Below are positions 1 to 64,000 of a stretch of 64,000 bases of DNA, piece by piece. The first letter of the stretch is position 1; each line of letters begins with the position of its first letter. Under the pieces are notes generated by a model, which was not told where the DNA came from, searched no databases, and saw nothing but the letters and a program-made list of their open reading frames with translations. A program made the position numbers and the translations under genes. The DNA lies in the sequence record NC_041911.1; one strand, 5' to 3'.

Positions 1-426
1 ACCGAAGATGAAGTGTGCGTAGTAGCCCAGCGGGTCAGCATTCGGGTTCGAGAAACCGTAGTTCAGCTTGGACAGCTTTTGCATCCAGTTGTCCTTGGTG
101 AAACCCGGGTCCTTGAGGTAGACCAGCACGATCGGATCGATGGCGATCTGTTGGGCACGCACGTCTTTGAAGCGCGAGAGAAGCCAGGTGTCTTCGGTGA
201 AGAACAGATCCGGCTTGTAGCCTTGCTTGAGGTAGTTCGCCAGGCCGGTCACGGACTCGGTTTCGCGCAGCTTGGTGGTGTGACCGGTAGCCTTGTCGAA
301 GGCCGGAGCCAGTTGTTTCACCAACGGGAACGGGCTGTCTTCGGAGTACACCGACAGGTTGCTGGCGAAGACCGCGAACGAGATGAATGCCGTGGCAATG
401 GCGGCAAAGAAGTGCTTGAGTTTCAT
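1..426 (-). CDS. Periplasmic solute-binding protein, ModA/WtpA (molybdate/tungstate)-like; 3' end truncated by the window edge
   Basis: Translated by hand, not in the ORF track. MKLKHFFAAIATAFISFAVFA signal peptide; later FSNPNADPLGYYA resembles the SNPNxDPxGY motif of WtpA/ModA-type binding proteins; open to position 1. Confidence 0.6.
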   Translation of the reverse strand, partial: MKLKHFFAAIATAFISFAVFASNLSVYSEDSPFPLVKQLAPAFDKATGHTTKLRETESVTGLANYLKQGYKPDLFFTEDTWLLSRFKDVRAQQIAIDPIVLVYLKDPGFTKDNWMQKLSKLNYGFSNPNADPLGYYAHFIFG

Positions 427-497
427 GTTGATCTCAGGTTTGGAGGGGATTTAAAGCGAAACGGCCGAAACCGTTTCGCCCCTTTGGTTGCTCTTGA

Positions 498-1418
498 TTA
501 CAGGTCGTACCACGGCCAGCCGCCATGGTTGTTCGCATCCACTTCTTGCCACTTCGGATGCGTGCCGGTCTTGTCCTGGATGTCACCCAGCTTGGCGTTG
601 AAGCAAGCGCGCATGGACTTCAGCTTGTCTTGCATGCCAGCCGAACGATACACACGGGACACGAGCAGCGCTTGGGTAGCCACCGATTGCACGCCTGCGG
701 CGTTCAGGTTGGCGTAGGACAGCTTGGCCGGGAAGTACAGCTTCGAAGCTGCCAGCTTGCTCACGAGGTCAGCGGGAATCGGCAGGATCTTGAACGAAGC
801 CGGCAGAGTCTTCACCATCGGGTGCGGTGCGCCGCCAACGACCAGGATCGCATCCAGTTCACCCGACAGCAGTTTGGCTTTCAGCTGGTCATTGTTTGCC
901 ACCGGCAGCACTTTGAAGCCTAGACCGGAGTTGGCAGCCACGACGGAAGCGGAAGCGATCGAACCACCCACGGCGCCGACGTTGCGACCGCGCAGGTCCG
1001 ACAGTGTCTTGAACTGAACGTCCTTGGCACCCAGGGAAGTACCGAAGTAGCCACCTTCTTTCTTCACATCAGCACGTGCGATGAAGTGCAGCTCTTCGGG
1101 ATGCAGAGCTAGCAGGGTCTTGATATTCGCGACCTTGGAGGCATCGGTACGGCGCTCGAATTCGAGCATGTCGGCCTGGACGATGGCTGCGTTGACTTGG
1201 TTGCCGATCAGCAGGTTCTTGTTGTCGATACCGCCGGTGGTGGTCTGTTCTTGCCAGTTGCCGTTGCCGCAGACGGCGGCCAGCTCGTTGAACATGATGC
1301 TGTAGGTCGAGCCGCCCTTGCGGTCGCCGGTAGCGACGATGATCTTTTCTTGCGCGAATGCTTGCGCGGTAAACGCGAACGCCAGCAGCGCTGCGATCGA
1401 GGCGATGAACTTCTTCAT
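498..1418 (-). CDS. TAXI-family TRAP-transporter solute-binding protein
   Basis: Signal peptide MKKFIASIAALLAFAFTAQAFA; ATG..GGSTY, TTGGIDNKNLL, AAIVQAD, LHPEELHFIAR and DLRGRNVGAVGGS match TAXI hallmarks. Start moved to ATG 1418. Confidence 0.8.
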   Translation of the reverse strand: MKKFIASIAALLAFAFTAQAFAQEKIIVATGDRKGGSTYSIMFNELAAVCGNGNWQEQTTTGGIDNKNLLIGNQVNAAIVQADMLEFERRTDASKVANIKTLLALHPEELHFIARADVKKEGGYFGTSLGAKDVQFKTLSDLRGRNVGAVGGSIASASVVAANSGLGFKVLPVANNDQLKAKLLSGELDAILVVGGAPHPMVKTLPASFKILPIPADLVSKLAASKLYFPAKLSYANLNAAGVQSVATQALLVSRVYRSAGMQDKLKSMRACFNAKLGDIQDKTGTHPKWQEVDANNHGGWPWYDL

Positions 1419-1452
1419 TTCAGTTTCTTCCTTGCTTCTTGGTTGAGAGAGA

Positions 1453-1596
1453 TTACAGCTTGTAACCGGAGTCTTGAGCAGCAGGCTCGGCGGCTGCAGG
1501 AGCAGCTTCAACCGGGGCTTGCGACTGGTTCGTGGCGAAGTACAGACCGCCGAGGATGGCGAGCATCAGTACGCCGCCGATGATACTGGCTTTCAT
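1453..1596 (-). CDS. Small single-pass membrane protein (47 aa)
   Basis: MKASIIGGVLMLAILGGLYFATNQSQAPVEAAPAAAEPAAQDSGYKL; ATGA overlap with the upstream stop (translational coupling). Confidence 0.6.
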   Translation of the reverse strand: MKASIIGGVLMLAILGGLYFATNQSQAPVEAAPAAAEPAAQDSGYKL

Positions 1597-2384
1597 GCGA
1601 TCACCTTGACGTTTTCGATGGGTTTCAGAATGTTGCCCAGGATCACGCCGCCTTCAGCCGTATAGTTGATGGCGCGCACTTCTTGACCCTTGATCTGGTC
1701 ACGGACGTAGTTGTCGTCGGCGAGCGCCATGCGCAGCTGAGCGATGGCTTTGGCGTTGGTGTTGTCGACTTCGTCGAACGCAACCTCTTCCTTGAACTTC
1801 GACATGAAGTCCTCGCCAGCATTCATAGCCGCACCGGTCTCGACCGCGGCCAGCGACATCTCGTACAGATCCTTGGCTTTCACGACGTTGCGCTTGAACA
1901 CTTCCAGCGACGTCTTGGCATCCTTGAACTGGTCAACGCGGTAAGCCAGCAACCGCTCGAAGTCGCTAAGCTGATCCTGATAGGTTCTGGCTTCTTCCGG
2001 ATAATCCTGCACCAGCTTGGCAACCTTTTTGCGGAACTTCTCCAGACTGGTTGCCTGGCCTTCGAGCTTTACCCGAGCCGTTTCCAGCTCTTGCGTACGC
2101 TCTTGTTGACGCGTGTAAAGCGTTTCGATCGGATTGGCCTGTACGACAGCGGTGACGGCTTTGAACTTCATGTTCGTGAGCCAGGTGGTAACGGCCGGTT
2201 GCAGAGCCAGTACAGCACCACCGACAACGGCAGCAATAGCGAGGCCGACGATGCCCTTGATGATCAGGAAGATTGCAGGCGCCACAGCGAGTGCTACCCC
2301 TCCCACGATCCCAAGCTGCAGGAGCCGCTTGTATTTTTGTTTGTCCATGATGTTCTTCGGGTTAAGTTGATCGAGAGCTAACAT
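1593..2384 (-). CDS. Membrane-anchored coiled-coil protein, PspA/IM30-like
   Basis: Two N-terminal hydrophobic segments followed by a long heptad-rich helix (NPIETLY...KKVAKL...); alternative start 2348. Confidence 0.55.
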   Translation of the reverse strand: MLALDQLNPKNIMDKQKYKRLLQLGIVGGVALAVAPAIFLIIKGIVGLAIAAVVGGAVLALQPAVTTWLTNMKFKAVTAVVQANPIETLYTRQQERTQELETARVKLEGQATSLEKFRKKVAKLVQDYPEEARTYQDQLSDFERLLAYRVDQFKDAKTSLEVFKRNVVKAKDLYEMSLAAVETGAAMNAGEDFMSKFKEEVAFDEVDNTNAKAIAQLRMALADDNYVRDQIKGQEVRAINYTAEGGVILGNILKPIENVKVIA

Positions 2385-2501
2385 TTGCTCAAATCATCCC
2401 ATGGCTCTGTTATTTTCTACCAACTTGAGATGACAAAAAAAGAGAGAGGCAGGCCCCTGCCTGGGCCAAGTTCCCCCGAGCCTCTCTCCAAAAAGTAATC
2501 G

Positions 2502-2984
2502 TTACGTGATCAAGGCCGGTTCTGTCTCGATCTTGGCGAAGTAATGCTTCTTGCCGTCACGCACACTGAACAGCCTTCCTTGGAAGTCAGCTTCCATCAA
2601 CGCATCGTTGATGGCTTCGAACTCGCGCAGGTCTACTCGTACCATATTCAGGCGCTTCTGATAACGCTCGGCGGCTGCTTTCGTGGTGAAGAAGCCAGCA
2701 CCGCGCCCTTTGTTGCTAAAGGGCGGAATGCTTATCCCGTAATAGTTGGCCGGGACGATGTGGCGCATGCGAGTGATACAAAGGTGGCTGGAAAGGAAAG
2801 CCATACGGTGAGAGTTTTGGTCCTTATGGAACCAAGGCTTCTCTGTCCAAGGCTTCTCAGTGAAGAAGACTTTAATGGGTACTAACGTATGAAGCTTACC
2901 GTCATAGGTGAGAGTTTGTACCCACCAGCCGGTTTTGCCATTACGGATATCCTTGTACTTCAACTGACCAGCTTTGGTAGCCAT
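2502..2984 (-). CDS. Hypothetical protein
   Basis: 160-aa ORF with AAGGA RBS, in a tightly packed minus-strand run. Confidence 0.6.
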   Translation of the reverse strand: MATKAGQLKYKDIRNGKTGWWVQTLTYDGKLHTLVPIKVFFTEKPWTEKPWFHKDQNSHRMAFLSSHLCITRMRHIVPANYYGISIPPFSNKGRGAGFFTTKAAAERYQKRLNMVRVDLREFEAINDALMEADFQGRLFSVRDGKKHYFAKIETEPALIT

Positions 2985-2995
2985 GTCTTTTCCTT

Positions 2996-3352
2996 TTAGA
3001 TCTTGTTGGCGGCAGCCAGCTCAAGCATGATTTTGACGCTAGGCATGCTTAGGGCTTCTTCCACTGATGTGTCAGGCCCAATCACACCAGCTTTACGAAG
3101 GTGCTCCATCAGTGGCTCGTAGTCGATCTCTTCCCACTTTTTGGGTGTCACGACAACTTTTACTTTGGAAGTGAAAGCAATGCGCTCATTGCACTGCTCG
3201 CAATATACCTTACGCTCGTGACTGCAGAGCACTTTCAGGATATCGTCGGGAGCGGTTTCCAGCGTATAGTTCGCATAGTTACCGTTACCGATTTGTTCAC
3301 TGGTAGTTTTGCTGCAGCACGGGCAGGTAAAAACTACGGTGTCATAGGACAC
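2996..3352 (-). CDS. Zn-ribbon hypothetical protein
   Basis: CPCC and CEQC pairs; AAAGGAA RBS. Confidence 0.6.
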   Translation of the reverse strand: MSYDTVVFTCPCCSKTTSEQIGNGNYANYTLETAPDDILKVLCSHERKVYCEQCNERIAFTSKVKVVVTPKKWEEIDYEPLMEHLRKAGVIGPDTSVEEALSMPSVKIMLELAAANKI

Positions 3353-3363
3353 GTTATTCCTTT

Positions 3364-3720
3364 CTAATCTTCGCGATGATAATCAGCAAGCGATTTACGA
3401 CACTTGCTGCAGAGATAGTACACAGGACCAGCCATTCCTTCGTCGGGATCACGAGTCGGCAGACACTGCTCACCCACAGGGCCGCAGTGATCGCAATCCG
3501 TATCGGTCGGATTATCCTTCTGATCCGCCACATGCTTCTCGTGCTTGTCCAAGCACTCCTGACACATGTCAATGAGTTCGGCTCCCCAACTGTCCGTCTC
3601 ACCTTGTATCCGAGCAACGGCTGGACGATCGGAATGGTCGTCGCAAGTCATACCCGCAGGCACGGGGTGACGGTGTCCGGGAAGAGTGCTAATCGGTCCA
3701 GTAACATCAGCCATTATCAT
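3364..3720 (-). CDS. Cys-rich putative Zn-binding phage protein
   Basis: CDDH, CQEC, CDHC and CSKC motifs; TAGGAG RBS. Confidence 0.6.
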   Translation of the reverse strand: MIMADVTGPISTLPGHRHPVPAGMTCDDHSDRPAVARIQGETDSWGAELIDMCQECLDKHEKHVADQKDNPTDTDCDHCGPVGEQCLPTRDPDEGMAGPVYYLCSKCRKSLADYHRED

Positions 3721-3997
3721 CTACTCCTAAGAGTTTGAAATCGGTATTAATAAGGAATCGCTCCTTATCAACTTGTTCAGTTCTGCTCTTGGCCCTAACA
3801 ACAACCAGCTCGCGAACCGGATAGATGCCTGGGAACGTAGGACTGAGGAGTTCAATTGGAGGATGCTTAGGCATAACCGCCGGAATCACTACGTTGACGT
3901 GCGGGCCATTATCACGCGTCCATTGCCTCAACTCGTCCCAAAGCTTTTTCATATCAGACACAATGCTCTCCTTTAAACACAATTCTATGCAGTACAA
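3707..3997 (-). CDS. Hypothetical protein (start uncertain, possibly MKKLW at about 3952)
   Basis: Fills the gap in the minus-strand run; AAGGAG lies upstream of the internal ATG. Confidence 0.4.
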   Translation of the reverse strand: MYCIELCLKESIVSDMKKLWDELRQWTRDNGPHVNVVIPAVMPKHPPIELLSPTFPGIYPVRELVVVRAKSRTEQVDKERFLINTDFKLLGVDDNG

Positions 3998-4016
3998 CTT
4001 TAAGACAGGAGTCTTT

Positions 4017-4271
4017 ATGAATCTCGAACTCGAACTGATCGATGGCTGGAAAAAGTTCTATGCCATGTACTCGATCTGGTTTTTCGCCATCCTTGGCCTG
4101 CTGCCGGACCTGTTCAACCTCGCCATCCAGAATGGTGTGATCACCAGCGCCAGCGCACCCGAACTGCTCACCCGCGCGATCAACGTCATCGCTTTCGTGG
4201 GCGCTGCTTCCCGTCTGGTGAAGCAGAAGGTTCTTGCGAGCGAACCGGCTGCGCAGAACCCTGCCAGCTAA
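4017..4271 (+). CDS. Holin-like small membrane protein (84 aa)
   Basis: CAGGAG RBS; WKKFYAMYSIWFFAILGLLP and a second hydrophobic helix VIAFVGAASRLVKQ, the pattern of small phage holins; followed by a terminator. Confidence 0.6.
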   Translation: MNLELELIDGWKKFYAMYSIWFFAILGLLPDLFNLAIQNGVITSASAPELLTRAINVIAFVGAASRLVKQKVLASEPAAQNPAS

Positions 4272-4287
4272 AGCTGTTTAGAGCTTG

Positions 4288-4318
4288 GAGCGCTGGGGAA
4301 ACCCGGCGCTTTATGCTG
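4288..4318. terminator. Hairpin terminator with TATGCTG tail between convergent genes
   Basis: GAGCGCTGGG-GAAA-CCCGGCGCTT-TATGCTG. Confidence 0.75.
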
Positions 4319-4766
4319 TCGAATGCAATTCCTTCGTAGAGAAGGACAGCGGCATCAGCATAATCAGAGAGACGGGGTCAGATAAAGGCTGAACTGCATG
4401 AACGTCCGGAAGCTTCATCGCGCTAGGTTCGATACGACGAAGTATCAGGTCACTGACAGCAGGCGGCTTAGGTGGACCTTCAAGCTCAACGAACTTAACG
4501 ACAACCGTTTCGCGCGGGATGCGCAGGTCGTCCAAGATCTCAGCAAGCGGCTTAGACATGCTCAGCACGCAGGTGACGATATTGTTCAGCGTCTCCGCCG
4601 TATAGGTATCAGAGTGCCAAGCAAGATGAGCCTCCAACTCACTCCGCGACATGCGTTGTGCAATCTCCAGCCGTTCCTTCAACGAGAGGACTTTTGTTAT
4701 CGGTTGGGTATAGCCTGGGTAACGCTGGCCGCCTGGAATCCAGCTAAATTCTTTAAACATTTGCAT
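4311..4766 (-). CDS. Hypothetical protein
   Basis: 151-aa ORF, GAGGG RBS. Confidence 0.5.
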   Translation of the reverse strand: MQMFKEFSWIPGGQRYPGYTQPITKVLSLKERLEIAQRMSRSELEAHLAWHSDTYTAETLNNIVTCVLSMSKPLAEILDDLRIPRETVVVKFVELEGPPKPPAVSDLILRRIEPSAMKLPDVHAVQPLSDPVSLIMLMPLSFSTKELHSTA

Positions 4767-4772
4767 CGCCCT

Positions 4773-5069
4773 CTAGTCTTTATAAGGAGTCTCTTCACGG
4801 AACCATAAGTTACCAGATCGTAGTAGAATTACTCGAAAGAAGAGAGAATCTGGAGTAGAGCCATCACGACGCCGAGGCTGACGCAACATCCAACCAGTAC
4901 CATTTGGTCGTTTGAGAACTTCTACTGCGTTAAACTCCTTGCATTCGCGCAGACCATGTTTGAGTTCGAGCAGTTCGACATCATCGGCCGGAACCATCAT
5001 TTTCCTAGGGATGTATGCATCAAACACGAACTCTTTCTTCATGGTTAATTCAGCCATATTTCTCACCAT
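4773..5069 (-). CDS. Hypothetical protein
   Basis: 98-aa ORF contiguous with its neighbour. Confidence 0.5.
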   Translation of the reverse strand: MVRNMAELTMKKEFVFDAYIPRKMMVPADDVELLELKHGLRECKEFNAVEVLKRPNGTGWMLRQPRRRDGSTPDSLFFRVILLRSGNLWFREETPYKD

Positions 5070-5160
5070 TTTTTACCCATTGAAAGCATGATTTTGAGGA
5101 GCGCCAATCGTATGGAGCCCTCGCTCCTAAACAACTTTTTCCATGTGGAGTAGTAAACAA

Positions 5161-6888
5161 ATGGACGCAAATACGCCTCAAGACGCACAGCCGGTAGCCG
5201 ACACTGCGCCGGTGGTTGATACCACCGTAGCCGTCGATACCAGCGCCGCCGCTCCCGCTCCGGACGCTGCTCCTGCAGTCGCTCCGGCACCGGTGACTGT
5301 CAACTACACCGACGCCGCCGGCGTGGTGCAAACCTACGTACTGACTGCTGACCAGTCGCTCGACTCCAACGGTCTGATCCAACCGGGCAATCTGACCCCG
5401 GCTGCTGCAGCTCTGGCTGAAGCCCAAGCTGTTGTGAACGCTGAACAAGCTGCTGCAGCAACTGCCTCTGCTCCTGCTCCGGCTGCAGAAGCCGCAGCCG
5501 CGGTGGAGCAACCTGTTGTGGAAGCCGCTCCGGTGGTTGACGCACAAGTGCAAGCCGCAGACCCGGTCGAAACCCAAGTCGATGCTTCGGCTACTGTTTC
5601 TGCCGACGCTGCTCCCGCGGCACCGACCGAACAACCGGTTCAGACTGAAGCTGCTCCCGTAGCTGCTGAAGTCGCCGCTCCGGTCGCCGATGCGTCGGCA
5701 GCAGCCGTGGAACAACCCGCGGCCGAGCAAGCAGCTCCTGTGGCTGAACAACCGGAAGCTCAGCCGGTTGAACAAGACCAAGCTGCGGCTCCCGCAGCCG
5801 AAGTTCCGGCTGCGCCTGTTGCTGACGCTCCAGCGGAAGCAGCTCCGGCTGCGGAAGTTCAACCTGTCGCTGAAGCTGTCGCTCCCGTTGTGGAACAGCC
5901 GGTTGCTGAAGAAGCAGCTGCTCCGCAAGAAACTCAGTCCGTCGCTGCACCGGCAGCTGAACAAGCTGCTCCGGAAGCTCCGGTCGTTGCTGAACAAGCT
6001 CCGACCACCGATGCTCCTGATGCTCCTGATACTCAAGCTGAAGCGGCACCCTTGGAAGCTGCGCCGGTAGCCGAAGCACAACCGGCAGAAGTCGATCCGG
6101 TGCCTGCTGTGGTTGATGCCCAACCGGCAGCTGAAACCCAAGCTGCCGCTCCTGCTGAAGTTCAAGCAGAAGCGCCTGCCGTTGTTGCTGAAACTCCGGC
6201 TGTCGAACAGGCTCCGGTGCAAGCTGATGCTCCGGCCGCTGTTGAAGTTGCTGCTCCCGCTGTCGACCAACCGGTCGAAGCGGCACCTGTTGCTGATGCT
6301 TCCGCAACTGCTGCTGTTGAAACCTCGGTAGCTGCTGAACCGACTCAAGCGCCGGTTGGCGACACGGGTGCTGACGCGGCTGCGCCGGCTCCCAGCGCTG
6401 ACGCTGCTCTGGTTGCACCTGCTCCGGAAACTGCTGCCCCTGTGGCAGAAGCTCAGCCGGTTGTGGAAGAACCCGTAGCCGAAGCCCCGGCTCCGGAGGC
6501 TGCTGTTGTTGAACAGCCTGCTGCTGAACCTGCTCCGGCTGCTGACGCATCCGCAGCTCCCGCTGAACAAGCTCCGGCTCCGGCCGAAGCTCCGGTTGCC
6601 GAGCAACCGGCTGTAGCGGTTGATCCCGTTGCTGAAGTTCCGGCCGCACCCGCCGCTGATGCGCCGGTTGCTCCGGTTGCGGAAACTCCCGCAGCACCGG
6701 CGGAAGCCGCTCCTTCCATCGCTGCGCAAGTTGCGGAAGAAGTGAAGGAAGAGGTCGGTAAGGCCCTCTCCGAAATGATGCATGACCTGAGTGCTTTCGA
6801 GCGCGAGACGATTGACCGCGTGGTCAATCTCCTGCGTCGCGTGAAGCCGCATCATCGCAAGAAGATCTTCGAACACTTCGGTGGCTAA
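5161..6888 (+). CDS. Very acidic Ala/Pro/Glu/Val/Gln-rich low-complexity protein (about 575 aa) with a short basic C-terminal helix
   Basis: TGGAG RBS before ATG 5161; strong codon bias; quasi-repeats such as APVAEQP and VEQPVAE; ends IDRVVNLLRRVKPHHRKKIFEHFGG; followed by a terminator. Confidence 0.8.
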   Translation: MDANTPQDAQPVADTAPVVDTTVAVDTSAAAPAPDAAPAVAPAPVTVNYTDAAGVVQTYVLTADQSLDSNGLIQPGNLTPAAAALAEAQAVVNAEQAAAATASAPAPAAEAAAAVEQPVVEAAPVVDAQVQAADPVETQVDASATVSADAAPAAPTEQPVQTEAAPVAAEVAAPVADASAAAVEQPAAEQAAPVAEQPEAQPVEQDQAAAPAAEVPAAPVADAPAEAAPAAEVQPVAEAVAPVVEQPVAEEAAAPQETQSVAAPAAEQAAPEAPVVAEQAPTTDAPDAPDTQAEAAPLEAAPVAEAQPAEVDPVPAVVDAQPAAETQAAAPAEVQAEAPAVVAETPAVEQAPVQADAPAAVEVAAPAVDQPVEAAPVADASATAAVETSVAAEPTQAPVGDTGADAAAPAPSADAALVAPAPETAAPVAEAQPVVEEPVAEAPAPEAAVVEQPAAEPAPAADASAAPAEQAPAPAEAPVAEQPAVAVDPVAEVPAAPAADAPVAPVAETPAAPAEAAPSIAAQVAEEVKEEVGKALSEMMHDLSAFERETIDRVVNLLRRVKPHHRKKIFEHFGG

Positions 6889-6917
6889 GAAGTAACGAAG
6901 AAAAAAGGTTGGTAAAC

Positions 6918-6957
6918 AAAGCCTCCACGGTTTCGGCCGTGGAGGCTTTTATGCCGC
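6918..6957. terminator. Bidirectional hairpin terminator with TATGCCG tail
   Basis: AAAGCCTCCACGG-TTTCGG-CCGTGGAGGCTTT-TATGCCG between convergent genes. Confidence 0.85.
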
Positions 6958-7646
6958 TAATTAGGACGCCAGCAACTGGCTTTTTTGAATGCAACGCCTC
7001 TGGCCTTATGGTCTGCAGCTTTCCGCATAGCTTCACGAAGCATGGACTCGAAGTTTTCCTCGAAGAACTTGTCCATGTAAGCCTGCATTTGCAGGCTGTT
7101 GAACTTGTCCTCCAAGAAGTCACGAATCGTTTGCAGACCCGCTCCGACCACCTTCTCACCGCCTGTCTCTGCGACAGTCTCTCCGAAGAAAGCTTTGATC
7201 TGCGCCTGACATGTCTGGTCGAATGCATCTCGCATAGCCCTTTCAGCTTTCGCCATCATATCCTGCGGAGCGAAGCTGATCTGGAAATGAACGTCGCGAC
7301 TATCAATCTCACGACGATGCTCAGCATCGATGCTATTCATCAGCCACTCAATCAGAAACGTGCTCCGGTCACGTAACTGATGGATGCTTAGGTGGTTTAG
7401 GTAGAAGGAATGAGCTTCACCATCCGGTGCGGGAGAATCGGAGTACGCTTCCGGATATTTATCCCGAGGGAACGCTGACTCAAGCATCACCCTAGGCACC
7501 AAAGTGCCCAAGCGCATGACCATATCTCCGGTTATCTTCTCGATAGCCGAAGGTGAGAGTTCATAGCGTTGCCCAACCGCCAGATAAGTTTCCCCGTTGA
7601 GAACTTCTCTCGCAATTTTGATATTGCGAAGCACACGCGCACGCAT
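6957..7646 (-). CDS. Hypothetical protein with possible N-terminal helix-turn-helix
   Basis: GETYLAVGQRYELSPSAIEKI resembles an HTH; start may be MRARV. Confidence 0.5.
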   Translation of the reverse strand: MRARVLRNIKIAREVLNGETYLAVGQRYELSPSAIEKITGDMVMRLGTLVPRVMLESAFPRDKYPEAYSDSPAPDGEAHSFYLNHLSIHQLRDRSTFLIEWLMNSIDAEHRREIDSRDVHFQISFAPQDMMAKAERAMRDAFDQTCQAQIKAFFGETVAETGGEKVVGAGLQTIRDFLEDKFNSLQMQAYMDKFFEENFESMLREAMRKAADHKARGVAFKKASCWRPN

Positions 7647-7656
7647 TTCAGTTACC

Positions 7657-8427
7657 TCACGAATTCATGGAGGCTTGATTGATAGCCAGAACACGGCCAG
7701 GACGCTCAGGAGTCAGTATCTTGTTGACAGCCAAGCGCCAGAAGTGCTTGTAAGCCTTCACATTCTCGAAACGACGATGGAAGATGCTGAGACTATGGTT
7801 AAGCTTTCCGAGTTTGGTGGTGTTCACGATATCCATCACGCGCAGGCAGAGATGGAACACTTCTGTCAGCTCAGCATCGCTCTTAGCCAGTTCGTTCAAT
7901 GCGTGGACGTGACGTTCAGCCATGGCATGAACTTCTACCGTGTCGTCCACTGCCAGCTTGGCATTGTCGGCCATTTCCATGTCAGTGAAATGATGGCCGT
8001 AGGTGGCATAGATGTCTTCCAGCAGACCTTTGTGGTACATGACCGGGAAAGCAGCACGCCACGAACCAGCAGTGTGCAGAGCTTCCAGATAACGCAGAAC
8101 ACTGTGACTCAGCGCCCATTCATCGTCGCTATAAACCAGCATCATTGCCGCTGCGATATAACGCAGGTCAACAATCACTTCCATGGTCGGGTGATTGATG
8201 ATCGCCGAAGTTTTGACGAAGCCCAGACCAGAGTGCTGCATGGCCGGCAACAGGATTTCATCCGGCAGCTTGAACTTCTCGACCAGCCGCTGGTAGTCTG
8301 CCACGCTAGCGTAGCCATCTTCTGCGATGACTTCTTTGATCTCAGCCATCGCTTGGTCGATGATGGGGTTAGTGCGACGCATTTCATTCGGCTTTTGGTT
8401 CTCGATCGAAGTGTTGGTGCGTTTCAT
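7657..8427 (-). CDS. Hypothetical protein
   Basis: 256-aa ORF with AAGGAAAAG RBS. Confidence 0.6.
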   Translation of the reverse strand: MKRTNTSIENQKPNEMRRTNPIIDQAMAEIKEVIAEDGYASVADYQRLVEKFKLPDEILLPAMQHSGLGFVKTSAIINHPTMEVIVDLRYIAAAMMLVYSDDEWALSHSVLRYLEALHTAGSWRAAFPVMYHKGLLEDIYATYGHHFTDMEMADNAKLAVDDTVEVHAMAERHVHALNELAKSDAELTEVFHLCLRVMDIVNTTKLGKLNHSLSIFHRRFENVKAYKHFWRLAVNKILTPERPGRVLAINQASMNS

Positions 8428-8493
8428 GCTGCTTTTCCTTTTAGATGTATAGAGACAGCCACCGGGGTGGTGAACCCGGTGGCTTTATGCTGC

Positions 8494-9861
8494 TTAGCCC
8501 TTGAAGCCCAAAACAGCACCACCATTCGAGACACAGATACGCTTACGCGGCTTGCGCAGCGCTTCAGCCAGCGAGACGTCCTTCACCGGTACGGTTTCGA
8601 ACTCAGGCAAGCCATTAGCTGCGCGAGCCGCAATAGCTTCCGTCGGAGTCAACAGACGGCAGTTGACAACGTCGTAGCAACGACCCGGACGCATCAGCGC
8701 CGAATCGATATCGGTAGTCTTCGACAGGTTGGTAGTGAAGATGATCTTGCGGGTATGGTTCGAACCGATGCCGTCCGTTTCATTCAGCAACTCAGGCATG
8801 ATCAAGTTGCCTTGGGAACGCGGTGCCAGCAATTGATCGGCGTCTTCCACCACGATGATCGGCACACGTACTTCTTCCTCTTCTTCATTTTTCTTCTTCT
8901 TCTTCTCAAACAGAGGCTGACCGGCCAAGAACTCCTTGTCTTGGATCAGAGACTCAGTAAACAAGTCGCTGCGGGCCTTGGCCGAAGTACCGGCGACTTT
9001 GGCCATATACTCGTCGCTGCACTTGAACACGAAGTTTACAAAGTCCTTGTCCAGAATGGCATCAGCCTTCTTGGCATAGATCGGCAGCAGATTGAGCGCA
9101 TCAACTGCTGCAGACACTGCCGAACTTTTACCAGTGCCAGGAGGCCCCATCAGGATCAGCACCGTCTCTTCGGATTCGATGAAGTCTTTCAACAGTGCTT
9201 CGACGCCACCGTCCAAGTACGGGTAGTATTCCGGAAGAGCGATGCGTTTGTTGTCGATCTTGCCAGTGACGCATCTCAGGCCGTCGCCACCGCTCATGAT
9301 CGACAACATGCCGTGCGAACCACCCTTGACCACTTCTGCATAGGTGGATTTCTTTTCCACCAGTTCGTCGGTCTTGATGTTCGCTTTGATAACTTCGCGG
9401 AATTCGAGCACCAGATGTTCCACACCGCAGAAATCAATCGCGATATTGGAGGAGTGACTTCCGTCGATATCCAAAAGCATGAGCGGGCGGTTGTAATCAT
9501 CCAGCAGTATGAAAAGACCGCGGCCGAGACGAATGAAACCTTTCTCTTCGACGTACTGGAAGAACCAGGCATCGCTTTCGAAGTAGTGCTCGTTGTTGAG
9601 CAAGTTCTTGGTGCTTCCGGAAGCATGCGGAAGACCATTGGCGACGTTGAAAGCCCGCACCATCCCGCTATCGGTGTTCTTGCTATCCTTGTTTTCGAAG
9701 CCATCGCTGTTCATCCAGGAGAACAGTGCATCACCGAACGATTCGAACTTCGAATCCAGAGTCTTCACGACAGCCGGGCTAGCCGGAAGCAGGTCGGCGA
9801 TATGGTCGAGCGCGGACTTGGAGGTCTTGGTGTCAACAGCGTGCAGGGTCGATTCTTTCAT
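8494..9861 (-). CDS. AAA+ ATPase
   Basis: Walker A GPPGTGKSS, Walker B IIVVEDAD, sensor-I IIFTTN and arginine finger DSALMRPGR. Confidence 0.9.
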   Translation of the reverse strand: MKESTLHAVDTKTSKSALDHIADLLPASPAVVKTLDSKFESFGDALFSWMNSDGFENKDSKNTDSGMVRAFNVANGLPHASGSTKNLLNNEHYFESDAWFFQYVEEKGFIRLGRGLFILLDDYNRPLMLLDIDGSHSSNIAIDFCGVEHLVLEFREVIKANIKTDELVEKKSTYAEVVKGGSHGMLSIMSGGDGLRCVTGKIDNKRIALPEYYPYLDGGVEALLKDFIESEETVLILMGPPGTGKSSAVSAAVDALNLLPIYAKKADAILDKDFVNFVFKCSDEYMAKVAGTSAKARSDLFTESLIQDKEFLAGQPLFEKKKKKNEEEEEVRVPIIVVEDADQLLAPRSQGNLIMPELLNETDGIGSNHTRKIIFTTNLSKTTDIDSALMRPGRCYDVVNCRLLTPTEAIAARAANGLPEFETVPVKDVSLAEALRKPRKRICVSNGGAVLGFKG

Positions 9862-9933
9862 GATGCTTTCCTTTACTAAAGTACAGTGGTGGTGGTGAAA
9901 ATAAGGATATTTATCCTATCATTACTCATGCTG

Positions 9934-9941
9934 GTAATATG
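9934..9941 (-). promoter_or_regulatory. phiKZ-type early-promoter-like motif (CATATTAC)
   Basis: One mismatch to the phiKZ early consensus TATATTAC; AT-rich intergenic location, correctly oriented upstream of the AAA gene. Confidence 0.45.
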
Positions 9942-9962
9942 TTGCTAACGGATTTTTGAAAC

Positions 9963-10001
9963 CAGCATAAAGGCCCGGGTTTCCCCGGGCCGCTTATGAC
10001 G
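9963..10001. terminator. Hairpin terminator flanked by CAGCATA / TTATGACG
   Basis: CAGCATAAAGGCCCGGG-TTTC-CCCGGGCC. Confidence 0.75.
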
Positions 10002-10006
10002 TCGCA

Positions 10007-10432
10007 TTACTTAACCGCACCTTGCTGAATAATGCCATAATCACGCATGTCTTCAACCTGCATGATCTCCCACGACTTCAGGAGACGCACGAGAACCCAC
10101 TCTTCGCCTTTCTTCTCGAACAAGCCATTCTTACACAAGCTTCCATTCAAGTCAGCTGCGTAGTCCGGGTTTTCATGGATGAGGATGAGTCCATTGGGAA
10201 GAATGTTGCGACCCCACTGTTCCCACAACTCTTTCGGCGGAGATGTCGGATGTTTCTGCTCGTACTCCAACCGCATACTGCAAGTGTTGAAATCACAGAG
10301 CATTCCATCGACATGAGCGCAGCTGCCATTCTCTTTGTCCAGATAGACCCGGCAATGTTTCACCGGGTCAGTCGGATCACCGCAGAACAGCTTCTTGAAG
10401 AAGGTCCCGACTGCTTGTAAGCGACTCATCAT
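10007..10432 (-). CDS. Hypothetical protein with Cys-rich N-terminus
   Basis: ATGA overlap with the upstream gene gives start 10432. Confidence 0.55.
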   Translation of the reverse strand: MMSRLQAVGTFFKKLFCGDPTDPVKHCRVYLDKENGSCAHVDGMLCDFNTCSMRLEYEQKHPTSPPKELWEQWGRNILPNGLILIHENPDYAADLNGSLCKNGLFEKKGEEWVLVRLLKSWEIMQVEDMRDYGIIQQGAVK

Positions 10433-10755
10433 GTCACCATCGCATCCAGTTTCTTCAGATGCAGAATGGCCTCTCTGCACTTAGCGTCCAGAGGAGACAG
10501 CTTAGTCGCTGCTTCTTCTGAAAGATCGGACAGATAGGCCCCGTAGGTCAGTTGGACGTCATGATCGATCATGCCAACCAAATCACGAAGCAGCTGGGCG
10601 GTATCACCACTCTTCTCGATCTGATGGAACAAGCCGTCCATGTTTCCCTGCCATTGGTCGGTACTGCAAACCTTTAGCGCTACACCTTCGCAGCAGGCTT
10701 TCGTCGTACGAAAGCCTGCCAGCTCTAGTAGCGCGAACATCTTTTCGCGCATCAT
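10429..10755 (-). CDS. Hypothetical protein
   Basis: 108-aa ORF coupled to the RNA ligase gene. Confidence 0.55.
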   Translation of the reverse strand: MMREKMFALLELAGFRTTKACCEGVALKVCSTDQWQGNMDGLFHQIEKSGDTAQLLRDLVGMIDHDVQLTYGAYLSDLSEEAATKLSPLDAKCREAILHLKKLDAMVT

Positions 10756-10758
10756 GGT

Positions 10759-12051
10759 TTATTTCCCTTTCTTCTCCAGCCACTTGTTGGAGATGACCTT
10801 GACGCTCTGGCCAGTTACGTGGCTCTTGATCACGAGACCTTCACGGATACCGTTCGGATCACCGAAAGCTTTGCCATCGGCCATCTTCAGCAGCTCTTTC
10901 ATGTCTGGTGGCAGCTTCATCCGTTCGGCTTCGAGCGGAATGTACTGCAGACCCAGCGCTTCGGTTACCAGCTTGGTCTGTTCCGGCAGCAGCCGGCGAT
11001 TGCCGTTGGCATATGCGCGGTAGACATAGAACTGGTTGTGCTTAAGACGCTCGGCATTGCCGTTGAAGTCCGGCCCTACCATCTCGCCCTGGATGGCCAA
11101 CACAGCGCCATTCATGAAGTCGAAGGTATTCGCGCGGTTGAACGATGCGAGCTTAGTGTCGATCGCATTGCGCTTGAAGAAGGCCACCAACGGCACGGAC
11201 TGAGCGATATAGCCGCGCTTCCACTGGGGAACAGCGCAACGACCACCAGCCAGTTTACGAGCGATATAGCGCACCCAATCAGCAGCGTAAACGCGCCACG
11301 ATTCCTTACGAGTGTACGGAACGTCATCGGTACGCAGCGACCAGTTGCGTTGGGCAACACCGATAGCACCGGTATCCAGATCGGTGTAGAAGGTAGCCGA
11401 TTCGCCATCGAGTTTGAACGAGGCTTCAACGTCTTGGTCTTCTGCCACCATTTGGTTGTAGAGCGCGCTTTGGTTCTGCACACGTTCTTCATCGGACTTG
11501 ACGTGTCCTGCCGGCCAAGCCTGCAGTCCGTCTGCGACGATACCTTTCTTCAACCAGGCGCACAGCTTCCAGATCAGCTTGCGGGTAGTGCTTGCATCGG
11601 CAGGCGCCGACTCGCTTTCCAGCTGATACAGTTTGGCTTCTTGCGGTGACACGTACTTCAGCACGTCGATCATGTTGGTCACGTTCAAGCCAACATCGCT
11701 CTTGTTCGGGATCGTCGCCGGGATATAACTTGCCGGCAGCAGCAGACCCTGAGACAGCTGACCGCGCAGGCGCACAGTCTTAACCACTGTCCAATCCTTG
11801 CCAGTTGCTTCATCCTTGGTGACCTTCAGGTACTGCTTGTCGAAGCTAGCCAGCACCGGGTTGTCCAGCGCAATAGCTGCATCGATTTCGAGGTACAGAC
11901 CGATGTCGCCTTTGGCAAACGAGCCCTTAGCGATCACGCATTCCCAGCCTTCGACCACCGCAACTTCCAGACGATCGGCCTTGGGAATAGGTCGGACGTC
12001 ATCGACCCGCACGATACGAGCCAGCTTTCGTGTTTCTTCTTTGACTAACAT
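10759..12051 (-). CDS. ATP-dependent RNA ligase, DRB0094/Rnl2-like family
   Basis: N-terminal LARIVRVDDVRPIPKADRLEVAVVEGW module; motif I FKLDGES; QGEMVG; motif IV EGLVIKS; motif V KVISNKWL. Confidence 0.88.
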   Translation of the reverse strand: MLVKEETRKLARIVRVDDVRPIPKADRLEVAVVEGWECVIAKGSFAKGDIGLYLEIDAAIALDNPVLASFDKQYLKVTKDEATGKDWTVVKTVRLRGQLSQGLLLPASYIPATIPNKSDVGLNVTNMIDVLKYVSPQEAKLYQLESESAPADASTTRKLIWKLCAWLKKGIVADGLQAWPAGHVKSDEERVQNQSALYNQMVAEDQDVEASFKLDGESATFYTDLDTGAIGVAQRNWSLRTDDVPYTRKESWRVYAADWVRYIARKLAGGRCAVPQWKRGYIAQSVPLVAFFKRNAIDTKLASFNRANTFDFMNGAVLAIQGEMVGPDFNGNAERLKHNQFYVYRAYANGNRRLLPEQTKLVTEALGLQYIPLEAERMKLPPDMKELLKMADGKAFGDPNGIREGLVIKSHVTGQSVKVISNKWLEKKGK

Positions 12052-12056
12052 GGTTC

Positions 12057-13187
12057 TTATTGTTCCTGTTCGACGCCAGCTGCTGCGTGTTGTTTTTCGG
12101 CGCTGTTCTCAGCTGCAGTACGGCTGATGGGAGTTTCGGGTTTTACCAAGCCCGGCGCGTAGGCTACCGGGAACATGCGCTTGATCCAGTCAGCTTCGAA
12201 GATTTCGTTCTGACCGTTAATGCGTACGTCCACGTTAGTGAAGTGTGCTCTCTTGGCGCGATCAATCAACCGGTCTACCGATGCCTGCATCAGATCGTTG
12301 ATCGCCGAACGCGGCAGGAACCAACCACCTTCTTTATCCTTCGGAATAACGGACAGCAGGCCGTCTTTGCCGGTTACCAACAAATCATCGCTACTGAAGC
12401 GCAACGTCTCGTTACCTTGAGCGATCAAGTACAGGTTATCGTTTTCATGCGTGACGGGTCGGCCTTTGTACTGGAATGACCACGGCATGTCATTGACGAT
12501 ATTGGCGCCATGGCTCTTACCGTATTCCACGAAATCGTCGAAGGTGATGGCTTCCGTCTTGCGAACGTACTCCACGTAGGTCTCGCCGATCTTCAGCGTG
12601 ACTTCACCATACAGGCCATCGGGAGCAGCGCCGCCAGAAACCATCTGCAGACTGATGTCGTCGTTGCAGTAGCAGGAGTTCGCCGGCTTGGACAGACCGG
12701 TGAATGCGCGCGGCATTGCTCGGCGGTTATCATTGACCGGACAGAGAACGTGAATGATCGAGAACTCGGGATGGAACCACTCCGGATGAGTGGCGTAGAC
12801 TTCTTCCACTGCTCCGTAGTAGTTGAAGCTGTGAGCTGTGAAATCGCTCTCGATCACCAGCGTCTTGACATCCTTGAGCTTTTCCGGCACGAGTTCATGC
12901 AGTTCCAGCGACTTTTCAGCCGGTACTTCTACCTGCCGCGTCTTACCGTGCGAACCGATCACCCAACCACCCATCAGACGGGCACCGCTGTGCTTCTTGA
13001 CGATGTGCATGACGGCGTCGGTTTTACCGGACTGTCGCGGGCCACCGATGGTCAGCACGCGGAACTCGCGCAACTGTGACAGCGGATCTTTGATGAGGCT
13101 TTGTTCAATCTGCTCGATACGCCTCGGAGCGTTTCTCAGGAAGACCCAGATCAGATCATCCCACGGCATTTTGCTCTTGTCGTTCAT
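12057..13187 (-). CDS. Modular hypothetical protein with an N-terminal P-loop-like motif
   Basis: LTIGGPRQSGKT near the N-terminus; C-terminal half looks like fused small phage domains. Confidence 0.55.
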   Translation of the reverse strand: MNDKSKMPWDDLIWVFLRNAPRRIEQIEQSLIKDPLSQLREFRVLTIGGPRQSGKTDAVMHIVKKHSGARLMGGWVIGSHGKTRQVEVPAEKSLELHELVPEKLKDVKTLVIESDFTAHSFNYYGAVEEVYATHPEWFHPEFSIIHVLCPVNDNRRAMPRAFTGLSKPANSCYCNDDISLQMVSGGAAPDGLYGEVTLKIGETYVEYVRKTEAITFDDFVEYGKSHGANIVNDMPWSFQYKGRPVTHENDNLYLIAQGNETLRFSSDDLLVTGKDGLLSVIPKDKEGGWFLPRSAINDLMQASVDRLIDRAKRAHFTNVDVRINGQNEIFEADWIKRMFPVAYAPGLVKPETPISRTAAENSAEKQHAAAGVEQEQ

Positions 13188-13237
13188 TATTGCTCTCGTT
13201 TGATGACGGGAGAGGCCGCAGCCCCTCCCTAGTTCGA

Positions 13238-15004
13238 TTACGCGGCCAGCAGGGTGGCGGTGATGTCTTTCAGCTTGACTTCATTGGTGAACACGCTGTT
13301 GCTGTACACCAGACGCAGTTCGCCGGAGTGAGTCGGGATATCGCTGATACCGAACTCTTGCTCTTGCTGGAGCACGAAGTTCTTGGCCTCGTCCTTGACC
13401 ACACGCAGGAAGCCCTTGGCCGACTTCTTCAGGGTATCACGCTCAGTCTTCGGCGCCTTGAACAGTTCGATCAGGTCGTCTTCGACTTGGACAGCAGTGG
13501 CCTTCACGGCGAAGCCCAGGGTGTCGCGGGTGTTGTGTTGGTAGGTGTAGGAACCGATACCGAACACAGCGTTGCACGAAGCGAAACCCATCACGTACAG
13601 CCGGCGCAGGATCTCGTCGGCGCGTTCCACGGTAATCGAGTCACCGTAGATCAGACCAACGCGCTCATGCAACACCTTGAAGCCCAGAGCAGTTTCGGTG
13701 CCGCCGAAGGTTTCCCACAGGCATTGCACCGCACCCTTCATTTCCGGAGTCGGGTTCTCGATCTCGGTGAAGGTTTCGTCGCCTTCCAGATGCACAGTGT
13801 AGTAACGGCCCTTGCAGCGAACCACCAGCGGATCGAAATTACGAGCATCCAGGCGTGCATTGATCGCTTGGGACAGCTCTTTGCTCCACTCCAGTTCGGC
13901 GATCGGATAAGCCGTGCCGCAGAGGATCTCGACCGGGTTACCGGAGTCCGGGCGGAACACGGTCTTGGCCATGCCCATTTCGTCCGGAGTACGATTGATG
14001 ATCACGTCCTTCAGATTCGGGGCGACTTCGGTGATGACCTTCCAGAAGTCGAACGAGTCCGACACCAGCGACACGATACCCGTCGGATGCTTCACGGTCA
14101 GCACTTCGCGGATGAATTCTTCTTCACCCTTGGAGCGCAGGTCATCCATCACCGGCTGGGTGATCTCGCTGATCTGGTCGGAGATCTTCTTCACGAGGCG
14201 GCTGACGTTGAACAGGATGTTCGAAGTTGCCACGGCGTGTTCGGTAGCCACCACCGAGCAGGCCACGAATTCTTCTTCAACGTTGGCGCCGTACATGTCT
14301 TCGACGTAGTCGATGGCCGGCAGGGTGTCAGTGCCCTTGAACACGACCAAGTGGCCGGAACCAACACGCGCAGCATCTTCCGGGCCGGACAGACCGCGGA
14401 AGGCGAAGTCATGACCCTGGATGTCGACGAACGAACGATCCACGCCGGTCATGTCGGCCCAGTATTCGAAGGTACGACGGTATTCGTAGGCAATCGTGGC
14501 GTTGGTGGACATCTTCCAGATCAGCGATGACATGATCGTTTCGAGGTAGTTCACCAGCCAGAAGAAGTCCGGGTGAGTGTTGTACGCTACGTACACCGGC
14601 ACGTTCATGTTGACGCGGGAACCTTCCGGCAGCGCCAGCACGTTGATTGGCAGGTATTGCAGATCGTGCAGTGCTTCGAAACACTTGACGTCGACGCGGT
14701 TGTCGCCGAGGTAATGCTTCATGCGGCGTGCGTAGCGCTTGCACACGGCGTCTTTCGGTTTGTCGAAGAACGAGCGTTTCCACAGGCCGTTGATCTCGCG
14801 CAGCGAGCCTTGTACGCCGAACAGGACGAACTTGTGGTCCCAGAAGCGCGACTTCGACTTGTTGTCCAGGAACAGTTTGTCGGAACGGAACGTACCGTTG
14901 CTGTAGGTGAAGTTGGTGCCATTCGGGTAGAGCGGGCGGTGACCAACCTTGTAACCGTCGGTAGCAGTCGGAGCGAAGAGGTCGAACGAAGTATCTTGCA
15001 TCAT
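13238..15004 (-). CDS. Nicotinamide phosphoribosyltransferase (NAMPT/NadV)-family protein; likely Namat of NARP1
   Basis: TDGYKVGH, HDFAFRG, GTDT, ATEHAV, SLVSDSFD, RPDSG, LIYGDSIT, GIGSYTY, RDTLGFAVKAT, K.PKT...KKSAKG. Confidence 0.93.
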   Translation of the reverse strand: MMQDTSFDLFAPTATDGYKVGHRPLYPNGTNFTYSNGTFRSDKLFLDNKSKSRFWDHKFVLFGVQGSLREINGLWKRSFFDKPKDAVCKRYARRMKHYLGDNRVDVKCFEALHDLQYLPINVLALPEGSRVNMNVPVYVAYNTHPDFFWLVNYLETIMSSLIWKMSTNATIAYEYRRTFEYWADMTGVDRSFVDIQGHDFAFRGLSGPEDAARVGSGHLVVFKGTDTLPAIDYVEDMYGANVEEEFVACSVVATEHAVATSNILFNVSRLVKKISDQISEITQPVMDDLRSKGEEEFIREVLTVKHPTGIVSLVSDSFDFWKVITEVAPNLKDVIINRTPDEMGMAKTVFRPDSGNPVEILCGTAYPIAELEWSKELSQAINARLDARNFDPLVVRCKGRYYTVHLEGDETFTEIENPTPEMKGAVQCLWETFGGTETALGFKVLHERVGLIYGDSITVERADEILRRLYVMGFASCNAVFGIGSYTYQHNTRDTLGFAVKATAVQVEDDLIELFKAPKTERDTLKKSAKGFLRVVKDEAKNFVLQQEQEFGISDIPTHSGELRLVYSNSVFTNEVKLKDITATLLAA

Positions 15005-15042
15005 GATGGTGAATTCTTTCTTGCTTGTTGATGGTGGAGCGG

Positions 15043-15957
15043 TTAAAGGGTGAACCAGTGGAAACGCGGCTGACCGTTTTCAGCAGTATGTCGCTCGGTC
15101 TCAACACGGATGGAGCTTTCCGGATCGGGGTGGAACGAATTGGTGGTGTAGATGCGGCCGAAGATCTTGAGCAGTGCATCGATGCCATACGAGAAGATCC
15201 CGTGCGTCACGAACAGACTCAATTCAGCGCAACCACGCTCCAGCAGGATTTCGCCCAGCTGGATGAAGGTACGGCCACCGTCGCAGATGTCATCGACAAT
15301 GATCAGGTTTTTACCTGCTACGTCGGCATCCAGGCGGGTCTCCGTCACTTCCAGCGTTTCGACATCGCGAATCTTGGTTGCGGTGATGAAGCCCTTCACG
15401 AGGCCGAGTGCCTTCAGATGGTCGGCCAGCTTCTTCACTTTCTTCACAGCGCCGGCATCGGGTGCGACCAGCCACAGGTTGTCGGTATTGAGACCGAGCA
15501 GTCGCTTCGAAACCACTTCGTGCAGCATCTTTTCCTGATTAGTGACGCGACTTCGCTCGATAGCGGCAGCGGAAACGTCGCTGTGCGGATCGAGCAGTTC
15601 GACGCTGGCCAAGTTCTGCGTGTTCAGCAGCTTGGCGAATGTGCTGATCGAAAGTGCTTCGCCGGGGTTACAGACACGGTCTTGACGAGCGTACGGCAGA
15701 TACGGAATGATAGCGCGAATCTCGACACCAGGCTCGATGCGACGGGAAGCATCGCAGGTCAGGAAGAACGCCATGACCGTGTCCGAGTTGGAGATGTGCG
15801 CGATCACGTCGATCTTTTTCTGCTGGTCACTGTCTTGTTCGAGGTACTTGATCACGTCCTCGGTCAGGCGGACGTTGACTTCGCCTCCTTTGAAAACGCT
15901 GACATTGACTTCTTCGTAACGGTATTGACCGTCGTAGGTAAAGCCGATCTGAATCAT
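15043..15957 (-). CDS. Ribose-phosphate pyrophosphokinase (Prs)-family protein; likely Adps of NARP1
   Basis: FKGGE, IPYLPYARQDR, DPHS, VAPDAGA, PRPP-binding loop LIIVDDICDGGRTF, FVTHGIFS; adjacent to the NAMPT-like gene. Confidence 0.92.
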   Translation of the reverse strand: MIQIGFTYDGQYRYEEVNVSVFKGGEVNVRLTEDVIKYLEQDSDQQKKIDVIAHISNSDTVMAFFLTCDASRRIEPGVEIRAIIPYLPYARQDRVCNPGEALSISTFAKLLNTQNLASVELLDPHSDVSAAAIERSRVTNQEKMLHEVVSKRLLGLNTDNLWLVAPDAGAVKKVKKLADHLKALGLVKGFITATKIRDVETLEVTETRLDADVAGKNLIIVDDICDGGRTFIQLGEILLERGCAELSLFVTHGIFSYGIDALLKIFGRIYTTNSFHPDPESSIRVETERHTAENGQPRFHWFTL

Positions 15958-15962
15958 GTTCC

Positions 15963-17231
15963 TTAACCTTTTACGCAGAGGATCTGCTTGAGGGTGTGTT
16001 CGATGTCGACCAGCTCTTCTTGAGCCGACATCACGTCGTCGATGTTCTTGTACGCTTTCGGCGTTTCATCGATCACTTCCGAGTCCTTGCGGCATTCAAC
16101 ACCAGCAGTATCGCGGATATGATCTTCGAGCGTGAACAGCTTCTTCGCTTGGTTACGCGACATCACGCGTCCAGCGCCGTGAGAGCACGAGCAGAACGAC
16201 TCACGGTTGCCCTTTCCGCGTACGATAAACGACTTTGCACCCATCGACCCAGGAATGATACCCAGCGTGTCGAGAGAAGCGTTTACGGCCCCTTTACGGG
16301 TCACCAGCACGTTCTGGCCGAAGTGACGTTCGGTCGAAACGTAGTTGTGGTGGCAGTTAATCGCTTCCAGATCCGAGTCGATCGGCAAGCCGAGTGTCTG
16401 GTGGATTGCGTTCAGCGTTGCATGCATCATCACCGTACGGTTCAGGGCAGCGAAGCGTTGCGCCCACGACACGGCTTGGATGTAGTCGTCGTAGTAGAGC
16501 GAACCATGCGGCAAATACGCGAGGTCTTGATCCGGCAGGTGAATGAAGAAGCGCGCCATCTCTTCTTTCGCCTTGTCGATGAAATACGAGCCGATGGCAT
16601 TGCCGATACCACGCGAACCCGAGTGCAGCATCACCCAGACACGGTCGGATTCATCCAGACAGATCTCGATGAAGTGGTTGCCAGTGCCGAGCGTGCCGAT
16701 GTGGTTCCAAGCACGTTGTGCTGCCCTAGCGAGCTTCGGGTGCTTGTGGATGATCGCGTTCAGTTGGACGCGCAGCGCATCAGCCTCTTCACGTACTGCC
16801 TGCACTGGGTGATCGAAGATCTTCACCACACCCCACGCACCTTTGTCACGGGAACCGCCGTTGTCAGTACGGCCGTGCGGTACTGCGCGCTCGATAGCAT
16901 CGCGCAGATGGCTCAGAGACTCCGGCAAAGCATCGGAAGAGAAGCGCAGGCGTTGTGCCGACATCCCGCAACCCAGATCCACACCTACAGCTGCCGGAAC
17001 CACCGCACCCTTAGTAGCGATCACCGAACCTACGGTAGCGCCAATACCGAGATGTACGTCTGGCATCACTGCAACGTGCGAATGGATGAACGGCAACGAA
17101 GCAATGTTCTTCAGCTGCTTGACAGCATCTGCCTCGACAGGCACACCAACTGTCCAGCCCTTGATCGGTTTGGAACCAGCTTCCGGTTCACCACCGATTA
17201 ATTCAAACGTTTTCTGTACTTGTTCTTGCAT
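15963..17231 (-). CDS. rtcB: RtcB RNA 2',3'-cyclic phosphate/5'-OH ligase
   Basis: MPDVH.G.G..VG, VGVDLGCG, GTLGTGNHFIE, HSGSRG, HHNY, RKGA, PGSMG, SHGAGR, DETPKAYK. Confidence 0.96.
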   Translation of the reverse strand: MQEQVQKTFELIGGEPEAGSKPIKGWTVGVPVEADAVKQLKNIASLPFIHSHVAVMPDVHLGIGATVGSVIATKGAVVPAAVGVDLGCGMSAQRLRFSSDALPESLSHLRDAIERAVPHGRTDNGGSRDKGAWGVVKIFDHPVQAVREEADALRVQLNAIIHKHPKLARAAQRAWNHIGTLGTGNHFIEICLDESDRVWVMLHSGSRGIGNAIGSYFIDKAKEEMARFFIHLPDQDLAYLPHGSLYYDDYIQAVSWAQRFAALNRTVMMHATLNAIHQTLGLPIDSDLEAINCHHNYVSTERHFGQNVLVTRKGAVNASLDTLGIIPGSMGAKSFIVRGKGNRESFCSCSHGAGRVMSRNQAKKLFTLEDHIRDTAGVECRKDSEVIDETPKAYKNIDDVMSAQEELVDIEHTLKQILCVKG

Positions 17232-17311
17232 TTTATCTCACGCTTACGGAAAGAGATTAAAAAAAGAGAGGGGCCTGAGGGGAACAGGACACCCTCTAAC
17301 AGGGGGGGTAT

Positions 17312-18001
17312 TTAGGCGTACATGCGGCGGTTGTAGTTGATGCGACCAGCCAGGATGTCATAGCCAGCAGGCTTATGGCCCAGCAACGGCTGATTGCGAA
17401 TACACCACACCGACTGGCGAGTAATGCGAAGCTCTTTGCCGGGTTCCTTGTTATCGTTCAGGAAGATAGTTCCGGTTTCGAGATGCATGCTGCCACTGAG
17501 ATCCACTTCGAATTCCAGCTCCTGCGGACCTTCCTCAGTTTCGAGGACGAGCGCGAAAGGAACAGTACCTCGGATCAGCAGAATGCCTTCATCAATGCGA
17601 CGCTCGGCGCCGGCAGCCGGACGACCGCGCTGATGGCCCTTTGTACGCTCCGGCTTCTGGAAAGCTACCTTATCCGCAGACGCTACTCGCGGAACTGCAC
17701 GAAGTACCGGGTGTCCCGGACGCGTCAGATAAAGCGCAGACAGGTAAACATCCGGCGCGATACTGTCAGTCTGATCGATCACGCCTTGTTCGAGCAGGTC
17801 TTTCCGCTCCGAGACCTCCAAGAGCGAAATTTGAGCGCCGAGCGTCAGCACGCCGATGTCACCAGTCACTTCTTCAGGCTCGCGATAGAACTTCACCGAT
17901 TGCGCGGTGCTATACGGTTCGCCATTGACGTGCATGAAGAACTTCTTGTTGTTTCCTTCGATCCACGGAATCAGCGGGGTCGTGTGGTAATGATGTTGCA
18001 T
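17312..18001 (-). CDS. Hypothetical protein
   Basis: 229-aa ORF bounded by hairpins. Confidence 0.6.
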   Translation of the reverse strand: MQHHYHTTPLIPWIEGNNKKFFMHVNGEPYSTAQSVKFYREPEEVTGDIGVLTLGAQISLLEVSERKDLLEQGVIDQTDSIAPDVYLSALYLTRPGHPVLRAVPRVASADKVAFQKPERTKGHQRGRPAAGAERRIDEGILLIRGTVPFALVLETEEGPQELEFEVDLSGSMHLETGTIFLNDNKEPGKELRITRQSVWCIRNQPLLGHKPAGYDILAGRINYNRRMYA

Positions 18002-18097
18002 TTTCTTCTTTCTAAAAGAGTTAGAGGATGAGGTTTTTCGAGTTGTTGTTATCTCAGGGGCCTCTAACCCCTTCCCGATTGGGGAGCGTTTTACGGC

Positions 18098-19000
18098 TTA
18101 TACCGCGAACGGGTACTTGATCTCCGGATGGAATTCCGGATAGGTGATCTTGAAGTCATCCACCGCAACCCACGTCTCCAGATCTTCCAGTGTCTTGATG
18201 TCCGGATTGATGTCAATGGTCGGTTCGGCCAGCGGATGGCGTTCCAGTTGCACCGGCACCAGGCCCAGCTGGTTACCGTAGATGTGGCAGTTTACGTTGC
18301 GATGGAACGCGTGCTTCGGATTCTTTCCGGTGATCTGTGCCATCAAGCGCAAGAACAACCACACCTGCACCATGTTCGCCACTGTACCCAATGGCCAGTC
18401 AGACGAACGCTGCGTCGAGTTCAGATACAGGTCGTCACCGATCAGCGAGAACTGATGCTCGTACATGCACGGCCGAAGGCAACCCAGTCCAAACATACCC
18501 GGATTCCAGAACGTGATGATCTCGCCACGGTCATCCACGCCCTTACGCAGGTTATTGTAAACCTTGTGGAAGAGGTCGATGTTACCGGCGACGATCTTAT
18601 CGCGCGCCTGTCCGTAATACTCGTACTTGGGCCAGTTCTTAGCAACCGCGCCGTAGACATGACCCATGTCATCTTCACCAGCGCGATTCGGGTTAGCCAG
18701 CCAAGCATCGTTCTCGTTAGCATTGGCGTCCCAGGACTTCGCACCGAGCGCACGCATATCGGCAGAAGAAGTCACGCCGCGAATGTAACCGAGCAGTTCG
18801 GCAATCGCCAACTTCGGCGGCGCCTTACGAGTGGTAACGATCGGTGCCTTGTTGGACGTCGCGTCGTAGGTGAGATCGATGTTGATCACGGTGCGGCAAT
18901 CGATGCCAGTGCGAGGATTGGGAAGATCCGTCCCTTGGTAGTAAATGCGGCTCAAGCCGCGAAGATACTGCTCTTCGGCGCGTTCGATAAGCTGGGTCAT
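18098..19000 (-). CDS. thyA: Thymidylate synthase
   Basis: RTGIDCR, IVTTRK, ELLGYI, MGHVYG, catalytic LRPCM, QRSSD..LG..AN, HIY.NQ. Start moved to MTQLIE (19000). Confidence 0.95.
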   Translation of the reverse strand: MTQLIERAEEQYLRGLSRIYYQGTDLPNPRTGIDCRTVINIDLTYDATSNKAPIVTTRKAPPKLAIAELLGYIRGVTSSADMRALGAKSWDANANENDAWLANPNRAGEDDMGHVYGAVAKNWPKYEYYGQARDKIVAGNIDLFHKVYNNLRKGVDDRGEIITFWNPGMFGLGCLRPCMYEHQFSLIGDDLYLNSTQRSSDWPLGTVANMVQVWLFLRLMAQITGKNPKHAFHRNVNCHIYGNQLGLVPVQLERHPLAEPTIDINPDIKTLEDLETWVAVDDFKITYPEFHPEIKYPFAV

Positions 19001-19090
19001 GGTTGTGGAGACAAAAAAATAAAGTATGGAGAAATGGAGAGGCGGCGCGAGCCGCACTCTCCCACATACTACTTTTCAAGGCAGTAATTT

Positions 19091-19441
19091 TTAGTGCAGG
19101 CAGTACCAGTACACGAACGGTGCAGCGACAACCGTTACCACTGTGAGGATCAGACCGATCTTCATCGTTCTTTCGAAGGTGAAGGAGCGTTTGATGTTGC
19201 GAGCGAAACGTTGCTCAGCGCTGGCCATCGCAGCCTCTGCACGCTCTTTAGCCACATCAGACGGTGGCGAAGTATGGTCATAGCTGTTGAGCCTCTTCAG
19301 AAGCTTTAAGCCAGCCAGCTGTGCCTCGTCCAGAGGTTTGGCCTCGCGCTTCGTACCATCGGGATTGTAACAGTAGTGACCGCCTTCACAACCTATCTTG
19401 CTACAGCCGCCCGGCTTGCACGGATCGTCAAATACTCCCAT
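19091..19441 (-). CDS. Membrane protein with Cys-rich N-terminus and C-terminal transmembrane helix
   Basis: CKPGGCSKIGCEGGHYC; IGLILTVVTVVAAPFVYWY. Confidence 0.6.
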   Translation of the reverse strand: MGVFDDPCKPGGCSKIGCEGGHYCYNPDGTKREAKPLDEAQLAGLKLLKRLNSYDHTSPPSDVAKERAEAAMASAEQRFARNIKRSFTFERTMKIGLILTVVTVVAAPFVYWYCLH

Positions 19442-19443
19442 CT

Positions 19444-19896
19444 TTAATTCTCCAAGTTATTCATTTCAAAACACATCTCCGGAAAGCAGCTATCAACCAT
19501 AGCTACAGAGAGATAGATCTTGTTGTTTCTATTTCCTACCAAAACTGTGGCCGTCAAGGTATTACTGCCTTCCTTCAATTCCCCCAATTCAAGTTTGGCG
19601 ATATATTGATTATTCTCTTCCGAAGGCTCGAAGAGAATGGCGCTAGCAAGCAAATCGATGATAGCGCCGGTAGCTTCTCTGGTTAGAGAGATATTTTCCG
19701 GATGGCCAACTTTCCGGCCATTTGTTTCACTCGATTTCCAGATAGTGAATTCCATTCTACCATCATGACTTATTTCTATCTTGAGTTTGTAAGTCGTCTC
19801 ATCAACGATGGTTTTCAATGGCGTAGTAGTAAACACTTTGTTCTGACGGAATAGCTCAGCCACACCGGCACGCGCCATAACAGAAGGTATACGCAT
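19444..19896 (-). CDS. Hypothetical protein (AT-rich)
   Basis: AAGGAGAG RBS before MRIPSV; visibly more AT-rich than its flanks. Confidence 0.5.
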   Translation of the reverse strand: MRIPSVMARAGVAELFRQNKVFTTTPLKTIVDETTYKLKIEISHDGRMEFTIWKSSETNGRKVGHPENISLTREATGAIIDLLASAILFEPSEENNQYIAKLELGELKEGSNTLTATVLVGNRNNKIYLSVAMVDSCFPEMCFEMNNLEN

Positions 19897-19906
19897 TTCT
19901 CTCTCC

Positions 19907-20287
19907 TTAGCGTCCGCGCTGCCACGGACTTTCTTCCCACCAACGACGACTACGGTTGTTACGCGAACGCTTTGGCGGTTCAGGATCATCTTGAACCGGA
20001 ACAGGTTCGGGCTGGTAATCGTACTCGATCGATGCAACGTCATGACCTGCCGGCAGCTCGACGCTACTCGTACCATCACGCTCTTCCTTTACCAGCACTT
20101 CAGTCACCCGCCCGTCAGTGTGGTGCAGTTTCACCGGACGACCATAGCGAGCTTGAGCGAAACTACCATCAGGCAGTTGCACGCCGAGGGTATTGCCTTT
20201 GAAGAAAACTTTGGCGCCCTCGATACTCAATTCGATCAAAGCTTTCATTTTGTTCAGCTTTGCGAGATGCTCTTTTCTGGTGCTCAT
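19907..20287 (-). CDS. Hypothetical protein
   Basis: 126-aa ORF, TAGGAA RBS. Confidence 0.6.
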   Translation of the reverse strand: MSTRKEHLAKLNKMKALIELSIEGAKVFFKGNTLGVQLPDGSFAQARYGRPVKLHHTDGRVTEVLVKEERDGTSSVELPAGHDVASIEYDYQPEPVPVQDDPEPPKRSRNNRSRRWWEESPWQRGR

Positions 20288-20290
20288 GAT

Positions 20291-20572
20291 TTACATTCCT
20301 AACAGAGTTAGTAAGGATTGGTGGTGCAATCGCTCGTAGCCTACGGCTAAGACGTTTCCAGCCACGTAAAGAGACACTCCTACGCAAAGCAGGATCAAGC
20401 CGCGATCCAGATACTTGTTAATACGACGCATGCGGCGTTGACGCAGGATTGTAGCCGCTTCCATACGACGATAAAAGGCTCGGCGATCAGGAGCTTGCAG
20501 GTTGTACAGCGCGGGATCAAACGGAGTGATTTCCTTTCTTTGCGAAGTGCGCAACATGGCTCTATTCCTCAT
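20291..20572 (-). CDS. Small membrane protein
   Basis: GLILLCVGVSLYVAGNVLAVGY transmembrane segment after a basic N-terminus. Confidence 0.55.
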   Translation of the reverse strand: MRNRAMLRTSQRKEITPFDPALYNLQAPDRRAFYRRMEAATILRQRRMRRINKYLDRGLILLCVGVSLYVAGNVLAVGYERLHHQSLLTLLGM

Positions 20573-20585
20573 CTAAGTTTATTGA

Positions 20586-20628
20586 CGGCATAAAAGAGGG
20601 ACCGGTGGTACGAAACCACCAGTCTCTC
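20586..20628 (-). terminator. Hairpin terminator ending TTTTATGCCG
   Basis: Minus strand: GAGAGACTGGTGG-TTTCGTA-CCACCGGTCCCTC-TTTTATGCCG. Confidence 0.75.
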
Positions 20629-20631
20629 GAT

Positions 20632-21411
20632 TTACGCTGCTTCTGCTTTCTTTTCCACAAGACCGAGGTACTCCTCCATGCCGAGGTGGTCCAACTTCAG
20701 CATAGTGTTGTGATAGTACAAGGCATCCACGTTCGAAATGCGGCTCAGCACCAACTCTTTGGCCACGAGATGGTCGCGTGACAGCTTCGTGATATACAGC
20801 ATAGCTTCTTGTTCAGTCTCGAACTTCTGTTGCAAATCCGTGACTTCCCAATGACTAATGTCGGTGAAACCAAAACGCTTCACGAAGTGGTACATGCAAC
20901 GGTTGGCATTCACTATGTTTTTCATCACATAGTTGTTGAATGTCAACATACGCTGGCTCACGCGGGCCATGACTTTGTCAGTCGGAATGTCGTTGGTGTC
21001 TTCAAAATAGAAGACTGCACCCGTGGCTTTATGCATCAGCTTCCATACAGTGTAGTGGATGGCTTCTTCACCAGGAAGCAAACGATTGCTACCACCGCGT
21101 TTCGGCTTTGGGCGATTGTACAGCGTACCTTGTTCCGACAAATGACTCACCACTTTCCGCGAGTCAATGAAAAGCGATTGCTTCGTACCCTTTGGAAGTT
21201 CTACCATCCAGAGAAGAACTTCCGAAGGATGTGTCTTCAACATCTCTTTCAAGAGAGCCGGGTAGTTGTTCTTACCTCGCTGAGCCCGGCAATTCTTCAT
21301 CGACCGCACAAAGCATTTCCCCGTTGCTTGGTGCATGTAAATGTAAATCCCCGGACCCCCATACAGCGTTTGACCCTTAAGTGGCCGAAAGTCAAAACCT
21401 GCGATTTTCAT
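20632..21411 (-). CDS. Protein with two degenerate GIY-YIG-like repeats
   Basis: PGIYIYMHQATGKCFV and YTVWKLMHKATGAVFY are internally similar and resemble the GIY-YIG N-terminal beta hairpin. Confidence 0.5.
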   Translation of the reverse strand: MKIAGFDFRPLKGQTLYGGPGIYIYMHQATGKCFVRSMKNCRAQRGKNNYPALLKEMLKTHPSEVLLWMVELPKGTKQSLFIDSRKVVSHLSEQGTLYNRPKPKRGGSNRLLPGEEAIHYTVWKLMHKATGAVFYFEDTNDIPTDKVMARVSQRMLTFNNYVMKNIVNANRCMYHFVKRFGFTDISHWEVTDLQQKFETEQEAMLYITKLSRDHLVAKELVLSRISNVDALYYHNTMLKLDHLGMEEYLGLVEKKAEAA

Positions 21412-21480
21412 AATGCAAAAGCCCCTACAAAAACAGTTGTTGATTGATTGATTGTTATTATCTGCTTTGGAGACTGACGA

Positions 21481-22110
21481 TTAAATCGCGGCTGTCACGC
21501 CATCGACAAAAGTCGTCAATTCATCCAACCCATCGTCGTTCTGGTACTGGAACAGATTGACTCTGCCTTCGTACGCCGAGACGTAGTTGCGATAGCCAGC
21601 TTGAACTTGTTCCTGATACCCCGGACCGCGCAATTCCAGACGATCGAGCTGACCGTCGCGGTTCTCACATCGACCAAGACCAAGCCGAGGTGTTACGTAC
21701 AGCATGATCAGAGCATCGGGAATGATACCGTCGTAAGCTGCATCGAAGATATCCCGCGGACGCTCATTCCCGACATTCATTTGCGGCGCGATTTGATACG
21801 CCCAGGTGCTGATAAAACTGCGGTCGCAGATCACGTCGATGCCTTGTTCAAGCAGCGGCAAAACTTTGTGACGATAGACGTTGGTCACAGCAGCGGCATA
21901 AAGACATGCTTCTGCATCCGGGTGGATCGTGTTATTCTGATCGGTGAGCACGGTACGAATCTTGGCCGAAACAGGATCGTCTTTCAGGATGTTTGCCGTC
22001 TGCACTTTACGACCCTGTGCTTCCAGACGTTCCTTGAGGAGAGCAGTCACAGTGGACTTGCCACTACCGTCGGCGCCCTCGATGATGATATATTTGCCTC
22101 GTTGGTTCAT
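21481..22110 (-). CDS. tmk: Thymidylate (dTMP) kinase
   Basis: YIIIEGADGSGKST, EACLYAA, VICDRSFIST.AYQ, PDALIML. Start moved to MNQRG (22110). Confidence 0.92.
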   Translation of the reverse strand: MNQRGKYIIIEGADGSGKSTVTALLKERLEAQGRKVQTANILKDDPVSAKIRTVLTDQNNTIHPDAEACLYAAAVTNVYRHKVLPLLEQGIDVICDRSFISTWAYQIAPQMNVGNERPRDIFDAAYDGIIPDALIMLYVTPRLGLGRCENRDGQLDRLELRGPGYQEQVQAGYRNYVSAYEGRVNLFQYQNDDGLDELTTFVDGVTAAI

Positions 22111-22176
22111 GATCACTTCTTGGAGAATGGTTGTAGGACTCACAAATATCTCCAAGCTCTGTAAAAGTTAAACCAA

Positions 22177-22208
22177 CAGCATAAAAGCCGGGTTACCCCG
22201 GCCTTTCT
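22177..22208 (-). terminator. Hairpin terminator ending TTTTATGCTG
   Basis: CAGCATAAAAGCCGGG-TTAC-CCCGGCCTTT. Confidence 0.7.
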
Positions 22209-22473
22209 AGCACGGTATCAGACCGTTATCTTTGATCCACTCGACGAGCTGATACCAGCCGATAAGCACTTCATTGTAAGGCGTTTTGATGATGAAGCCT
22301 TTGGACGGATTAACTTGTCCTTTGCTATACTGTATTACTTCATCAAAATTAGTCACGACGTCGTACTGAAGTCCGCAGCATTTCAGAATAGCAGCACAGG
22401 CATCGAATTGATCCGTATCTGCACTCCTTATTGATGCACAGATGATTTTGAATTTTATTTTACTCATGTTCAT
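22207..22473 (-). CDS. Glutaredoxin-like small protein lacking CxxC
   Basis: C-terminal IGWYQLVEWIK resembles the glutaredoxin IGG..L..Y motif; no active-site CxxC. Confidence 0.35.
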   Translation of the reverse strand: MNMSKIKFKIICASIRSADTDQFDACAAILKCCGLQYDVVTNFDEVIQYSKGQVNPSKGFIIKTPYNEVLIGWYQLVEWIKDNGLIPC

Positions 22474-22474
22474 C

Positions 22475-22696
22475 TTACCTGTTATTGAACAATGGACTGA
22501 TCTTCGTCAGATGAGGGTCAACTGCTGCATCCAATGCCCCGGCCAACTGGTTCAACACCATAGCAGCTTGTTCTGCTTGTTTAGCTGCTGACTTGATTTC
22601 TTGCACCGAATAAGGAGCGTTATCTTCTAGGATGCTAGTTGCCTGTCTTAGGTGGCTCTTAGCATCTTTCAGATAGAGTTCGAGATTGCGCGCCAT
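22475..22696 (-). CDS. Hypothetical helical protein
   Basis: 73-aa ORF, AAGGAAG RBS. Confidence 0.55.
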   Translation of the reverse strand: MARNLELYLKDAKSHLRQATSILEDNAPYSVQEIKSAAKQAEQAAMVLNQLAGALDAAVDPHLTKISPLFNNR

Positions 22697-22730
22697 GAAA
22701 CTTCCTTAAACAAAAAATAAAAGATGGTAG

Positions 22731-22768
22731 AAAGAGCCCGAGGATTGCTCCTCGGGCTTTTATGCCGC
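22731..22768. terminator. Bidirectional hairpin terminator with TATGCCG tail
   Basis: AAGAGCCCGAGGA-TTGC-TCCTCGGGCTTT-TATGCCG. Confidence 0.8.
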
Positions 22769-22777
22769 TAGCGACGC

Positions 22778-23125
22778 TTACACGTAGGCTTCGCTCCACA
22801 ACGGCTGACCTTTACCGCGGGCGTAGATTTCCTTGTACTCGTCGAGTTTGTAGCAGAAGTGGTTGCTGGAGCGTTTGCCTTGGATCTTGAGTTCCAGATG
22901 GGTTGCATTGATACCCATCTTTTCGATCTGACGTTTCAGACGACGCCAAGTAGCGTAGTTCAGACCATGTTCGATGAGGAAGGGGCGATCGATAACCACC
23001 GGCACGCGCAGGTTCTTCTTCTCGCCCTTGACGTCGGCAACTACCCACAGGACGCCGTCGCGAACGGTTTCGTCAGCTTTATCGTTTACGCCAATGTTGA
23101 CGCGGGTTTCCATGAGAAAGAGCAT
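22778..23125 (-). CDS. Hypothetical protein
   Basis: 115-aa ORF, AAGGAA RBS, highly biased codons. Confidence 0.65.
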   Translation of the reverse strand: MLFLMETRVNIGVNDKADETVRDGVLWVVADVKGEKKNLRVPVVIDRPFLIEHGLNYATWRRLKRQIEKMGINATHLELKIQGKRSSNHFCYKLDEYKEIYARGKGQPLWSEAYV

Positions 23126-23154
23126 GATGTTTCCTTGTAGTTTTGTTCTGTGGA

Positions 23155-23577
23155 TTACGACTGGGCCGGGGTGAGAGCAGCGACGTTGTCGACCTTGGTG
23201 TCAGCAGTGCTATCTTCAGCAAGGCGGCGTTGGGCACTCACCAGAGCGCGCGAAGGCAGGTTGGAGTCAGCCGGCAACACATTGCCGTAGCTGACCAACG
23301 AAGTCGGGATAAAACCAGCAGCTTTGGCTTCTTCCCAGATGTAGTCCAGAATGCGCGGAGTCAGTACCGGCGGGGTGGACAGACCAGGGAACACGAAGCG
23401 GATGTTTTCATCCTTGACGTTGTGTTCAGCACTGGAGGCCGTCAGGTAGCCGTGAGCGCCGAAGTAGTTCGCTTCCTTGTGGAAGACGATGTCGAGATCA
23501 GCGACTTCGAACGACTTACCGAAGAGTTGACGGGCCAGGATACGCAGGTTGTTCTTGAACATGGTGAAAGTCCTCAT
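23155..23577 (-). CDS. Hypothetical (likely early) protein
   Basis: 140-aa ORF, GAGGA RBS, directly downstream of an exact TATATTAC motif. Confidence 0.7.
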   Translation of the reverse strand: MRTFTMFKNNLRILARQLFGKSFEVADLDIVFHKEANYFGAHGYLTASSAEHNVKDENIRFVFPGLSTPPVLTPRILDYIWEEAKAAGFIPTSLVSYGNVLPADSNLPSRALVSAQRRLAEDSTADTKVDNVAALTPAQS

Positions 23578-23643
23578 TTAAAGTTTGTTGTGGTACAACG
23601 GGGTGAAACAGACGAGCAATTCTACTTACTCTATTCCAAGAGT

Positions 23644-23651
23644 GTAATATA
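23644..23651 (-). promoter_or_regulatory. phiKZ-type early promoter core TATATTAC
   Basis: Exact match to the published phiKZ early consensus; intergenic and AT-rich, correctly oriented. Confidence 0.65.
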
Positions 23652-23710
23652 GACTCCAAAAATCTTTGGTTTCAATTCTGCAAAGCAAAAGAAAAACCAA
23701 AGATAGTGGA

Positions 23711-23739
23711 CTCGCTGTTGGGTGTAGACCAACAGCGAG
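23711..23739. terminator. Perfect 11-bp hairpin
   Basis: CTCGCTGTTGG-GTGTAGA-CCAACAGCGAG, after the small membrane-protein genes. Confidence 0.6.
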
Positions 23740-23750
23740 CGAGGTGTGCC

Positions 23751-23912
23751 TCAGATGTGGTAGCGTACCGGGATGGCTTGCTTCGCAGCCTCGGCTTCCT
23801 TAGCCTTGGCTTCCTCGTCCCAGTGCACGGTCAGGCCGTTAAGCAGCAGGATTGCGAGAATAGCGCCAACAAAGGCGCCGACTTGTTTAGCGGCCTTCAC
23901 GTATTTTTTCAT
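23751..23912 (-). CDS. Small membrane protein (53 aa)
   Basis: MKKYVKAAKQVGAFVGAILAILLLNGLTVHWDEEAKAKEAEAAKQAIPVRYHI; overlaps the upstream stop. Confidence 0.6.
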   Translation of the reverse strand: MKKYVKAAKQVGAFVGAILAILLLNGLTVHWDEEAKAKEAEAAKQAIPVRYHI

Positions 23913-24091
23913 CCTATCGTCTCAAGAGAGTAGAAGAAGAAGTTGATGATGTAGATCATCACGGCGATTTCGATGGCGTACAGAACGCAGTACGCGATCG
24001 CAACCAAGATTTCCGGCAGCAGCCAGACGATGGCACCGATGATCAGCGCCACCAGCAGGAAGGACAGAACGTTATCGAGGAACTTTTTCAT
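23909..24091 (-). CDS. Small two-helix membrane protein
   Basis: 60 aa, almost entirely hydrophobic. Confidence 0.65.
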   Translation of the reverse strand: MKKFLDNVLSFLLVALIIGAIVWLLPEILVAIAYCVLYAIEIAVMIYIINFFFYSLETIG

Positions 24092-24093
24092 TT

Positions 24094-24315
24094 TTAGAAA
24101 GCCCAGGTTTTCTCGCCAGAGGAGAGACGGTTGCCGAAGAGTGCGTCGAACACGGTGGACAGCAGAGCGCCCACCAAGAACATGGCCACCACCAGTACAA
24201 CCACCTGCATTACGAACACCACGCAGGTCCAGATGATCTGAGCCAGAGTCGGCAGGCAGATCGCGATCAGAGCAATAACAGCAAACAGCACCAGGTATTC
24301 GATAAGGGTCATCAT
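24094..24315 (-). CDS. Small two-helix membrane protein
   Basis: 73 aa, hydrophobic; TTGAGG RBS. Confidence 0.65.
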   Translation of the reverse strand: MMTLIEYLVLFAVIALIAICLPTLAQIIWTCVVFVMQVVVLVVAMFLVGALLSTVFDALFGNRLSSGEKTWAF

Positions 24316-24329
24316 GTTAAGTACCTCAA

Positions 24330-24655
24330 TAGTAGAAAGTCACTGGGCCGTACAGCGAAATGCACTGCAGTAGCACTTCGCAATACGGCCCCGCCGTATT
24401 GTCAGTTCTCGATAGGCTTGTCCTAAGAGAAGTAAAGCAAGCACATGCATGGCAGCCGTCATGTGCAACGGCCATAGCGTTTTGGTCAGTCTGGTGACTG
24501 TGTAAGTATTCACCCTAAGCGCGCTTGGCGCAAATTGATAACAAGTCCCGGATGCTGTCTAGTCGCATCTGACTAAGGGGTAATCGTAAGGCAGGTTCTC
24601 CTTGCCTTTGGCGTTCGTTGAGAGTGAAGCAACAACCCTGCTTCGTGGGTGCGCT
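24330..24655 (-). ncRNA. Putative structured ncRNA or leader RNA (about 325 nt)
   Basis: No credible ORF; at least 7 hairpins: 24355-24381, 24381-24401, 24441-24466, 24493-24514, 24551-24569, 24588-24608, 24626-24644. Confidence 0.55.
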
Positions 24656-24657
24656 AA

Positions 24658-25041
24658 TTACTTAGCGGCTTTGGCGGCTTTGGTGGCCAGACGACGAACG
24701 ATCAGTTCGCCCAGGGCCGCGCCAGTGTACCAGCCAACCACGGAGGAGGTCAGGTAGCCAACCACGGTGATCAGTGCCGACAGTGCGAACGTCACCATTT
24801 CACCGAGGCCCAGGCCTGCGACGAATGCGATACCGAAGTGCATGCCGAAGGCAATCGCCACGATGGCGGCGGTGAACAGCATCAGCACAGCGGCGGAACG
24901 CAGGAAGAAGCCGAAGCCGGAGATGCTCTTATCGCCGTCCTTCTTGGCTTCCATTTTGATACCGGCCTTTGCAGCCAGTTCTTCGGCAACGCCAACGAGG
25001 GTTTCGGCGCCAGCGTTCAGGTCGAGGGTAGCAGCAGTCAT
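24658..25041 (-). CDS. Membrane protein (2-3 transmembrane helices)
   Basis: TAGGAG RBS; long hydrophobic stretches; strong codon bias. Confidence 0.7.
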   Translation of the reverse strand: MTAATLDLNAGAETLVGVAEELAAKAGIKMEAKKDGDKSISGFGFFLRSAAVLMLFTAAIVAIAFGMHFGIAFVAGLGLGEMVTFALSALITVVGYLTSSVVGWYTGAALGELIVRRLATKAAKAAK

Positions 25042-25134
25042 GGTAAAACTCCTAAAGAGGTACTACGTTGATGGAAAAGCCAATGGATGGCGCCTAGCTC
25101 TTTGGCTGGCGTCCAGTGCACGCTCGTAAGAGCA

Positions 25135-25176
25135 ATGCTTATATGCGTACTCCATTTAGAATACGCATATAAGCAT
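25135..25176 (-). repeat. Perfect 15-bp inverted repeat within a structured leader
   Basis: ATGCTTATATGCGTA-12 nt-TACGCATATAAGCAT; flanked by further hairpins (25085-25114, 25122-25133, 25177-25200). Confidence 0.8.
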
Positions 25177-25207
25177 GCACTGCCTCAGTCGAGACAGTGC
25201 TGGTGTT

Positions 25208-25516
25208 TTATGCGAAGCGACGCTTCAGTCTGACTTCAGTCAGTACCTTCATCACTACTGCCAGCACGAAGCCGATTACCAGGCAGCAGAATAGGAAGGT
25301 AGTGGTCCCTTCGACGTTAACGAACAACGACATTGCAATACCGCCAACCCACATGGCGTGGATAGCAAGGCTATGCTTTTGCAATTCGGTTTGCCATTCC
25401 TTGTACTTACCGACTCGATGCGCTACGAATGCAGAGATGGCGCACACTACTACTTGTGCAACCAAGAACCAGGTCAGCAGGTAGAAGTCGGAATTGAAAG
25501 TGGTGATGTAATTCAT
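25208..25516 (-). CDS. Membrane protein (3 transmembrane helices)
   Basis: TAAGGAG RBS; three hydrophobic segments. Confidence 0.65.
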   Translation of the reverse strand: MNYITTFNSDFYLLTWFLVAQVVVCAISAFVAHRVGKYKEWQTELQKHSLAIHAMWVGGIAMSLFVNVEGTTTFLFCCLVIGFVLAVVMKVLTEVRLKRRFA

Positions 25517-25579
25517 GGAGAAACTCCTTATTTAGAATTGGATTTAAGAGCCACTTCGTTACTATAGCTCAGGTCTGTC

Positions 25580-25605
25580 ATATGTGGTTGAAAAAATCTT
25601 CATTT
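25580..25605 (-). promoter_or_regulatory. Phage promoter-like motif AAATGA-N6-TTTCAACCACATAT (copy 1)
   Basis: 20 of 26 positions form fixed blocks shared with 62394-62419; both copies are upstream of minus-strand genes. Confidence 0.6.
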
Positions 25606-25621
25606 CAATTCGACGTCACAG

Positions 25622-25651
25622 CGGCATAAAGGGGTGCCTAAAGGCACCCCT
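25622..25651 (-). terminator. Terminator of the structural operon, ending TTTATGCCG
   Basis: CGGCATAAAGGGGTGCC-TAAA-GGCACCCCT. Confidence 0.8.
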
Positions 25652-25657
25652 CGACGC

Positions 25658-27019
25658 TTAACTATCAGCCTGATTGGCTTCGTTGGCACAGAAGATGTGC
25701 AGACCCATATTCCGGTTGTACCGACCAGTCACGAGACCCGTACCTTCATAGCCAGTTGCCGACTGCGCACCGATAACAATGCCGTAGACTTGCCGGACCG
25801 TCCCTTCCTTGAAATAGAAGATCTTGGTCTGCATGCCAGGCTTGATCAGCGAAGGATCGGCATTCTGCCAACCCAATTGCAGATGTACGCCTTCCTTAGC
25901 AGCCAACAGACTAGCCTGATACATCGTGTTAGCCGAAATCCGATCAGGCGCCATCTGAACGTTGTTGAACTCCGACTTCTGGGGGCTAGACAGGAATTCG
26001 TTGTTCAACTTACCGCGAGACATCAAAGCCTTGTTGCCTTTGGTTTCAACACCACTCTCAAAGAACTTGCTGGCATCGGCAAAACGAATACCGTTACCAG
26101 TAGTACGTTTCTTGAGATCGCTGTTGTCGTCGAGATGCAAACCACCAGTCGCGATGATGGTAGTGACCGAACCCTCTACGATGTACGTGTTGTCCACCGC
26201 TGGCATCTTGTTTTCAGGCACGACCAAGATCACCAGCTGCCGAGAAGCCTCCTCGAACCGCTTGTAATCGAATGGCGGGAATACGTACCAGTAGTCGTCC
26301 TGATAGTAGTAAGCTAGGCCAGCCGAGTAGACTCCACCACAGTGTTTGTGGATGTAACCCGGCGCATCGTAAGCCATAACGCCATGCGGCAGAACGATAT
26401 GGTCACGGACCTGCTCGTCCTTCGGCTCGACCATATCCACACCCTGCGGCTTATAGTCGTCATCCACATCCACAGCAGCAGACTGTTGCAGCAGAATCGC
26501 ACGAATCAAGTCCCCTACCTTGGTCTTACGATACAGACCGCCAGCACCGCGCATGGAAAACTGCTCCATGGCTTTGGAGAACAGCTGGAACTCGATGATC
26601 TCGAAGTTCTGCGTGTCCATCGTGAACTCACTCAAGAGTTCACGTGCATTGGCCTCCATTGCAGGATCGGTAGCTTCTTTGAGCACAGCGCGGAAACGCT
26701 GCACACCGAAGTTCTGCGCATTCACTTCTTCCAGACCATGCTGCGCAATAGGTGAACCCGAAAGCGTGATCTCCAACTCATTGCGACTCGGAGCGACTCG
26801 GTAGGCGTATTGACCAGCTGGCACTACGCAGGTGATCGACAGCTCATCGTTGTACTGCAACGTGTACTCACGCATCACGTCGTAGTTCAATACCCGGATC
26901 ACGCCAACATCACCGAACTTGGTGTGGATCGTTGCATCGATGTAGAAGTTGGCATGGCCCTGATTTGCATTGACTACCCGCATCACCTCGTCGCCGAGTG
27001 GGGTTTGCATCAGATCCAT
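25658..27019 (-). CDS. Virion structural protein, baseplate-hub-like (phiKZ gp101 position)
   Basis: Position in the phiKZ-like morphogenesis block; hub-like pattern (YYYQDDYWYVFP; W..ADPSLIKPG). Confidence 0.6.
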   Translation of the reverse strand: MDLMQTPLGDEVMRVVNANQGHANFYIDATIHTKFGDVGVIRVLNYDVMREYTLQYNDELSITCVVPAGQYAYRVAPSRNELEITLSGSPIAQHGLEEVNAQNFGVQRFRAVLKEATDPAMEANARELLSEFTMDTQNFEIIEFQLFSKAMEQFSMRGAGGLYRKTKVGDLIRAILLQQSAAVDVDDDYKPQGVDMVEPKDEQVRDHIVLPHGVMAYDAPGYIHKHCGGVYSAGLAYYYQDDYWYVFPPFDYKRFEEASRQLVILVVPENKMPAVDNTYIVEGSVTTIIATGGLHLDDNSDLKKRTTGNGIRFADASKFFESGVETKGNKALMSRGKLNNEFLSSPQKSEFNNVQMAPDRISANTMYQASLLAAKEGVHLQLGWQNADPSLIKPGMQTKIFYFKEGTVRQVYGIVIGAQSATGYEGTGLVTGRYNRNMGLHIFCANEANQADS

Positions 27020-27697
27020 TTACTGCCCCTTTTTGAAGAACTTCGCCAGCGAGTTGCGAGCCGGAGCGTCCGGCGCTTGGTCGCGGCCCGAATAGTCAAC
27101 GAATGTACGTTCTGCATCCGGGTTGTAGCGCGGTGCTGCTTCGACGAAGTCGATATTGCGCAGCTCCGTCATGCCGCGCTCAGCATTCTCGCGACGACGT
27201 TCGTCAATACGAGTCATCGAGTTAAGCATAGCGCGACGACCAATAGCACCACGCGACGAAATACGGAAGTGCTTGTCGACAAAGTTCTTGTCGTAGGCGA
27301 ACTTGGCGTGCTCGTAGATGATGTTGGCAAACTGGTCGAGCACCAACAGGTCTTCGTACGGCGGTTTGGTGGGATGGTAGGAATTCTCGATGTGATTCTT
27401 CCACGCAAAGAGATGGGCAGATATCGCTTCGTAGATCTTAGGTGCATCCGCGCGATTGACCAATGACACGTTGGCACCACCACTCCACAGGTCAGCCATG
27501 CGATGGATCGGGATCGAGATCAAACGCGGCTCCCACTGCATAGCGTGGTCGTGGTGAACGTCACCAGACGTCGGCAGACCCCAGGCCTCCAACTCATCAA
27601 TGTTGAGAGTCTGGATATACGGGACGCGACACTGGTAGCGCACATGCCACAGCGCATAACGGGTGTCGCGATTCTCAGGGCGGATATAGCCGCTCAT
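27020..27697 (-). CDS. Conserved phiKZ-like morphogenesis-block protein
   Basis: GAGG RBS before MSGYIRP (27697); synteny. Confidence 0.6.
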   Translation of the reverse strand: MSGYIRPENRDTRYALWHVRYQCRVPYIQTLNIDELEAWGLPTSGDVHHDHAMQWEPRLISIPIHRMADLWSGGANVSLVNRADAPKIYEAISAHLFAWKNHIENSYHPTKPPYEDLLVLDQFANIIYEHAKFAYDKNFVDKHFRISSRGAIGRRAMLNSMTRIDERRRENAERGMTELRNIDFVEAAPRYNPDAERTFVDYSGRDQAPDAPARNSLAKFFKKGQ

Positions 27698-27747
27698 GTG
27701 TTTCCTCCAAATCAAAAAGGTGCGAGGGGAATCGCACCCCTCTGACA

Positions 27748-29109
27748 TCAGATAGCGCGAATTACCGCCTTGATCAAGATGATCAAGATCGGAACGTAGT
27801 AGAACGAGTTGACGTTGTCCCAGCGATACGAAGCTTCAACCAGCTCACGGATACGAGCATAGTCGATCTCTTTGTCATCCAGGTAATCCTGCACGCACAA
27901 CTCCAGTTTGCTCTGGGCGTCTGGCGTAGAGCGATCGTCGGTATAGAACGCTTTCGAGAAGACGTAGTAACCGTCCTCGAAGGTGTTCTTGATGCCGAAC
28001 ATGGTCGGATCGCCGTCGCTTGCATTCAACAGCGAAGCCATCGACTTACGGTTCGCCACCGGGGTGCGTGTCGGTACAAACTCGCCAGCGATCTTGACGT
28101 TCTGTTCGAACTGGTTATCCACCCGCACCATCGGATCGTTGGGATAGATAACGTGCTCGATACCCGAGTAGCGAATCCCTTCCATCATCGGTTCGTGGGT
28201 GAAACTGCGGGCCGAGACGTAGCCCACAGTCTGGAAGGAGTCGCCGAGCAACATCTTGTTGCGCTCAATGATAGCCGTCCAGATACTGTCGGCCGACATC
28301 ACTTGATCGTCGTCGCAGTTGAGTTGTCGCAGGTTGGTCAGCTCACGCGCATCCCAGGTCGTCAGGTGTTGGAACAATGCCCGCACCAAGAATGCATCGT
28401 AAGTCACGTTCTGCTGATCCGGCATGATGATCGTGGCGTATTCCTTGCTGTAGTAGCGTTTGAAATACTGCGTGATCAATGTACCGTAGTTACGACGCAG
28501 AAACTGCAGGTTCTCGTAGTCATCACTGACCAGGATCGGATTCTGACCATGGTAGATGAAGTCCTTCTCGAAGTAGGTGGTTTGCACCACTTTCTTCGCA
28601 AGGTCATTCAGACGCTCAGGTGTACCGAAGTCAACCAGATCGTAATCGATCGAGTGACAGGTTTCACGGAACACCGCCAGCCGGGTGACGTTGGTGATCT
28701 CGAAGATACCGCGACGACCATCCAGCAGGTCGGCGACGAACATGTCGCCCTTGTTCGGAATCACGAAAGGATAGACCGTAGCCGAACCCTTCAGATCCAT
28801 TTCTGCGGTTTCAGCAGTTTGGCTCGATTGCAGGGCAGTGGTGACGCGCACCTCCATCCCGTTGATCAGCTTGTACTGCTGGAAGACCGGGTCAGTACCC
28901 AATCCTTGGCCCGCCGCGCCAGAATCGCGCGCCAACACTTGACTGAAGTAGTCGACCGTCCAGGCCATGCCTTCGACATGCGAAAGGATCGTTTCCTTCG
29001 GGTCGAAACGCATATCGACCTGAATGCTCTTGTAGTCGGGCTTAGCAACCAACAGATTCGGCTTAGGCGGAAGCTGGGGCGTACTCGGCCGCGCTTGAAT
29101 AATTGGCAT
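27748..29109 (-). CDS. Virion structural protein, possibly neck/head-completion (T4 gp14-like N-terminus)
   Basis: IPNKGDMFVADLLDGRRGIFEITNV resembles the gp14 P..GD.I.....FEI..V pattern; synteny. Confidence 0.55.
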   Translation of the reverse strand: MPIIQARPSTPQLPPKPNLLVAKPDYKSIQVDMRFDPKETILSHVEGMAWTVDYFSQVLARDSGAAGQGLGTDPVFQQYKLINGMEVRVTTALQSSQTAETAEMDLKGSATVYPFVIPNKGDMFVADLLDGRRGIFEITNVTRLAVFRETCHSIDYDLVDFGTPERLNDLAKKVVQTTYFEKDFIYHGQNPILVSDDYENLQFLRRNYGTLITQYFKRYYSKEYATIIMPDQQNVTYDAFLVRALFQHLTTWDARELTNLRQLNCDDDQVMSADSIWTAIIERNKMLLGDSFQTVGYVSARSFTHEPMMEGIRYSGIEHVIYPNDPMVRVDNQFEQNVKIAGEFVPTRTPVANRKSMASLLNASDGDPTMFGIKNTFEDGYYVFSKAFYTDDRSTPDAQSKLELCVQDYLDDKEIDYARIRELVEASYRWDNVNSFYYVPILIILIKAVIRAI

Positions 29110-29118
29110 GATTACTCC

Positions 29119-30702
29119 TTAGTTATCCATTCTGTTTTTGTCGTGCGTCTCGATGAAGAGAATCATCACAGTGTTCCATTGCACGGTGGCATGGTCTGAC
29201 AGGTGACCCGTGCAGGACGTACTGGTGCACTGACGCAAAGCCGTAAAGAACTTCTCGCCTTCGATACGGGAGATATAGTTGCTGTTACCCAGCACTTGGG
29301 GCAACTGCTTGTTCTTGACGACGTCCGGACACACTGCGGCTCCGATCAGGATCAGACCATCTGCATTGTTCCTAGCGCGATCCCTAGCGCCTTGTGACAG
29401 CTGGAATGGGTCCATCAACAGACTGAGTCGTACGTAATACGTACGGCGCAGATCCGGATCAAAGTTGAGCACCACGTTCAGGTCTTGATCGACGTAGAAC
29501 ATCGACTGATGCAGTGGCATATGCCCATCATAGACCGTTAAGTTGACCAGCGACTCGCCGTACTTAGGCAAGTAGTTGTGATCATACTTCAAATGGTCGA
29601 TGAACTCCTTCCGGAACTCCCAGTTTTCATCGATCTCATTGAAGTTCATGATCGTACGATTCGTCGAACCATCCGGGTTCACTGCAATGCCGATCAGTGC
29701 AGAAAGCACTTGCAGTGTGTAACGTGGCGCCGAGCGCGGATAGAACTCATGGAACTCCGGCAAGCGGATACCGCTACGAATCGTGGGCTTGGCAAGCTGA
29801 TCCACTTCAAATGCACCCAGCGCTACGCTAGAACGCGAACCACGCGATTCAAACGTCTGGATGTCGTCCTTCGGCTGGAACATCAGGTACTGCTGGTCGA
29901 TCAGCTGGTTGTGCACCAGCACCGGGTAATCGGCTGAGGTGGCAATCGGGCAATCGTAATAGATACGATAGCTGAAAGTCTGGCGCCACGCGGCGGTGTC
30001 ACCTTGCTTTTGCGGTTCATCAGGAAGCTCTTGGAAATCAAACTGACCCATGATGCGGCCTTGCTGTTCAGCAATTGCCCAGCGCTCGTTCCCCTTCTGG
30101 TCACCCATGTTCGTAATTTTGGTAACGTTTTGGGTGAAGTGGTTTGAGAGGTAAGTTTCCAGATCATCGCCGTAGCCTGCTTGGGCTTCGCGCAATGTCC
30201 AGATATGTTCCAGCAACGGCATGAACTCCTTCGGGATCAGATAGGAGTAATTGATGACGTGGGTGCGGATATCGCGGTTGGTCGATACCCTGGCACGAAT
30301 TTCGTCACGCCAGCGGCGAGCATTGTTGACGTCCGTCGAGCGGTATTCGAATTCCAGCGTCAGAATGGTGGGAGAATACACCGGACGAAGAAACACCCCG
30401 ATAGCCTGGTCGAAGAAGAACTCAGGGTATTCCGTTTGATGCACCGCGGTCGACAGCAGGCGGTCAGTCTGGTGTTCTTCCCGGACATTGACACGCCACA
30501 GCTCACGCGAAGCGGTATTGTTGAAAGCCGGAGCACCGTCGATATCGGAGCCCGGTTGGATGGCGGCTTCGGCGTCGCCATTAAAAAGGATGGTCATCGC
30601 GCTCAGACCAGTCCATTCTTGGATCTGCCGAGTGATGTCAAACACCACCGGCCGGGTCACAGATTCCCGAATCCCGTCGTTGGTATGCAGTACCTTTGGC
30701 AT
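29119..30702 (-). CDS. Virion structural protein (phiKZ gp98 position)
   Basis: 527-aa ORF in the structural block; RBS present. Confidence 0.6.
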   Translation of the reverse strand: MPKVLHTNDGIRESVTRPVVFDITRQIQEWTGLSAMTILFNGDAEAAIQPGSDIDGAPAFNNTASRELWRVNVREEHQTDRLLSTAVHQTEYPEFFFDQAIGVFLRPVYSPTILTLEFEYRSTDVNNARRWRDEIRARVSTNRDIRTHVINYSYLIPKEFMPLLEHIWTLREAQAGYGDDLETYLSNHFTQNVTKITNMGDQKGNERWAIAEQQGRIMGQFDFQELPDEPQKQGDTAAWRQTFSYRIYYDCPIATSADYPVLVHNQLIDQQYLMFQPKDDIQTFESRGSRSSVALGAFEVDQLAKPTIRSGIRLPEFHEFYPRSAPRYTLQVLSALIGIAVNPDGSTNRTIMNFNEIDENWEFRKEFIDHLKYDHNYLPKYGESLVNLTVYDGHMPLHQSMFYVDQDLNVVLNFDPDLRRTYYVRLSLLMDPFQLSQGARDRARNNADGLILIGAAVCPDVVKNKQLPQVLGNSNYISRIEGEKFFTALRQCTSTSCTGHLSDHATVQWNTVMILFIETHDKNRMDN

Positions 30703-30836
30703 GATTGGCTCGTGAAGTATGGATAGGAAACGTCTTTTTCAGACTCACAACAATTTGCGGACATAAACGCCCCTCCAACAGCGCTTAAACGGCCCTAGAA
30801 CCGTTTAAGACGCTCTGGAGAGGGATTATGTCGTCA

Positions 30837-32393
30837 TTATGACGGAAAGCGCTGTAGAGCCTGCAAAGCCGTCTTGGTGATGACGTAGCTTTCCAGTGCC
30901 GGATTACTCATCTCAGTGTTCTGCTTGATGAAGAACCGGTTGGTGGCTGCTCGATCCTTGGGATCTTCCAGTACCGACAGCTCAACCAGCGACACCACCA
31001 CCATTGCGCAACGCACGTACATCCACGCCATATGTGCATACGGCTGCTGGATCGACGCGATTACGGCATTGGCGATCTTGAAGTATTCCGCCGCAAAGCT
31101 CAGGAACTGCGGCTCTGCGTTGGATTGCGCTTGTTTGTTCAGGACATCCATAGCTTTCTGGAAATCCTTGGCAAACGAGTCGTTCTTCTTGGCCAGTGCT
31201 TCGAAGCCCTTCAGATCATGCAGGACGTTGACCACTTGATCAACCATCTTGAGCAGTTCGTCGACGTTCGGTACATTCATAGACGTTTGTGCCACTACGC
31301 CCGCCTTCTTGTCGAAGACCAGGGAAGCACCGTAATGCCTGATGCCTGCCGTGATCTTCTGCGGATCGTTGCCACCGTTGTTCTTGGGAGCATGCGCTAC
31401 CAGATAGCGGTTATCCAGCAACGAGGCCAGACACACGAACTTGCGATCCGGGAAGGCATTGAGCGCGGATTGCGGAGTCTGACCCGGTTGAGTCGTGATC
31501 TCCGCTTCCTTCCAGGTCTGCAGCCAGTGACGCTCGATGGAGTCGCGCAGCTCAACCAGTTGCTCAGCATCCGGTTTTTTGGTTGCTTGCAGCATTTGCA
31601 TGCTGCCCAGCAGCTTTTCCATCACCACTGTACTGTAGCTATCCGCAGCACGCAGGACATGACGGGTTGCGTCATTCTGCACCGTCATAACGTCTTCGAA
31701 CGCGCTCCAGCCACTGATGGGCTTACCGTCGACTTGGAAGAAGCGCGAGTAAGCACCGTAGTCGAAGACATCCGACAACGGGAACTCACGTTTCTCCAAC
31801 AACGGACGCAGTTCCAGCAATCGAGCACGGAGTTTCTCCGACATCTCAACGTAGTGGTTCAGCGCCTTAGCGGTAAGCTTGAACTGGATCGGAATCTCGC
31901 GACCAAAACCTTGCACGATCTTCCGGAACAGACCAGCCGTAATCTCGGCAAAGCCTTCGTTGCTTGGGACAACGATTCCGCTTACTTCAACAGCACCCAT
32001 CACACCGGGACCGTATTGATCCCACAGATCGGTCGGCCCGCCCACCAATACAGCAGTGCTTCCAGCCCCAGCATTCAGCGGCCTAGTCAGCGTGTAAGGT
32101 GAGTCGCCCTCCGGATGGAGTTTGCCATCGTTATCCACGTAGGCTTCCACTGCGGCTTTGTCAGCCACGGCCAACACCTCGCCGTTTTTGTGGGCACTTG
32201 CTAGCGTCTTGAAGTCATTCACACGCTGTTGCTGGTGCTCGTTCAGCTTGACCGCTGGCTCGTCAGCAACCACAGCCTGAGCCAGCGCCTCCAAGGAACC
32301 TTGGAGTTCATCGATCTGCCGGGATTGCTCTTGCAGACCTTCGTCCAGCAATTCCCCGCTCTCGATGTTATTCTGCAGTTCGGTTTCGTTCAT
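30837..32393 (-). CDS. Internal head protein (paralog family)
   Basis: Acidic N-terminal propeptide with SLE and NEG A/S-x-E-type sites; helical mature domain. Confidence 0.7.
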   Translation of the reverse strand: MNETELQNNIESGELLDEGLQEQSRQIDELQGSLEALAQAVVADEPAVKLNEHQQQRVNDFKTLASAHKNGEVLAVADKAAVEAYVDNDGKLHPEGDSPYTLTRPLNAGAGSTAVLVGGPTDLWDQYGPGVMGAVEVSGIVVPSNEGFAEITAGLFRKIVQGFGREIPIQFKLTAKALNHYVEMSEKLRARLLELRPLLEKREFPLSDVFDYGAYSRFFQVDGKPISGWSAFEDVMTVQNDATRHVLRAADSYSTVVMEKLLGSMQMLQATKKPDAEQLVELRDSIERHWLQTWKEAEITTQPGQTPQSALNAFPDRKFVCLASLLDNRYLVAHAPKNNGGNDPQKITAGIRHYGASLVFDKKAGVVAQTSMNVPNVDELLKMVDQVVNVLHDLKGFEALAKKNDSFAKDFQKAMDVLNKQAQSNAEPQFLSFAAEYFKIANAVIASIQQPYAHMAWMYVRCAMVVVSLVELSVLEDPKDRAATNRFFIKQNTEMSNPALESYVITKTALQALQRFPS

Positions 32394-32394
32394 C

Positions 32395-33594
32395 TCACTT
32401 CCCTACGTTTTCGTAACGTTCAATCGACTGCGAGCACCAGCGCAGCAGTGCTTGCATCGTACGCATGATAAAGCGCAGGTGAACGATGTAGCTGTTTTGG
32501 CCGATTGCCGTGATATTCCGCAGCGCCACGACCGAACTCTGATCCGGGTCCTTCGACTTGACGAAAGCAGCTTCACGCAGGATCTTGCGCATCAGCTCTT
32601 CATCACGCGAGAAGCGTACGACGTTCTCACACACCTTCAACGCAGTACGGCACACGCGACGGATTTCATCCGGTGTCAGTACCGGGAAGAATGCCACACG
32701 CAGCGGAACTTCGGAATCACGGCGAATGTTGCAGTGATAAGTGAAAGTACCGTTCTCACGCACTTCCTTACCAATCACGCCTGTGATGTAGTTCTGGCCG
32801 AACAGTGCTTCACTGGCGTAGAAGTCCAGCGAATCGTTCTTTTTCTCGGTAAAGACGGAGAGCGTGTTCGGATCGATTGGCTTCAAGGATTCCTTGATAC
32901 CGGCTTCGAGCTTGTCGCGCAGGATATCGGCTTCCTTTTTGACCCGGTCGTATTCCTTGGCGCGAGCCGCACCCACCAGTCGCACCACTTCCGCTACAGC
33001 CGAGAAACGATACTGTTGCTCAAACGTATCAGCCAGACGGTCAAACAGCTCTGGCGTCTTCTGCGGTGCAATGCCGTCGATGTTGAGCGCTACCATAATG
33101 GAGCGATCTTTGATGTTGAGCTGAGCGGCGATGGAAGACGACAGCGAATCAGCTCGACCGATGTAGTTCTTGATCGGCAGGATCAGCTTGCGCGCAGTGA
33201 TCTTCTGGTTGGCGAAGAAGTCGAAGAGCGTCTTGAAGATACGCTCCACCAAAGCGTACAGGTAGAGGATCACTTTCTTCAGTCGGCTATGCTTGACCTT
33301 GTCTTCTTCTTCTTCCTCATCGGCGCTCTCCAGAGCAGCCGTCGGGATGTTGAAGCGATCGATGTAGTTCTCCACCGCGACTTCCAGCTTTTGGAGATCG
33401 ATCGCAGTAGGGTCAAAAGGATCAATGCCGTTAGCAGTTTCCTCCAGACTCTGAGCTGCGTCGAGCGCCTCATTAGCGTACGCGATGGCTTCTTCTACTT
33501 CTTGGGGGTTGACGATCGGATGGTCTTCTTGGAGAGCAGTCCTGAACCCGTCCTGCGTACCGCCCATGCTAGAACCTCCAGCAAAAATTTGCAT
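32395..33594 (-). CDS. Internal head protein (paralog family)
   Basis: Acidic N-terminus with SLEE and AALES; LYLYALVERIFKTLFDFF helix shared with its paralogs. Confidence 0.75.
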   Translation of the reverse strand: MQIFAGGSSMGGTQDGFRTALQEDHPIVNPQEVEEAIAYANEALDAAQSLEETANGIDPFDPTAIDLQKLEVAVENYIDRFNIPTAALESADEEEEEDKVKHSRLKKVILYLYALVERIFKTLFDFFANQKITARKLILPIKNYIGRADSLSSSIAAQLNIKDRSIMVALNIDGIAPQKTPELFDRLADTFEQQYRFSAVAEVVRLVGAARAKEYDRVKKEADILRDKLEAGIKESLKPIDPNTLSVFTEKKNDSLDFYASEALFGQNYITGVIGKEVRENGTFTYHCNIRRDSEVPLRVAFFPVLTPDEIRRVCRTALKVCENVVRFSRDEELMRKILREAAFVKSKDPDQSSVVALRNITAIGQNSYIVHLRFIMRTMQALLRWCSQSIERYENVGK

Positions 33595-33621
33595 GATGAG
33601 TATCTCTTTATAAAAGACAAA

Positions 33622-33665
33622 AGGGAGTAAGGGAGCCGAAGCCCCCTTACTCTCTCGTTATGCCG
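33622..33665. terminator. Hairpin terminator with TTATGCCG tail
   Basis: AGGGAGTAAGGGAGC-CGAA-GCCCCCTTACTCTCT-CG-TTATGCCG. Confidence 0.7.
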
Positions 33666-33680
33666 TCAGGACAGAATTGC

Positions 33681-34982
33681 TTACCGTGCCTTCGAAACCG
33701 CGATCGACTTCTGGACGTAACGCACGTAGTTGGTCGAGTTCTGCAGATTCAGACGCAGCAGTTGCGGGATCACCGCAGTCGCTACCGTCGTCAGAACCTT
33801 CAGATATACCGCCGCGTACTTCGAAGCAGCTTCACCTTCAGCAACCTTGGCAAAACCTTCGATCTTCTGCAGACGATCTTCCAGTGCCTTCTGGTCATCG
33901 GCCCAACGGACGATCAGATCCAGCATGTTCTTTGCCAGATGCGGATCGGCCACCACGATGGTGTCGTCGTCAACGATTTCCGGCTGCTTCGGAGACAGCC
34001 CTGCTTTCAGATACGACTTCTCGCTGATCGGAGCGGAGTACGCCAGATACAGACGCACACCGCCGATCATCGGCTCAGTCAGACTGACGCGCAGCTGCTG
34101 GCCTTCCGGCAGTTCCGGTTTTTCAGCCAAATCGCTAGCGACTCCGGGCTCGTCGAAGACGTGCTGCTGCAGACCCTTCAGAACCTTTGCGGTGTTCTCG
34201 AAGATGGCCAGCTGATCGCTGTTCGAACCCTTCTGAGACAGTTCGTTCAGGCTCGAAACGAACGCATCATTGAAGAAGCCGTACAGGGTCTTCGTAGCCA
34301 GAGCACCGTAGGCTTTGAATTGCTGATTAGCATCGCCGCGGTCAGCAACCAAGCGCAGGGACTTGATGAACTTCTCGTCTTCGATAACGAGGCCGGAGTT
34401 GATGGAACCGACTTGCGGGATCAACTTCTTGGCCTCTTCGGCGACGTTCATGGAACGGGACAGGATCTTGCGAATCAAGCCGACGATCCAGGCAACGATG
34501 CGCTTAGCGGCAGCAGCCAGTCGAGCCAAGATTTCCTTGGACTTGGACTTGGCTGCATCACCAACAGCTTCGGTTTGTTCAGCAGCGGAAGCATCAGCGG
34601 CGCCGTCCTCCAAAGCCGAGACCGGATTGGGAATCTTCGCACGTGCGCAGATCTGCTCCAGACCAAAAGCCAGCGATGCTACGCTAGCCTTGTTGGCCTG
34701 ACCTGACTTAACGGTCATCTCGCAGATGTGAGCCAGCTCTTCGAGCGCAGCAACGGCTTTGTTGGCTTCCGCCAAATCGCCCTGCATCTCATCGCCAGCT
34801 TCAGCGATCGCGTCGGTATCGTTCTCGAAGCACTCATCGCGCAGTTCTGCATTCTCGGCATCCATCGTTGCGTTCTGCTGTTGCAGTTCAGCAACGCTGT
34901 CTTGCGGAGTAATGCTGGTCTCCGTTACCGCACCCGTCTCCAATCCTTCGAGTGCGGCAGAGATGTAAAGATTACGTTTCAT
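33681..34982 (-). CDS. Internal head protein (phiKZ gp93-97-like paralog family)
   Basis: MKRNLYISAALE N-terminus; ALEE and SALED sites; AAAAKRIVAWIVGLIRKIL amphipathic helix. Confidence 0.8.
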   Translation of the reverse strand: MKRNLYISAALEGLETGAVTETSITPQDSVAELQQQNATMDAENAELRDECFENDTDAIAEAGDEMQGDLAEANKAVAALEELAHICEMTVKSGQANKASVASLAFGLEQICARAKIPNPVSALEDGAADASAAEQTEAVGDAAKSKSKEILARLAAAAKRIVAWIVGLIRKILSRSMNVAEEAKKLIPQVGSINSGLVIEDEKFIKSLRLVADRGDANQQFKAYGALATKTLYGFFNDAFVSSLNELSQKGSNSDQLAIFENTAKVLKGLQQHVFDEPGVASDLAEKPELPEGQQLRVSLTEPMIGGVRLYLAYSAPISEKSYLKAGLSPKQPEIVDDDTIVVADPHLAKNMLDLIVRWADDQKALEDRLQKIEGFAKVAEGEAASKYAAVYLKVLTTVATAVIPQLLRLNLQNSTNYVRYVQKSIAVSKAR

Positions 34983-34991
34983 GGTGATCCT

Positions 34992-36431
34992 TTATTTCTC
35001 GGCCTTGTCCACAGCCTTGGACACTGCGATGGACTTCTCGACGTAAGCGTTGATACGCTTCGCATTCATCATGCAAAGGTTCAGCACATGCGGCAGCGTG
35101 TTGGCAGCCAGGCCGGAGAACATGGAGAGGAACACGTGGTTGTACGTGGTCGACCATTGACCACTCCAGTGACGCTCCGTGACACCTTGGCCCAGACGCT
35201 CCAGACGACTCAGGCTCTTCTGCACCGAACGGAACTCGGACATCCAGCGCTCTACCGATTGCAGCAGTTTGTCAGCATCCTTAGCCGACAGCACCGGGAT
35301 CGATTCAGGCGCACGCAGCTTCGGATCGGATGCGCGACCGATCTTCAGCATGATTTCCTTGGCATCGGACGGGTTCTGGCGCCAGGCCATATACAGCTGA
35401 ACACCACCCACGAGTTGCGGCGTAGCCCACACGTCGATGTCATTGCCTTTCGGAGCACCGTCGATCGAACCGGAGCGCGGTTCGAACGGGAACAGGTCTT
35501 CTTGCGCTGCTTTCACAACCGGCAGAATCACACGATCCCACGGAGCACTGACTTGCTTGGTGTCGCGCAGTTCTTCGAACATATCTTCCATCAGCTTGCT
35601 GAAATCAGCATCGAAGAAGTTGAGCGCGTTCTGAGCAAAGACGTGGAAGTTGTAGTAGTATTCCGCCACCGAGTCATTACCTTCGGGGATGCGGAGCGAC
35701 TTGATGAAGCCCTGGTCGGTGATTTCCTTGCTGTCGTCGATCTGCGACAAGCTCGCGCGCAGTTCTTTGGCCTTCTCCGCCACCTTTCCGGTGTTGGTGA
35801 AGAGATTGCGGAAGAACGACATCACTGCTTGGATGATGCGCTTGATACCTTCCACCAGCTTCTTGCCGATGTTGGCGGCCAGGGTCTTGGCTTTTTCGCC
35901 GATGGAAGCAGCTTGTTCTTCCGGCTCACCACCTTCAGCTTCCAGAGCCGGCAGCAGGCTCTTGACGCCGATGCGATCGGTAATCTGTTCCAGACCGAAA
36001 GCGAGGCCAGCCACGCTGGCGCGGTTGGCCTGACCCGACTTGACGGTCAGTTCAGCCAGGTGGGCCAGCTCTTCAAGAGCAGCGCCAGCAGCCACTGCTT
36101 CGTTCAGGTCTTCCTGCACGGAGTCCGATGCGGACTCGATAACGTCAGCATCGTTGTCGAAGCACTCGTTTTGCAGCTCTGCGTTTTCGGTAGCGAGCTG
36201 GGTGTTCTGTTCCATCAGCTCGGCAACGGCATCGGTGCTGGAGTCCATGTTGACTTCAGTCACTTCACCTGCGGCCTGGGCAGCTTGTTGCTGTTGTTCG
36301 GTAACGCCAGCGGCAGTGACACCATCGGTAGACTGAGCACCAGCTTCGCCACCGCCATTCTCACCACCAGTGGCCGCTTGTTCTTGCTGCAGCTCTTCGA
36401 GAGCTGCCACGATAAAGGGATTGCGTTTCAT
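34992..36431 (-). CDS. Internal head protein (paralog family)
   Basis: MKRNPFIVAALEE; propeptide closely similar to that of 33681-34982 (AALEELAH..E.TVKSGQAN.ASVA.LAFGLEQI). Confidence 0.8.
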   Translation of the reverse strand: MKRNPFIVAALEELQQEQAATGGENGGGEAGAQSTDGVTAAGVTEQQQQAAQAAGEVTEVNMDSSTDAVAELMEQNTQLATENAELQNECFDNDADVIESASDSVQEDLNEAVAAGAALEELAHLAELTVKSGQANRASVAGLAFGLEQITDRIGVKSLLPALEAEGGEPEEQAASIGEKAKTLAANIGKKLVEGIKRIIQAVMSFFRNLFTNTGKVAEKAKELRASLSQIDDSKEITDQGFIKSLRIPEGNDSVAEYYYNFHVFAQNALNFFDADFSKLMEDMFEELRDTKQVSAPWDRVILPVVKAAQEDLFPFEPRSGSIDGAPKGNDIDVWATPQLVGGVQLYMAWRQNPSDAKEIMLKIGRASDPKLRAPESIPVLSAKDADKLLQSVERWMSEFRSVQKSLSRLERLGQGVTERHWSGQWSTTYNHVFLSMFSGLAANTLPHVLNLCMMNAKRINAYVEKSIAVSKAVDKAEK

Positions 36432-36603
36432 GATGTTTGGTCCGACTATAGGTTATCAAAAAGAGGAAGCCGTAAACCGCTAGCGCTTACGGTAATTTTG
36501 ACCTCGATCACAATATAGCCAGCATAGAAGGCAATAGGCACGGGTGTGCCTATTGCCCCTATGTTTGGTTACACGGAGTCGAGAAGACGCCTATGTCGGC
36601 CGC

Positions 36604-38028
36604 TTATTCCTTGTGGCCGCCGCGATTGGCAGCCTTGGCTTCAGCGATCGAGAAGCGAATCCAGCGGGTCGCGCCGAAGTGGTTGAAGTACAGGCCGTGA
36701 GCGGCACCGAACACGCAACCGGCGGACAGGTCAGCCAGAACGCGCATCAGGTTGCTGTACTTCGACAGCAGCTTGCGAGCAACTTCGCGGTCATCCTTGT
36801 CGTAGCTGTGACGGGCCTTGTACTTCGGCTCGAAGTCAGCGTCGAACAGGGCGTCCAGAGCGGACATCACTGCGCGCTCGGCGCGAACAGCGGTTTCCTT
36901 CAGGTGCTTGATGTCGGCCGGCGAAGCGATCTTCACGCCAGCCGAGAAATCACGCTTGCCTTCTTCGAACACGACCTTGGTGCCTTCCAGGCCACCGGTG
37001 TTGTCCACGGTCACGCGTTCCGGCAGGTTCACTTCAACCTTGACGGAGCTGTGCTGGAAACGGGACTCGCCCATGTCCTGCAGGCCCTTGGCGGTGCTGA
37101 TGCAGCGGTTCATCGCAGCAACAACGGTCTCGGGCTTGTCGGTGGCCCAGGAGTTCGACAGGGCGCGCATTTCGCCGACCAGCTTGTTCTCGACGAGGCG
37201 GATCACTTCGTCGAATTCCGAGCCGGCGTTATCGACGGCGGCGATCGGGTTCTTGGTCGAGGACGGTGCATAGAAGCGCTCTTGCACGGTCTTTTCCCAC
37301 TTGGCGCTCTGGAACGGCTTGCCAGCGTGACCATTGAGGATCTGGCCTTCTTTCTCCAGCTTCTCGTAGATCTTCGGCAGGCCGCGGAAGTAATCCGCGA
37401 AGCGCTTCAGCTTCTCGCCGGTCAGCTCGAAAGCTTTCTTGGCGAACTTGGCCACAGCAGCCCACACCTTTTCGGCGCGTTCTTTGACCACGTCGACGAA
37501 GCCTTCGGTAGCGACGCGTTGGTCGAAGCCGAAGGATTCCAGAGCCACGCTTTCTTGCAGCGGCTCGCCGATGCCGGCCGCGTCGATAGCGGTGGTCAGC
37601 ATCTGCACGGTTTCCGGGGTCAGACCTGCGCCCGGCTCGCCGACGGCAGCGGGAGCGCCTTCACCTGCTTCACCAGCTTCGCCGGCTTCAGCTTGAACCG
37701 GCTCCAGGCTGGCTTCAGCTTGTTCGGCGATGTCTTCCAGGGCAGCACCCATGCGGCAGAAGCGCATGGCGACGGATTGGAGGTGTTCCAGCGCCAGGGT
37801 ATGTTCCTGGCTTTCCGCGACGGCGTCGATCTCGTCGTGGTCGGCAATGGCGGCGTCTTCGCCGAATTCCTTGGCGGCCTTCACGTCGTCGGTCGACGGT
37901 TCAGCCAGGCTGCCGTCTTCCTTGAAGCCGGGTTTCGGCTGCAGGGTCGACACTTCGGTCACTTCGGAGATATCCACCGCACCGGATGCTTCGCTTTCCA
38001 GTGCCGCGGTGAAAAAGTTTCGTTTCAT
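36604..38028 (-). CDS. Internal head protein (paralog family)
   Basis: MKRNFFTAALESE; VALESFG and ATEGF cleavage-type motifs. Confidence 0.8.
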   Translation of the reverse strand: MKRNFFTAALESEASGAVDISEVTEVSTLQPKPGFKEDGSLAEPSTDDVKAAKEFGEDAAIADHDEIDAVAESQEHTLALEHLQSVAMRFCRMGAALEDIAEQAEASLEPVQAEAGEAGEAGEGAPAAVGEPGAGLTPETVQMLTTAIDAAGIGEPLQESVALESFGFDQRVATEGFVDVVKERAEKVWAAVAKFAKKAFELTGEKLKRFADYFRGLPKIYEKLEKEGQILNGHAGKPFQSAKWEKTVQERFYAPSSTKNPIAAVDNAGSEFDEVIRLVENKLVGEMRALSNSWATDKPETVVAAMNRCISTAKGLQDMGESRFQHSSVKVEVNLPERVTVDNTGGLEGTKVVFEEGKRDFSAGVKIASPADIKHLKETAVRAERAVMSALDALFDADFEPKYKARHSYDKDDREVARKLLSKYSNLMRVLADLSAGCVFGAAHGLYFNHFGATRWIRFSIAEAKAANRGGHKE

Positions 38029-38119
38029 GTTGGTGTACTCGATTCTGTCAAGTCGATGGAGGCTAGTGGAATGAAGCCCGTCGTAAGATAGGCTCCATTC
38101 CTTCTAAGCAGGCTGTGGA

Positions 38120-39448
38120 TTACTCACCTTTCTTGGTGAAGGCACCCTTAACCTTGTTGCCAGCAGCGGCGGCAGCTTCGCCAGCCTTCTCGCCCAGGCT
38201 CTTGTCGCCGCGGTGAGCGGAGATAGCAGCCTGGCAGTATTGCAGCGCGATGGTCGAGGCGCTGGTTGCGTAAGCGTAAGCAGCAACCTGCGGACCCTTG
38301 ATGATGCGCGGTACGACGGCCTGCATCGCCTTGAGTTGCTTGGAGTCTTCACCAGCAGCACGGTTCTTGCTGGCAGCCTTGTCGAGTTCCTTGTTCAGGG
38401 CGTCCAGTTGGCCGATGTTCGACTGGTAGATCTTGACCAGTTGGCCCAGGCCGACGATGTATTCGGCGATGGCCTTGATCTCTTCACCGTTCGGTGCGGC
38501 AACTTCGTTCAGCGGCTTGACTTCGTCGACCTTGCTGATGCCGTGGTTCCAGTATTGCAGAGCTTCCCAGTTGTCCGGGTAGCTCACCCACGCACGGTAA
38601 CCGCCGAAGAACGGCTTGGTCAGCAGGGTTTCGGTGCCAGCACCGGCCTTGACGGCTTGCGCTTGAGCCGGAGTGGCCTTCTCGTGGTAGGAACCAGCTG
38701 CCTTCGCCAGAGCGTCGGTGAAGCGTTCCATCACACCTTCGGCCGAGGAGCTGCCCGAAGCAACCACGTCGATGCAGGTGCGGCATTCCTTGGTCAGGAT
38801 TTCGGCGGACTTGCCGCCTTGGTCGGTAGCGTGTTCGCTCACCGCCATCAGCACTTCACCCACCTCGACGTTCTTGTAAGTGGCGATCTTGGCCAGCAGG
38901 CCCTTGTCGTCGATCTTGGCACCGGTACTGGTGTTCAGGTCTTTCAGCTGATCGATGATCTTCTGCGCTTCGGCAGCGTTCTTGACGATGCGGTCGGTGT
39001 AGCGAGCCCAGGTTTCACGAACCCACTGAGCGATGCGCTTACCGAAGTTGCGCAGCATTTCCCAGACCTTGGCAGCGAAGGCCTTGACCTTTTCCAGCAC
39101 GCCCTTCTTGGACTTGTCTTCCAGCAGCTTCTGCGCACCGCCGGCGGCTTCAGCCATGTCGTTGGATTCGAGGGCCACGTTCACGGCCTTCTCGACGAAC
39201 GGTTCCAGCGGAGCTTCCGGAGCACCCGGGGCTTCATCGATCAGGGAGATGATGTCTTCCAGACCTTGAGCCGATTCGGTGATCATGGCCAGGTCGTTGT
39301 CGATGTCCTCGGATTCTTGCGGGAAGTCGACGCCGGCGGTTTCAGCTTCGAATTCGCCGTCGGTGGGTTGTTCAGCAACGATTTCGGAGTTCACGTCTTC
39401 CGCGAACTCTTCCAGCGCAGCCATGGTTTTTGCGAAGGATTGTTTCAT
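38120..39448 (-). CDS. Internal head protein (paralog family)
   Basis: Start moved to MKQSFAKTMAALEE (39448); VALES; KVKAFAAKVWEMLRNFGKRIAQW helix. Confidence 0.8.
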   Translation of the reverse strand: MKQSFAKTMAALEEFAEDVNSEIVAEQPTDGEFEAETAGVDFPQESEDIDNDLAMITESAQGLEDIISLIDEAPGAPEAPLEPFVEKAVNVALESNDMAEAAGGAQKLLEDKSKKGVLEKVKAFAAKVWEMLRNFGKRIAQWVRETWARYTDRIVKNAAEAQKIIDQLKDLNTSTGAKIDDKGLLAKIATYKNVEVGEVLMAVSEHATDQGGKSAEILTKECRTCIDVVASGSSSAEGVMERFTDALAKAAGSYHEKATPAQAQAVKAGAGTETLLTKPFFGGYRAWVSYPDNWEALQYWNHGISKVDEVKPLNEVAAPNGEEIKAIAEYIVGLGQLVKIYQSNIGQLDALNKELDKAASKNRAAGEDSKQLKAMQAVVPRIIKGPQVAAYAYATSASTIALQYCQAAISAHRGDKSLGEKAGEAAAAAGNKVKGAFTKKGE

Positions 39449-39523
39449 TTCAGGTATCCGAAAAATGGAGTTGGCGATCAGAGAGTGGGACAAGCCCACT
39501 CTCCTCACTCAGACAGTTGTTGA

Positions 39524-41299
39524 TCAGGCAGCTGCGCCAGCGGGAGCAGCAGCTTCGGCAGGAGCGCCGGCCAGGGAAGCAGCCACGTAGTCCAGAGCGT
39601 AGCTCAGGTTGCGCGGCAGGGCACGGTTGATCGCGTGGATCGGCATCTTCGGGGTAACCATCAGGATGCTGTTGATGAACAGCATGACCTGACGAGCCTT
39701 CGCAGCGATGCCACCTTCAGCGGCAGCGCTACCCAGATGGCTCTGGGACAGAGCAGCGATCGTGTCCTTGTACTTCTTGATCTCGGTGTTGAGTTCCTTC
39801 ACACCACCGCGATTGCCTTCGGACGCTTCACGTACAGCCTTGGCGACGGCCAGCACTTGCGCGCAGACCTTGGTCGCTTCGTTCGAGTTCAGCGCCGGCA
39901 GCGAAGCGCCTTCGGCCTTCTTGGTCGAAGCAACGACGCTGCTCATCTTGCCGATGCCGGCAGTGCTGTTCGGGATGGAGGTAACCAGCACTTGGTTGTC
40001 GAACAGGCTCACGCCGAACGAGGTGCAACCTTCAACACTGGTGCCTTCCGGCAGCGAGCGATCGTCGCCGGACTTTTCCATCTCGCTGGCCCAACGAGCC
40101 AGCACGCCGGAGATCTTGCCACGGATCTCTTCATCCTTCTCCGGATTTTTGACCAGCTCTTCGCACAGCGCCAGTGCTTCCAGGTACTGTTTGTAGGCCT
40201 TCGGATCGTTCAGCTTTTCAGCAGCCTTGCCCAGATTGGCGACGAAACCAGCGATGTCCTTGACCGGAGCGCCGTTCACCGACATCTTGGTGGCCAGCGA
40301 CTTGCTGTCGATGGAACCGTCCTTCATCTTCGAGTTCTTCACGCGCTCGGACAGCTTTTCAGCGCGGCGTTCCACAGCCACGAAGGCATTGGTCAGACGC
40401 TGATAGGTCTCGACGGCCCACTTAGCCAGGTTGTCGAATGCGGTGCCGATAGCGGCCAGGATGCGCTTGATGAACGCAACGACCTGATCCTTGGCGTTGT
40501 TGGCGCCATCGATCTTGGCCGACGGAGTTTCCATGTCTTCCAGGGCCGGCAGCATCAGGTTCTTGACCTTCAGCGACCGGGTGACGGTGTTGACGTTGTT
40601 GCGCAGCAACGAGGCGCCGTAGATGTCCAGGCCGCCGCGTTGAGCAGCAGCGTCCAGAATGGCCACGCAGCCTTCCAGGGATTCGGTAGCGGCTTCGAGC
40701 TTCTCGACGTCTTCCTGCACGTCGCCTTCTTTGTCTTCGATCTGGTCGACGGCTTCCATCTCGCCTTCGACTTCTTCAGCTTCGGCTTCGCCTACGTCTT
40801 CGCCTTCGGCACCGCCGGCAGCAGCTGCCGGTTCACCGGTTGCTTCAGCCGCGCTAGTAGCAGCAGCGGCTGCTTGAGCAGCTTGGGTATCGTCGGCGGA
40901 AGTAGCGGCTGCAGCGGAAGCGGCCGGATCGCCGCCTTCACCTGCTTCACCACCAGCGGCCGCGCCGGTCTCACCGCCTTCGCCGGCGCCAGCGCCAGCT
41001 TCGCCGCCTTCAGCAGCACCACCTTCAGCAGCGCCCGCAGCCGCGCCACCAGCTTCACCACCTTCACCTGCAGCACCAGCGGCTGCGCCGCTTTCGCCAC
41101 CTTCACCACCGGCTTCACCGCCAGCAGCACCAGCTTCACCACCGGCCGCGCCTGCTTCGCCGCTAGCCGGAGCTGCAGCAGCTGCAGCGCCATCAGCGCC
41201 GTCGGTCTTGGCTTCGCCGCTTTCACCCGCGCCGGGTGCTTGGTCTTCTTCGTTGAATTCTTCCAGGGCGGCCATGCCCAGAGCAGACTTGAACTTCAT
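39524..41299 (-). CDS. Internal head protein with a long Gly/Ala/Glu-rich propeptide
   Basis: MKFKSALGMAALEE; about 170 aa of G/A/E repeats; ATESLE and PALED sites. Confidence 0.8.
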   Translation of the reverse strand: MKFKSALGMAALEEFNEEDQAPGAGESGEAKTDGADGAAAAAAPASGEAGAAGGEAGAAGGEAGGEGGESGAAAGAAGEGGEAGGAAAGAAEGGAAEGGEAGAGAGEGGETGAAAGGEAGEGGDPAASAAAATSADDTQAAQAAAAATSAAEATGEPAAAAGGAEGEDVGEAEAEEVEGEMEAVDQIEDKEGDVQEDVEKLEAATESLEGCVAILDAAAQRGGLDIYGASLLRNNVNTVTRSLKVKNLMLPALEDMETPSAKIDGANNAKDQVVAFIKRILAAIGTAFDNLAKWAVETYQRLTNAFVAVERRAEKLSERVKNSKMKDGSIDSKSLATKMSVNGAPVKDIAGFVANLGKAAEKLNDPKAYKQYLEALALCEELVKNPEKDEEIRGKISGVLARWASEMEKSGDDRSLPEGTSVEGCTSFGVSLFDNQVLVTSIPNSTAGIGKMSSVVASTKKAEGASLPALNSNEATKVCAQVLAVAKAVREASEGNRGGVKELNTEIKKYKDTIAALSQSHLGSAAAEGGIAAKARQVMLFINSILMVTPKMPIHAINRALPRNLSYALDYVAASLAGAPAEAAAPAGAAA

Positions 41300-41442
41300 G
41301 GTTTTTTCTCCATTCGAATGGAATTAATCTAAAGAAATCGCGCGATTCTTGAATAGGACAAATTCCCCGCCAGCATAAATGACGGCGAGGCTGTTCTATA
41401 CAATGGTGTTTTGGCTAGGCGGTATTTACACCGCCTAGGCCA

Positions 41443-42042
41443 TTATCGGGTGTTATGTTCGCCGAAGAAGGTGTACAAGCTGGTCACCATGTCGACGAAA
41501 CCGCCGGGATGAGACAGCCACTTCGCGATTACGTTGTGCAGGTTAGCCGTCGTCTCGTGCTGATGACGGAAGCTATAACCAGTCGGCAACATTGCCAGCA
41601 GCACTTCATCGTAATCCGGTTTATCACTCGGATCGTTCGAACCCGGCCCGATCAAACGCTCCCACATCCCTACCGGCATGTGGCGCTTACCGGTTACGAT
41701 GAACCGGATAGTGTCAGTGATGAAGTCGGCATGTGTTTGCGTGATCAGCGGAGAGGCTTGGTTGATGCGCGCCCACTCGGTGAAGTTGTTGACGCCGAAA
41801 GCACGCAGAGCAATCTTGATCGCGCGCTCACGGAACTCGAAGTCGGTATGGATCACCTGACGACGGATCATCTGGTTGTAGATTTCCACCACCGACTCAT
41901 CCGCCACAACGTGCTTGATGGCTTCGGGACTCAGATCGAAGACCGAAAGGATCGGACGAGCCCGCCACGTCTGGTAGGTCTCGCTCGCCATGGCCTTCGA
42001 ACCGAAGAAGCCTCGCACGTACAGTTTGAGGTCATCACGCAT
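41443..42042 (-). CDS. Conserved phiKZ-like protein (gp91 position)
   Basis: 199-aa ORF coupled to the upstream head gene. Confidence 0.6.
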   Translation of the reverse strand: MRDDLKLYVRGFFGSKAMASETYQTWRARPILSVFDLSPEAIKHVVADESVVEIYNQMIRRQVIHTDFEFRERAIKIALRAFGVNNFTEWARINQASPLITQTHADFITDTIRFIVTGKRHMPVGMWERLIGPGSNDPSDKPDYDEVLLAMLPTGYSFRHQHETTANLHNVIAKWLSHPGGFVDMVTSLYTFFGEHNTR

Positions 42043-42045
42043 GGA

Positions 42046-42987
42046 TCAGTCCTCATTCAGCTCTGCGATCTCACGGGTGAGGTCATCCGTGAGGGATTGC
42101 AGATAGGCGATCTCGCGTTCCAGCGCGGGATCTTCTTTGCCTTGACGGGCACGTTCCAGCTGCATCAGGCGCAGCTTGGCCATTTGCAGCTCGGTTTCTG
42201 CTTCCTTGGCCCGGGCGATCTTGGCTTCCACGCGATGCATGCGCAGACGACGGATCGGGTTCCAGGCAAAGTTGCTGGTCGAAAACAGGAACGGGTCGAT
42301 CTTGGTTTCGCCGATCGTGTTCTTCAGGTTGGTGTAGTTGGTATCGTCAGCCAGGATATCCGGGATCTGGTCCAGACGTTCCACCATGTCACCAGCAGAG
42401 CGGGTGATCACTGCGATCGCGTTGCAGTACGGCACCAGGCCTTTCTGGAACGCTTCGATCTCGTACGGAACGAGATCGGTAGTCGGAATCGCTTCGAGCT
42501 TCTTCTCGTCGCGAGCGGCCGCAGTCTCGGTCTTCAGGGCGTAGGTGAGCAGCTTCGAGGTGTAACGGGCCGAGAAGGTGATCGCGTCGACCAGCTGCAC
42601 CAGGTTGGCCTTACGATAGTTCAGGCCTTTTGCAGCGATCTTGTCTTCGAACTCACCAGCCACGATGGCTTCGAGTGCGTCGATGGTGGCTGTGATGTTG
42701 CTGATGTTGCCAGCCAGGTAGCCAAAGATACCTTTCCCGCCTTGGCCTTTGACCACGCCGGAAAAGACTTGTTGCGCACGCTTCATTTCGTCGCCTTTGA
42801 ACTTGGCGCCGAATGCCTTATCTGCGCTCGCCAGCACGCTGGAAGCAGCGGTGTACTGGTTGCGGGCAAAACGCAGATCTTCCAGCAGTCCGGATTTGCC
42901 GAACATGGAAGCGATTTGTTGAATGTAGGTAGTGATTTTCATGTTTTTACTGAATCGCTCTCTGCGAGACAAAGATGGACGGTACAA
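42046..42987 (-). CDS. Virion/inner-body structural protein (phiKZ gp90 position)
   Basis: C-terminal coiled coil (DPALEREIAYLQ); synteny; likely start MKITT. Confidence 0.65.
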   Translation of the reverse strand: MYRPSLSRRERFSKNMKITTYIQQIASMFGKSGLLEDLRFARNQYTAASSVLASADKAFGAKFKGDEMKRAQQVFSGVVKGQGGKGIFGYLAGNISNITATIDALEAIVAGEFEDKIAAKGLNYRKANLVQLVDAITFSARYTSKLLTYALKTETAAARDEKKLEAIPTTDLVPYEIEAFQKGLVPYCNAIAVITRSAGDMVERLDQIPDILADDTNYTNLKNTIGETKIDPFLFSTSNFAWNPIRRLRMHRVEAKIARAKEAETELQMAKLRLMQLERARQGKEDPALEREIAYLQSLTDDLTREIAELNED

Positions 42988-43023
42988 ACAATAGCGGAGG
43001 CCTCAGCCTCCGCCATCACTTGC

Positions 43024-44319
43024 TTACAGGCGCGGAGTCGAACCCGCGCGGAAGGCGTTGAGGACGTCACCGATGTCCACACCACCACCCTTGCTGGAGG
43101 CTTTCAGATCGCGCTCGGACAGCTCGGTGTATTCCGGGATGTCACGGGTGTACATGCGAACACGGCCCCACTGCTTGTCGATGATGAACATCAGCATGCC
43201 GTAGCCTTGCTGAAACAGCTTCTGACGGGTGTTAAAGTCCTTCAGCTTGCCGTAGATCTTCATCTCCAGCGCTTCGGCCGAAGCCTGCGACATGATGATG
43301 ATGTTCGATGCGTTGTTGGCCGAGAGGCTGGCCGACAGAGCCGCGGACAGGCCATTCTGGCGACGCTTCTGCATCATCTGCAGATAGATGCCGGTTTTGT
43401 CGGCACGCAGGTTCTGCTTGTGGGTATCGATCAGATCTTGACAGAACACGAGGTCACGCCAGAAGTCGATACCACCCAGGCGCCACTTCTTGAAACGTGC
43501 ACCGAAGCTGATGTCTTCCGAGCCGGAGGCCAGGATGTGCACCAGCGGGGCAGTTGCCATGTACATGGCGTTCAGGCGAATCAGCACCGGAACCTGCACT
43601 TCACGATCGTTGTCTTTGATCGTAACGTTGATCATGCGACCAACGCCCAGGTTCACCGGGTCGCTGATGTCCACGGTCTTGCCGATCGAGGCCGAGGAGC
43701 TACCGTTCAGCGTGGAAAGTGCAGCCTGCTTGGCAGCATCTTTCATGTTGGTCGGAGCGGTCGGTTGCGGGGTGTTCTTGCCAGCGGCTTGTTGGCCCTT
43801 GACCTTGAACTGGTCATTCGATTCCAGAGCCGGCGTGGCTTCAACATTGGAAGCACGTTCAGCAGAAGCTTCGGCGTCTTTCAAGACGGCTTCTTCGAGT
43901 TCTTTGATCTCGGCCGGCAGTTCGCGGACTTCACCGTCAACTACGAGGCGATCATCGAACTCTTCGAGGGCCGCGGAAGCGATGCTGCCGAGGCTGCTTA
44001 CGGCTGCGCCGGTCGGCGAACGACGCGTCGAAAACTTGTCCAGACGTTGCAGAACACTGGCATTGCCAATGCTAATGTTGTGCATTGAAAATGCCCGCAG
44101 GTAATAACCTGCGAAGACCGATTGTGCGAGCTGGAGCGTATCCGGCAGCAGGTCCGAGCTGCGCAGATCTTCGTCAACCAGAGCAGTGGGCTCGACGGTG
44201 CCTGCCTGGGCATATCCCACCAACGAATCACCGTTGGGCAGGTCGGCCAGCATCTTGAAGCCATGCTCGATGGCGGCGCCAGCCACCTTCATTCCAGCGG
44301 CTGCTGCAAGAGTATTCAT
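43024..44319 (-). CDS. Virion/inner-body structural protein (phiKZ gp89 position)
   Basis: AALEE and PALES sites; synteny. Confidence 0.65.
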   Translation of the reverse strand: MNTLAAAAGMKVAGAAIEHGFKMLADLPNGDSLVGYAQAGTVEPTALVDEDLRSSDLLPDTLQLAQSVFAGYYLRAFSMHNISIGNASVLQRLDKFSTRRSPTGAAVSSLGSIASAALEEFDDRLVVDGEVRELPAEIKELEEAVLKDAEASAERASNVEATPALESNDQFKVKGQQAAGKNTPQPTAPTNMKDAAKQAALSTLNGSSSASIGKTVDISDPVNLGVGRMINVTIKDNDREVQVPVLIRLNAMYMATAPLVHILASGSEDISFGARFKKWRLGGIDFWRDLVFCQDLIDTHKQNLRADKTGIYLQMMQKRRQNGLSAALSASLSANNASNIIIMSQASAEALEMKIYGKLKDFNTRQKLFQQGYGMLMFIIDKQWGRVRMYTRDIPEYTELSERDLKASSKGGGVDIGDVLNAFRAGSTPRL

Positions 44320-44349
44320 TTTTTGATTCCCAGAAAAGAAGGATTTACG

Positions 44350-45507
44350 ATGTCGAATATGTTTACTGATGTCTGGGGCAGAACCTTTACCCAGGGCGGA
44401 ACGGTAAACGGCGTGGAGGACGTTTGGGCGCGCAGCGCTATTGGCAATCCTGGTGTTGCAGTTACTGAAACCCTGTACGGTCTAAACCACCGGAGTCTCG
44501 CTAACAGTATTCCCATTAATAAGGACTACTATGGCTTGGCGTTCTTCACCCGACCGGATTTGCGCTTCACCAACGATAACTTGTTGAAGCTGCGCAAATT
44601 CGTTCCGATGCTCACCACACGAGAAGCCTCGTTGCCGCGCGCCATCCGCGCCATGCTGGATTTTCGCCACAACACTCATAATGAAGAGAGCTACAATTGT
44701 AGCCTGATTGATCCGAAGCAGGCGTTTATTCCTCTTCTGACCAATCAGCTCGTCAGTATGTCTGGTTGGCCGGATCTCGAATTGCCCACCTACACCAGTG
44801 AAGCCGGGGTGTATGGTGAGATGTTTTCTTTTGCCGATGGTATTTCCGAGGTCTATCGGACTTGGGACATGACGGCAAATTTCCGCAATATCCCAGGTGA
44901 CCCGATCACCTCGATGTTCTACTACTGGTTGATGTATGCCCAAGCGGTCTTCGAAGGAACGCTCACACCGTATGCGGACAACGTTGCAGAAAACACTATC
45001 GACTACCAGACTCGGATTTACCGGGTGGTTCTGGATTCGACCAAACGCTTTGTTCAAAAGATTGCGTGTACTGGCGCATCATTCCCTACGTCTGTACCGA
45101 TGGGGATGTCGTTCAACTTCGAGACCGACACACCAATCAACCGCCTTGATCAGATTCCGATCAGCTTCCGCTGCATCGGCGCTGAGTATCTGGATGACAT
45201 GATCATCCATGATTTCAATGCGGCCGTCTGTTTCGCTAACAACGACATGTTCGATGATCAGCGCCAAGGAGCGGGGTTGGTGAAGGTGCCGTACGAGTAC
45301 ATCTTCCTCTTTAACCATCTCGGCTATCCGCGCATTAATGCAAACACATTCGAGCTGGAGTGGTGGGTCTACAACAACACGTTCCAGGAACTGACCGGTG
45401 GTAGCAGCAATACCTCGGATACGGTGAACTTCAACCCGGACGCTGTGGATGCAGGTGACCTGAACACGTACACCGGCAATATTCCAATTAACGGCGTGAA
45501 ACGATAA
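44350..45507 (+). CDS. Tail-tube-fold baseplate protein (T4 gp54/gp48-like)
   Basis: AAGGA RBS at MSNMF; WDMTANF...W...DY.TRIYRVVLD...GASFPTSV...N...IPISF follows the tail-tube pattern. Confidence 0.55.
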   Translation: MSNMFTDVWGRTFTQGGTVNGVEDVWARSAIGNPGVAVTETLYGLNHRSLANSIPINKDYYGLAFFTRPDLRFTNDNLLKLRKFVPMLTTREASLPRAIRAMLDFRHNTHNEESYNCSLIDPKQAFIPLLTNQLVSMSGWPDLELPTYTSEAGVYGEMFSFADGISEVYRTWDMTANFRNIPGDPITSMFYYWLMYAQAVFEGTLTPYADNVAENTIDYQTRIYRVVLDSTKRFVQKIACTGASFPTSVPMGMSFNFETDTPINRLDQIPISFRCIGAEYLDDMIIHDFNAAVCFANNDMFDDQRQGAGLVKVPYEYIFLFNHLGYPRINANTFELEWWVYNNTFQELTGGSSNTSDTVNFNPDAVDAGDLNTYTGNIPINGVKR

Positions 45508-45518
45508 AGCTACTCAAC

Positions 45519-48446
45519 ATGTCCACTCTTACAGATCTCAAAGCGAACATCGATTCGTTCCGCTATAACCCGACCAAGATTCAAGGTGCTGTTCTGCGGA
45601 TGGTTCGTGACGTCTCTGCTGGTAAGCTCGACATCGTCGATCCCAGCAACCCCTTCGTCTTTCTGGTTGAAGCTTCCGCTACGGTCGGCGCTTCGATCAT
45701 GACCGAAAGTGCTACTAACAACCGCAAGCAATATGCACAGGTAGCGCAAACCGTACAAGACCTGTATCGCCACATGCACTACGGTGACTTCAATGACATC
45801 TTCGCTCTGCCGTCGAAGGCTGGCTTTGTCATGGGGTTCAACAAAGATGAACTGATCGCTCGTATGGTGCAGATGCCTGATGGCGATATCCGCAAGATCG
45901 TGATTCCGCGCAACACTACGGTCTCGATCGCCGGCACGCTGTTTAGCTTGCAGTATCCGATCGAAGTGCGTCAGCTCGCGCACGGTGGCTTGCAAGTGGT
46001 TTACGATACGTCGAAGACCACGCCTTTGAAAAACATCGACACCAACGTAATCGAATGGCAATCGATGCGGCAGGCCGATGGTTCGGAGATGATTCTGTTC
46101 CCGGTAATTCTGGACCAGTTCAATATCATCACGCAAAGTGACGTAGTGAATGGTGCACAGAAGTTCTCGCTGTCGACTACGATCTCCGATCAGTTCTACT
46201 TCTGTCGCGTGTGGCAAGAAACCACCAATGGCTGGGTTGAACTGCCGACTACCTATAGCCAAGACATCTACAGCAACAATGGCCCGGTTGCCATTGTAAA
46301 GGTTGTGGATCAACAGGTGACGGTCGAGATCCCGATCGTGTTTGTCAAGACCGGTCAGATCTCCGGCAAGGTGCGGATGGATGTCTACCAGACCAAAGGC
46401 CCGATCAGCCAAGACTTGGGAGGCTTTGATCCGAAGCAGTTCACGATCAACTGGTTGGCTATCGACAAGAACGAGCAAGACCAGTACGTGTCTCCGCTCA
46501 AGGCTATGACGACTGCTGTTGTGTATTCCAGCGCGATGACTACCGGTGGTCGCAATGCCATGACTTTCGATGAGTTGAAGGACCGCGTGATCCAGAATGC
46601 TTTCGGCCCGACCATCCTGCCGATCACGCCAGCTCAAGCGCAGAAGAAGTTGGAGCGTAACGGCTACAACATCGTGAAGAACTTGGACCACGTAACGGAT
46701 CGTATCTTCGCTGCTACACGTCCGATGCCTGATCCGAAAGATGTGGAGCTGATCACGCCTGCTTCGGCTGGCATCCACACGCTGACTGAAACCATGGAGC
46801 ATCTCGGCATGCTCTCGACGTCTTACGTGAATAACCAGAGTCTGACTTTGGGGCCGAAGACACTGTACCGTGTGGATCAGGGAGTGCTGAAGGTGGTATC
46901 GGATTCAGAAGTTGCTCTGCTGAATTCGCTACCGGGTGACAAGAAGGCTGTGGTGATCACGGAAGGCTCGTACTTCTACTCGCCCTTCCACTACGTGTTC
47001 GATGCGACTAGCAGCACGTTTGTGTCGCGTTCCTACTATCTGGATTCTCCGAAGATCAACGCGCGTAGCTTCATCGCGGAGAATGGCACCACCTCGTTGC
47101 AAGTCAGCACCAGTAGCGCACAAATCGCACGTACGCCTTCTGGTTGGCAGCTCACCGTCACCACCAACTCGTCGCAGGAGTGGAAGGATCTCGACGATGA
47201 AAAAACCCACATCACCTTGGCGTACCAGCCGGACCGCTCTGGCGACTATGCCTACACGCTGGGCACTTTGCTTGGCAAGACAACCGCGGGCGAGCGGGTG
47301 TACCAGTTCGACATCAAGACCAGTTATGACATCGACGCGAACAACGCGATGCAATTGACCAACTTCATGATGTACGAACAGTCGCAACAGTTCCTGCGCA
47401 CGCCGCTGGAACAGAATTTCGAGTTGTTCTATTCGGTTTCTTCGCCGATGCCGAGCACTTGGACTGCGACGACCTTCGATCCGCTGATTGGTACGTTCCT
47501 TCTGCCTTTTGGTAGCGTCGGCGTGTCTCGTGAACGTCTGGATGTGATTCTGGGTTATTCCCTGAGTAACCTCTGGACACGTGGCCGCACTGTGGTGGGT
47601 GAGCAGGACTACGCGAAGTGGGAAGTGGATGTTCAGGCGACGTACGAAAAGGATGTCTACCAAGCTGATCCGGTAACGGGCGCTGCTTTCACTGTGGTCA
47701 ATGGCGTGCTGACCTACAACAAGCTGCATTCGGCTGGTGACCTCGTGTTCACGGGTCCGAACAACGACGTTCCGGTGATCAAGTACGCCAAGGGCTCGAT
47801 CAAGAAGGATGCCTACGGTAATCCGATCGTGGTTGGTGGGCGTAAGCTCATGCGCCAGATCGATCTGTTCCTGTTGGAAGCACCGTATTATTTCGCGACC
47901 AACAAGGCAGCTACCGATTATCGTACGCAATTGGTGGACACGATCGTGCAATGGATTGCTGATGACCTCAAGGACATTAGCAAGATGTTGCTGGACAAGA
48001 CCAACATCTACTTCTATCCGGTGCAGAACGTCGGCTCGGTGGATGTGATTTACGGTGCAGGTCTTAAGTCCACGATCGATGCCGGTCAATACTTCAACCT
48101 GAAGCTGTACGTGAAGGACTCGGTCTACAAGAACGACAAGCTCCGTGAATCGCTCTCCCGTTCGTCGGTGGTGTCGATCTCCGAGTGCTTGAAGTCGAAG
48201 ACCGTGTCGAACTCGCAGATCGTCGATGCCTTGAAGATCACCTATGGCAGCGATGTGGTGGCGTTCGATCTGGAAGGGCTGGGTGGTACGGCACAACTCT
48301 CCATCGTCACGATGGTAGATGACTCTGCTCGTCTGACGCTTCGTAAGAAGCTGGAGTATCGTCCGGACCAGACGTTTGCGTTGCGTGAAGACGTGAACAT
48401 CGAGTTCGTGGCAGCAGAACGCGCAGGCGTGACGCTGGACGCGTAA
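45519..48446 (+). CDS. Baseplate wedge protein (T4 gp6/BpJ-like)
   Basis: 975 aa; TTGGRNAMTFDELKDRV...PIT resembles the gp6/J GG.D.ES.E.LR motif. Confidence 0.6.
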   Translation: MSTLTDLKANIDSFRYNPTKIQGAVLRMVRDVSAGKLDIVDPSNPFVFLVEASATVGASIMTESATNNRKQYAQVAQTVQDLYRHMHYGDFNDIFALPSKAGFVMGFNKDELIARMVQMPDGDIRKIVIPRNTTVSIAGTLFSLQYPIEVRQLAHGGLQVVYDTSKTTPLKNIDTNVIEWQSMRQADGSEMILFPVILDQFNIITQSDVVNGAQKFSLSTTISDQFYFCRVWQETTNGWVELPTTYSQDIYSNNGPVAIVKVVDQQVTVEIPIVFVKTGQISGKVRMDVYQTKGPISQDLGGFDPKQFTINWLAIDKNEQDQYVSPLKAMTTAVVYSSAMTTGGRNAMTFDELKDRVIQNAFGPTILPITPAQAQKKLERNGYNIVKNLDHVTDRIFAATRPMPDPKDVELITPASAGIHTLTETMEHLGMLSTSYVNNQSLTLGPKTLYRVDQGVLKVVSDSEVALLNSLPGDKKAVVITEGSYFYSPFHYVFDATSSTFVSRSYYLDSPKINARSFIAENGTTSLQVSTSSAQIARTPSGWQLTVTTNSSQEWKDLDDEKTHITLAYQPDRSGDYAYTLGTLLGKTTAGERVYQFDIKTSYDIDANNAMQLTNFMMYEQSQQFLRTPLEQNFELFYSVSSPMPSTWTATTFDPLIGTFLLPFGSVGVSRERLDVILGYSLSNLWTRGRTVVGEQDYAKWEVDVQATYEKDVYQADPVTGAAFTVVNGVLTYNKLHSAGDLVFTGPNNDVPVIKYAKGSIKKDAYGNPIVVGGRKLMRQIDLFLLEAPYYFATNKAATDYRTQLVDTIVQWIADDLKDISKMLLDKTNIYFYPVQNVGSVDVIYGAGLKSTIDAGQYFNLKLYVKDSVYKNDKLRESLSRSSVVSISECLKSKTVSNSQIVDALKITYGSDVVAFDLEGLGGTAQLSIVTMVDDSARLTLRKKLEYRPDQTFALREDVNIEFVAAERAGVTLDA

Positions 48447-48449
48447 TTG

Positions 48450-48494
48450 CGGCATAGGAGCCAGGAGGGTTACCCCTCCTGGCTTTTTATGCTG
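48450..48494. terminator. Bidirectional terminator flanked by CGGCATA and TATGCTG
   Basis: CGGCATAGGAGCCAGGAGGG-TTAC-CCCTCCTGGCTTT-TTATGCTG between convergent genes. Confidence 0.85.
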
Positions 48495-48504
48495 TTAAGT
48501 CACG

Positions 48505-49965
48505 TTACATGGAGAACACCAGATTGATGTCGTGCTCTGCCACGCCCATCTCTTTGGCTTTTTCCAGCACTTGTTTCTTGACACCATTCCGGATGATGGT
48601 ATCCAGCTGTTCGCGGGTGGCTTTGATGCCCTTCACGAAGTTCACCAGTTGACTGATGGCCGTGTAGGAGAATGCGATGCGTTGCGTAGCCGGGACGATC
48701 ACGGACCGGTTGAAGTCCTTGATCGCTTCCAGCGCGGCCTTAGCTTGCGCTTCCTTGTTGGCATCTGGCGTGTAGAGCTGCATCTGGTACAGGTGATGGC
48801 TCATCTCATCCATGCTTTCGGAGAAGCGCTTCTGATCGGCCATGTCCTGATTCAGCAGCTCGGAACCATAGTCGAAGACGGCTTTCATCTTCGGCGAGTT
48901 GAGTGCCTCCAGCAGTTGACGGTAATCTTCAACCTTGAAATCCGTGGAAGTGGTCTTGAACTCGATGATGGCCTTGGCGTGCTTGTCAGCCAGTTGCGCT
49001 ACTTGCTGGAAGCTGTCGTCCTGCGTGATCTTCAGAACACCTTCGTAGTCCTTGCTACCGATGGCTCGCTCGAAGTCAGCCATCAGAACAATGATCGAAG
49101 CAATGCTCTTCTCGTGCGTGCCGATCAGACCCTCGATCTGATCCGGATCACCCAGGAACTTCTGCACGAACGGCAGGCGCACCAGAATGGCGTTTAGCTG
49201 TGTCGCCATCGCGGACTTGTATGCTTCTGCGCTACCCAGGCTTTGCACCACATTGGACAGCTTGGCCAGACGCTCAGCGCGCTGACGGTATTCGTCGGAG
49301 TCCTTGTAGTTACCCTTGGTGTGCTCCGGCTGTACTTCGGCCTGCTTCTGGAGTTCGGTTGCCCGAGTCTTGGCTGCTTCGATGATTTCCTGAGCTTTCT
49401 TCTCAGCATCGGCGATTGCCTGACTTGCATCGTTGATTTCCTTCGATGCATCTTTGAGAAGTTGCTTGTTCTCGTCGCTAGCGAGACCCTGTGCCTGAGC
49501 GCGATCGAAGAGGTTCTTGAACCAGTCGAACACACGCTTGAACATGCTGGCAACGAACTCTTTGAGCTTCTCCAGAATACCTTGTTTCTTCTGATCCACT
49601 TCTTCCAGCGCAACCGATAGCATGGTGCGGCTCGGATGCTTGGTGAAGAAGGCAATCGGACGCTCATCGTTGAGGAAGCCTGGCATCAGTGCTTCGGCTT
49701 CCGTGGCGATGCTTTGGCTCATGCCTTTCTGAGCCTTGATGCTTTCTTGCAGCAGTTCCAGATCACGGAACTGGACTTCCAGGTTTTCAGCTGCAACAGC
49801 GATCAGGTCGATGTCGTCGCGCAGCTCCGGCACTTCACCGTTATCGCCTTCATCTTTGAATGCGTTGACAACAACAGCGGGTTCCTGTTTGGGTTCCATA
49901 CTGTCATCGGCCAAGAGGAAATTGTCGTTCAATCCTGCCATGATGGTATCTCGTAGTTGATTCAA
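48505..49965 (-). CDS. Internal head protein (paralog family)
   Basis: GMSQSIATEAEALMPGFL, VALEE and LKEFVASMFKRVFDWFKNLF helix. Confidence 0.75.
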   Translation of the reverse strand: MNQLRDTIMAGLNDNFLLADDSMEPKQEPAVVVNAFKDEGDNGEVPELRDDIDLIAVAAENLEVQFRDLELLQESIKAQKGMSQSIATEAEALMPGFLNDERPIAFFTKHPSRTMLSVALEEVDQKKQGILEKLKEFVASMFKRVFDWFKNLFDRAQAQGLASDENKQLLKDASKEINDASQAIADAEKKAQEIIEAAKTRATELQKQAEVQPEHTKGNYKDSDEYRQRAERLAKLSNVVQSLGSAEAYKSAMATQLNAILVRLPFVQKFLGDPDQIEGLIGTHEKSIASIIVLMADFERAIGSKDYEGVLKITQDDSFQQVAQLADKHAKAIIEFKTTSTDFKVEDYRQLLEALNSPKMKAVFDYGSELLNQDMADQKRFSESMDEMSHHLYQMQLYTPDANKEAQAKAALEAIKDFNRSVIVPATQRIAFSYTAISQLVNFVKGIKATREQLDTIIRNGVKKQVLEKAKEMGVAEHDINLVFSM

Positions 49966-50023
49966 TGGAATAAAACCCCAGTGGACGCTTGGCCCACTGG
50001 AGTCGTGTATTGCTTGTGCCGTA

Positions 50024-51358
50024 TTAGAACTCGACCACGAGACCCTTGCCGCGCAGTGCTTTGGCCAGCTGGTCTTTCTGAGTCTGTTCCAGACCAGAGC
50101 CGGATTCTGCCACAGCCTTGATGAAGCTGGTCACCAGATCCAGCAAGGCATTGCCTACAGCATTGATGGAGAGCACAGCATCAGCGCGTACTTTCCACAA
50201 GCGCAGAATGTCCTTACCGACGGCAGCGATGCGGCGATAGAGTGCGATGATCTTCTGGGCGTAGCTGTTACGCTTTTCTTCCGGCACGTCGTCCGGAATC
50301 ATCTCCAGCACTTCTTCGATCTTCGTACCTTCGCTGAGCTGAACCACGCTACCCACTACGCCAGTCAGGGTATCGATCTGGTTCTTGATGGACACGCGCG
50401 AGAAGTCATCAACAGCCTTCGCTACGTTCTGGAAGAGCTTGTCGAGCGACACGCCCTTGTCATCGCCGTATTCGTCCGAAGCCTGATCATTGATGACCAT
50501 GCCTTTTTCGAATTCATCCAGCATCTGAGTGGCTTCGTCGATCTTGCCCAGCGCAATCATGAACTGCTCGCCGTTACGGGCTTGCATTGCCATCTGAGCA
50601 ACCGCTTGTGCCTTTTGCAGGGCTTCGCTGATCGACTTGTTGGCAGAATCACTGAAGATGTCTTCCACCGTCACGATGCCCTTGGCCAGACGGAAGTGCG
50701 TGGGGTTGTCGTCCATCATCTTTTCGATGGCTTTAGCGCGTCGCGTCAGACCGTCGAATTGATTGGCCAGACCCGCTGCGAATTCCTTGGTGTCGCCATC
50801 CATGAAGCGAGCCACTTCAGCAGCGGCTTCTTCCGGGTTTTCCGGCAGCGAGGAAATGTACTGCATCCCGCTGAGGTTGCGGCGCTCGGCCAGGAAATCC
50901 TTGATGTCTTGGCCAATGTCCAGCGCTTCTGGTTTGGCGAATTTGGCTTTCATCCATTCCGCGAAACGTTTGAACAGATCACCCACGAACTTGCGGATCT
51001 GCTGGATCATTGCGATCAAGCGATCCTTCACGGCTGTACCAGCTTCGGCCAGACCTTCGAGCGACGGGCGATGCGTGAACACCGCATGACCGCCAGCCTT
51101 TTTCAGGAAGCCAGGAGAGAGCTTGTCCAGTTCGCGAGCAGTCGACAGGCTGATGCCTTCGCAGGCGATACGGGAACCGATGGATTCCAGCGCTAGGGCA
51201 GCATCATCGAGCACATCGAGATCGTCCTGCAGCAGGAACTCGCCAGGCAGTTCCATATCGGCTTCTTCAGCCTCACTGGCTTTGTCTTCGCAGGAGAGCG
51301 GAACGTTGGTGATTTCCAGTTCCGGCTCGTCCTCAACGATGAGGAGTTTCAGCGACAT
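50024..51358 (-). CDS. Internal head protein (paralog family)
   Basis: LALES, GISLSTA.EL..LSPGFL, PSLEG and IRKFVGDLFKRFAEWMK helix; paralogous to 48505-49965. Confidence 0.75.
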   Translation of the reverse strand: MSLKLLIVEDEPELEITNVPLSCEDKASEAEEADMELPGEFLLQDDLDVLDDAALALESIGSRIACEGISLSTARELDKLSPGFLKKAGGHAVFTHRPSLEGLAEAGTAVKDRLIAMIQQIRKFVGDLFKRFAEWMKAKFAKPEALDIGQDIKDFLAERRNLSGMQYISSLPENPEEAAAEVARFMDGDTKEFAAGLANQFDGLTRRAKAIEKMMDDNPTHFRLAKGIVTVEDIFSDSANKSISEALQKAQAVAQMAMQARNGEQFMIALGKIDEATQMLDEFEKGMVINDQASDEYGDDKGVSLDKLFQNVAKAVDDFSRVSIKNQIDTLTGVVGSVVQLSEGTKIEEVLEMIPDDVPEEKRNSYAQKIIALYRRIAAVGKDILRLWKVRADAVLSINAVGNALLDLVTSFIKAVAESGSGLEQTQKDQLAKALRGKGLVVEF

Positions 51359-51368
51359 GGCCTACTCC

Positions 51369-51821
51369 TTACGCCGTGGCGAAGTTGTCGGCGATCACGT
51401 TGCAGATGTGGGTGTACACCGTGCCGATCGCTTGATTGTTCTTGTTGGCGAACTCGATCATCTCGGGCGAGAAGAACTTGGGTACGCCGAAGACCGAGCA
51501 GAAGAAGTCACCCGGCACTTGATCCATGCGTGGGCACTTGTGCACGGCTTCGTAGCGCAGCAACCAGAAGCCGCGGGCGAAGTCCAGAGCCAGAGCAGTG
51601 TCGAGCACCGACACTTCGTTCAGCGCACTCACAACGCGCTTGGCGAACGGTTCTACCGTCATGCGGTAGTGGGTTTCTGCGTCGTCGACTTCCGAGGTCG
51701 GCAGAACGGAGTTGCAGGCGCAGGCATAGCCGATAGCGATAGCGGCGATGCGGTGACGCTCCTGGACCGGGCCAGAGAGCGACTGCATGACATTCACGAA
51801 GGGAAACAGTTTTGCGTTCAT
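51369..51821 (-). CDS. Conserved phiKZ-like virion protein
   Basis: 150-aa ORF in the head-gene run. Confidence 0.55.
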   Translation of the reverse strand: MNAKLFPFVNVMQSLSGPVQERHRIAAIAIGYACACNSVLPTSEVDDAETHYRMTVEPFAKRVVSALNEVSVLDTALALDFARGFWLLRYEAVHKCPRMDQVPGDFFCSVFGVPKFFSPEMIEFANKNNQAIGTVYTHICNVIADNFATA

Positions 51822-51881
51822 GGTGGAGAAGTTTCTCGTAATAGTGGTAGAAAAGACGAGGGCGCTCGGCCCTCGTTACTT

Positions 51882-53183
51882 TTATCGGAACTCGTGGTCA
51901 CCGTCGCCGCGCTGACGGCCGGCGCCGAGCTGTGCAGCGCGAATGAACAGGTCATTGGCAGCAAGCGATTCGAGGCGGTCCGTGTATTCGCGGGAAGCAC
52001 GGGCATCCATCTTACCGCGACGGAACATGTCGAGGAACTTTACGACCATCGGCGGGCTGAAATCGCCATTGTACTTCTGGACGATCTCGTCAGTCAGCTC
52101 AATGCTCTCGACAGCCTCGGCAATCTCTTCCTTCGGCAGCCCGCTTTGCTTGAGCTTCTCCACAAACTGGTTGCGCATCTTCTTCGCTTCCTGTTTGAAG
52201 GTCGTGACATCAAGCTGATTGCCAGCGGCGTGAACGCCGGAGATGGTGATCAACGCACCCATCAAGAAGATGGGGATGCCAACTTCCGGAGCAATCGGGG
52301 CCGACAACAGGCCGAGCAGTGACCAACCGATGCCCAGCAGGATGCCGTAGCTCTTACTGTCGGATTGGAACTTCGAACGCATCGTGACGATGGCTCGCCC
52401 TGCGCCATGACGAGCAGCGAAGATGTCCGCCAGCTCTTCAGCGGTATCCATCGAGAAGTAGCGCTTGTTGTCCATCAGACGCGGCTCAACCTGTACTGCA
52501 GTCACCAGCACACGGAAAGCTACTTCCGGATCAGTGCCATCTTGTACAGCTTCCAGCCAATCGCGGCTCTCGACAGCCATGTCGTCGGCCGCCTTGGTCA
52601 GGATCAGCTTGACCTTCTTGTCGGCGTTGGCGTTGGTCAGCTCTTGCCAAGTACGTTGCAGCACCACGTTCACCACGATACTGTCGGCCAGGAATTGCAG
52701 GAAGGTGTAGGCGTGACCCGTTTCATGCAGAATCACCGAAGCGGCTTCTTCCGGCGTGAAAGTCGAGCCGAGCAAGAACGCCTCACCGATAAACATCCGG
52801 AAGGTGATCTCGGAGAAAGCACCGCCAACGCGGGAGTTGGCCGGATCGATCCAGCCTTTCTTTTCCAGGTTGTAGAAGGAGAGCTTGTCCGCGTCGAAGT
52901 TCTTGTCGAGGAACTTGTTGAAGCTCATGCGGTTCAGGACGTTGCCGCGAGCCAGCCCTGGCACGACAACGAAGGCGTTATCACCTCCCGGCCAGAACTT
53001 GGTATTGGTAGTGATGCCGGTGTGGTCGGAAATGCACTTGTCAATCCGCACACAAAACTTGGACATTGCATCTTCGCCCGAGCTACCGGAGGCCCGCAGG
53101 TCTTGGACGAGCAGTGTAAGGTCTTTGAAGAATGCACCGGTCTGGAAGGCGATGCTTTCGGTTCCGAGATTGAGGAGTTTCAT
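51882..53183 (-). CDS. Virion protein with a zincin (M48/HtpX-like) motif and hydrophobic hairpin
   Basis: MKLLNLGTES propeptide-like start; VILHETGHA (HExxH); EELADIFAARHG (M48-like E..AD motif); GILLGIGWSLLGLL...IPIFLMGALITI. Confidence 0.6.
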   Translation of the reverse strand: MKLLNLGTESIAFQTGAFFKDLTLLVQDLRASGSSGEDAMSKFCVRIDKCISDHTGITTNTKFWPGGDNAFVVVPGLARGNVLNRMSFNKFLDKNFDADKLSFYNLEKKGWIDPANSRVGGAFSEITFRMFIGEAFLLGSTFTPEEAASVILHETGHAYTFLQFLADSIVVNVVLQRTWQELTNANADKKVKLILTKAADDMAVESRDWLEAVQDGTDPEVAFRVLVTAVQVEPRLMDNKRYFSMDTAEELADIFAARHGAGRAIVTMRSKFQSDSKSYGILLGIGWSLLGLLSAPIAPEVGIPIFLMGALITISGVHAAGNQLDVTTFKQEAKKMRNQFVEKLKQSGLPKEEIAEAVESIELTDEIVQKYNGDFSPPMVVKFLDMFRRGKMDARASREYTDRLESLAANDLFIRAAQLGAGRQRGDGDHEFR

Positions 53184-53368
53184 AAACTGTCAGCCATGAA
53201 TTGTTGAAATAGACGCCGGCTACGAAGGTCCTCTGTGTAGAAAAAACCTTCGAGTTTCATTCTTTTGAATAGCGGGCATATGGCCTGCGCTAACCATCAC
53301 AAGAATACCTTACAAACTGCAGCGATTGTCATAGTAAAAGACATGTCGTTGCAGTATGAGTACACGAC

Positions 53369-55252
53369 ATGTCAACCAAAAAACCTAACTTTTCTCCTGA
53401 AGATATCTCCGGTGTCGAGTGTCGTCATGTGGTTTTCATTCCACCCATCAAAGATTCGAAGGATGACTATCACCTGATCAAAGAGGTTATCCACCTGAAA
53501 GACGGGCAGCGGGTTCCAAATGTTCGCATAGTGCGTAATTACAAGCGCAAGTTCTGGATCACTAAGGAAGGCTACCGTCGCCATAAGCAAAAGAAAGAAT
53601 GGGAAGACATCAGCAAGCTGAAAGAGTACGAGTGCACGCAGTCTGAGTTGGTGGAGAAAGCAGCGAAGGCACTGGGGATGTTCAAGCCTCCTCGCTCTCT
53701 CAAACAGCTATCGCGCAGCCCGTACCTTTACGGCTCAGATATCCTGTCGACCTCAGTGATCAAGCAGGAAGTGTACCGTAACCGCTGGCCAGAACTGAAC
53801 ACTCCATCGTCCAGTGCTGCATCGGATACGGAAACCGATATGGTCCAGGGCCATGGTCGGATCATCATGCAGACCATCTCGATGAAAGAGAAAGTCTATA
53901 CGGCTGTAGTGCGTGACTTTCTGAGAGGGGTCGGCGGTACAGATGCTGACAAGATCAAGCTGTGTCAAGAAGCTCTGATCAAGTACCTAGACATCGATGA
54001 ACCTGTTCTGAAGAAGGACGGAACGCCGGAGATTGATAAGAAAACCGGTAAGCCCAAGGTCACCAACGTCTATCGTGATCGGAAACTGGAATGGGAAATT
54101 GAGCTGGTTGAGAACGACGGCATGGTCGTTTACAACACGCTCAAGAAGGCTCATGAATGGCAACCTGACTTTATGACCTTCTGGAACATGGACTTCGACA
54201 TTAAGAAGATGGAAGAGTCCCTGAAGTTCCACAAGATCCCGCTGGCTGACGCTTGGTCTGATCCTGCTGTTGCACCGGCTTATCGCTTCTATGAGTACAA
54301 GGAAGGTCAGAGCCAGAAAGTCACTGCTTCAGGTAAGGTCACTCCGATTGCTCCGCATGCTCGTTGGCATACCGTGATCACTCCGGCATCCTTCTACGTG
54401 ATGGATGCAATGTGCGCCTACAAGCAGGTGCGTACGGGTAAACAGGAGGAGCGTGCTTATACTCTTGAGTTCATCCTGAACAAGCACTTGAAGCGTGGTA
54501 AGCTCAAGTTCACTGCAGCGGACGGATTGGCTAAGGCGGACTGGCACGTCTTCATGCAGAAGAAGCACCCGATCGAGTACATCGTCTACAACGTCTTTGA
54601 CTGCGTAGGTTTGGAGATGCTCGACGAGAAGACCAAAGACTTGTCCGTGTCAGTGCCTTCGGGTGCAGCTATGTCGGACTATTCCCGGTTCAACTCGCAG
54701 CCTCGTCGAGTGGTGGACAAACTCCACTACTTTGTGCAAGCGCGCGGCAAGATCATCGGGACTACTTCTGATGAAATGGCTACCGACTTCGATCAGGAGA
54801 CGATTAGCCTCAAGAACTGGATCGTGATGCTACCAGCGCATTTGGTGGCGGACAACGGGCTGAAGATCATCAAAGAGTATCCGGATATCTGCAGTAACTT
54901 ACGATTACACATCGGTGACTTGGACGTGTCTGCATCCTATCCGAATGGTGAATCGGTCTTCAACATCTCCAAGGAGACGACGAAGAAGGAACTGATCTCG
55001 ATTGAAGGGGTGTCGGAGAACGTACGACGGATGCAGGGTATCAATCTGTCTGCTGGCGCGACTAATGCTGTTGAGTTCTGTACGGGTATGTTCCATATGC
55101 CGCAGATGACTCAGTGGCTGGAAGCTTACCGTCGCCAGGATGATCTGGTTCAAGTGGCTATGGATCTCCGTGATTGGGTTGACGATAGTGCAGCAACTGC
55201 TGATGCCGTTATCTCGATGCGGGAAGACGAAGACGAGAACGAGTACGCCTAA
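53369..55252 (+). CDS. Family-B DNA polymerase subunit of the phiKZ-type split polymerase (exonuclease plus motif A part)
   Basis: ExoI-like ASDTET, ExoII FWNMDFD, ExoIII YNVFDC, polymerase motif A GDLDVSASYP; motifs B and C absent. Confidence 0.88.
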   Translation: MSTKKPNFSPEDISGVECRHVVFIPPIKDSKDDYHLIKEVIHLKDGQRVPNVRIVRNYKRKFWITKEGYRRHKQKKEWEDISKLKEYECTQSELVEKAAKALGMFKPPRSLKQLSRSPYLYGSDILSTSVIKQEVYRNRWPELNTPSSSAASDTETDMVQGHGRIIMQTISMKEKVYTAVVRDFLRGVGGTDADKIKLCQEALIKYLDIDEPVLKKDGTPEIDKKTGKPKVTNVYRDRKLEWEIELVENDGMVVYNTLKKAHEWQPDFMTFWNMDFDIKKMEESLKFHKIPLADAWSDPAVAPAYRFYEYKEGQSQKVTASGKVTPIAPHARWHTVITPASFYVMDAMCAYKQVRTGKQEERAYTLEFILNKHLKRGKLKFTAADGLAKADWHVFMQKKHPIEYIVYNVFDCVGLEMLDEKTKDLSVSVPSGAAMSDYSRFNSQPRRVVDKLHYFVQARGKIIGTTSDEMATDFDQETISLKNWIVMLPAHLVADNGLKIIKEYPDICSNLRLHIGDLDVSASYPNGESVFNISKETTKKELISIEGVSENVRRMQGINLSAGATNAVEFCTGMFHMPQMTQWLEAYRRQDDLVQVAMDLRDWVDDSAATADAVISMREDEDENEYA

Positions 55253-55255
55253 TAG

Positions 55256-55293
55256 CAGCATAAAAGAGGAGGGGGCAACCTCTCCTCTTTTTA
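55256..55293. terminator. Hairpin terminator
   Basis: CAGCATAAAAGAGGAGG-GGGCAA-CCTCTCCTCTTTTT. Confidence 0.75.
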
Positions 55294-55323
55294 TATCATC
55301 AACATATTTCTAGAAAGTTAACC

Positions 55324-55821
55324 ATGCGCAACATCATTATCTTTGGTCACAAACAGCACGGTAAGGATACGGCTTGTGAATATCTGGAAGCAAAGTTTGG
55401 TGTGAGCTTTGCTTCATCTTCTCGTTTTGCTCTGGATCTTTTCTTATTTGAAAAGATGTGCGATGAGTCGTTTGGTTACGAAACGCCTGAAGAATGTTTC
55501 AGTGACCGGGTGAACCATCGTAAATACTGGTATGAGGCAATTCGGGATTACAACACTCCGAATAAGACACGACTGGGCGGGAAACTGTTTGCCGAATACG
55601 ATGTCTACTGCGGCATCCGTGACCTAGAAGAGTTCCGCGCGCTCAAAGCTGCTGGATTGGTTAATCTAGCTATTTTCATTGATGCCAGCGGTCGTCTGGA
55701 AAAGGAAGACTCTGAATCCATGAAACTGGATATCGAAGATGCCGATATCGTTATTACCAATAACGGTACGCTGGAACAGTTCTACGAGAAACTGGATAAG
55801 CTCTTCACGCAGCTGCTGTGA
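55324..55821 (+). CDS. Deoxynucleoside monophosphate kinase (T4 gp1-like)
   Basis: IIIFGHKQHGKDT P-loop; GIRDLEE; ADIVITNNGTLEQFY. Confidence 0.75.
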   Translation: MRNIIIFGHKQHGKDTACEYLEAKFGVSFASSSRFALDLFLFEKMCDESFGYETPEECFSDRVNHRKYWYEAIRDYNTPNKTRLGGKLFAEYDVYCGIRDLEEFRALKAAGLVNLAIFIDASGRLEKEDSESMKLDIEDADIVITNNGTLEQFYEKLDKLFTQLL

Positions 55822-55828
55822 ACATAAG

Positions 55829-55871
55829 CGACATAACGGAGAGAGGGGAGACCCTCTCTCCTATTATGCCG
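55829..55871. terminator. Bidirectional terminator
   Basis: CGACATAACGGAGAGAGGG-GAGA-CCCTCTCTCC-TATTATGCCG. Confidence 0.8.
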
Positions 55872-55879
55872 TTGTTTGT

Positions 55880-56242
55880 TTACGTACGTGCTTCGCCGTG
55901 ATACGGTTTAGCCAACCCTTGCTCGATCAACTGATCGTTGATGCTCTTAGCCGTGTTGGGTAGGAAGACAGTCGCCAGATAGCGACCGTACTTCTCTTGT
56001 TTGTCCTGCACTGTCTGTACCACGACAGCTGTACCCACAGGCAGTGTCTTCTCCACCCATGCCTTGGATGTTTTGCCTGCGTCGGTGTTCTTTTCCGGCG
56101 CATTAATGCCATCCAGACGGCACCGCATGTTGATACTGATGTCGCAGCCCAGATCTACTTGCAGATCCACGGTATCGCCGTCCACAACGCCGTTAACCTT
56201 GGCATTGCGGACATACGTTTCTTTCGGTTTGGCTTTTGCCAA
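55880..56242 (-). CDS. Thermonuclease (SNase) family nuclease
   Basis: VVDGDTV, RLDGINAPE, EKYGRYLA, INDQLIEQGLA. Confidence 0.9.
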   Translation of the reverse strand: MAKAKPKETYVRNAKVNGVVDGDTVDLQVDLGCDISINMRCRLDGINAPEKNTDAGKTSKAWVEKTLPVGTAVVVQTVQDKQEKYGRYLATVFLPNTAKSINDQLIEQGLAKPYHGEART

Positions 56243-56289
56243 GATACTCTCCTTAGATAATACTCATTACGGCATAAAATTCTCATAGC

Positions 56290-56440
56290 AGCATAAAAGT
56301 CAGGGATTGCTCCCCGACCTCTATGTGCTTCAGTTCATCAACTCACCCCGCTCTCAGAACCTCCCCGGCTAAGAGAAGCCCACGAATGTAAACCAGGTGG
56401 AGGACATCTTAACGTGGTTGCCGTTTCGCGCGTAGCCGAT
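56290..56440 (-). ncRNA. Putative small structured RNA (about 150 nt) between two terminators
   Basis: No ORF; minus-strand pairings GGCUA/UAGCC, CCACG/CGUGG, GAUGU/ACAUU, CUCUUAG/CUGAGAG. Confidence 0.4.
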
Positions 56441-56479
56441 ATACTGATAGCATAAAAGGCTGGGTTTCCCCAGCCTCTT

Positions 56480-56760
56480 ACTTTGTGCCCGGACGGTGTT
56501 CTCTCCTAAGCGAGGTACTATGCGTCCGCATTCGAATTGTAGAAGAAAGCACTGTGTCTCCCGACATGAGTGCAGTCTTGTGGTCACTACTGGCCTAGTG
56601 CTAAAAATAGAAGTGCTTTTCCGAGGTCTCAATGACTCACGGATGTTTCGCCAATGCAGTTCGGCCGTGCAGAGTTCTCATGCCCAAGGGCCTGTGCTGT
56701 GTCCCCGCGATGGGGTTTAATCAGCCGTGTACGACGTTTGAGAACTGTGCTTCGTTTCCA
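56480..56760 (-). ncRNA. Putative structured RNA (about 280 nt) between two terminators
   Basis: No credible ORF; helices 56673-80/56739-46, 56703-15, 56546-53/56612-19, 56585-56600. Confidence 0.45.
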
Positions 56761-56782
56761 CATAACATAGGGTGCTACCCTG

Positions 56783-57223
56783 TTATTTTTTACCCTGACT
56801 ACTCTTGATCTCATTCATCAGCGCTTCGATCTCTTGATTCTGAGCCGGTGTGCGCTTATCCAGTATCTCCAACATCAAGTCGCAGACATACGTTGGTTGA
56901 TTAATGAAATCAGTCCAAGACAGGTGGAAGTGCTGCCCGATGCGTGCATCGAGATATGCTTCCATACGCTCGCGCAAGCGAGAGGCAACAATCGTGTCTT
57001 CGCACCAGTGATGTCTCACCAGCGCGAAGTGATCATTAACCCCTTGGTGGTTGTAAATCCCATACGCCTGCTCATACCGCTCACGCAAGAGGATCTGCAC
57101 GTCGGTACTCACGAAGCGCTTGGGCACTTTCGAGATGTCTTCCGTGTGATCCTCAATGCGAACTCCGTAGCCGAACTTCCAGTCTCCCACATGGGAGACT
57201 GAATTGATTTCGGCATCGGTCAT
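56783..57223 (-). CDS. Possible tail/baseplate assembly chaperone (T4 gp51-like C-terminus)
   Basis: HFHLSWTDFINQPTYVCDLMLEIL resembles the gp51 H..YS..E...M.P.E..IY..LL pattern; coupled to the upstream gene. Confidence 0.45.
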   Translation of the reverse strand: MTDAEINSVSHVGDWKFGYGVRIEDHTEDISKVPKRFVSTDVQILLRERYEQAYGIYNHQGVNDHFALVRHHWCEDTIVASRLRERMEAYLDARIGQHFHLSWTDFINQPTYVCDLMLEILDKRTPAQNQEIEALMNEIKSSQGKK

Positions 57224-58869
57224 CAGCGGCGGCTGATGATAGCGACGCGCTGCGCGAGTAGGGTAAAAAAAGTGTTCACCACATCGATCGGGATCAGGTG
57301 CGGGAAGCGCGGCAGGCCGATTTCCTTACCGCTGGTTTCCGGGATCGCAACCAAGGCGCGAGTGCAATCGTCCTTGAATTTGTTGATCTCGGTTTCCAAC
57401 AGCTTGGTAGCGTCTTCATCGACGGAGAGCACGTCCAGAATGCTTGCGATGTCATCGCGGTTCGTGTTCTCGGTTTCATCGATGATCACCGACTTGATCC
57501 AGGCGCCGTTATTGCGCAGGCGGGAAGCCCGGGCGTGCGTCGAGATCATGCGGTTACGCTCTTCCTGGGTCGGTACGGCTTGGGTGAACGTAGAGTCCAC
57601 CGTGGCCACGATACCGGCAATCCAGTTCTCACCGTCGGCGATGTAGTTGTCGACGTCGGTCGAAGCAATCAGCACGTCCAGACCTTCACGGATCGTAACG
57701 CGACGGCCATCGGCCAGCGACGGAATGAACGTCTGCTGATATTCCTTCACCATCTCCATGGACATCTTGCCGCGATGACGGTTGGCCATGTGGGCACGAT
57801 GGCGCGGTTCGAAGCTGGCGTTGTCCACCCACATCAGCTTACCGAGAGCGATCTTGGCCGAGACGGTTTGGGTGTTCTCGATCCCTTCCTGGGTAGTCAG
57901 GGAACGCACGTAGTCGAAACCACGCGGCCAGATCAAACAAGCCAGACCCCAGAACAGGATGTTCAGGTCTTGGATCTTGATCAGCGGACGCAGTTCCTGA
58001 TGGCTGTCCACACGCACCGAGGTCTCGTAGATGTGCTCGAAGCAGAAGTCGAGCAGCCACGAGTTGATGTAGCTCTGTTCGTTGGAGAACACCAGGCCAA
58101 AGGTCTCACGACCCAGCTCGATCTTCTCTTCTTGCAGACGACGCTGCAATTCAATCAGGCTGCTCTCGGTCGGAGTCTGGAGGGTAATCCAGAAACCGGA
58201 GTGCCAGAGCGGAATCGATACGATACCGCCCAGACCCATGATCGAGCGGACGCGCATGATGCCCTTCTCGCCGGTGTAACCAGCCGCGCCTGCTTCAGCA
58301 ATCTTCGGCACAGAGAAGCCGAGCTTACCCGATTCCGTTTCGAGGAACTGCTTGTAGTCGGAACCATCACGCAGGGTGGTGGATTCGAATCGACCGTCCA
58401 GATAAGCACTGCGGCTAGCTGCAGCCACGATACTCTGGTTCCAGTCGGCGCCAGCGCCGTTCTTGATCGAGTTGGGCGAGACAAAGGCCCGGATGCGCTC
58501 GTCAACAGCAGCACCGCGCTCGGCCAGGAAGAACATCACTTCGGAATTGCCGTCGAGGTCGTTGCGATCTTTCAGCGCCACCGGTTCCTTGAGGTTGTAA
58601 TCCATCGTCAGGGTAACGTGCTTGTTATCCGACGGGCCAGTGGTCATGCCTTCCCAGGCATCGGTAGGAGTTACCAGGCTGAGACCGCCAGAGGTCTGGC
58701 CGACCATAACCGGACGTTCCTTCGGCGCCGCTGCGGCAGGAGTGGGAGTCGCAGCAGCTTGAGTCAGACTCGGAGCGACTGCTTCGGTAATTACAGGCTC
58801 CGGAGAGGCCGGAGCAGAAGAAGTGGCTTGCGCCACCTCCCCTTGTTCGAGTTGTTGGTTGTCGTTCAT
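57223..58869 (-). CDS. Conserved phiKZ-like protein, possibly a baseplate hub assembly protein (gp26-like)
   Basis: Start moved to MNDNQQ (58869); Pro/Ala-rich N-terminus; FWITLQTPTESSLIEL core. Confidence 0.55.
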   Translation of the reverse strand: MNDNQQLEQGEVAQATSSAPASPEPVITEAVAPSLTQAAATPTPAAAAPKERPVMVGQTSGGLSLVTPTDAWEGMTTGPSDNKHVTLTMDYNLKEPVALKDRNDLDGNSEVMFFLAERGAAVDERIRAFVSPNSIKNGAGADWNQSIVAAASRSAYLDGRFESTTLRDGSDYKQFLETESGKLGFSVPKIAEAGAAGYTGEKGIMRVRSIMGLGGIVSIPLWHSGFWITLQTPTESSLIELQRRLQEEKIELGRETFGLVFSNEQSYINSWLLDFCFEHIYETSVRVDSHQELRPLIKIQDLNILFWGLACLIWPRGFDYVRSLTTQEGIENTQTVSAKIALGKLMWVDNASFEPRHRAHMANRHRGKMSMEMVKEYQQTFIPSLADGRRVTIREGLDVLIASTDVDNYIADGENWIAGIVATVDSTFTQAVPTQEERNRMISTHARASRLRNNGAWIKSVIIDETENTNRDDIASILDVLSVDEDATKLLETEINKFKDDCTRALVAIPETSGKEIGLPRFPHLIPIDVVNTFFTLLAQRVAIISRR

Positions 58870-58882
58870 CTTCGGTTTCCGT

Positions 58883-59674
58883 TTACGCGGCGACTTCTTC
58901 GGCCTGCGGAGCGGCCTCGGTCGGGGTCTCGACAGCTTCAGCGCCAGTGACTTCGTGCACAATGGTGCGGATCGAGTTCAGGTTTTCCTGGAGCTTCTGG
59001 TTCAGCTCGGCCGCCAGTTCCGGGTTGACGTGCTGCAGTTCGATCAGCGCTTCTTGCAACTGTTCGGAAGCGTGCACGACCAGCGGCATCAGAGCGCTGT
59101 CGTAACGTTCCATGAAGTTCACGTAGTCGGAGAAGATGGCGCAGGACTCCATCATCTCCGGCTGGCTCTTCGAGCCGCCTTCCTTGTCCTTGTGACCTTC
59201 CTTGATCTTGGCCAACTCTTTGGCCAGCGCCAGCGTGTCGCGATTGATGGCACTGACGTTACGAGCGAGCAGGTTCACGTTACGAACGTGGGAGAGCAGC
59301 TCTTGCTCTTTCAGCAGCGGCACCAGCGCCAGCGAGGTGCGCAGCAGGTCCACGCAGGCCAGATAGATGCCATTGACTTCGTCCCAGGCCTTGTTATCAG
59401 AGAAGTATTGGTCAGCGTGCTTCTGCCAGCTACGCTTCTCACCCTTCTTGGTTTTAGCGTGACCACCCACGGGAGTAGCGACAGCCGCAGCAGCGGCATC
59501 GGCCAGCATCTTGCGAGCACGCGGATTCGGTACGGCTTGTGCGGCGGTCAGCACCTGACCCATCGTGGCCACAGCCGCGACAGCATTCGATTGATGCTGC
59601 AGCTCCTTGAGCTGTGCAGCCTTCGTCTTGGGCCACTTGATGCCCGGATTCTTCGGTTTGTGTTTCTTAGCCAT
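58883..59674 (-). CDS. Conserved helical protein with a Lys-rich N-terminus
   Basis: MAKKHKPKNPGIKWPKTK; coiled-coil core; biased codons. Confidence 0.65.
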   Translation of the reverse strand: MAKKHKPKNPGIKWPKTKAAQLKELQHQSNAVAAVATMGQVLTAAQAVPNPRARKMLADAAAAAVATPVGGHAKTKKGEKRSWQKHADQYFSDNKAWDEVNGIYLACVDLLRTSLALVPLLKEQELLSHVRNVNLLARNVSAINRDTLALAKELAKIKEGHKDKEGGSKSQPEMMESCAIFSDYVNFMERYDSALMPLVVHASEQLQEALIELQHVNPELAAELNQKLQENLNSIRTIVHEVTGAEAVETPTEAAPQAEEVAA

Positions 59675-59853
59675 GATGGTATTTGATAATTCGGGAAGTT
59701 GATGGGAACATGTAATGAGGCGAATCTTTTGAAACGTCTTTTGAAGACGCCGCCATTACCGCACTACAGAATGTTCAAGGCGAGGTAAATAAATACATGC
59801 AAACTATTTACCGTAGTTTTGTGCACCTATACAAAGAGATGAGGATGTAAGAA

Positions 59854-60732
59854 ATGCTCGCTATCCTGCAAGACCACCTTAGCTTGACAGTGCCGCCTGA
59901 ATTGCAGGCACTGTACGAGCGTGCCTGCGATATGTTCGATCAATACGATCTGGAAGACTACCAGCTCGGTTACGAAGATTTGCTGGTAAGCTCCGACGGC
60001 GCAGTCGATCATGCTAGCGTGGCTGATAACGACGCGATCTGGCGCCTGACTATGCAGTACCTTAAACAGATCACCACCGAACACCAGATCACTCTGAGCG
60101 ACGACGCTACGATGCTCAACTACATCGTGGTGCTGGAATTCATCAAACAAATCGAGCGCACCGAACTGATCCAGGAATGTCTGGATGCACTGTCCTGCGA
60201 TGACCTCGACAACGTCGACAAGTTCACCCGCTGCATGTTCGACGTCAGTGGTGTACTGGAAGAAGACAGCATGGTGTTCATGCTGGATATCCCGGATTGC
60301 GTGATCGCTACCATGCGCGAATACTTCTCTCGCCGAGTAGAGCTGGAAGTCGAAACTGAGCGCCTCGATCCTGAGACCAAGGAAGTCTATCGCGAGATGG
60401 ACAAGTACGCTCGGGTAATCCAAGGTCAAGAGATGCGCAGTTACCGTTACCTCTTTGAAGATGAAGGGACTATCGGCCTGCCATTCGAACACCATTACCG
60501 GGAGAACGAGGACTATCTGCTCCAGCTCCCACTCCAAGCCATGATCTACGAATGCATTGGCTATGCACTCGTGTCTGAAGGTGGCGTGGAGAATCCGCAA
60601 CAGGTCATCATGGACTGTGTGGGTAAAACCATCTCTGATCTGGAACGTCTCACCACAATCCAGTACGAAATTTCCAAGACCCTGATCGAATACCGGAATG
60701 AGGTCGCTTCTGGTATTGGCATCGTCATTTAA
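59854..60732 (+). CDS. Conserved acidic phiKZ-like protein upstream of the RNAP subunit
   Basis: 292 aa, co-oriented with the beta' fragment as in phiKZ-like genomes. Confidence 0.65.
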   Translation: MLAILQDHLSLTVPPELQALYERACDMFDQYDLEDYQLGYEDLLVSSDGAVDHASVADNDAIWRLTMQYLKQITTEHQITLSDDATMLNYIVVLEFIKQIERTELIQECLDALSCDDLDNVDKFTRCMFDVSGVLEEDSMVFMLDIPDCVIATMREYFSRRVELEVETERLDPETKEVYREMDKYARVIQGQEMRSYRYLFEDEGTIGLPFEHHYRENEDYLLQLPLQAMIYECIGYALVSEGGVENPQQVIMDCVGKTISDLERLTTIQYEISKTLIEYRNEVASGIGIVI

Positions 60733-60741
60733 AGTCCCGTT

Positions 60742-62070
60742 ATGAACAAGCGTGAGTTTTATCTCAAAGCTCTAGCCTCCGAGGCTTACCTCGTGACGGC
60801 CTGGAACATTGCTTGCTTCAGTCTGATTGCCGAAGGGCCGGAAGACTGGAAAGCCAAGCCCTATCCGTATCGACTGGTGCAACTCCCCAACGCGCACTAC
60901 TTCGTCGATCCTGAAGACACCACCAAACTGGTGTTGATCGAAGACAGCACACCCGGCAAACCACTCTTTGTCCGCAATGAGCTGGTGCAGCTTGAACCCG
61001 GCGATATGCCGAACGTGTTTGCTCCGATTACCACCACGTACGGTAACGTGCTGGCCAACCAGATCATGCTGGTGCGTCCGTTCGGTGGGAAGATCGGTTT
61101 TATGACTGGCCGTATCTCGACCAAGAAGATCGAGAAGATCATCGAGATGCGGTTGCAGGATCGTCCGGCGGCTGAACTGGTAGATGGCAATCAGCCCGAA
61201 CCAGATTTGGCACTGGCCCCGATCTACGTAGATGAGTATCAGCGCTACTGCGACGGAGCTTTCTCACTGGTAGCCTATACCCAGCTGTTCACTCCAGCCG
61301 ATACCCGCAAGACCATGACACCGCCACCGGGTATCAAGCAACTGCGTGATATGCTGGTCAAGCAGAACGCTGGTCACCTGCATGACCGTGCTGTGGTGGC
61401 TGAGATCGCCGAGAAACTCCAAAAGGTCGATGCTGACTACCTGAAGGGCGATCGTGGTGAAGACTTCCTGACTTCTGACAAGTCCCGCAAGATCGTGCGC
61501 TCACGTCTGTTCCTGATGTACGGTGCGGAAACCGGCATTGAAGAAAAGGTGGACGTGGATCTGATCGAACGCTCACTCACGGAAGGCTGGGACGTTAACA
61601 AGTTCCCGACCATGAACAATGCTCTGCGTGCAGGCTCGTTCAACCGTGGTAAGCAAACCGAGCTGGGTGGCGAAGCTGTGAAGGATCTGTTCAGAGCTTC
61701 GGGTAACCTGAAGATCTCCAGTCCTGACTGTGGCTCCACCGTAGGTCTGCCTTCCTTCTTCACTGAACAAGACGCTGAACGCATCATCGGCTTCAGTGTG
61801 ATTGAAGAAGGTGGCCCGACCAAGATCACGCATGACAACGTCGGTAAGTATCTGGGCAAAGCAATTTCGCTCCGTTCTCCGATGACCTGCAAGAACAGTC
61901 ACACTGACTACTGTGCAGTGTGTCTGGGTGATCGTCTGGCTAACACTCCGACTGGTCTGTCGATGGCTGTGGCTGATTATGGTTCTGCCTTCTTGGCGAT
62001 CTACATGTCTGCCGCTCACTCGAAAGGTATTCAGGTAGCACGTCTGAATATCAAAGACCAGCTGATGTAG
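60742..62070 (+). CDS. Virion RNA polymerase beta'-like subunit fragment (phiKZ gp80-like)
   Basis: Bridge-helix-like GSFNRGKQTELGGEAVKDL; Zn site DCG...LRSPMTC.....C..CLG; trigger-loop-like GLSMAVADYGSAFLAIYMSAAHSKG. Confidence 0.88.
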   Translation: MNKREFYLKALASEAYLVTAWNIACFSLIAEGPEDWKAKPYPYRLVQLPNAHYFVDPEDTTKLVLIEDSTPGKPLFVRNELVQLEPGDMPNVFAPITTTYGNVLANQIMLVRPFGGKIGFMTGRISTKKIEKIIEMRLQDRPAAELVDGNQPEPDLALAPIYVDEYQRYCDGAFSLVAYTQLFTPADTRKTMTPPPGIKQLRDMLVKQNAGHLHDRAVVAEIAEKLQKVDADYLKGDRGEDFLTSDKSRKIVRSRLFLMYGAETGIEEKVDVDLIERSLTEGWDVNKFPTMNNALRAGSFNRGKQTELGGEAVKDLFRASGNLKISSPDCGSTVGLPSFFTEQDAERIIGFSVIEEGGPTKITHDNVGKYLGKAISLRSPMTCKNSHTDYCAVCLGDRLANTPTGLSMAVADYGSAFLAIYMSAAHSKGIQVARLNIKDQLM

Positions 62071-62099
62071 GGCAAAAAAAAAATAGCAAGATAGGCTAG

Positions 62100-62137
62100 G
62101 CTAGAGTACCCCTTCCGGGGTACTCTAGTTATGCCGC
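62100..62137. terminator. Bidirectional terminator with TATGCCG tail
   Basis: GCTAGAGTACCC-CTTCC-GGGGTACTCTAGT-TATGCCG. Confidence 0.8.
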
Positions 62138-62159
62138 TTTATTTAGAATTAGTTAGTTA

Positions 62160-62330
62160 TTAAACACCACCGCAGTCCGGACAGCAATCATAACCTACTG
62201 CACCAGGTCCATACATTTCTTCGTACGGGATCAAGGGCTTGGTTGAACCACAATACCCACACCGGTATTGGTAGACGGTATCCGTTTCTTTTTCCAAAGA
62301 TGTTTCTTTTGTTTCGTGGTTCGTGCACAT
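62160..62330 (-). CDS. Small protein (56 aa) with C-terminal CCPDC
   Basis: AAGGGA RBS; MCTNHETKE...GYDCCPDCGGV; downstream of promoter motif copy 2. Confidence 0.5.
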   Translation of the reverse strand: MCTNHETKETSLEKETDTVYQYRCGYCGSTKPLIPYEEMYGPGAVGYDCCPDCGGV

Positions 62331-62393
62331 GCTGGTTCCCTTCCTATTTAGAATTAGAATTTAAACCATATCCGTTTATGGTTCACACTGAGT

Positions 62394-62419
62394 ATATGTG
62401 GTTGAAATAAATTTCATTT
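62394..62419 (-). promoter_or_regulatory. Phage promoter-like motif AAATGA-N6-TTTCAACCACATAT (copy 2)
   Basis: Matches 25580-25605. Confidence 0.6.
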
Positions 62420-62422
62420 AAC

Positions 62423-62454
62423 CGGCATAAAGGGAGGGCCGAAGCCCTCCCCTC
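62423..62454 (-). terminator. Terminator of the ligase gene, ending TTTATGCCG
   Basis: CGGCATAAAGGGAGGGC-CGAA-GCCCTCCCCT. Confidence 0.8.
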
Positions 62455-62459
62455 GTTAC

Positions 62460-63026
62460 TTAGTACGGAAAATCAGCCTTCTTGATCTTCACCATGCGAC
62501 CATCAGCGTGATGCCACACGATGCCCTCAATCGGCTTATCACTCAGGTAGTCCATCAGTTCATTAAAGCTGCGCGGGCAATCCACCAGCACGTCTTCTCC
62601 GTGAGGCACTAGCACGTGTTCAGTGAGTTGCTCCGGATTGGCTCCATGACGAGTACCAATCTTCGGACCACACACTTCATACGTCCCGTCAGGCACGCCT
62701 TGCGGATACCTAGAGACCGCTTTGTCGATCGCTTCACGGATATAAACGGAGTCAGGACCAGTAGCAGGCACCCAACCCGGCCAGTGTCCACTGATAGGGT
62801 CCGGATTAGGCTGAGCAGGAACAAAGTCTAGAGGCGGAGTACGCCCAGTCTTTGCATCGTAACGCTTAAACACATTACCTGCCTTAACCATAACAGCTAC
62901 GCCATCCCACTTACGAGTAGCACAGCCTTCCCCTTCCTGTACCCATTCTGCACCAGCACAGACTTCGTCACGAACTTTACGGTTACCTTCGTAGTTACGC
63001 TGAAACAGCGAAATGATTTTCTTCAC
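62460..63026 (-). CDS. Compact ATP-dependent RNA-ligase-like nucleotidyltransferase (188 aa; DUF5565/RLIG1-like)
   Basis: GTG start with GAAGGAAG RBS (KKIISLFQR); motif I ATRKWDG, motif III YEVCGP, motif IV EGIVW, motif V RMVKIK. Confidence 0.75.
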   Translation of the reverse strand: MKKIISLFQRNYEGNRKVRDEVCAGAEWVQEGEGCATRKWDGVAVMVKAGNVFKRYDAKTGRTPPLDFVPAQPNPDPISGHWPGWVPATGPDSVYIREAIDKAVSRYPQGVPDGTYEVCGPKIGTRHGANPEQLTEHVLVPHGEDVLVDCPRSFNELMDYLSDKPIEGIVWHHADGRMVKIKKADFPY

Positions 63027-63101
63027 GATACTTCCTTCGGTAGGTTTCGATAATTTTTCGAATCCCATCTCCACCACCGAAGTTACTTCTACTGCTACTG
63101 C

Positions 63102-63127
63102 CAGCATAAGCGAGAGGTTTCCCTCCC
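63102..63127 (-). terminator. Terminator after the tRNA-like RNA, ending TTATGCTG
   Basis: Minus strand: GGGAGG-GAAA-CCTCTC-GC-TTATGCTG. Confidence 0.7.
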
Positions 63128-63134
63128 GCCTACG

Positions 63135-63342
63135 GTTAGGTTGTTTGGTCATTGCTTTCTGAGGGAGGATTCGAACCTCCAATTTTGGTCTGAGACCGGA
63201 CCCAACGACAGGCCGACTGTGTTGCTGCGTCCGAGAACGCAACCCTTGCTAGAATTCACAGCCCTGCAGATTTCCTCTTCCAGCCCTAAGGCGTTCAAGT
63301 ACAGTCCACGTGTATACCAATTCCACCACTCATCAACCTAAC
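63135..63342 (-). ncRNA. tRNA-like RNA (class II, Leu-type D arm) with a 102-nt structured domain replacing the anticodon loop and a remodelled acceptor stem
   Basis: D arm GUG-GAAUUGGUAUA-CAC; anticodon stem UGGAC/GUCCG; variable hairpin GGUC-UCA-GACC; T arm GGAGG-UUCGAAU-CCUCC; outer helix GUUAGGUUG/CAACCUAAC. Confidence 0.75.
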
Positions 63343-63392
63343 GGAGAGACCTACGGTTTCTCCCTATCAAATTAACCAACCCTGTAAAAAAG

Positions 63393-63692
63393 TTACATAC
63401 TGGTCAAGATCTTCTCCGACAGCACCACGACCGGAGAATACATCTTGAGTGTCTTCTCATGGTCATTCCCTTCTTCGAGCTTCAGCTCGCTCAAGGTGTA
63501 CTCGTTCTCGACCATGACCTCGACGTGGTCTTGCAACAGGTCTTTGATCATGGAGAGAATAGCAGTCTTGCCACTACCGATCTTTCCTTCGATCGTGATC
63601 TTTACAATCGGCTTAGCATTGCCAGCCAACAGCACGTCATCAGCAAGACTGATGACAGGAGTCTGACGAACTGCGGGTTCTTGATTCTGCAT
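63393..63692 (-). CDS. Minimal P-loop NTPase/kinase-like protein (99 aa)
   Basis: AAAGGAG RBS; ITIEGKIGSGKTAI Walker A. Confidence 0.6.
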   Translation of the reverse strand: MQNQEPAVRQTPVISLADDVLLAGNAKPIVKITIEGKIGSGKTAILSMIKDLLQDHVEVMVENEYTLSELKLEEGNDHEKTLKMYSPVVVLSEKILTSM

Positions 63693-64000
63693 GGTGTTCT
63701 CCTTTACGGTGTGGTGAATACTAATAACTTAGTCTCGTAGTAAAAATTGCATGTCTCGTAAGTTATTGATTATAATAGAGATAGTGGGTCGACTCCTTAA
63801 CGATGGCTTGGTTTCTGTGAAAATTACAGAACACTTTAATCTCATGCGAGTGCGTAATATCGCTCGTGGGGTTGGTGCGAAATGCACGCCAGAGGCGTGG
63901 GCTTTATTAAGCTTATATACAAGAGGGGTCATCCTTCTTATAGACACTGGCAGGAGTCAGTGCTCCTTAGCTATTCACTACTGACGGAGGAAGACATGGG

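Follow-up and report, generated by a model that had tools for sequence, protein, structure and literature searches.

We show by comparative sequence analysis that the 342-nt gap between ORF229 and ORF228 of Ralstonia phage RP12, both on the minus strand, encodes a predicted structured RNA of about 320 nt that is made from the gene strand. The RNA represents a previously undescribed family, restricted to RP12-like jumbo phages. RP12 itself is related to phiKZ (PMC5468394), and the RP12 paper does not mention promoters, terminators, or noncoding RNA. The window, by which we mean the whole 64,000-nt stretch of DNA that was analyzed, corresponds to bases 186001 to 250000 of the 279,845-bp RP12 genome and matches AP017924 at 100% identity; phage RP31 is identical here. 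Positions below are those of the window unless a genome or contig is named. The RNA and its two neighbors are as follows.

24345 to 24666, minus strand: whole structured RNA, beginning with the stop-codon hairpin and ending with the terminal rod (z = -3.59); homologous in 11 other lineages.
24658 to 25041, minus strand: ORF229, 127 amino acids, two to three transmembrane (TM) segments, alanine-rich C terminus; a homolog precedes the RNA in 12 of 12 lineages.
24094 to 24327, minus strand: Shine-Dalgarno sequence GAGG and ORF228, 73 amino acids, two TM segments; a homolog follows the RNA in 12 of 12 lineages.

ORF229 and ORF228 are small membrane proteins, each of which matches a PHROG of unknown function. 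Neither matched a Pfam family above threshold, and a word search with each protein retrieved only itself. For ORF228, the GAGG lies at 24327 to 24324 and the reading frame runs from an ATG at 24315 to 24094. The membrane protein-RNA-membrane protein module is located directly 3' of the virion structural genes. We note that the two-TM proteins of the ORF228 family are otherwise divergent but share a C-terminal ..(E)KTW(A/S/T)F(A) motif (24094 to 24120, minus strand, and homologs). We also note that the C termini of the ORF229 family are alanine rich and resemble ssrA-type degrons (..AAKAAK, ..AAAAA, ..AAVAA, and ..VAAA; 24658 to 24700, minus strand, and contigs L002, L006, and L018 to L028), and that the same GCN codons of the ORF229 tail form the stem that keeps the stop codon in a loop. 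A second ORF-free gap separates ORF230 from ORF229 (25042 to 25207, minus strand; 166 nt, or 206 nt in phage FLC1-1B) and is less conserved (0.53).

The RNA has homologs in at least 11 other phage lineages, namely, Ralstonia phages FLC1-1B and FLC4-3B, one IMG/VR genome (UViG_3300049460_000312, here UViG), and nine metagenome contigs obtained by way of homologs of the conserved structural protein ORF231. Thus, 12 lineages were available in total, some of them closely related, and in all 12 the RNA sits between homologs of ORF229 and ORF228. FLC1-1B, FLC4-3B, and UViG carry a gap of equal length at the same place. An nhmmer profile and a covariance model recovered the RNA at full length in contigs L018, L021, L022, L024, L025, and L026, and with parts missing in L027, L028, and L023; in some lineages, whole domains of the RNA are lost while the flanking genes are retained. 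Gap length is 334 to 345 nt in eight lineages, and gap GC content ranges from 0.34 to 0.54, such that the family spans phages of quite different composition. Between RP12 and FLC1-1B, identity is 0.71 in the gap, 0.47 and 0.53 in the flanking coding sequences, and 69% in the virion structural gene ORF231. We conclude that, for this pair, the gap is better conserved than its own flanking genes and is on a par with ORF231.

Burkholderia phage FLC9, the next relative, gave no match to the 5'-domain covariance model anywhere in its genome. Scans of IMG/VR with exact 18- to 19-mers and gapped patterns returned a single UViG, and a pattern scan of metagenomes returned nine stretches in which homology never extended beyond about 20 nt. 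The RNA is single copy in UViG by the 5'-domain model and in RP12 by a BLAST search of the gap against the genome for paralogs, which gave only one 15-nt chance match. We note a weak match to the 5'-domain model in contig L025 (7362 to 7479; 17 bits, E = 0.004), intergenic and just after the ORF231 homolog, that may be chance or a partial paralog. In contig L020 (Logan SRR32481273), a 358-amino-acid DUF7941 protein and a minus-strand gene replace the module downstream of the ORF231 homolog, and no homolog of the RNA was found within 4 kb of that locus. In P0015, the locus is rearranged and the RNA is not within reach.

The gap folds at -113.9 kcal/mol, versus -96.9 ± 4.7 kcal/mol for 100 dinucleotide shuffles, none of which was as good. 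An earlier, sequence-only reading had proposed a minus-strand, multihairpin RNA, and the hairpins it described, along with both of the competing pairings discussed below, are present. The structured element begins farther 5' than that reading had it, however, with a hairpin at 24666 to 24653. From 5' to 3', the elements upstream of the terminal rod and its competitor are as follows.

24653 to 24666, minus strand: H0, hairpin whose loop carries the ORF229 stop codon, UAA; found in 11 of 12 lineages, where stem sequences differ.
24626 to 24644, minus strand: H1, hairpin (GAAGCAG/UUGCUUC); 4 of 7 pairs compensatory and 97% of alignment cells paired in 11 sequences.
24588 to 24612, minus strand: H2, mini-hairpin GCY-NNN-RGC; the third pair covaries (CG five times, UA four times).
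24551 to 24576, minus strand: PK1, H-type pseudoknot with stems S1 (UAGUC/GACUA) and S2 (GAUGC/GCAUC).
24519 to 24531, minus strand: H4, hairpin (GCGC-CAA-GCGC in RP12); 3 of 6 pairs compensatory.
24487 to 24500, minus strand: H5, hairpin CAGUC-ACCA-GACUG, followed by conserved ACCAAAACG; nearly invariant, 96% paired.
24441 to 24473, minus strand: PK2, H-type pseudoknot with stems S1 (GGCCGU/ACGGCU) and S2 (GCACAUG/CAUGUGC).
24407 to 24430, minus strand: H7, hairpin that carries the conserved CCUAUCGAG box; its helix is paired in the RP12 clade.

Covariation supports this architecture. In an alignment of four RP12-clade sequences, 96.8% of cells are paired and 11 pairs are compensatory, compared with 0 to 1 in controls in which the pairing partners were slid by 1 to 3 columns. 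In the 5' domain, 14 of 32 pairs are compensatory across 11 sequences, compared with 0 to 5 in slid controls. Those pseudoknot stems that show no variation within the RP12 clade draw their support from the wider set only. In PK1, 3 of 5 S2 pairs are compensatory and 100% are paired, 2 of 6 S1 pairs are compensatory (both in 11 sequences), and the two consensus stems (UAGY/RCUA for S1 and GRURC/GYAYC for S2) both covary. In PK2, 3 of 7 S1 pairs are compensatory (10 sequences), and both stems occur in the nine lineages tabulated with sequences that differ, for example, GCACA/UGUGC, GCACGUG/CACGUGC, and GCGUG/CACGC; loop 3 is A rich in most relatives. H0 consists of the last two or three codons of ORF229 or its homolog, mostly alanine GCN, paired with the first bases after the stop. 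The AGG/CCU extension of H2 occurs only within the RP12 clade, H5 is absent from L026 and L027, and the H7 helix is only 70% paired across 10 lineages, while the box CCUAUCGAG is conserved family-wide. The wider alignments were based on MAFFT and contain small misalignments; in the rod, L024 is offset by one column, and thus the compensatory counts are conservative. The sequence-only reading had named a lack of structural conservation in relatives as grounds for its own rejection, and the many compensatory changes found here are the opposite result. The two pseudoknots, the stop-codon hairpin, and the operon-internal position were absent from that reading. Two further helices were considered and set aside. 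A long-range helix proposed by RNAalifold between GGCCG at the start of PK2 and ACGGC of hairpin A was rejected in favor of the local pseudoknot, which fits better, because two of its five pairs break and none covaries. A 3-bp helix that would close the ends of the RNA, by pairing the 5' end with the Shine-Dalgarno sequence, was too weak.

Might the gap not be an RNA element at all but instead be a DNA-level site (an origin, a packaging signal, or palindromes bound by a protein), code for a small peptide, or fold only by chance? The apex of the rod is palindromic (CUGCAG or CUAG), and the RP12 gap holds ORFs of 49 and 57 codons. The frequent G·U pairs of the structure, however, would turn into C·A mismatches on the opposite strand or in double-stranded DNA, which places the RNA on the gene strand and speaks against a DNA-level element. 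Moreover, ORF position and frame within the gap change from lineage to lineage, and the indels are of 1 to 2 nt rather than multiples of three, so a conserved peptide is excluded; in keeping with the earlier description of the region as ORF free, there is no annotated coding sequence in the gap in the RP12 record and no ORF conserved among relatives. Finally, compensatory changes lie far above the controls. Covariation and strand asymmetry together essentially exclude the DNA-level, coding, and chance readings, to which we attach a negligible probability.

The RNA also matched no curated family, as the sequence-only reading had anticipated. Rfam 15 gave no match at the gathering threshold in the window or in 10 homologous loci, and at E ≤ 10 the best E values on the region were 4.5 to 6, for unrelated families. 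ARAGORN reported no tRNA or tmRNA, Rfam gave no tmRNA match, and the 3' end of the RNA is the long rod. Likewise, there was no Rfam match to a group I or group II intron, and the flanking ORFs have their own conserved stop codon or Shine-Dalgarno sequence and start codon.

The 3' end of the RNA consists of a rod and, in RP12, a hairpin that competes with it.

24345 to 24391, minus strand: terminal rod with a UGCA apical loop; 13 of 15 pairs compensatory in 10 lineages.
24381 to 24401, minus strand: competing hairpin A, CAAUACGGC-GGG-GCCGUAUUG, 9 bp; its 3' strand doubles as the 5' base of the rod.

In RP12, the rod comprises 8 bp, a 2-by-2 internal loop, 9 bp, a bulge, 2 to 3 bp, and the UGCA loop, for a total of about 20 bp; across lineages it spans 13 to 20 bp, with 13 to 17 bp in L024, L026, and L025. 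The sequence-only reading had located hairpin A exactly, at 24401 to 24381; UACGGCCC is present at 24352 to 24345, one base from the 24351 to 24344 given, and GCGAAGUGC/GCAUUUCGC lies between hairpin A and UACGGCCC. The rod ends 17 nt before the GAGG (about 15 nt in that reading). The apical palindrome was considered as a kissing-dimer site, but the change of UGCA to CUAG is explained by a central GC deletion and so gives no evidence for one.

The lineages differ in the pairings that could compete with the rod. The 9 bp of hairpin A were matched by 3 of 2,000 shuffles. Its closing pair is C-G in RP12 and G-C in UViG, and the middle base covaries with its rod partner as well. Moreover, U288 and U289 are invariant in the RP12 clade, where they are mismatched in the rod and paired in hairpin A. 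An adjacent competitor of at least 7 bp is found only in the RP12 clade, L022 (8 bp, UAAUACGA/UCGUAUUA), and L026 (7 bp of unrelated sequence, UUGCUGC/GCAGCAG), and its sequence changes along with that of the rod; the L022 and L026 competitors each exceed at least 97.5% of shuffles. L021 and L018 have a different, upstream competitor, in which GGG(C/U)CC beside the CCUAUCGAG box can pair with GG(G/A)CCC at the base of the rod, with a C-G-to-U-A change read from the sequences. L024, L025, L023, and L027 have no convincing competitor, and competitor duplex energy was not above that obtained from shuffled upstream sequence (P of about 0.2). Thus, the mutually exclusive folds proposed by the sequence-only reading are only partly supported, with an adjacent competing hairpin in the RP12 clade, L022, and L026, another candidate pairing in L021 and L018, and none seen in the other four. 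A link to the ribosome binding site was not supported, as no conserved pairing with the Shine-Dalgarno sequence was seen for either fold. In all three clade members, the rod is favored over the combination of hairpin A and the inner rod by 9 to 12 kcal/mol, and therefore any switch must be kinetic, that is, cotranscriptional.

How the rod might act depends on the sequence that follows it and on the transcription unit in which it lies. The relevant signals are as follows.

24332 to 24338, minus strand: U-rich tail UUUCUAC, 3' of the rod; most lineages have a U-rich run at this place.
25622 to 25652, minus strand: canonical terminator after ORF231, a GC hairpin followed by UUUAUGCCG.
25562 to 25610, minus strand: promoter-like motif upstream of ORF230, AATTGAAATG-N10-CAACCACATAT-N8-TGAGCTATAG; nearly invariant in 10 lineages.
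22727 to 22757, minus strand: next minus-strand terminator downstream, after ORF224, a hairpin followed by UCUUUCUAC.

The U run begins 0 to 3 nt after the rod in L024, L022, L025, FLC1-1B, and L023 and 6 nt after it in RP12, and reads UUUCUAC in RP12, UUUUCUAC in L022 and L025, and UUUUUU in L024. UUUCUAC also follows at least three other hairpins in RP12, and the tail after the rod lacks the UUUAUGCCG signature of the canonical RP12 terminators. RP12 has 36 exact TTTATGCCG terminator tails, and most of those inspected directly follow a GC-rich inverted repeat. We note that many of the canonical terminators are bidirectional, with CGGCAUAAAAG on the other side, and that a conserved AUGCCG follows the U run. 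The promoter-like core has five exact minus-strand copies in RP12 (the one at 25562 and those at genome positions 248404, 176247, 120684, and 14943), and four, including the 25562 copy, lie just downstream of a UUUAUGCCG-type terminator. From the ORF230 motif to the terminator that follows ORF224, neither a canonical terminator nor a further copy of the promoter-like motif was found. This layout indicates that the RNA is internal to a unit ORF230-ORF229-RNA-ORF228-227-226(-225-224), such that the earlier suggestion of a leader holds only in part: the element lies within an operon and is not a simple leader.

According to a review (PMC7598289), the early promoters of jumbo phages are AT rich and about 10 nt long, and their late signals are poorly defined. 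A 12-mer, TTTTTACTACGA, has three exact copies in RP12 versus about 0.03 expected (genome positions 249746, 163724, and 115149, minus strand) and a fourth with one mismatch at genome position 16325, and two of the three exact copies closely follow a hairpin that resembles a terminator and has a U-rich tail. The 12-mer is possibly an AT-rich early-promoter motif of RP12. The tail after the rod resembles TTTTTACTACGA weakly in RP12 and closely in L018 and L021 but lies only 4 to 8 nt from the Shine-Dalgarno sequence. Judged by that resemblance, the tail could be a promoter, and if so, ORF228 would be independent of the RNA. We know of no definition of the termination signals of jumbo-phage RNA polymerases.

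Our best explanation, to which we give not quite an even chance, is that the RNA is a cis-acting, intercistronic sensor plus attenuator that sets read-through into ORF228 to ORF226. The conserved 5' 250 nt would be the sensor, responding to a ligand, a protein, or the act of translating ORF229, and H0 makes translation of the end of ORF229 one candidate signal. The evolutionarily labile 3' end would be the expression platform. When the full rod forms beside the U-rich tail, transcription would stop, or the transcript would be cut and capped, before ORF228 to ORF226; if the 5' base of the rod were instead sequestered by an upstream strand as transcription proceeds (in hairpin A, for RP12), RNA polymerase would read through. 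In this way, the RNA would adjust when the downstream membrane proteins are made, or in what ratio, relative to ORF230 and ORF229. A pseudoknotted domain joined to a sequence-labile helix, a U-rich tail, and lineage-specific competitors looks like an aptamer with its expression platform. The structure of the rod is kept while its sequence turns over, the same two families flank the RNA in 12 of 12 lineages, and the RNA lies inside an operon. Also in favor are the U-rich tail of most lineages, the adjacent 7- to 9-bp competitor that changes with the rod in the RP12 clade, L022, and L026, the other competitor of L021 and L018, and the invariance of U288 and U289. Against attenuation, four lineages yielded no competitor, the duplex-energy test was not significant, the RP12 tail stands away from the rod, without UUUAUGCCG and with its likeness to the possible promoter 12-mer, and 250 nt is large for a sensor domain.

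Alternatively, the RNA might act in trans. A stable noncoding RNA, perhaps the RNA of a ribonucleoprotein (RNP), could be excised from the operon transcript, with the stop-codon hairpin and the rod as its boundaries, the rod protecting its 3' end, and the conserved loops and junctions binding a phage or host partner. RNP RNAs typically have such size and complexity (here two pseudoknots and at least six helices) and such strongly conserved single-stranded boxes (e.g., CAGUC-ACCA-GACUG-ACCAAAACG, CCUAUCGAG, and CUAGA). Moreover, hairpins mark both boundaries, and length is held at 334 to 345 nt in eight lineages. For an RNA acting in trans, however, the strict linkage to the same two genes in every lineage would be unexpected, as would the single copy, the failure to find a promoter motif of its own, and the loss of whole domains from lineages that keep the flanking genes. 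We consider a trans-acting RNA possible but doubtful. We find it still less probable, indeed rather improbable, that the RNA is a passive intercistronic element for processing or stability that senses nothing, in which the rod, as an RNase III-type hairpin or a block to exonucleases, lets the upstream and downstream halves of the mRNA decay independently. RNase III sites of phage T7 are free to vary in sequence so long as pairing is kept, and the same freedom in the rod, its approximately 20 bp and internal loop in RP12, and its position inside an operon all fit such an element. An RNase III processing site is about two helical turns of double-stranded RNA, but the rod is just 13 to 17 bp in several lineages, and a passive hairpin leaves unexplained both the 250 nt of conserved, pseudoknotted structure upstream and the competing hairpins that covary with the rod.

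If the RNA regulates its module, as the sensor-plus-attenuator explanation has it, it would provide a handle on gene control in jumbo phages, for which termination and attenuation signals are, to our knowledge, essentially undescribed. In any case, it marks a conserved three-part module (membrane protein, RNA, and membrane protein). Moreover, RP12-like phages infect the plant pathogen Ralstonia solanacearum, which makes the system experimentally tractable. Natural RNAs of more than 300 nt with conserved complex folds are rare and, when studied, usually prove to be ribozymes, riboswitch-like sensors, or RNP scaffolds. Perhaps the RNA founds a new class of large phage RNA (about 320 nt, two pseudoknots, starting inside the preceding ORF, whose stop codon sits in a hairpin loop and whose protein has an alanine-rich tail) that couples translation termination of ORF229 or a ligand to expression of the next gene, or, within RP12-like jumbo phages alone, acts as a ribozyme or RNP RNA, but we regard this as unlikely.

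Known systems resemble the RNA in part. As in tmRNA helix 5 and the pseudoknots that follow it, alanine codons form the 5' strand of a hairpin with the stop codon in the loop, pseudoknots come next, the size is about 340 nt, and the upstream protein has an alanine-rich end (..VAA, ..AAA, or ..KAAK). Unlike tmRNA, there is no tRNA-like domain, acceptor or T arm, or resume codon, and the "tag" is the end of a full-length membrane protein with its own start codon. The RNase III hairpins of T7 and lambda are likewise long, imperfect double-stranded rods between cistrons of a phage operon, but here the rod is the last seventh of the element and is as short as 13 bp in relatives. Pseudoknot translational operators, such as those of T4 gene 32 (see PMC10690425 for phage gene 32 motifs) and ribosomal protein leaders, also place an H-type pseudoknot upstream of the regulated cistron, whereas PK2 lies about 130 nt from the ORF228 start codon and the neighbors are membrane proteins, with no RNA-binding protein gene. 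The motifs in that paper, a survey of structured phage RNAs, are 29 to 151 nt long and require at least three IMG/VR regions (PMC10690425); the RP12 RNA was seen in two IMG/VR records only, and thus the full element is unlikely to be among them.

Large "ornate" bacterial and phage RNAs such as GOLLD, ROOL, raiA, and OLE are, like the RP12 RNA, pseudoknot rich, linked to phages, and recognizable only by covariation (PMC12286853). The RP12 RNA differs in having no match to these Rfam families, in being smaller (about 320 nt), and in being limited to one jumbo-phage clade, in which it lies between membrane protein genes. Riboswitch and attenuator leaders differ in other ways: the RP12 RNA matches no Rfam riboswitch, contains two pseudoknots in a conserved domain of about 250 nt, lies between cistrons with its 5' end inside the preceding ORF, carries a competitor that is not universal, and ends in a tail unlike the canonical terminators of the phage. 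Yet as in those leaders, a conserved structured domain is followed by a long stem and a U-rich tail, the 5' strand of the stem can pair upstream instead, the sequence of the platform turns over, and the whole stands directly upstream of the gene to be controlled. Thus, although it lies outside every curated family, the RNA would, by analogy, work most like a riboswitch or attenuator.
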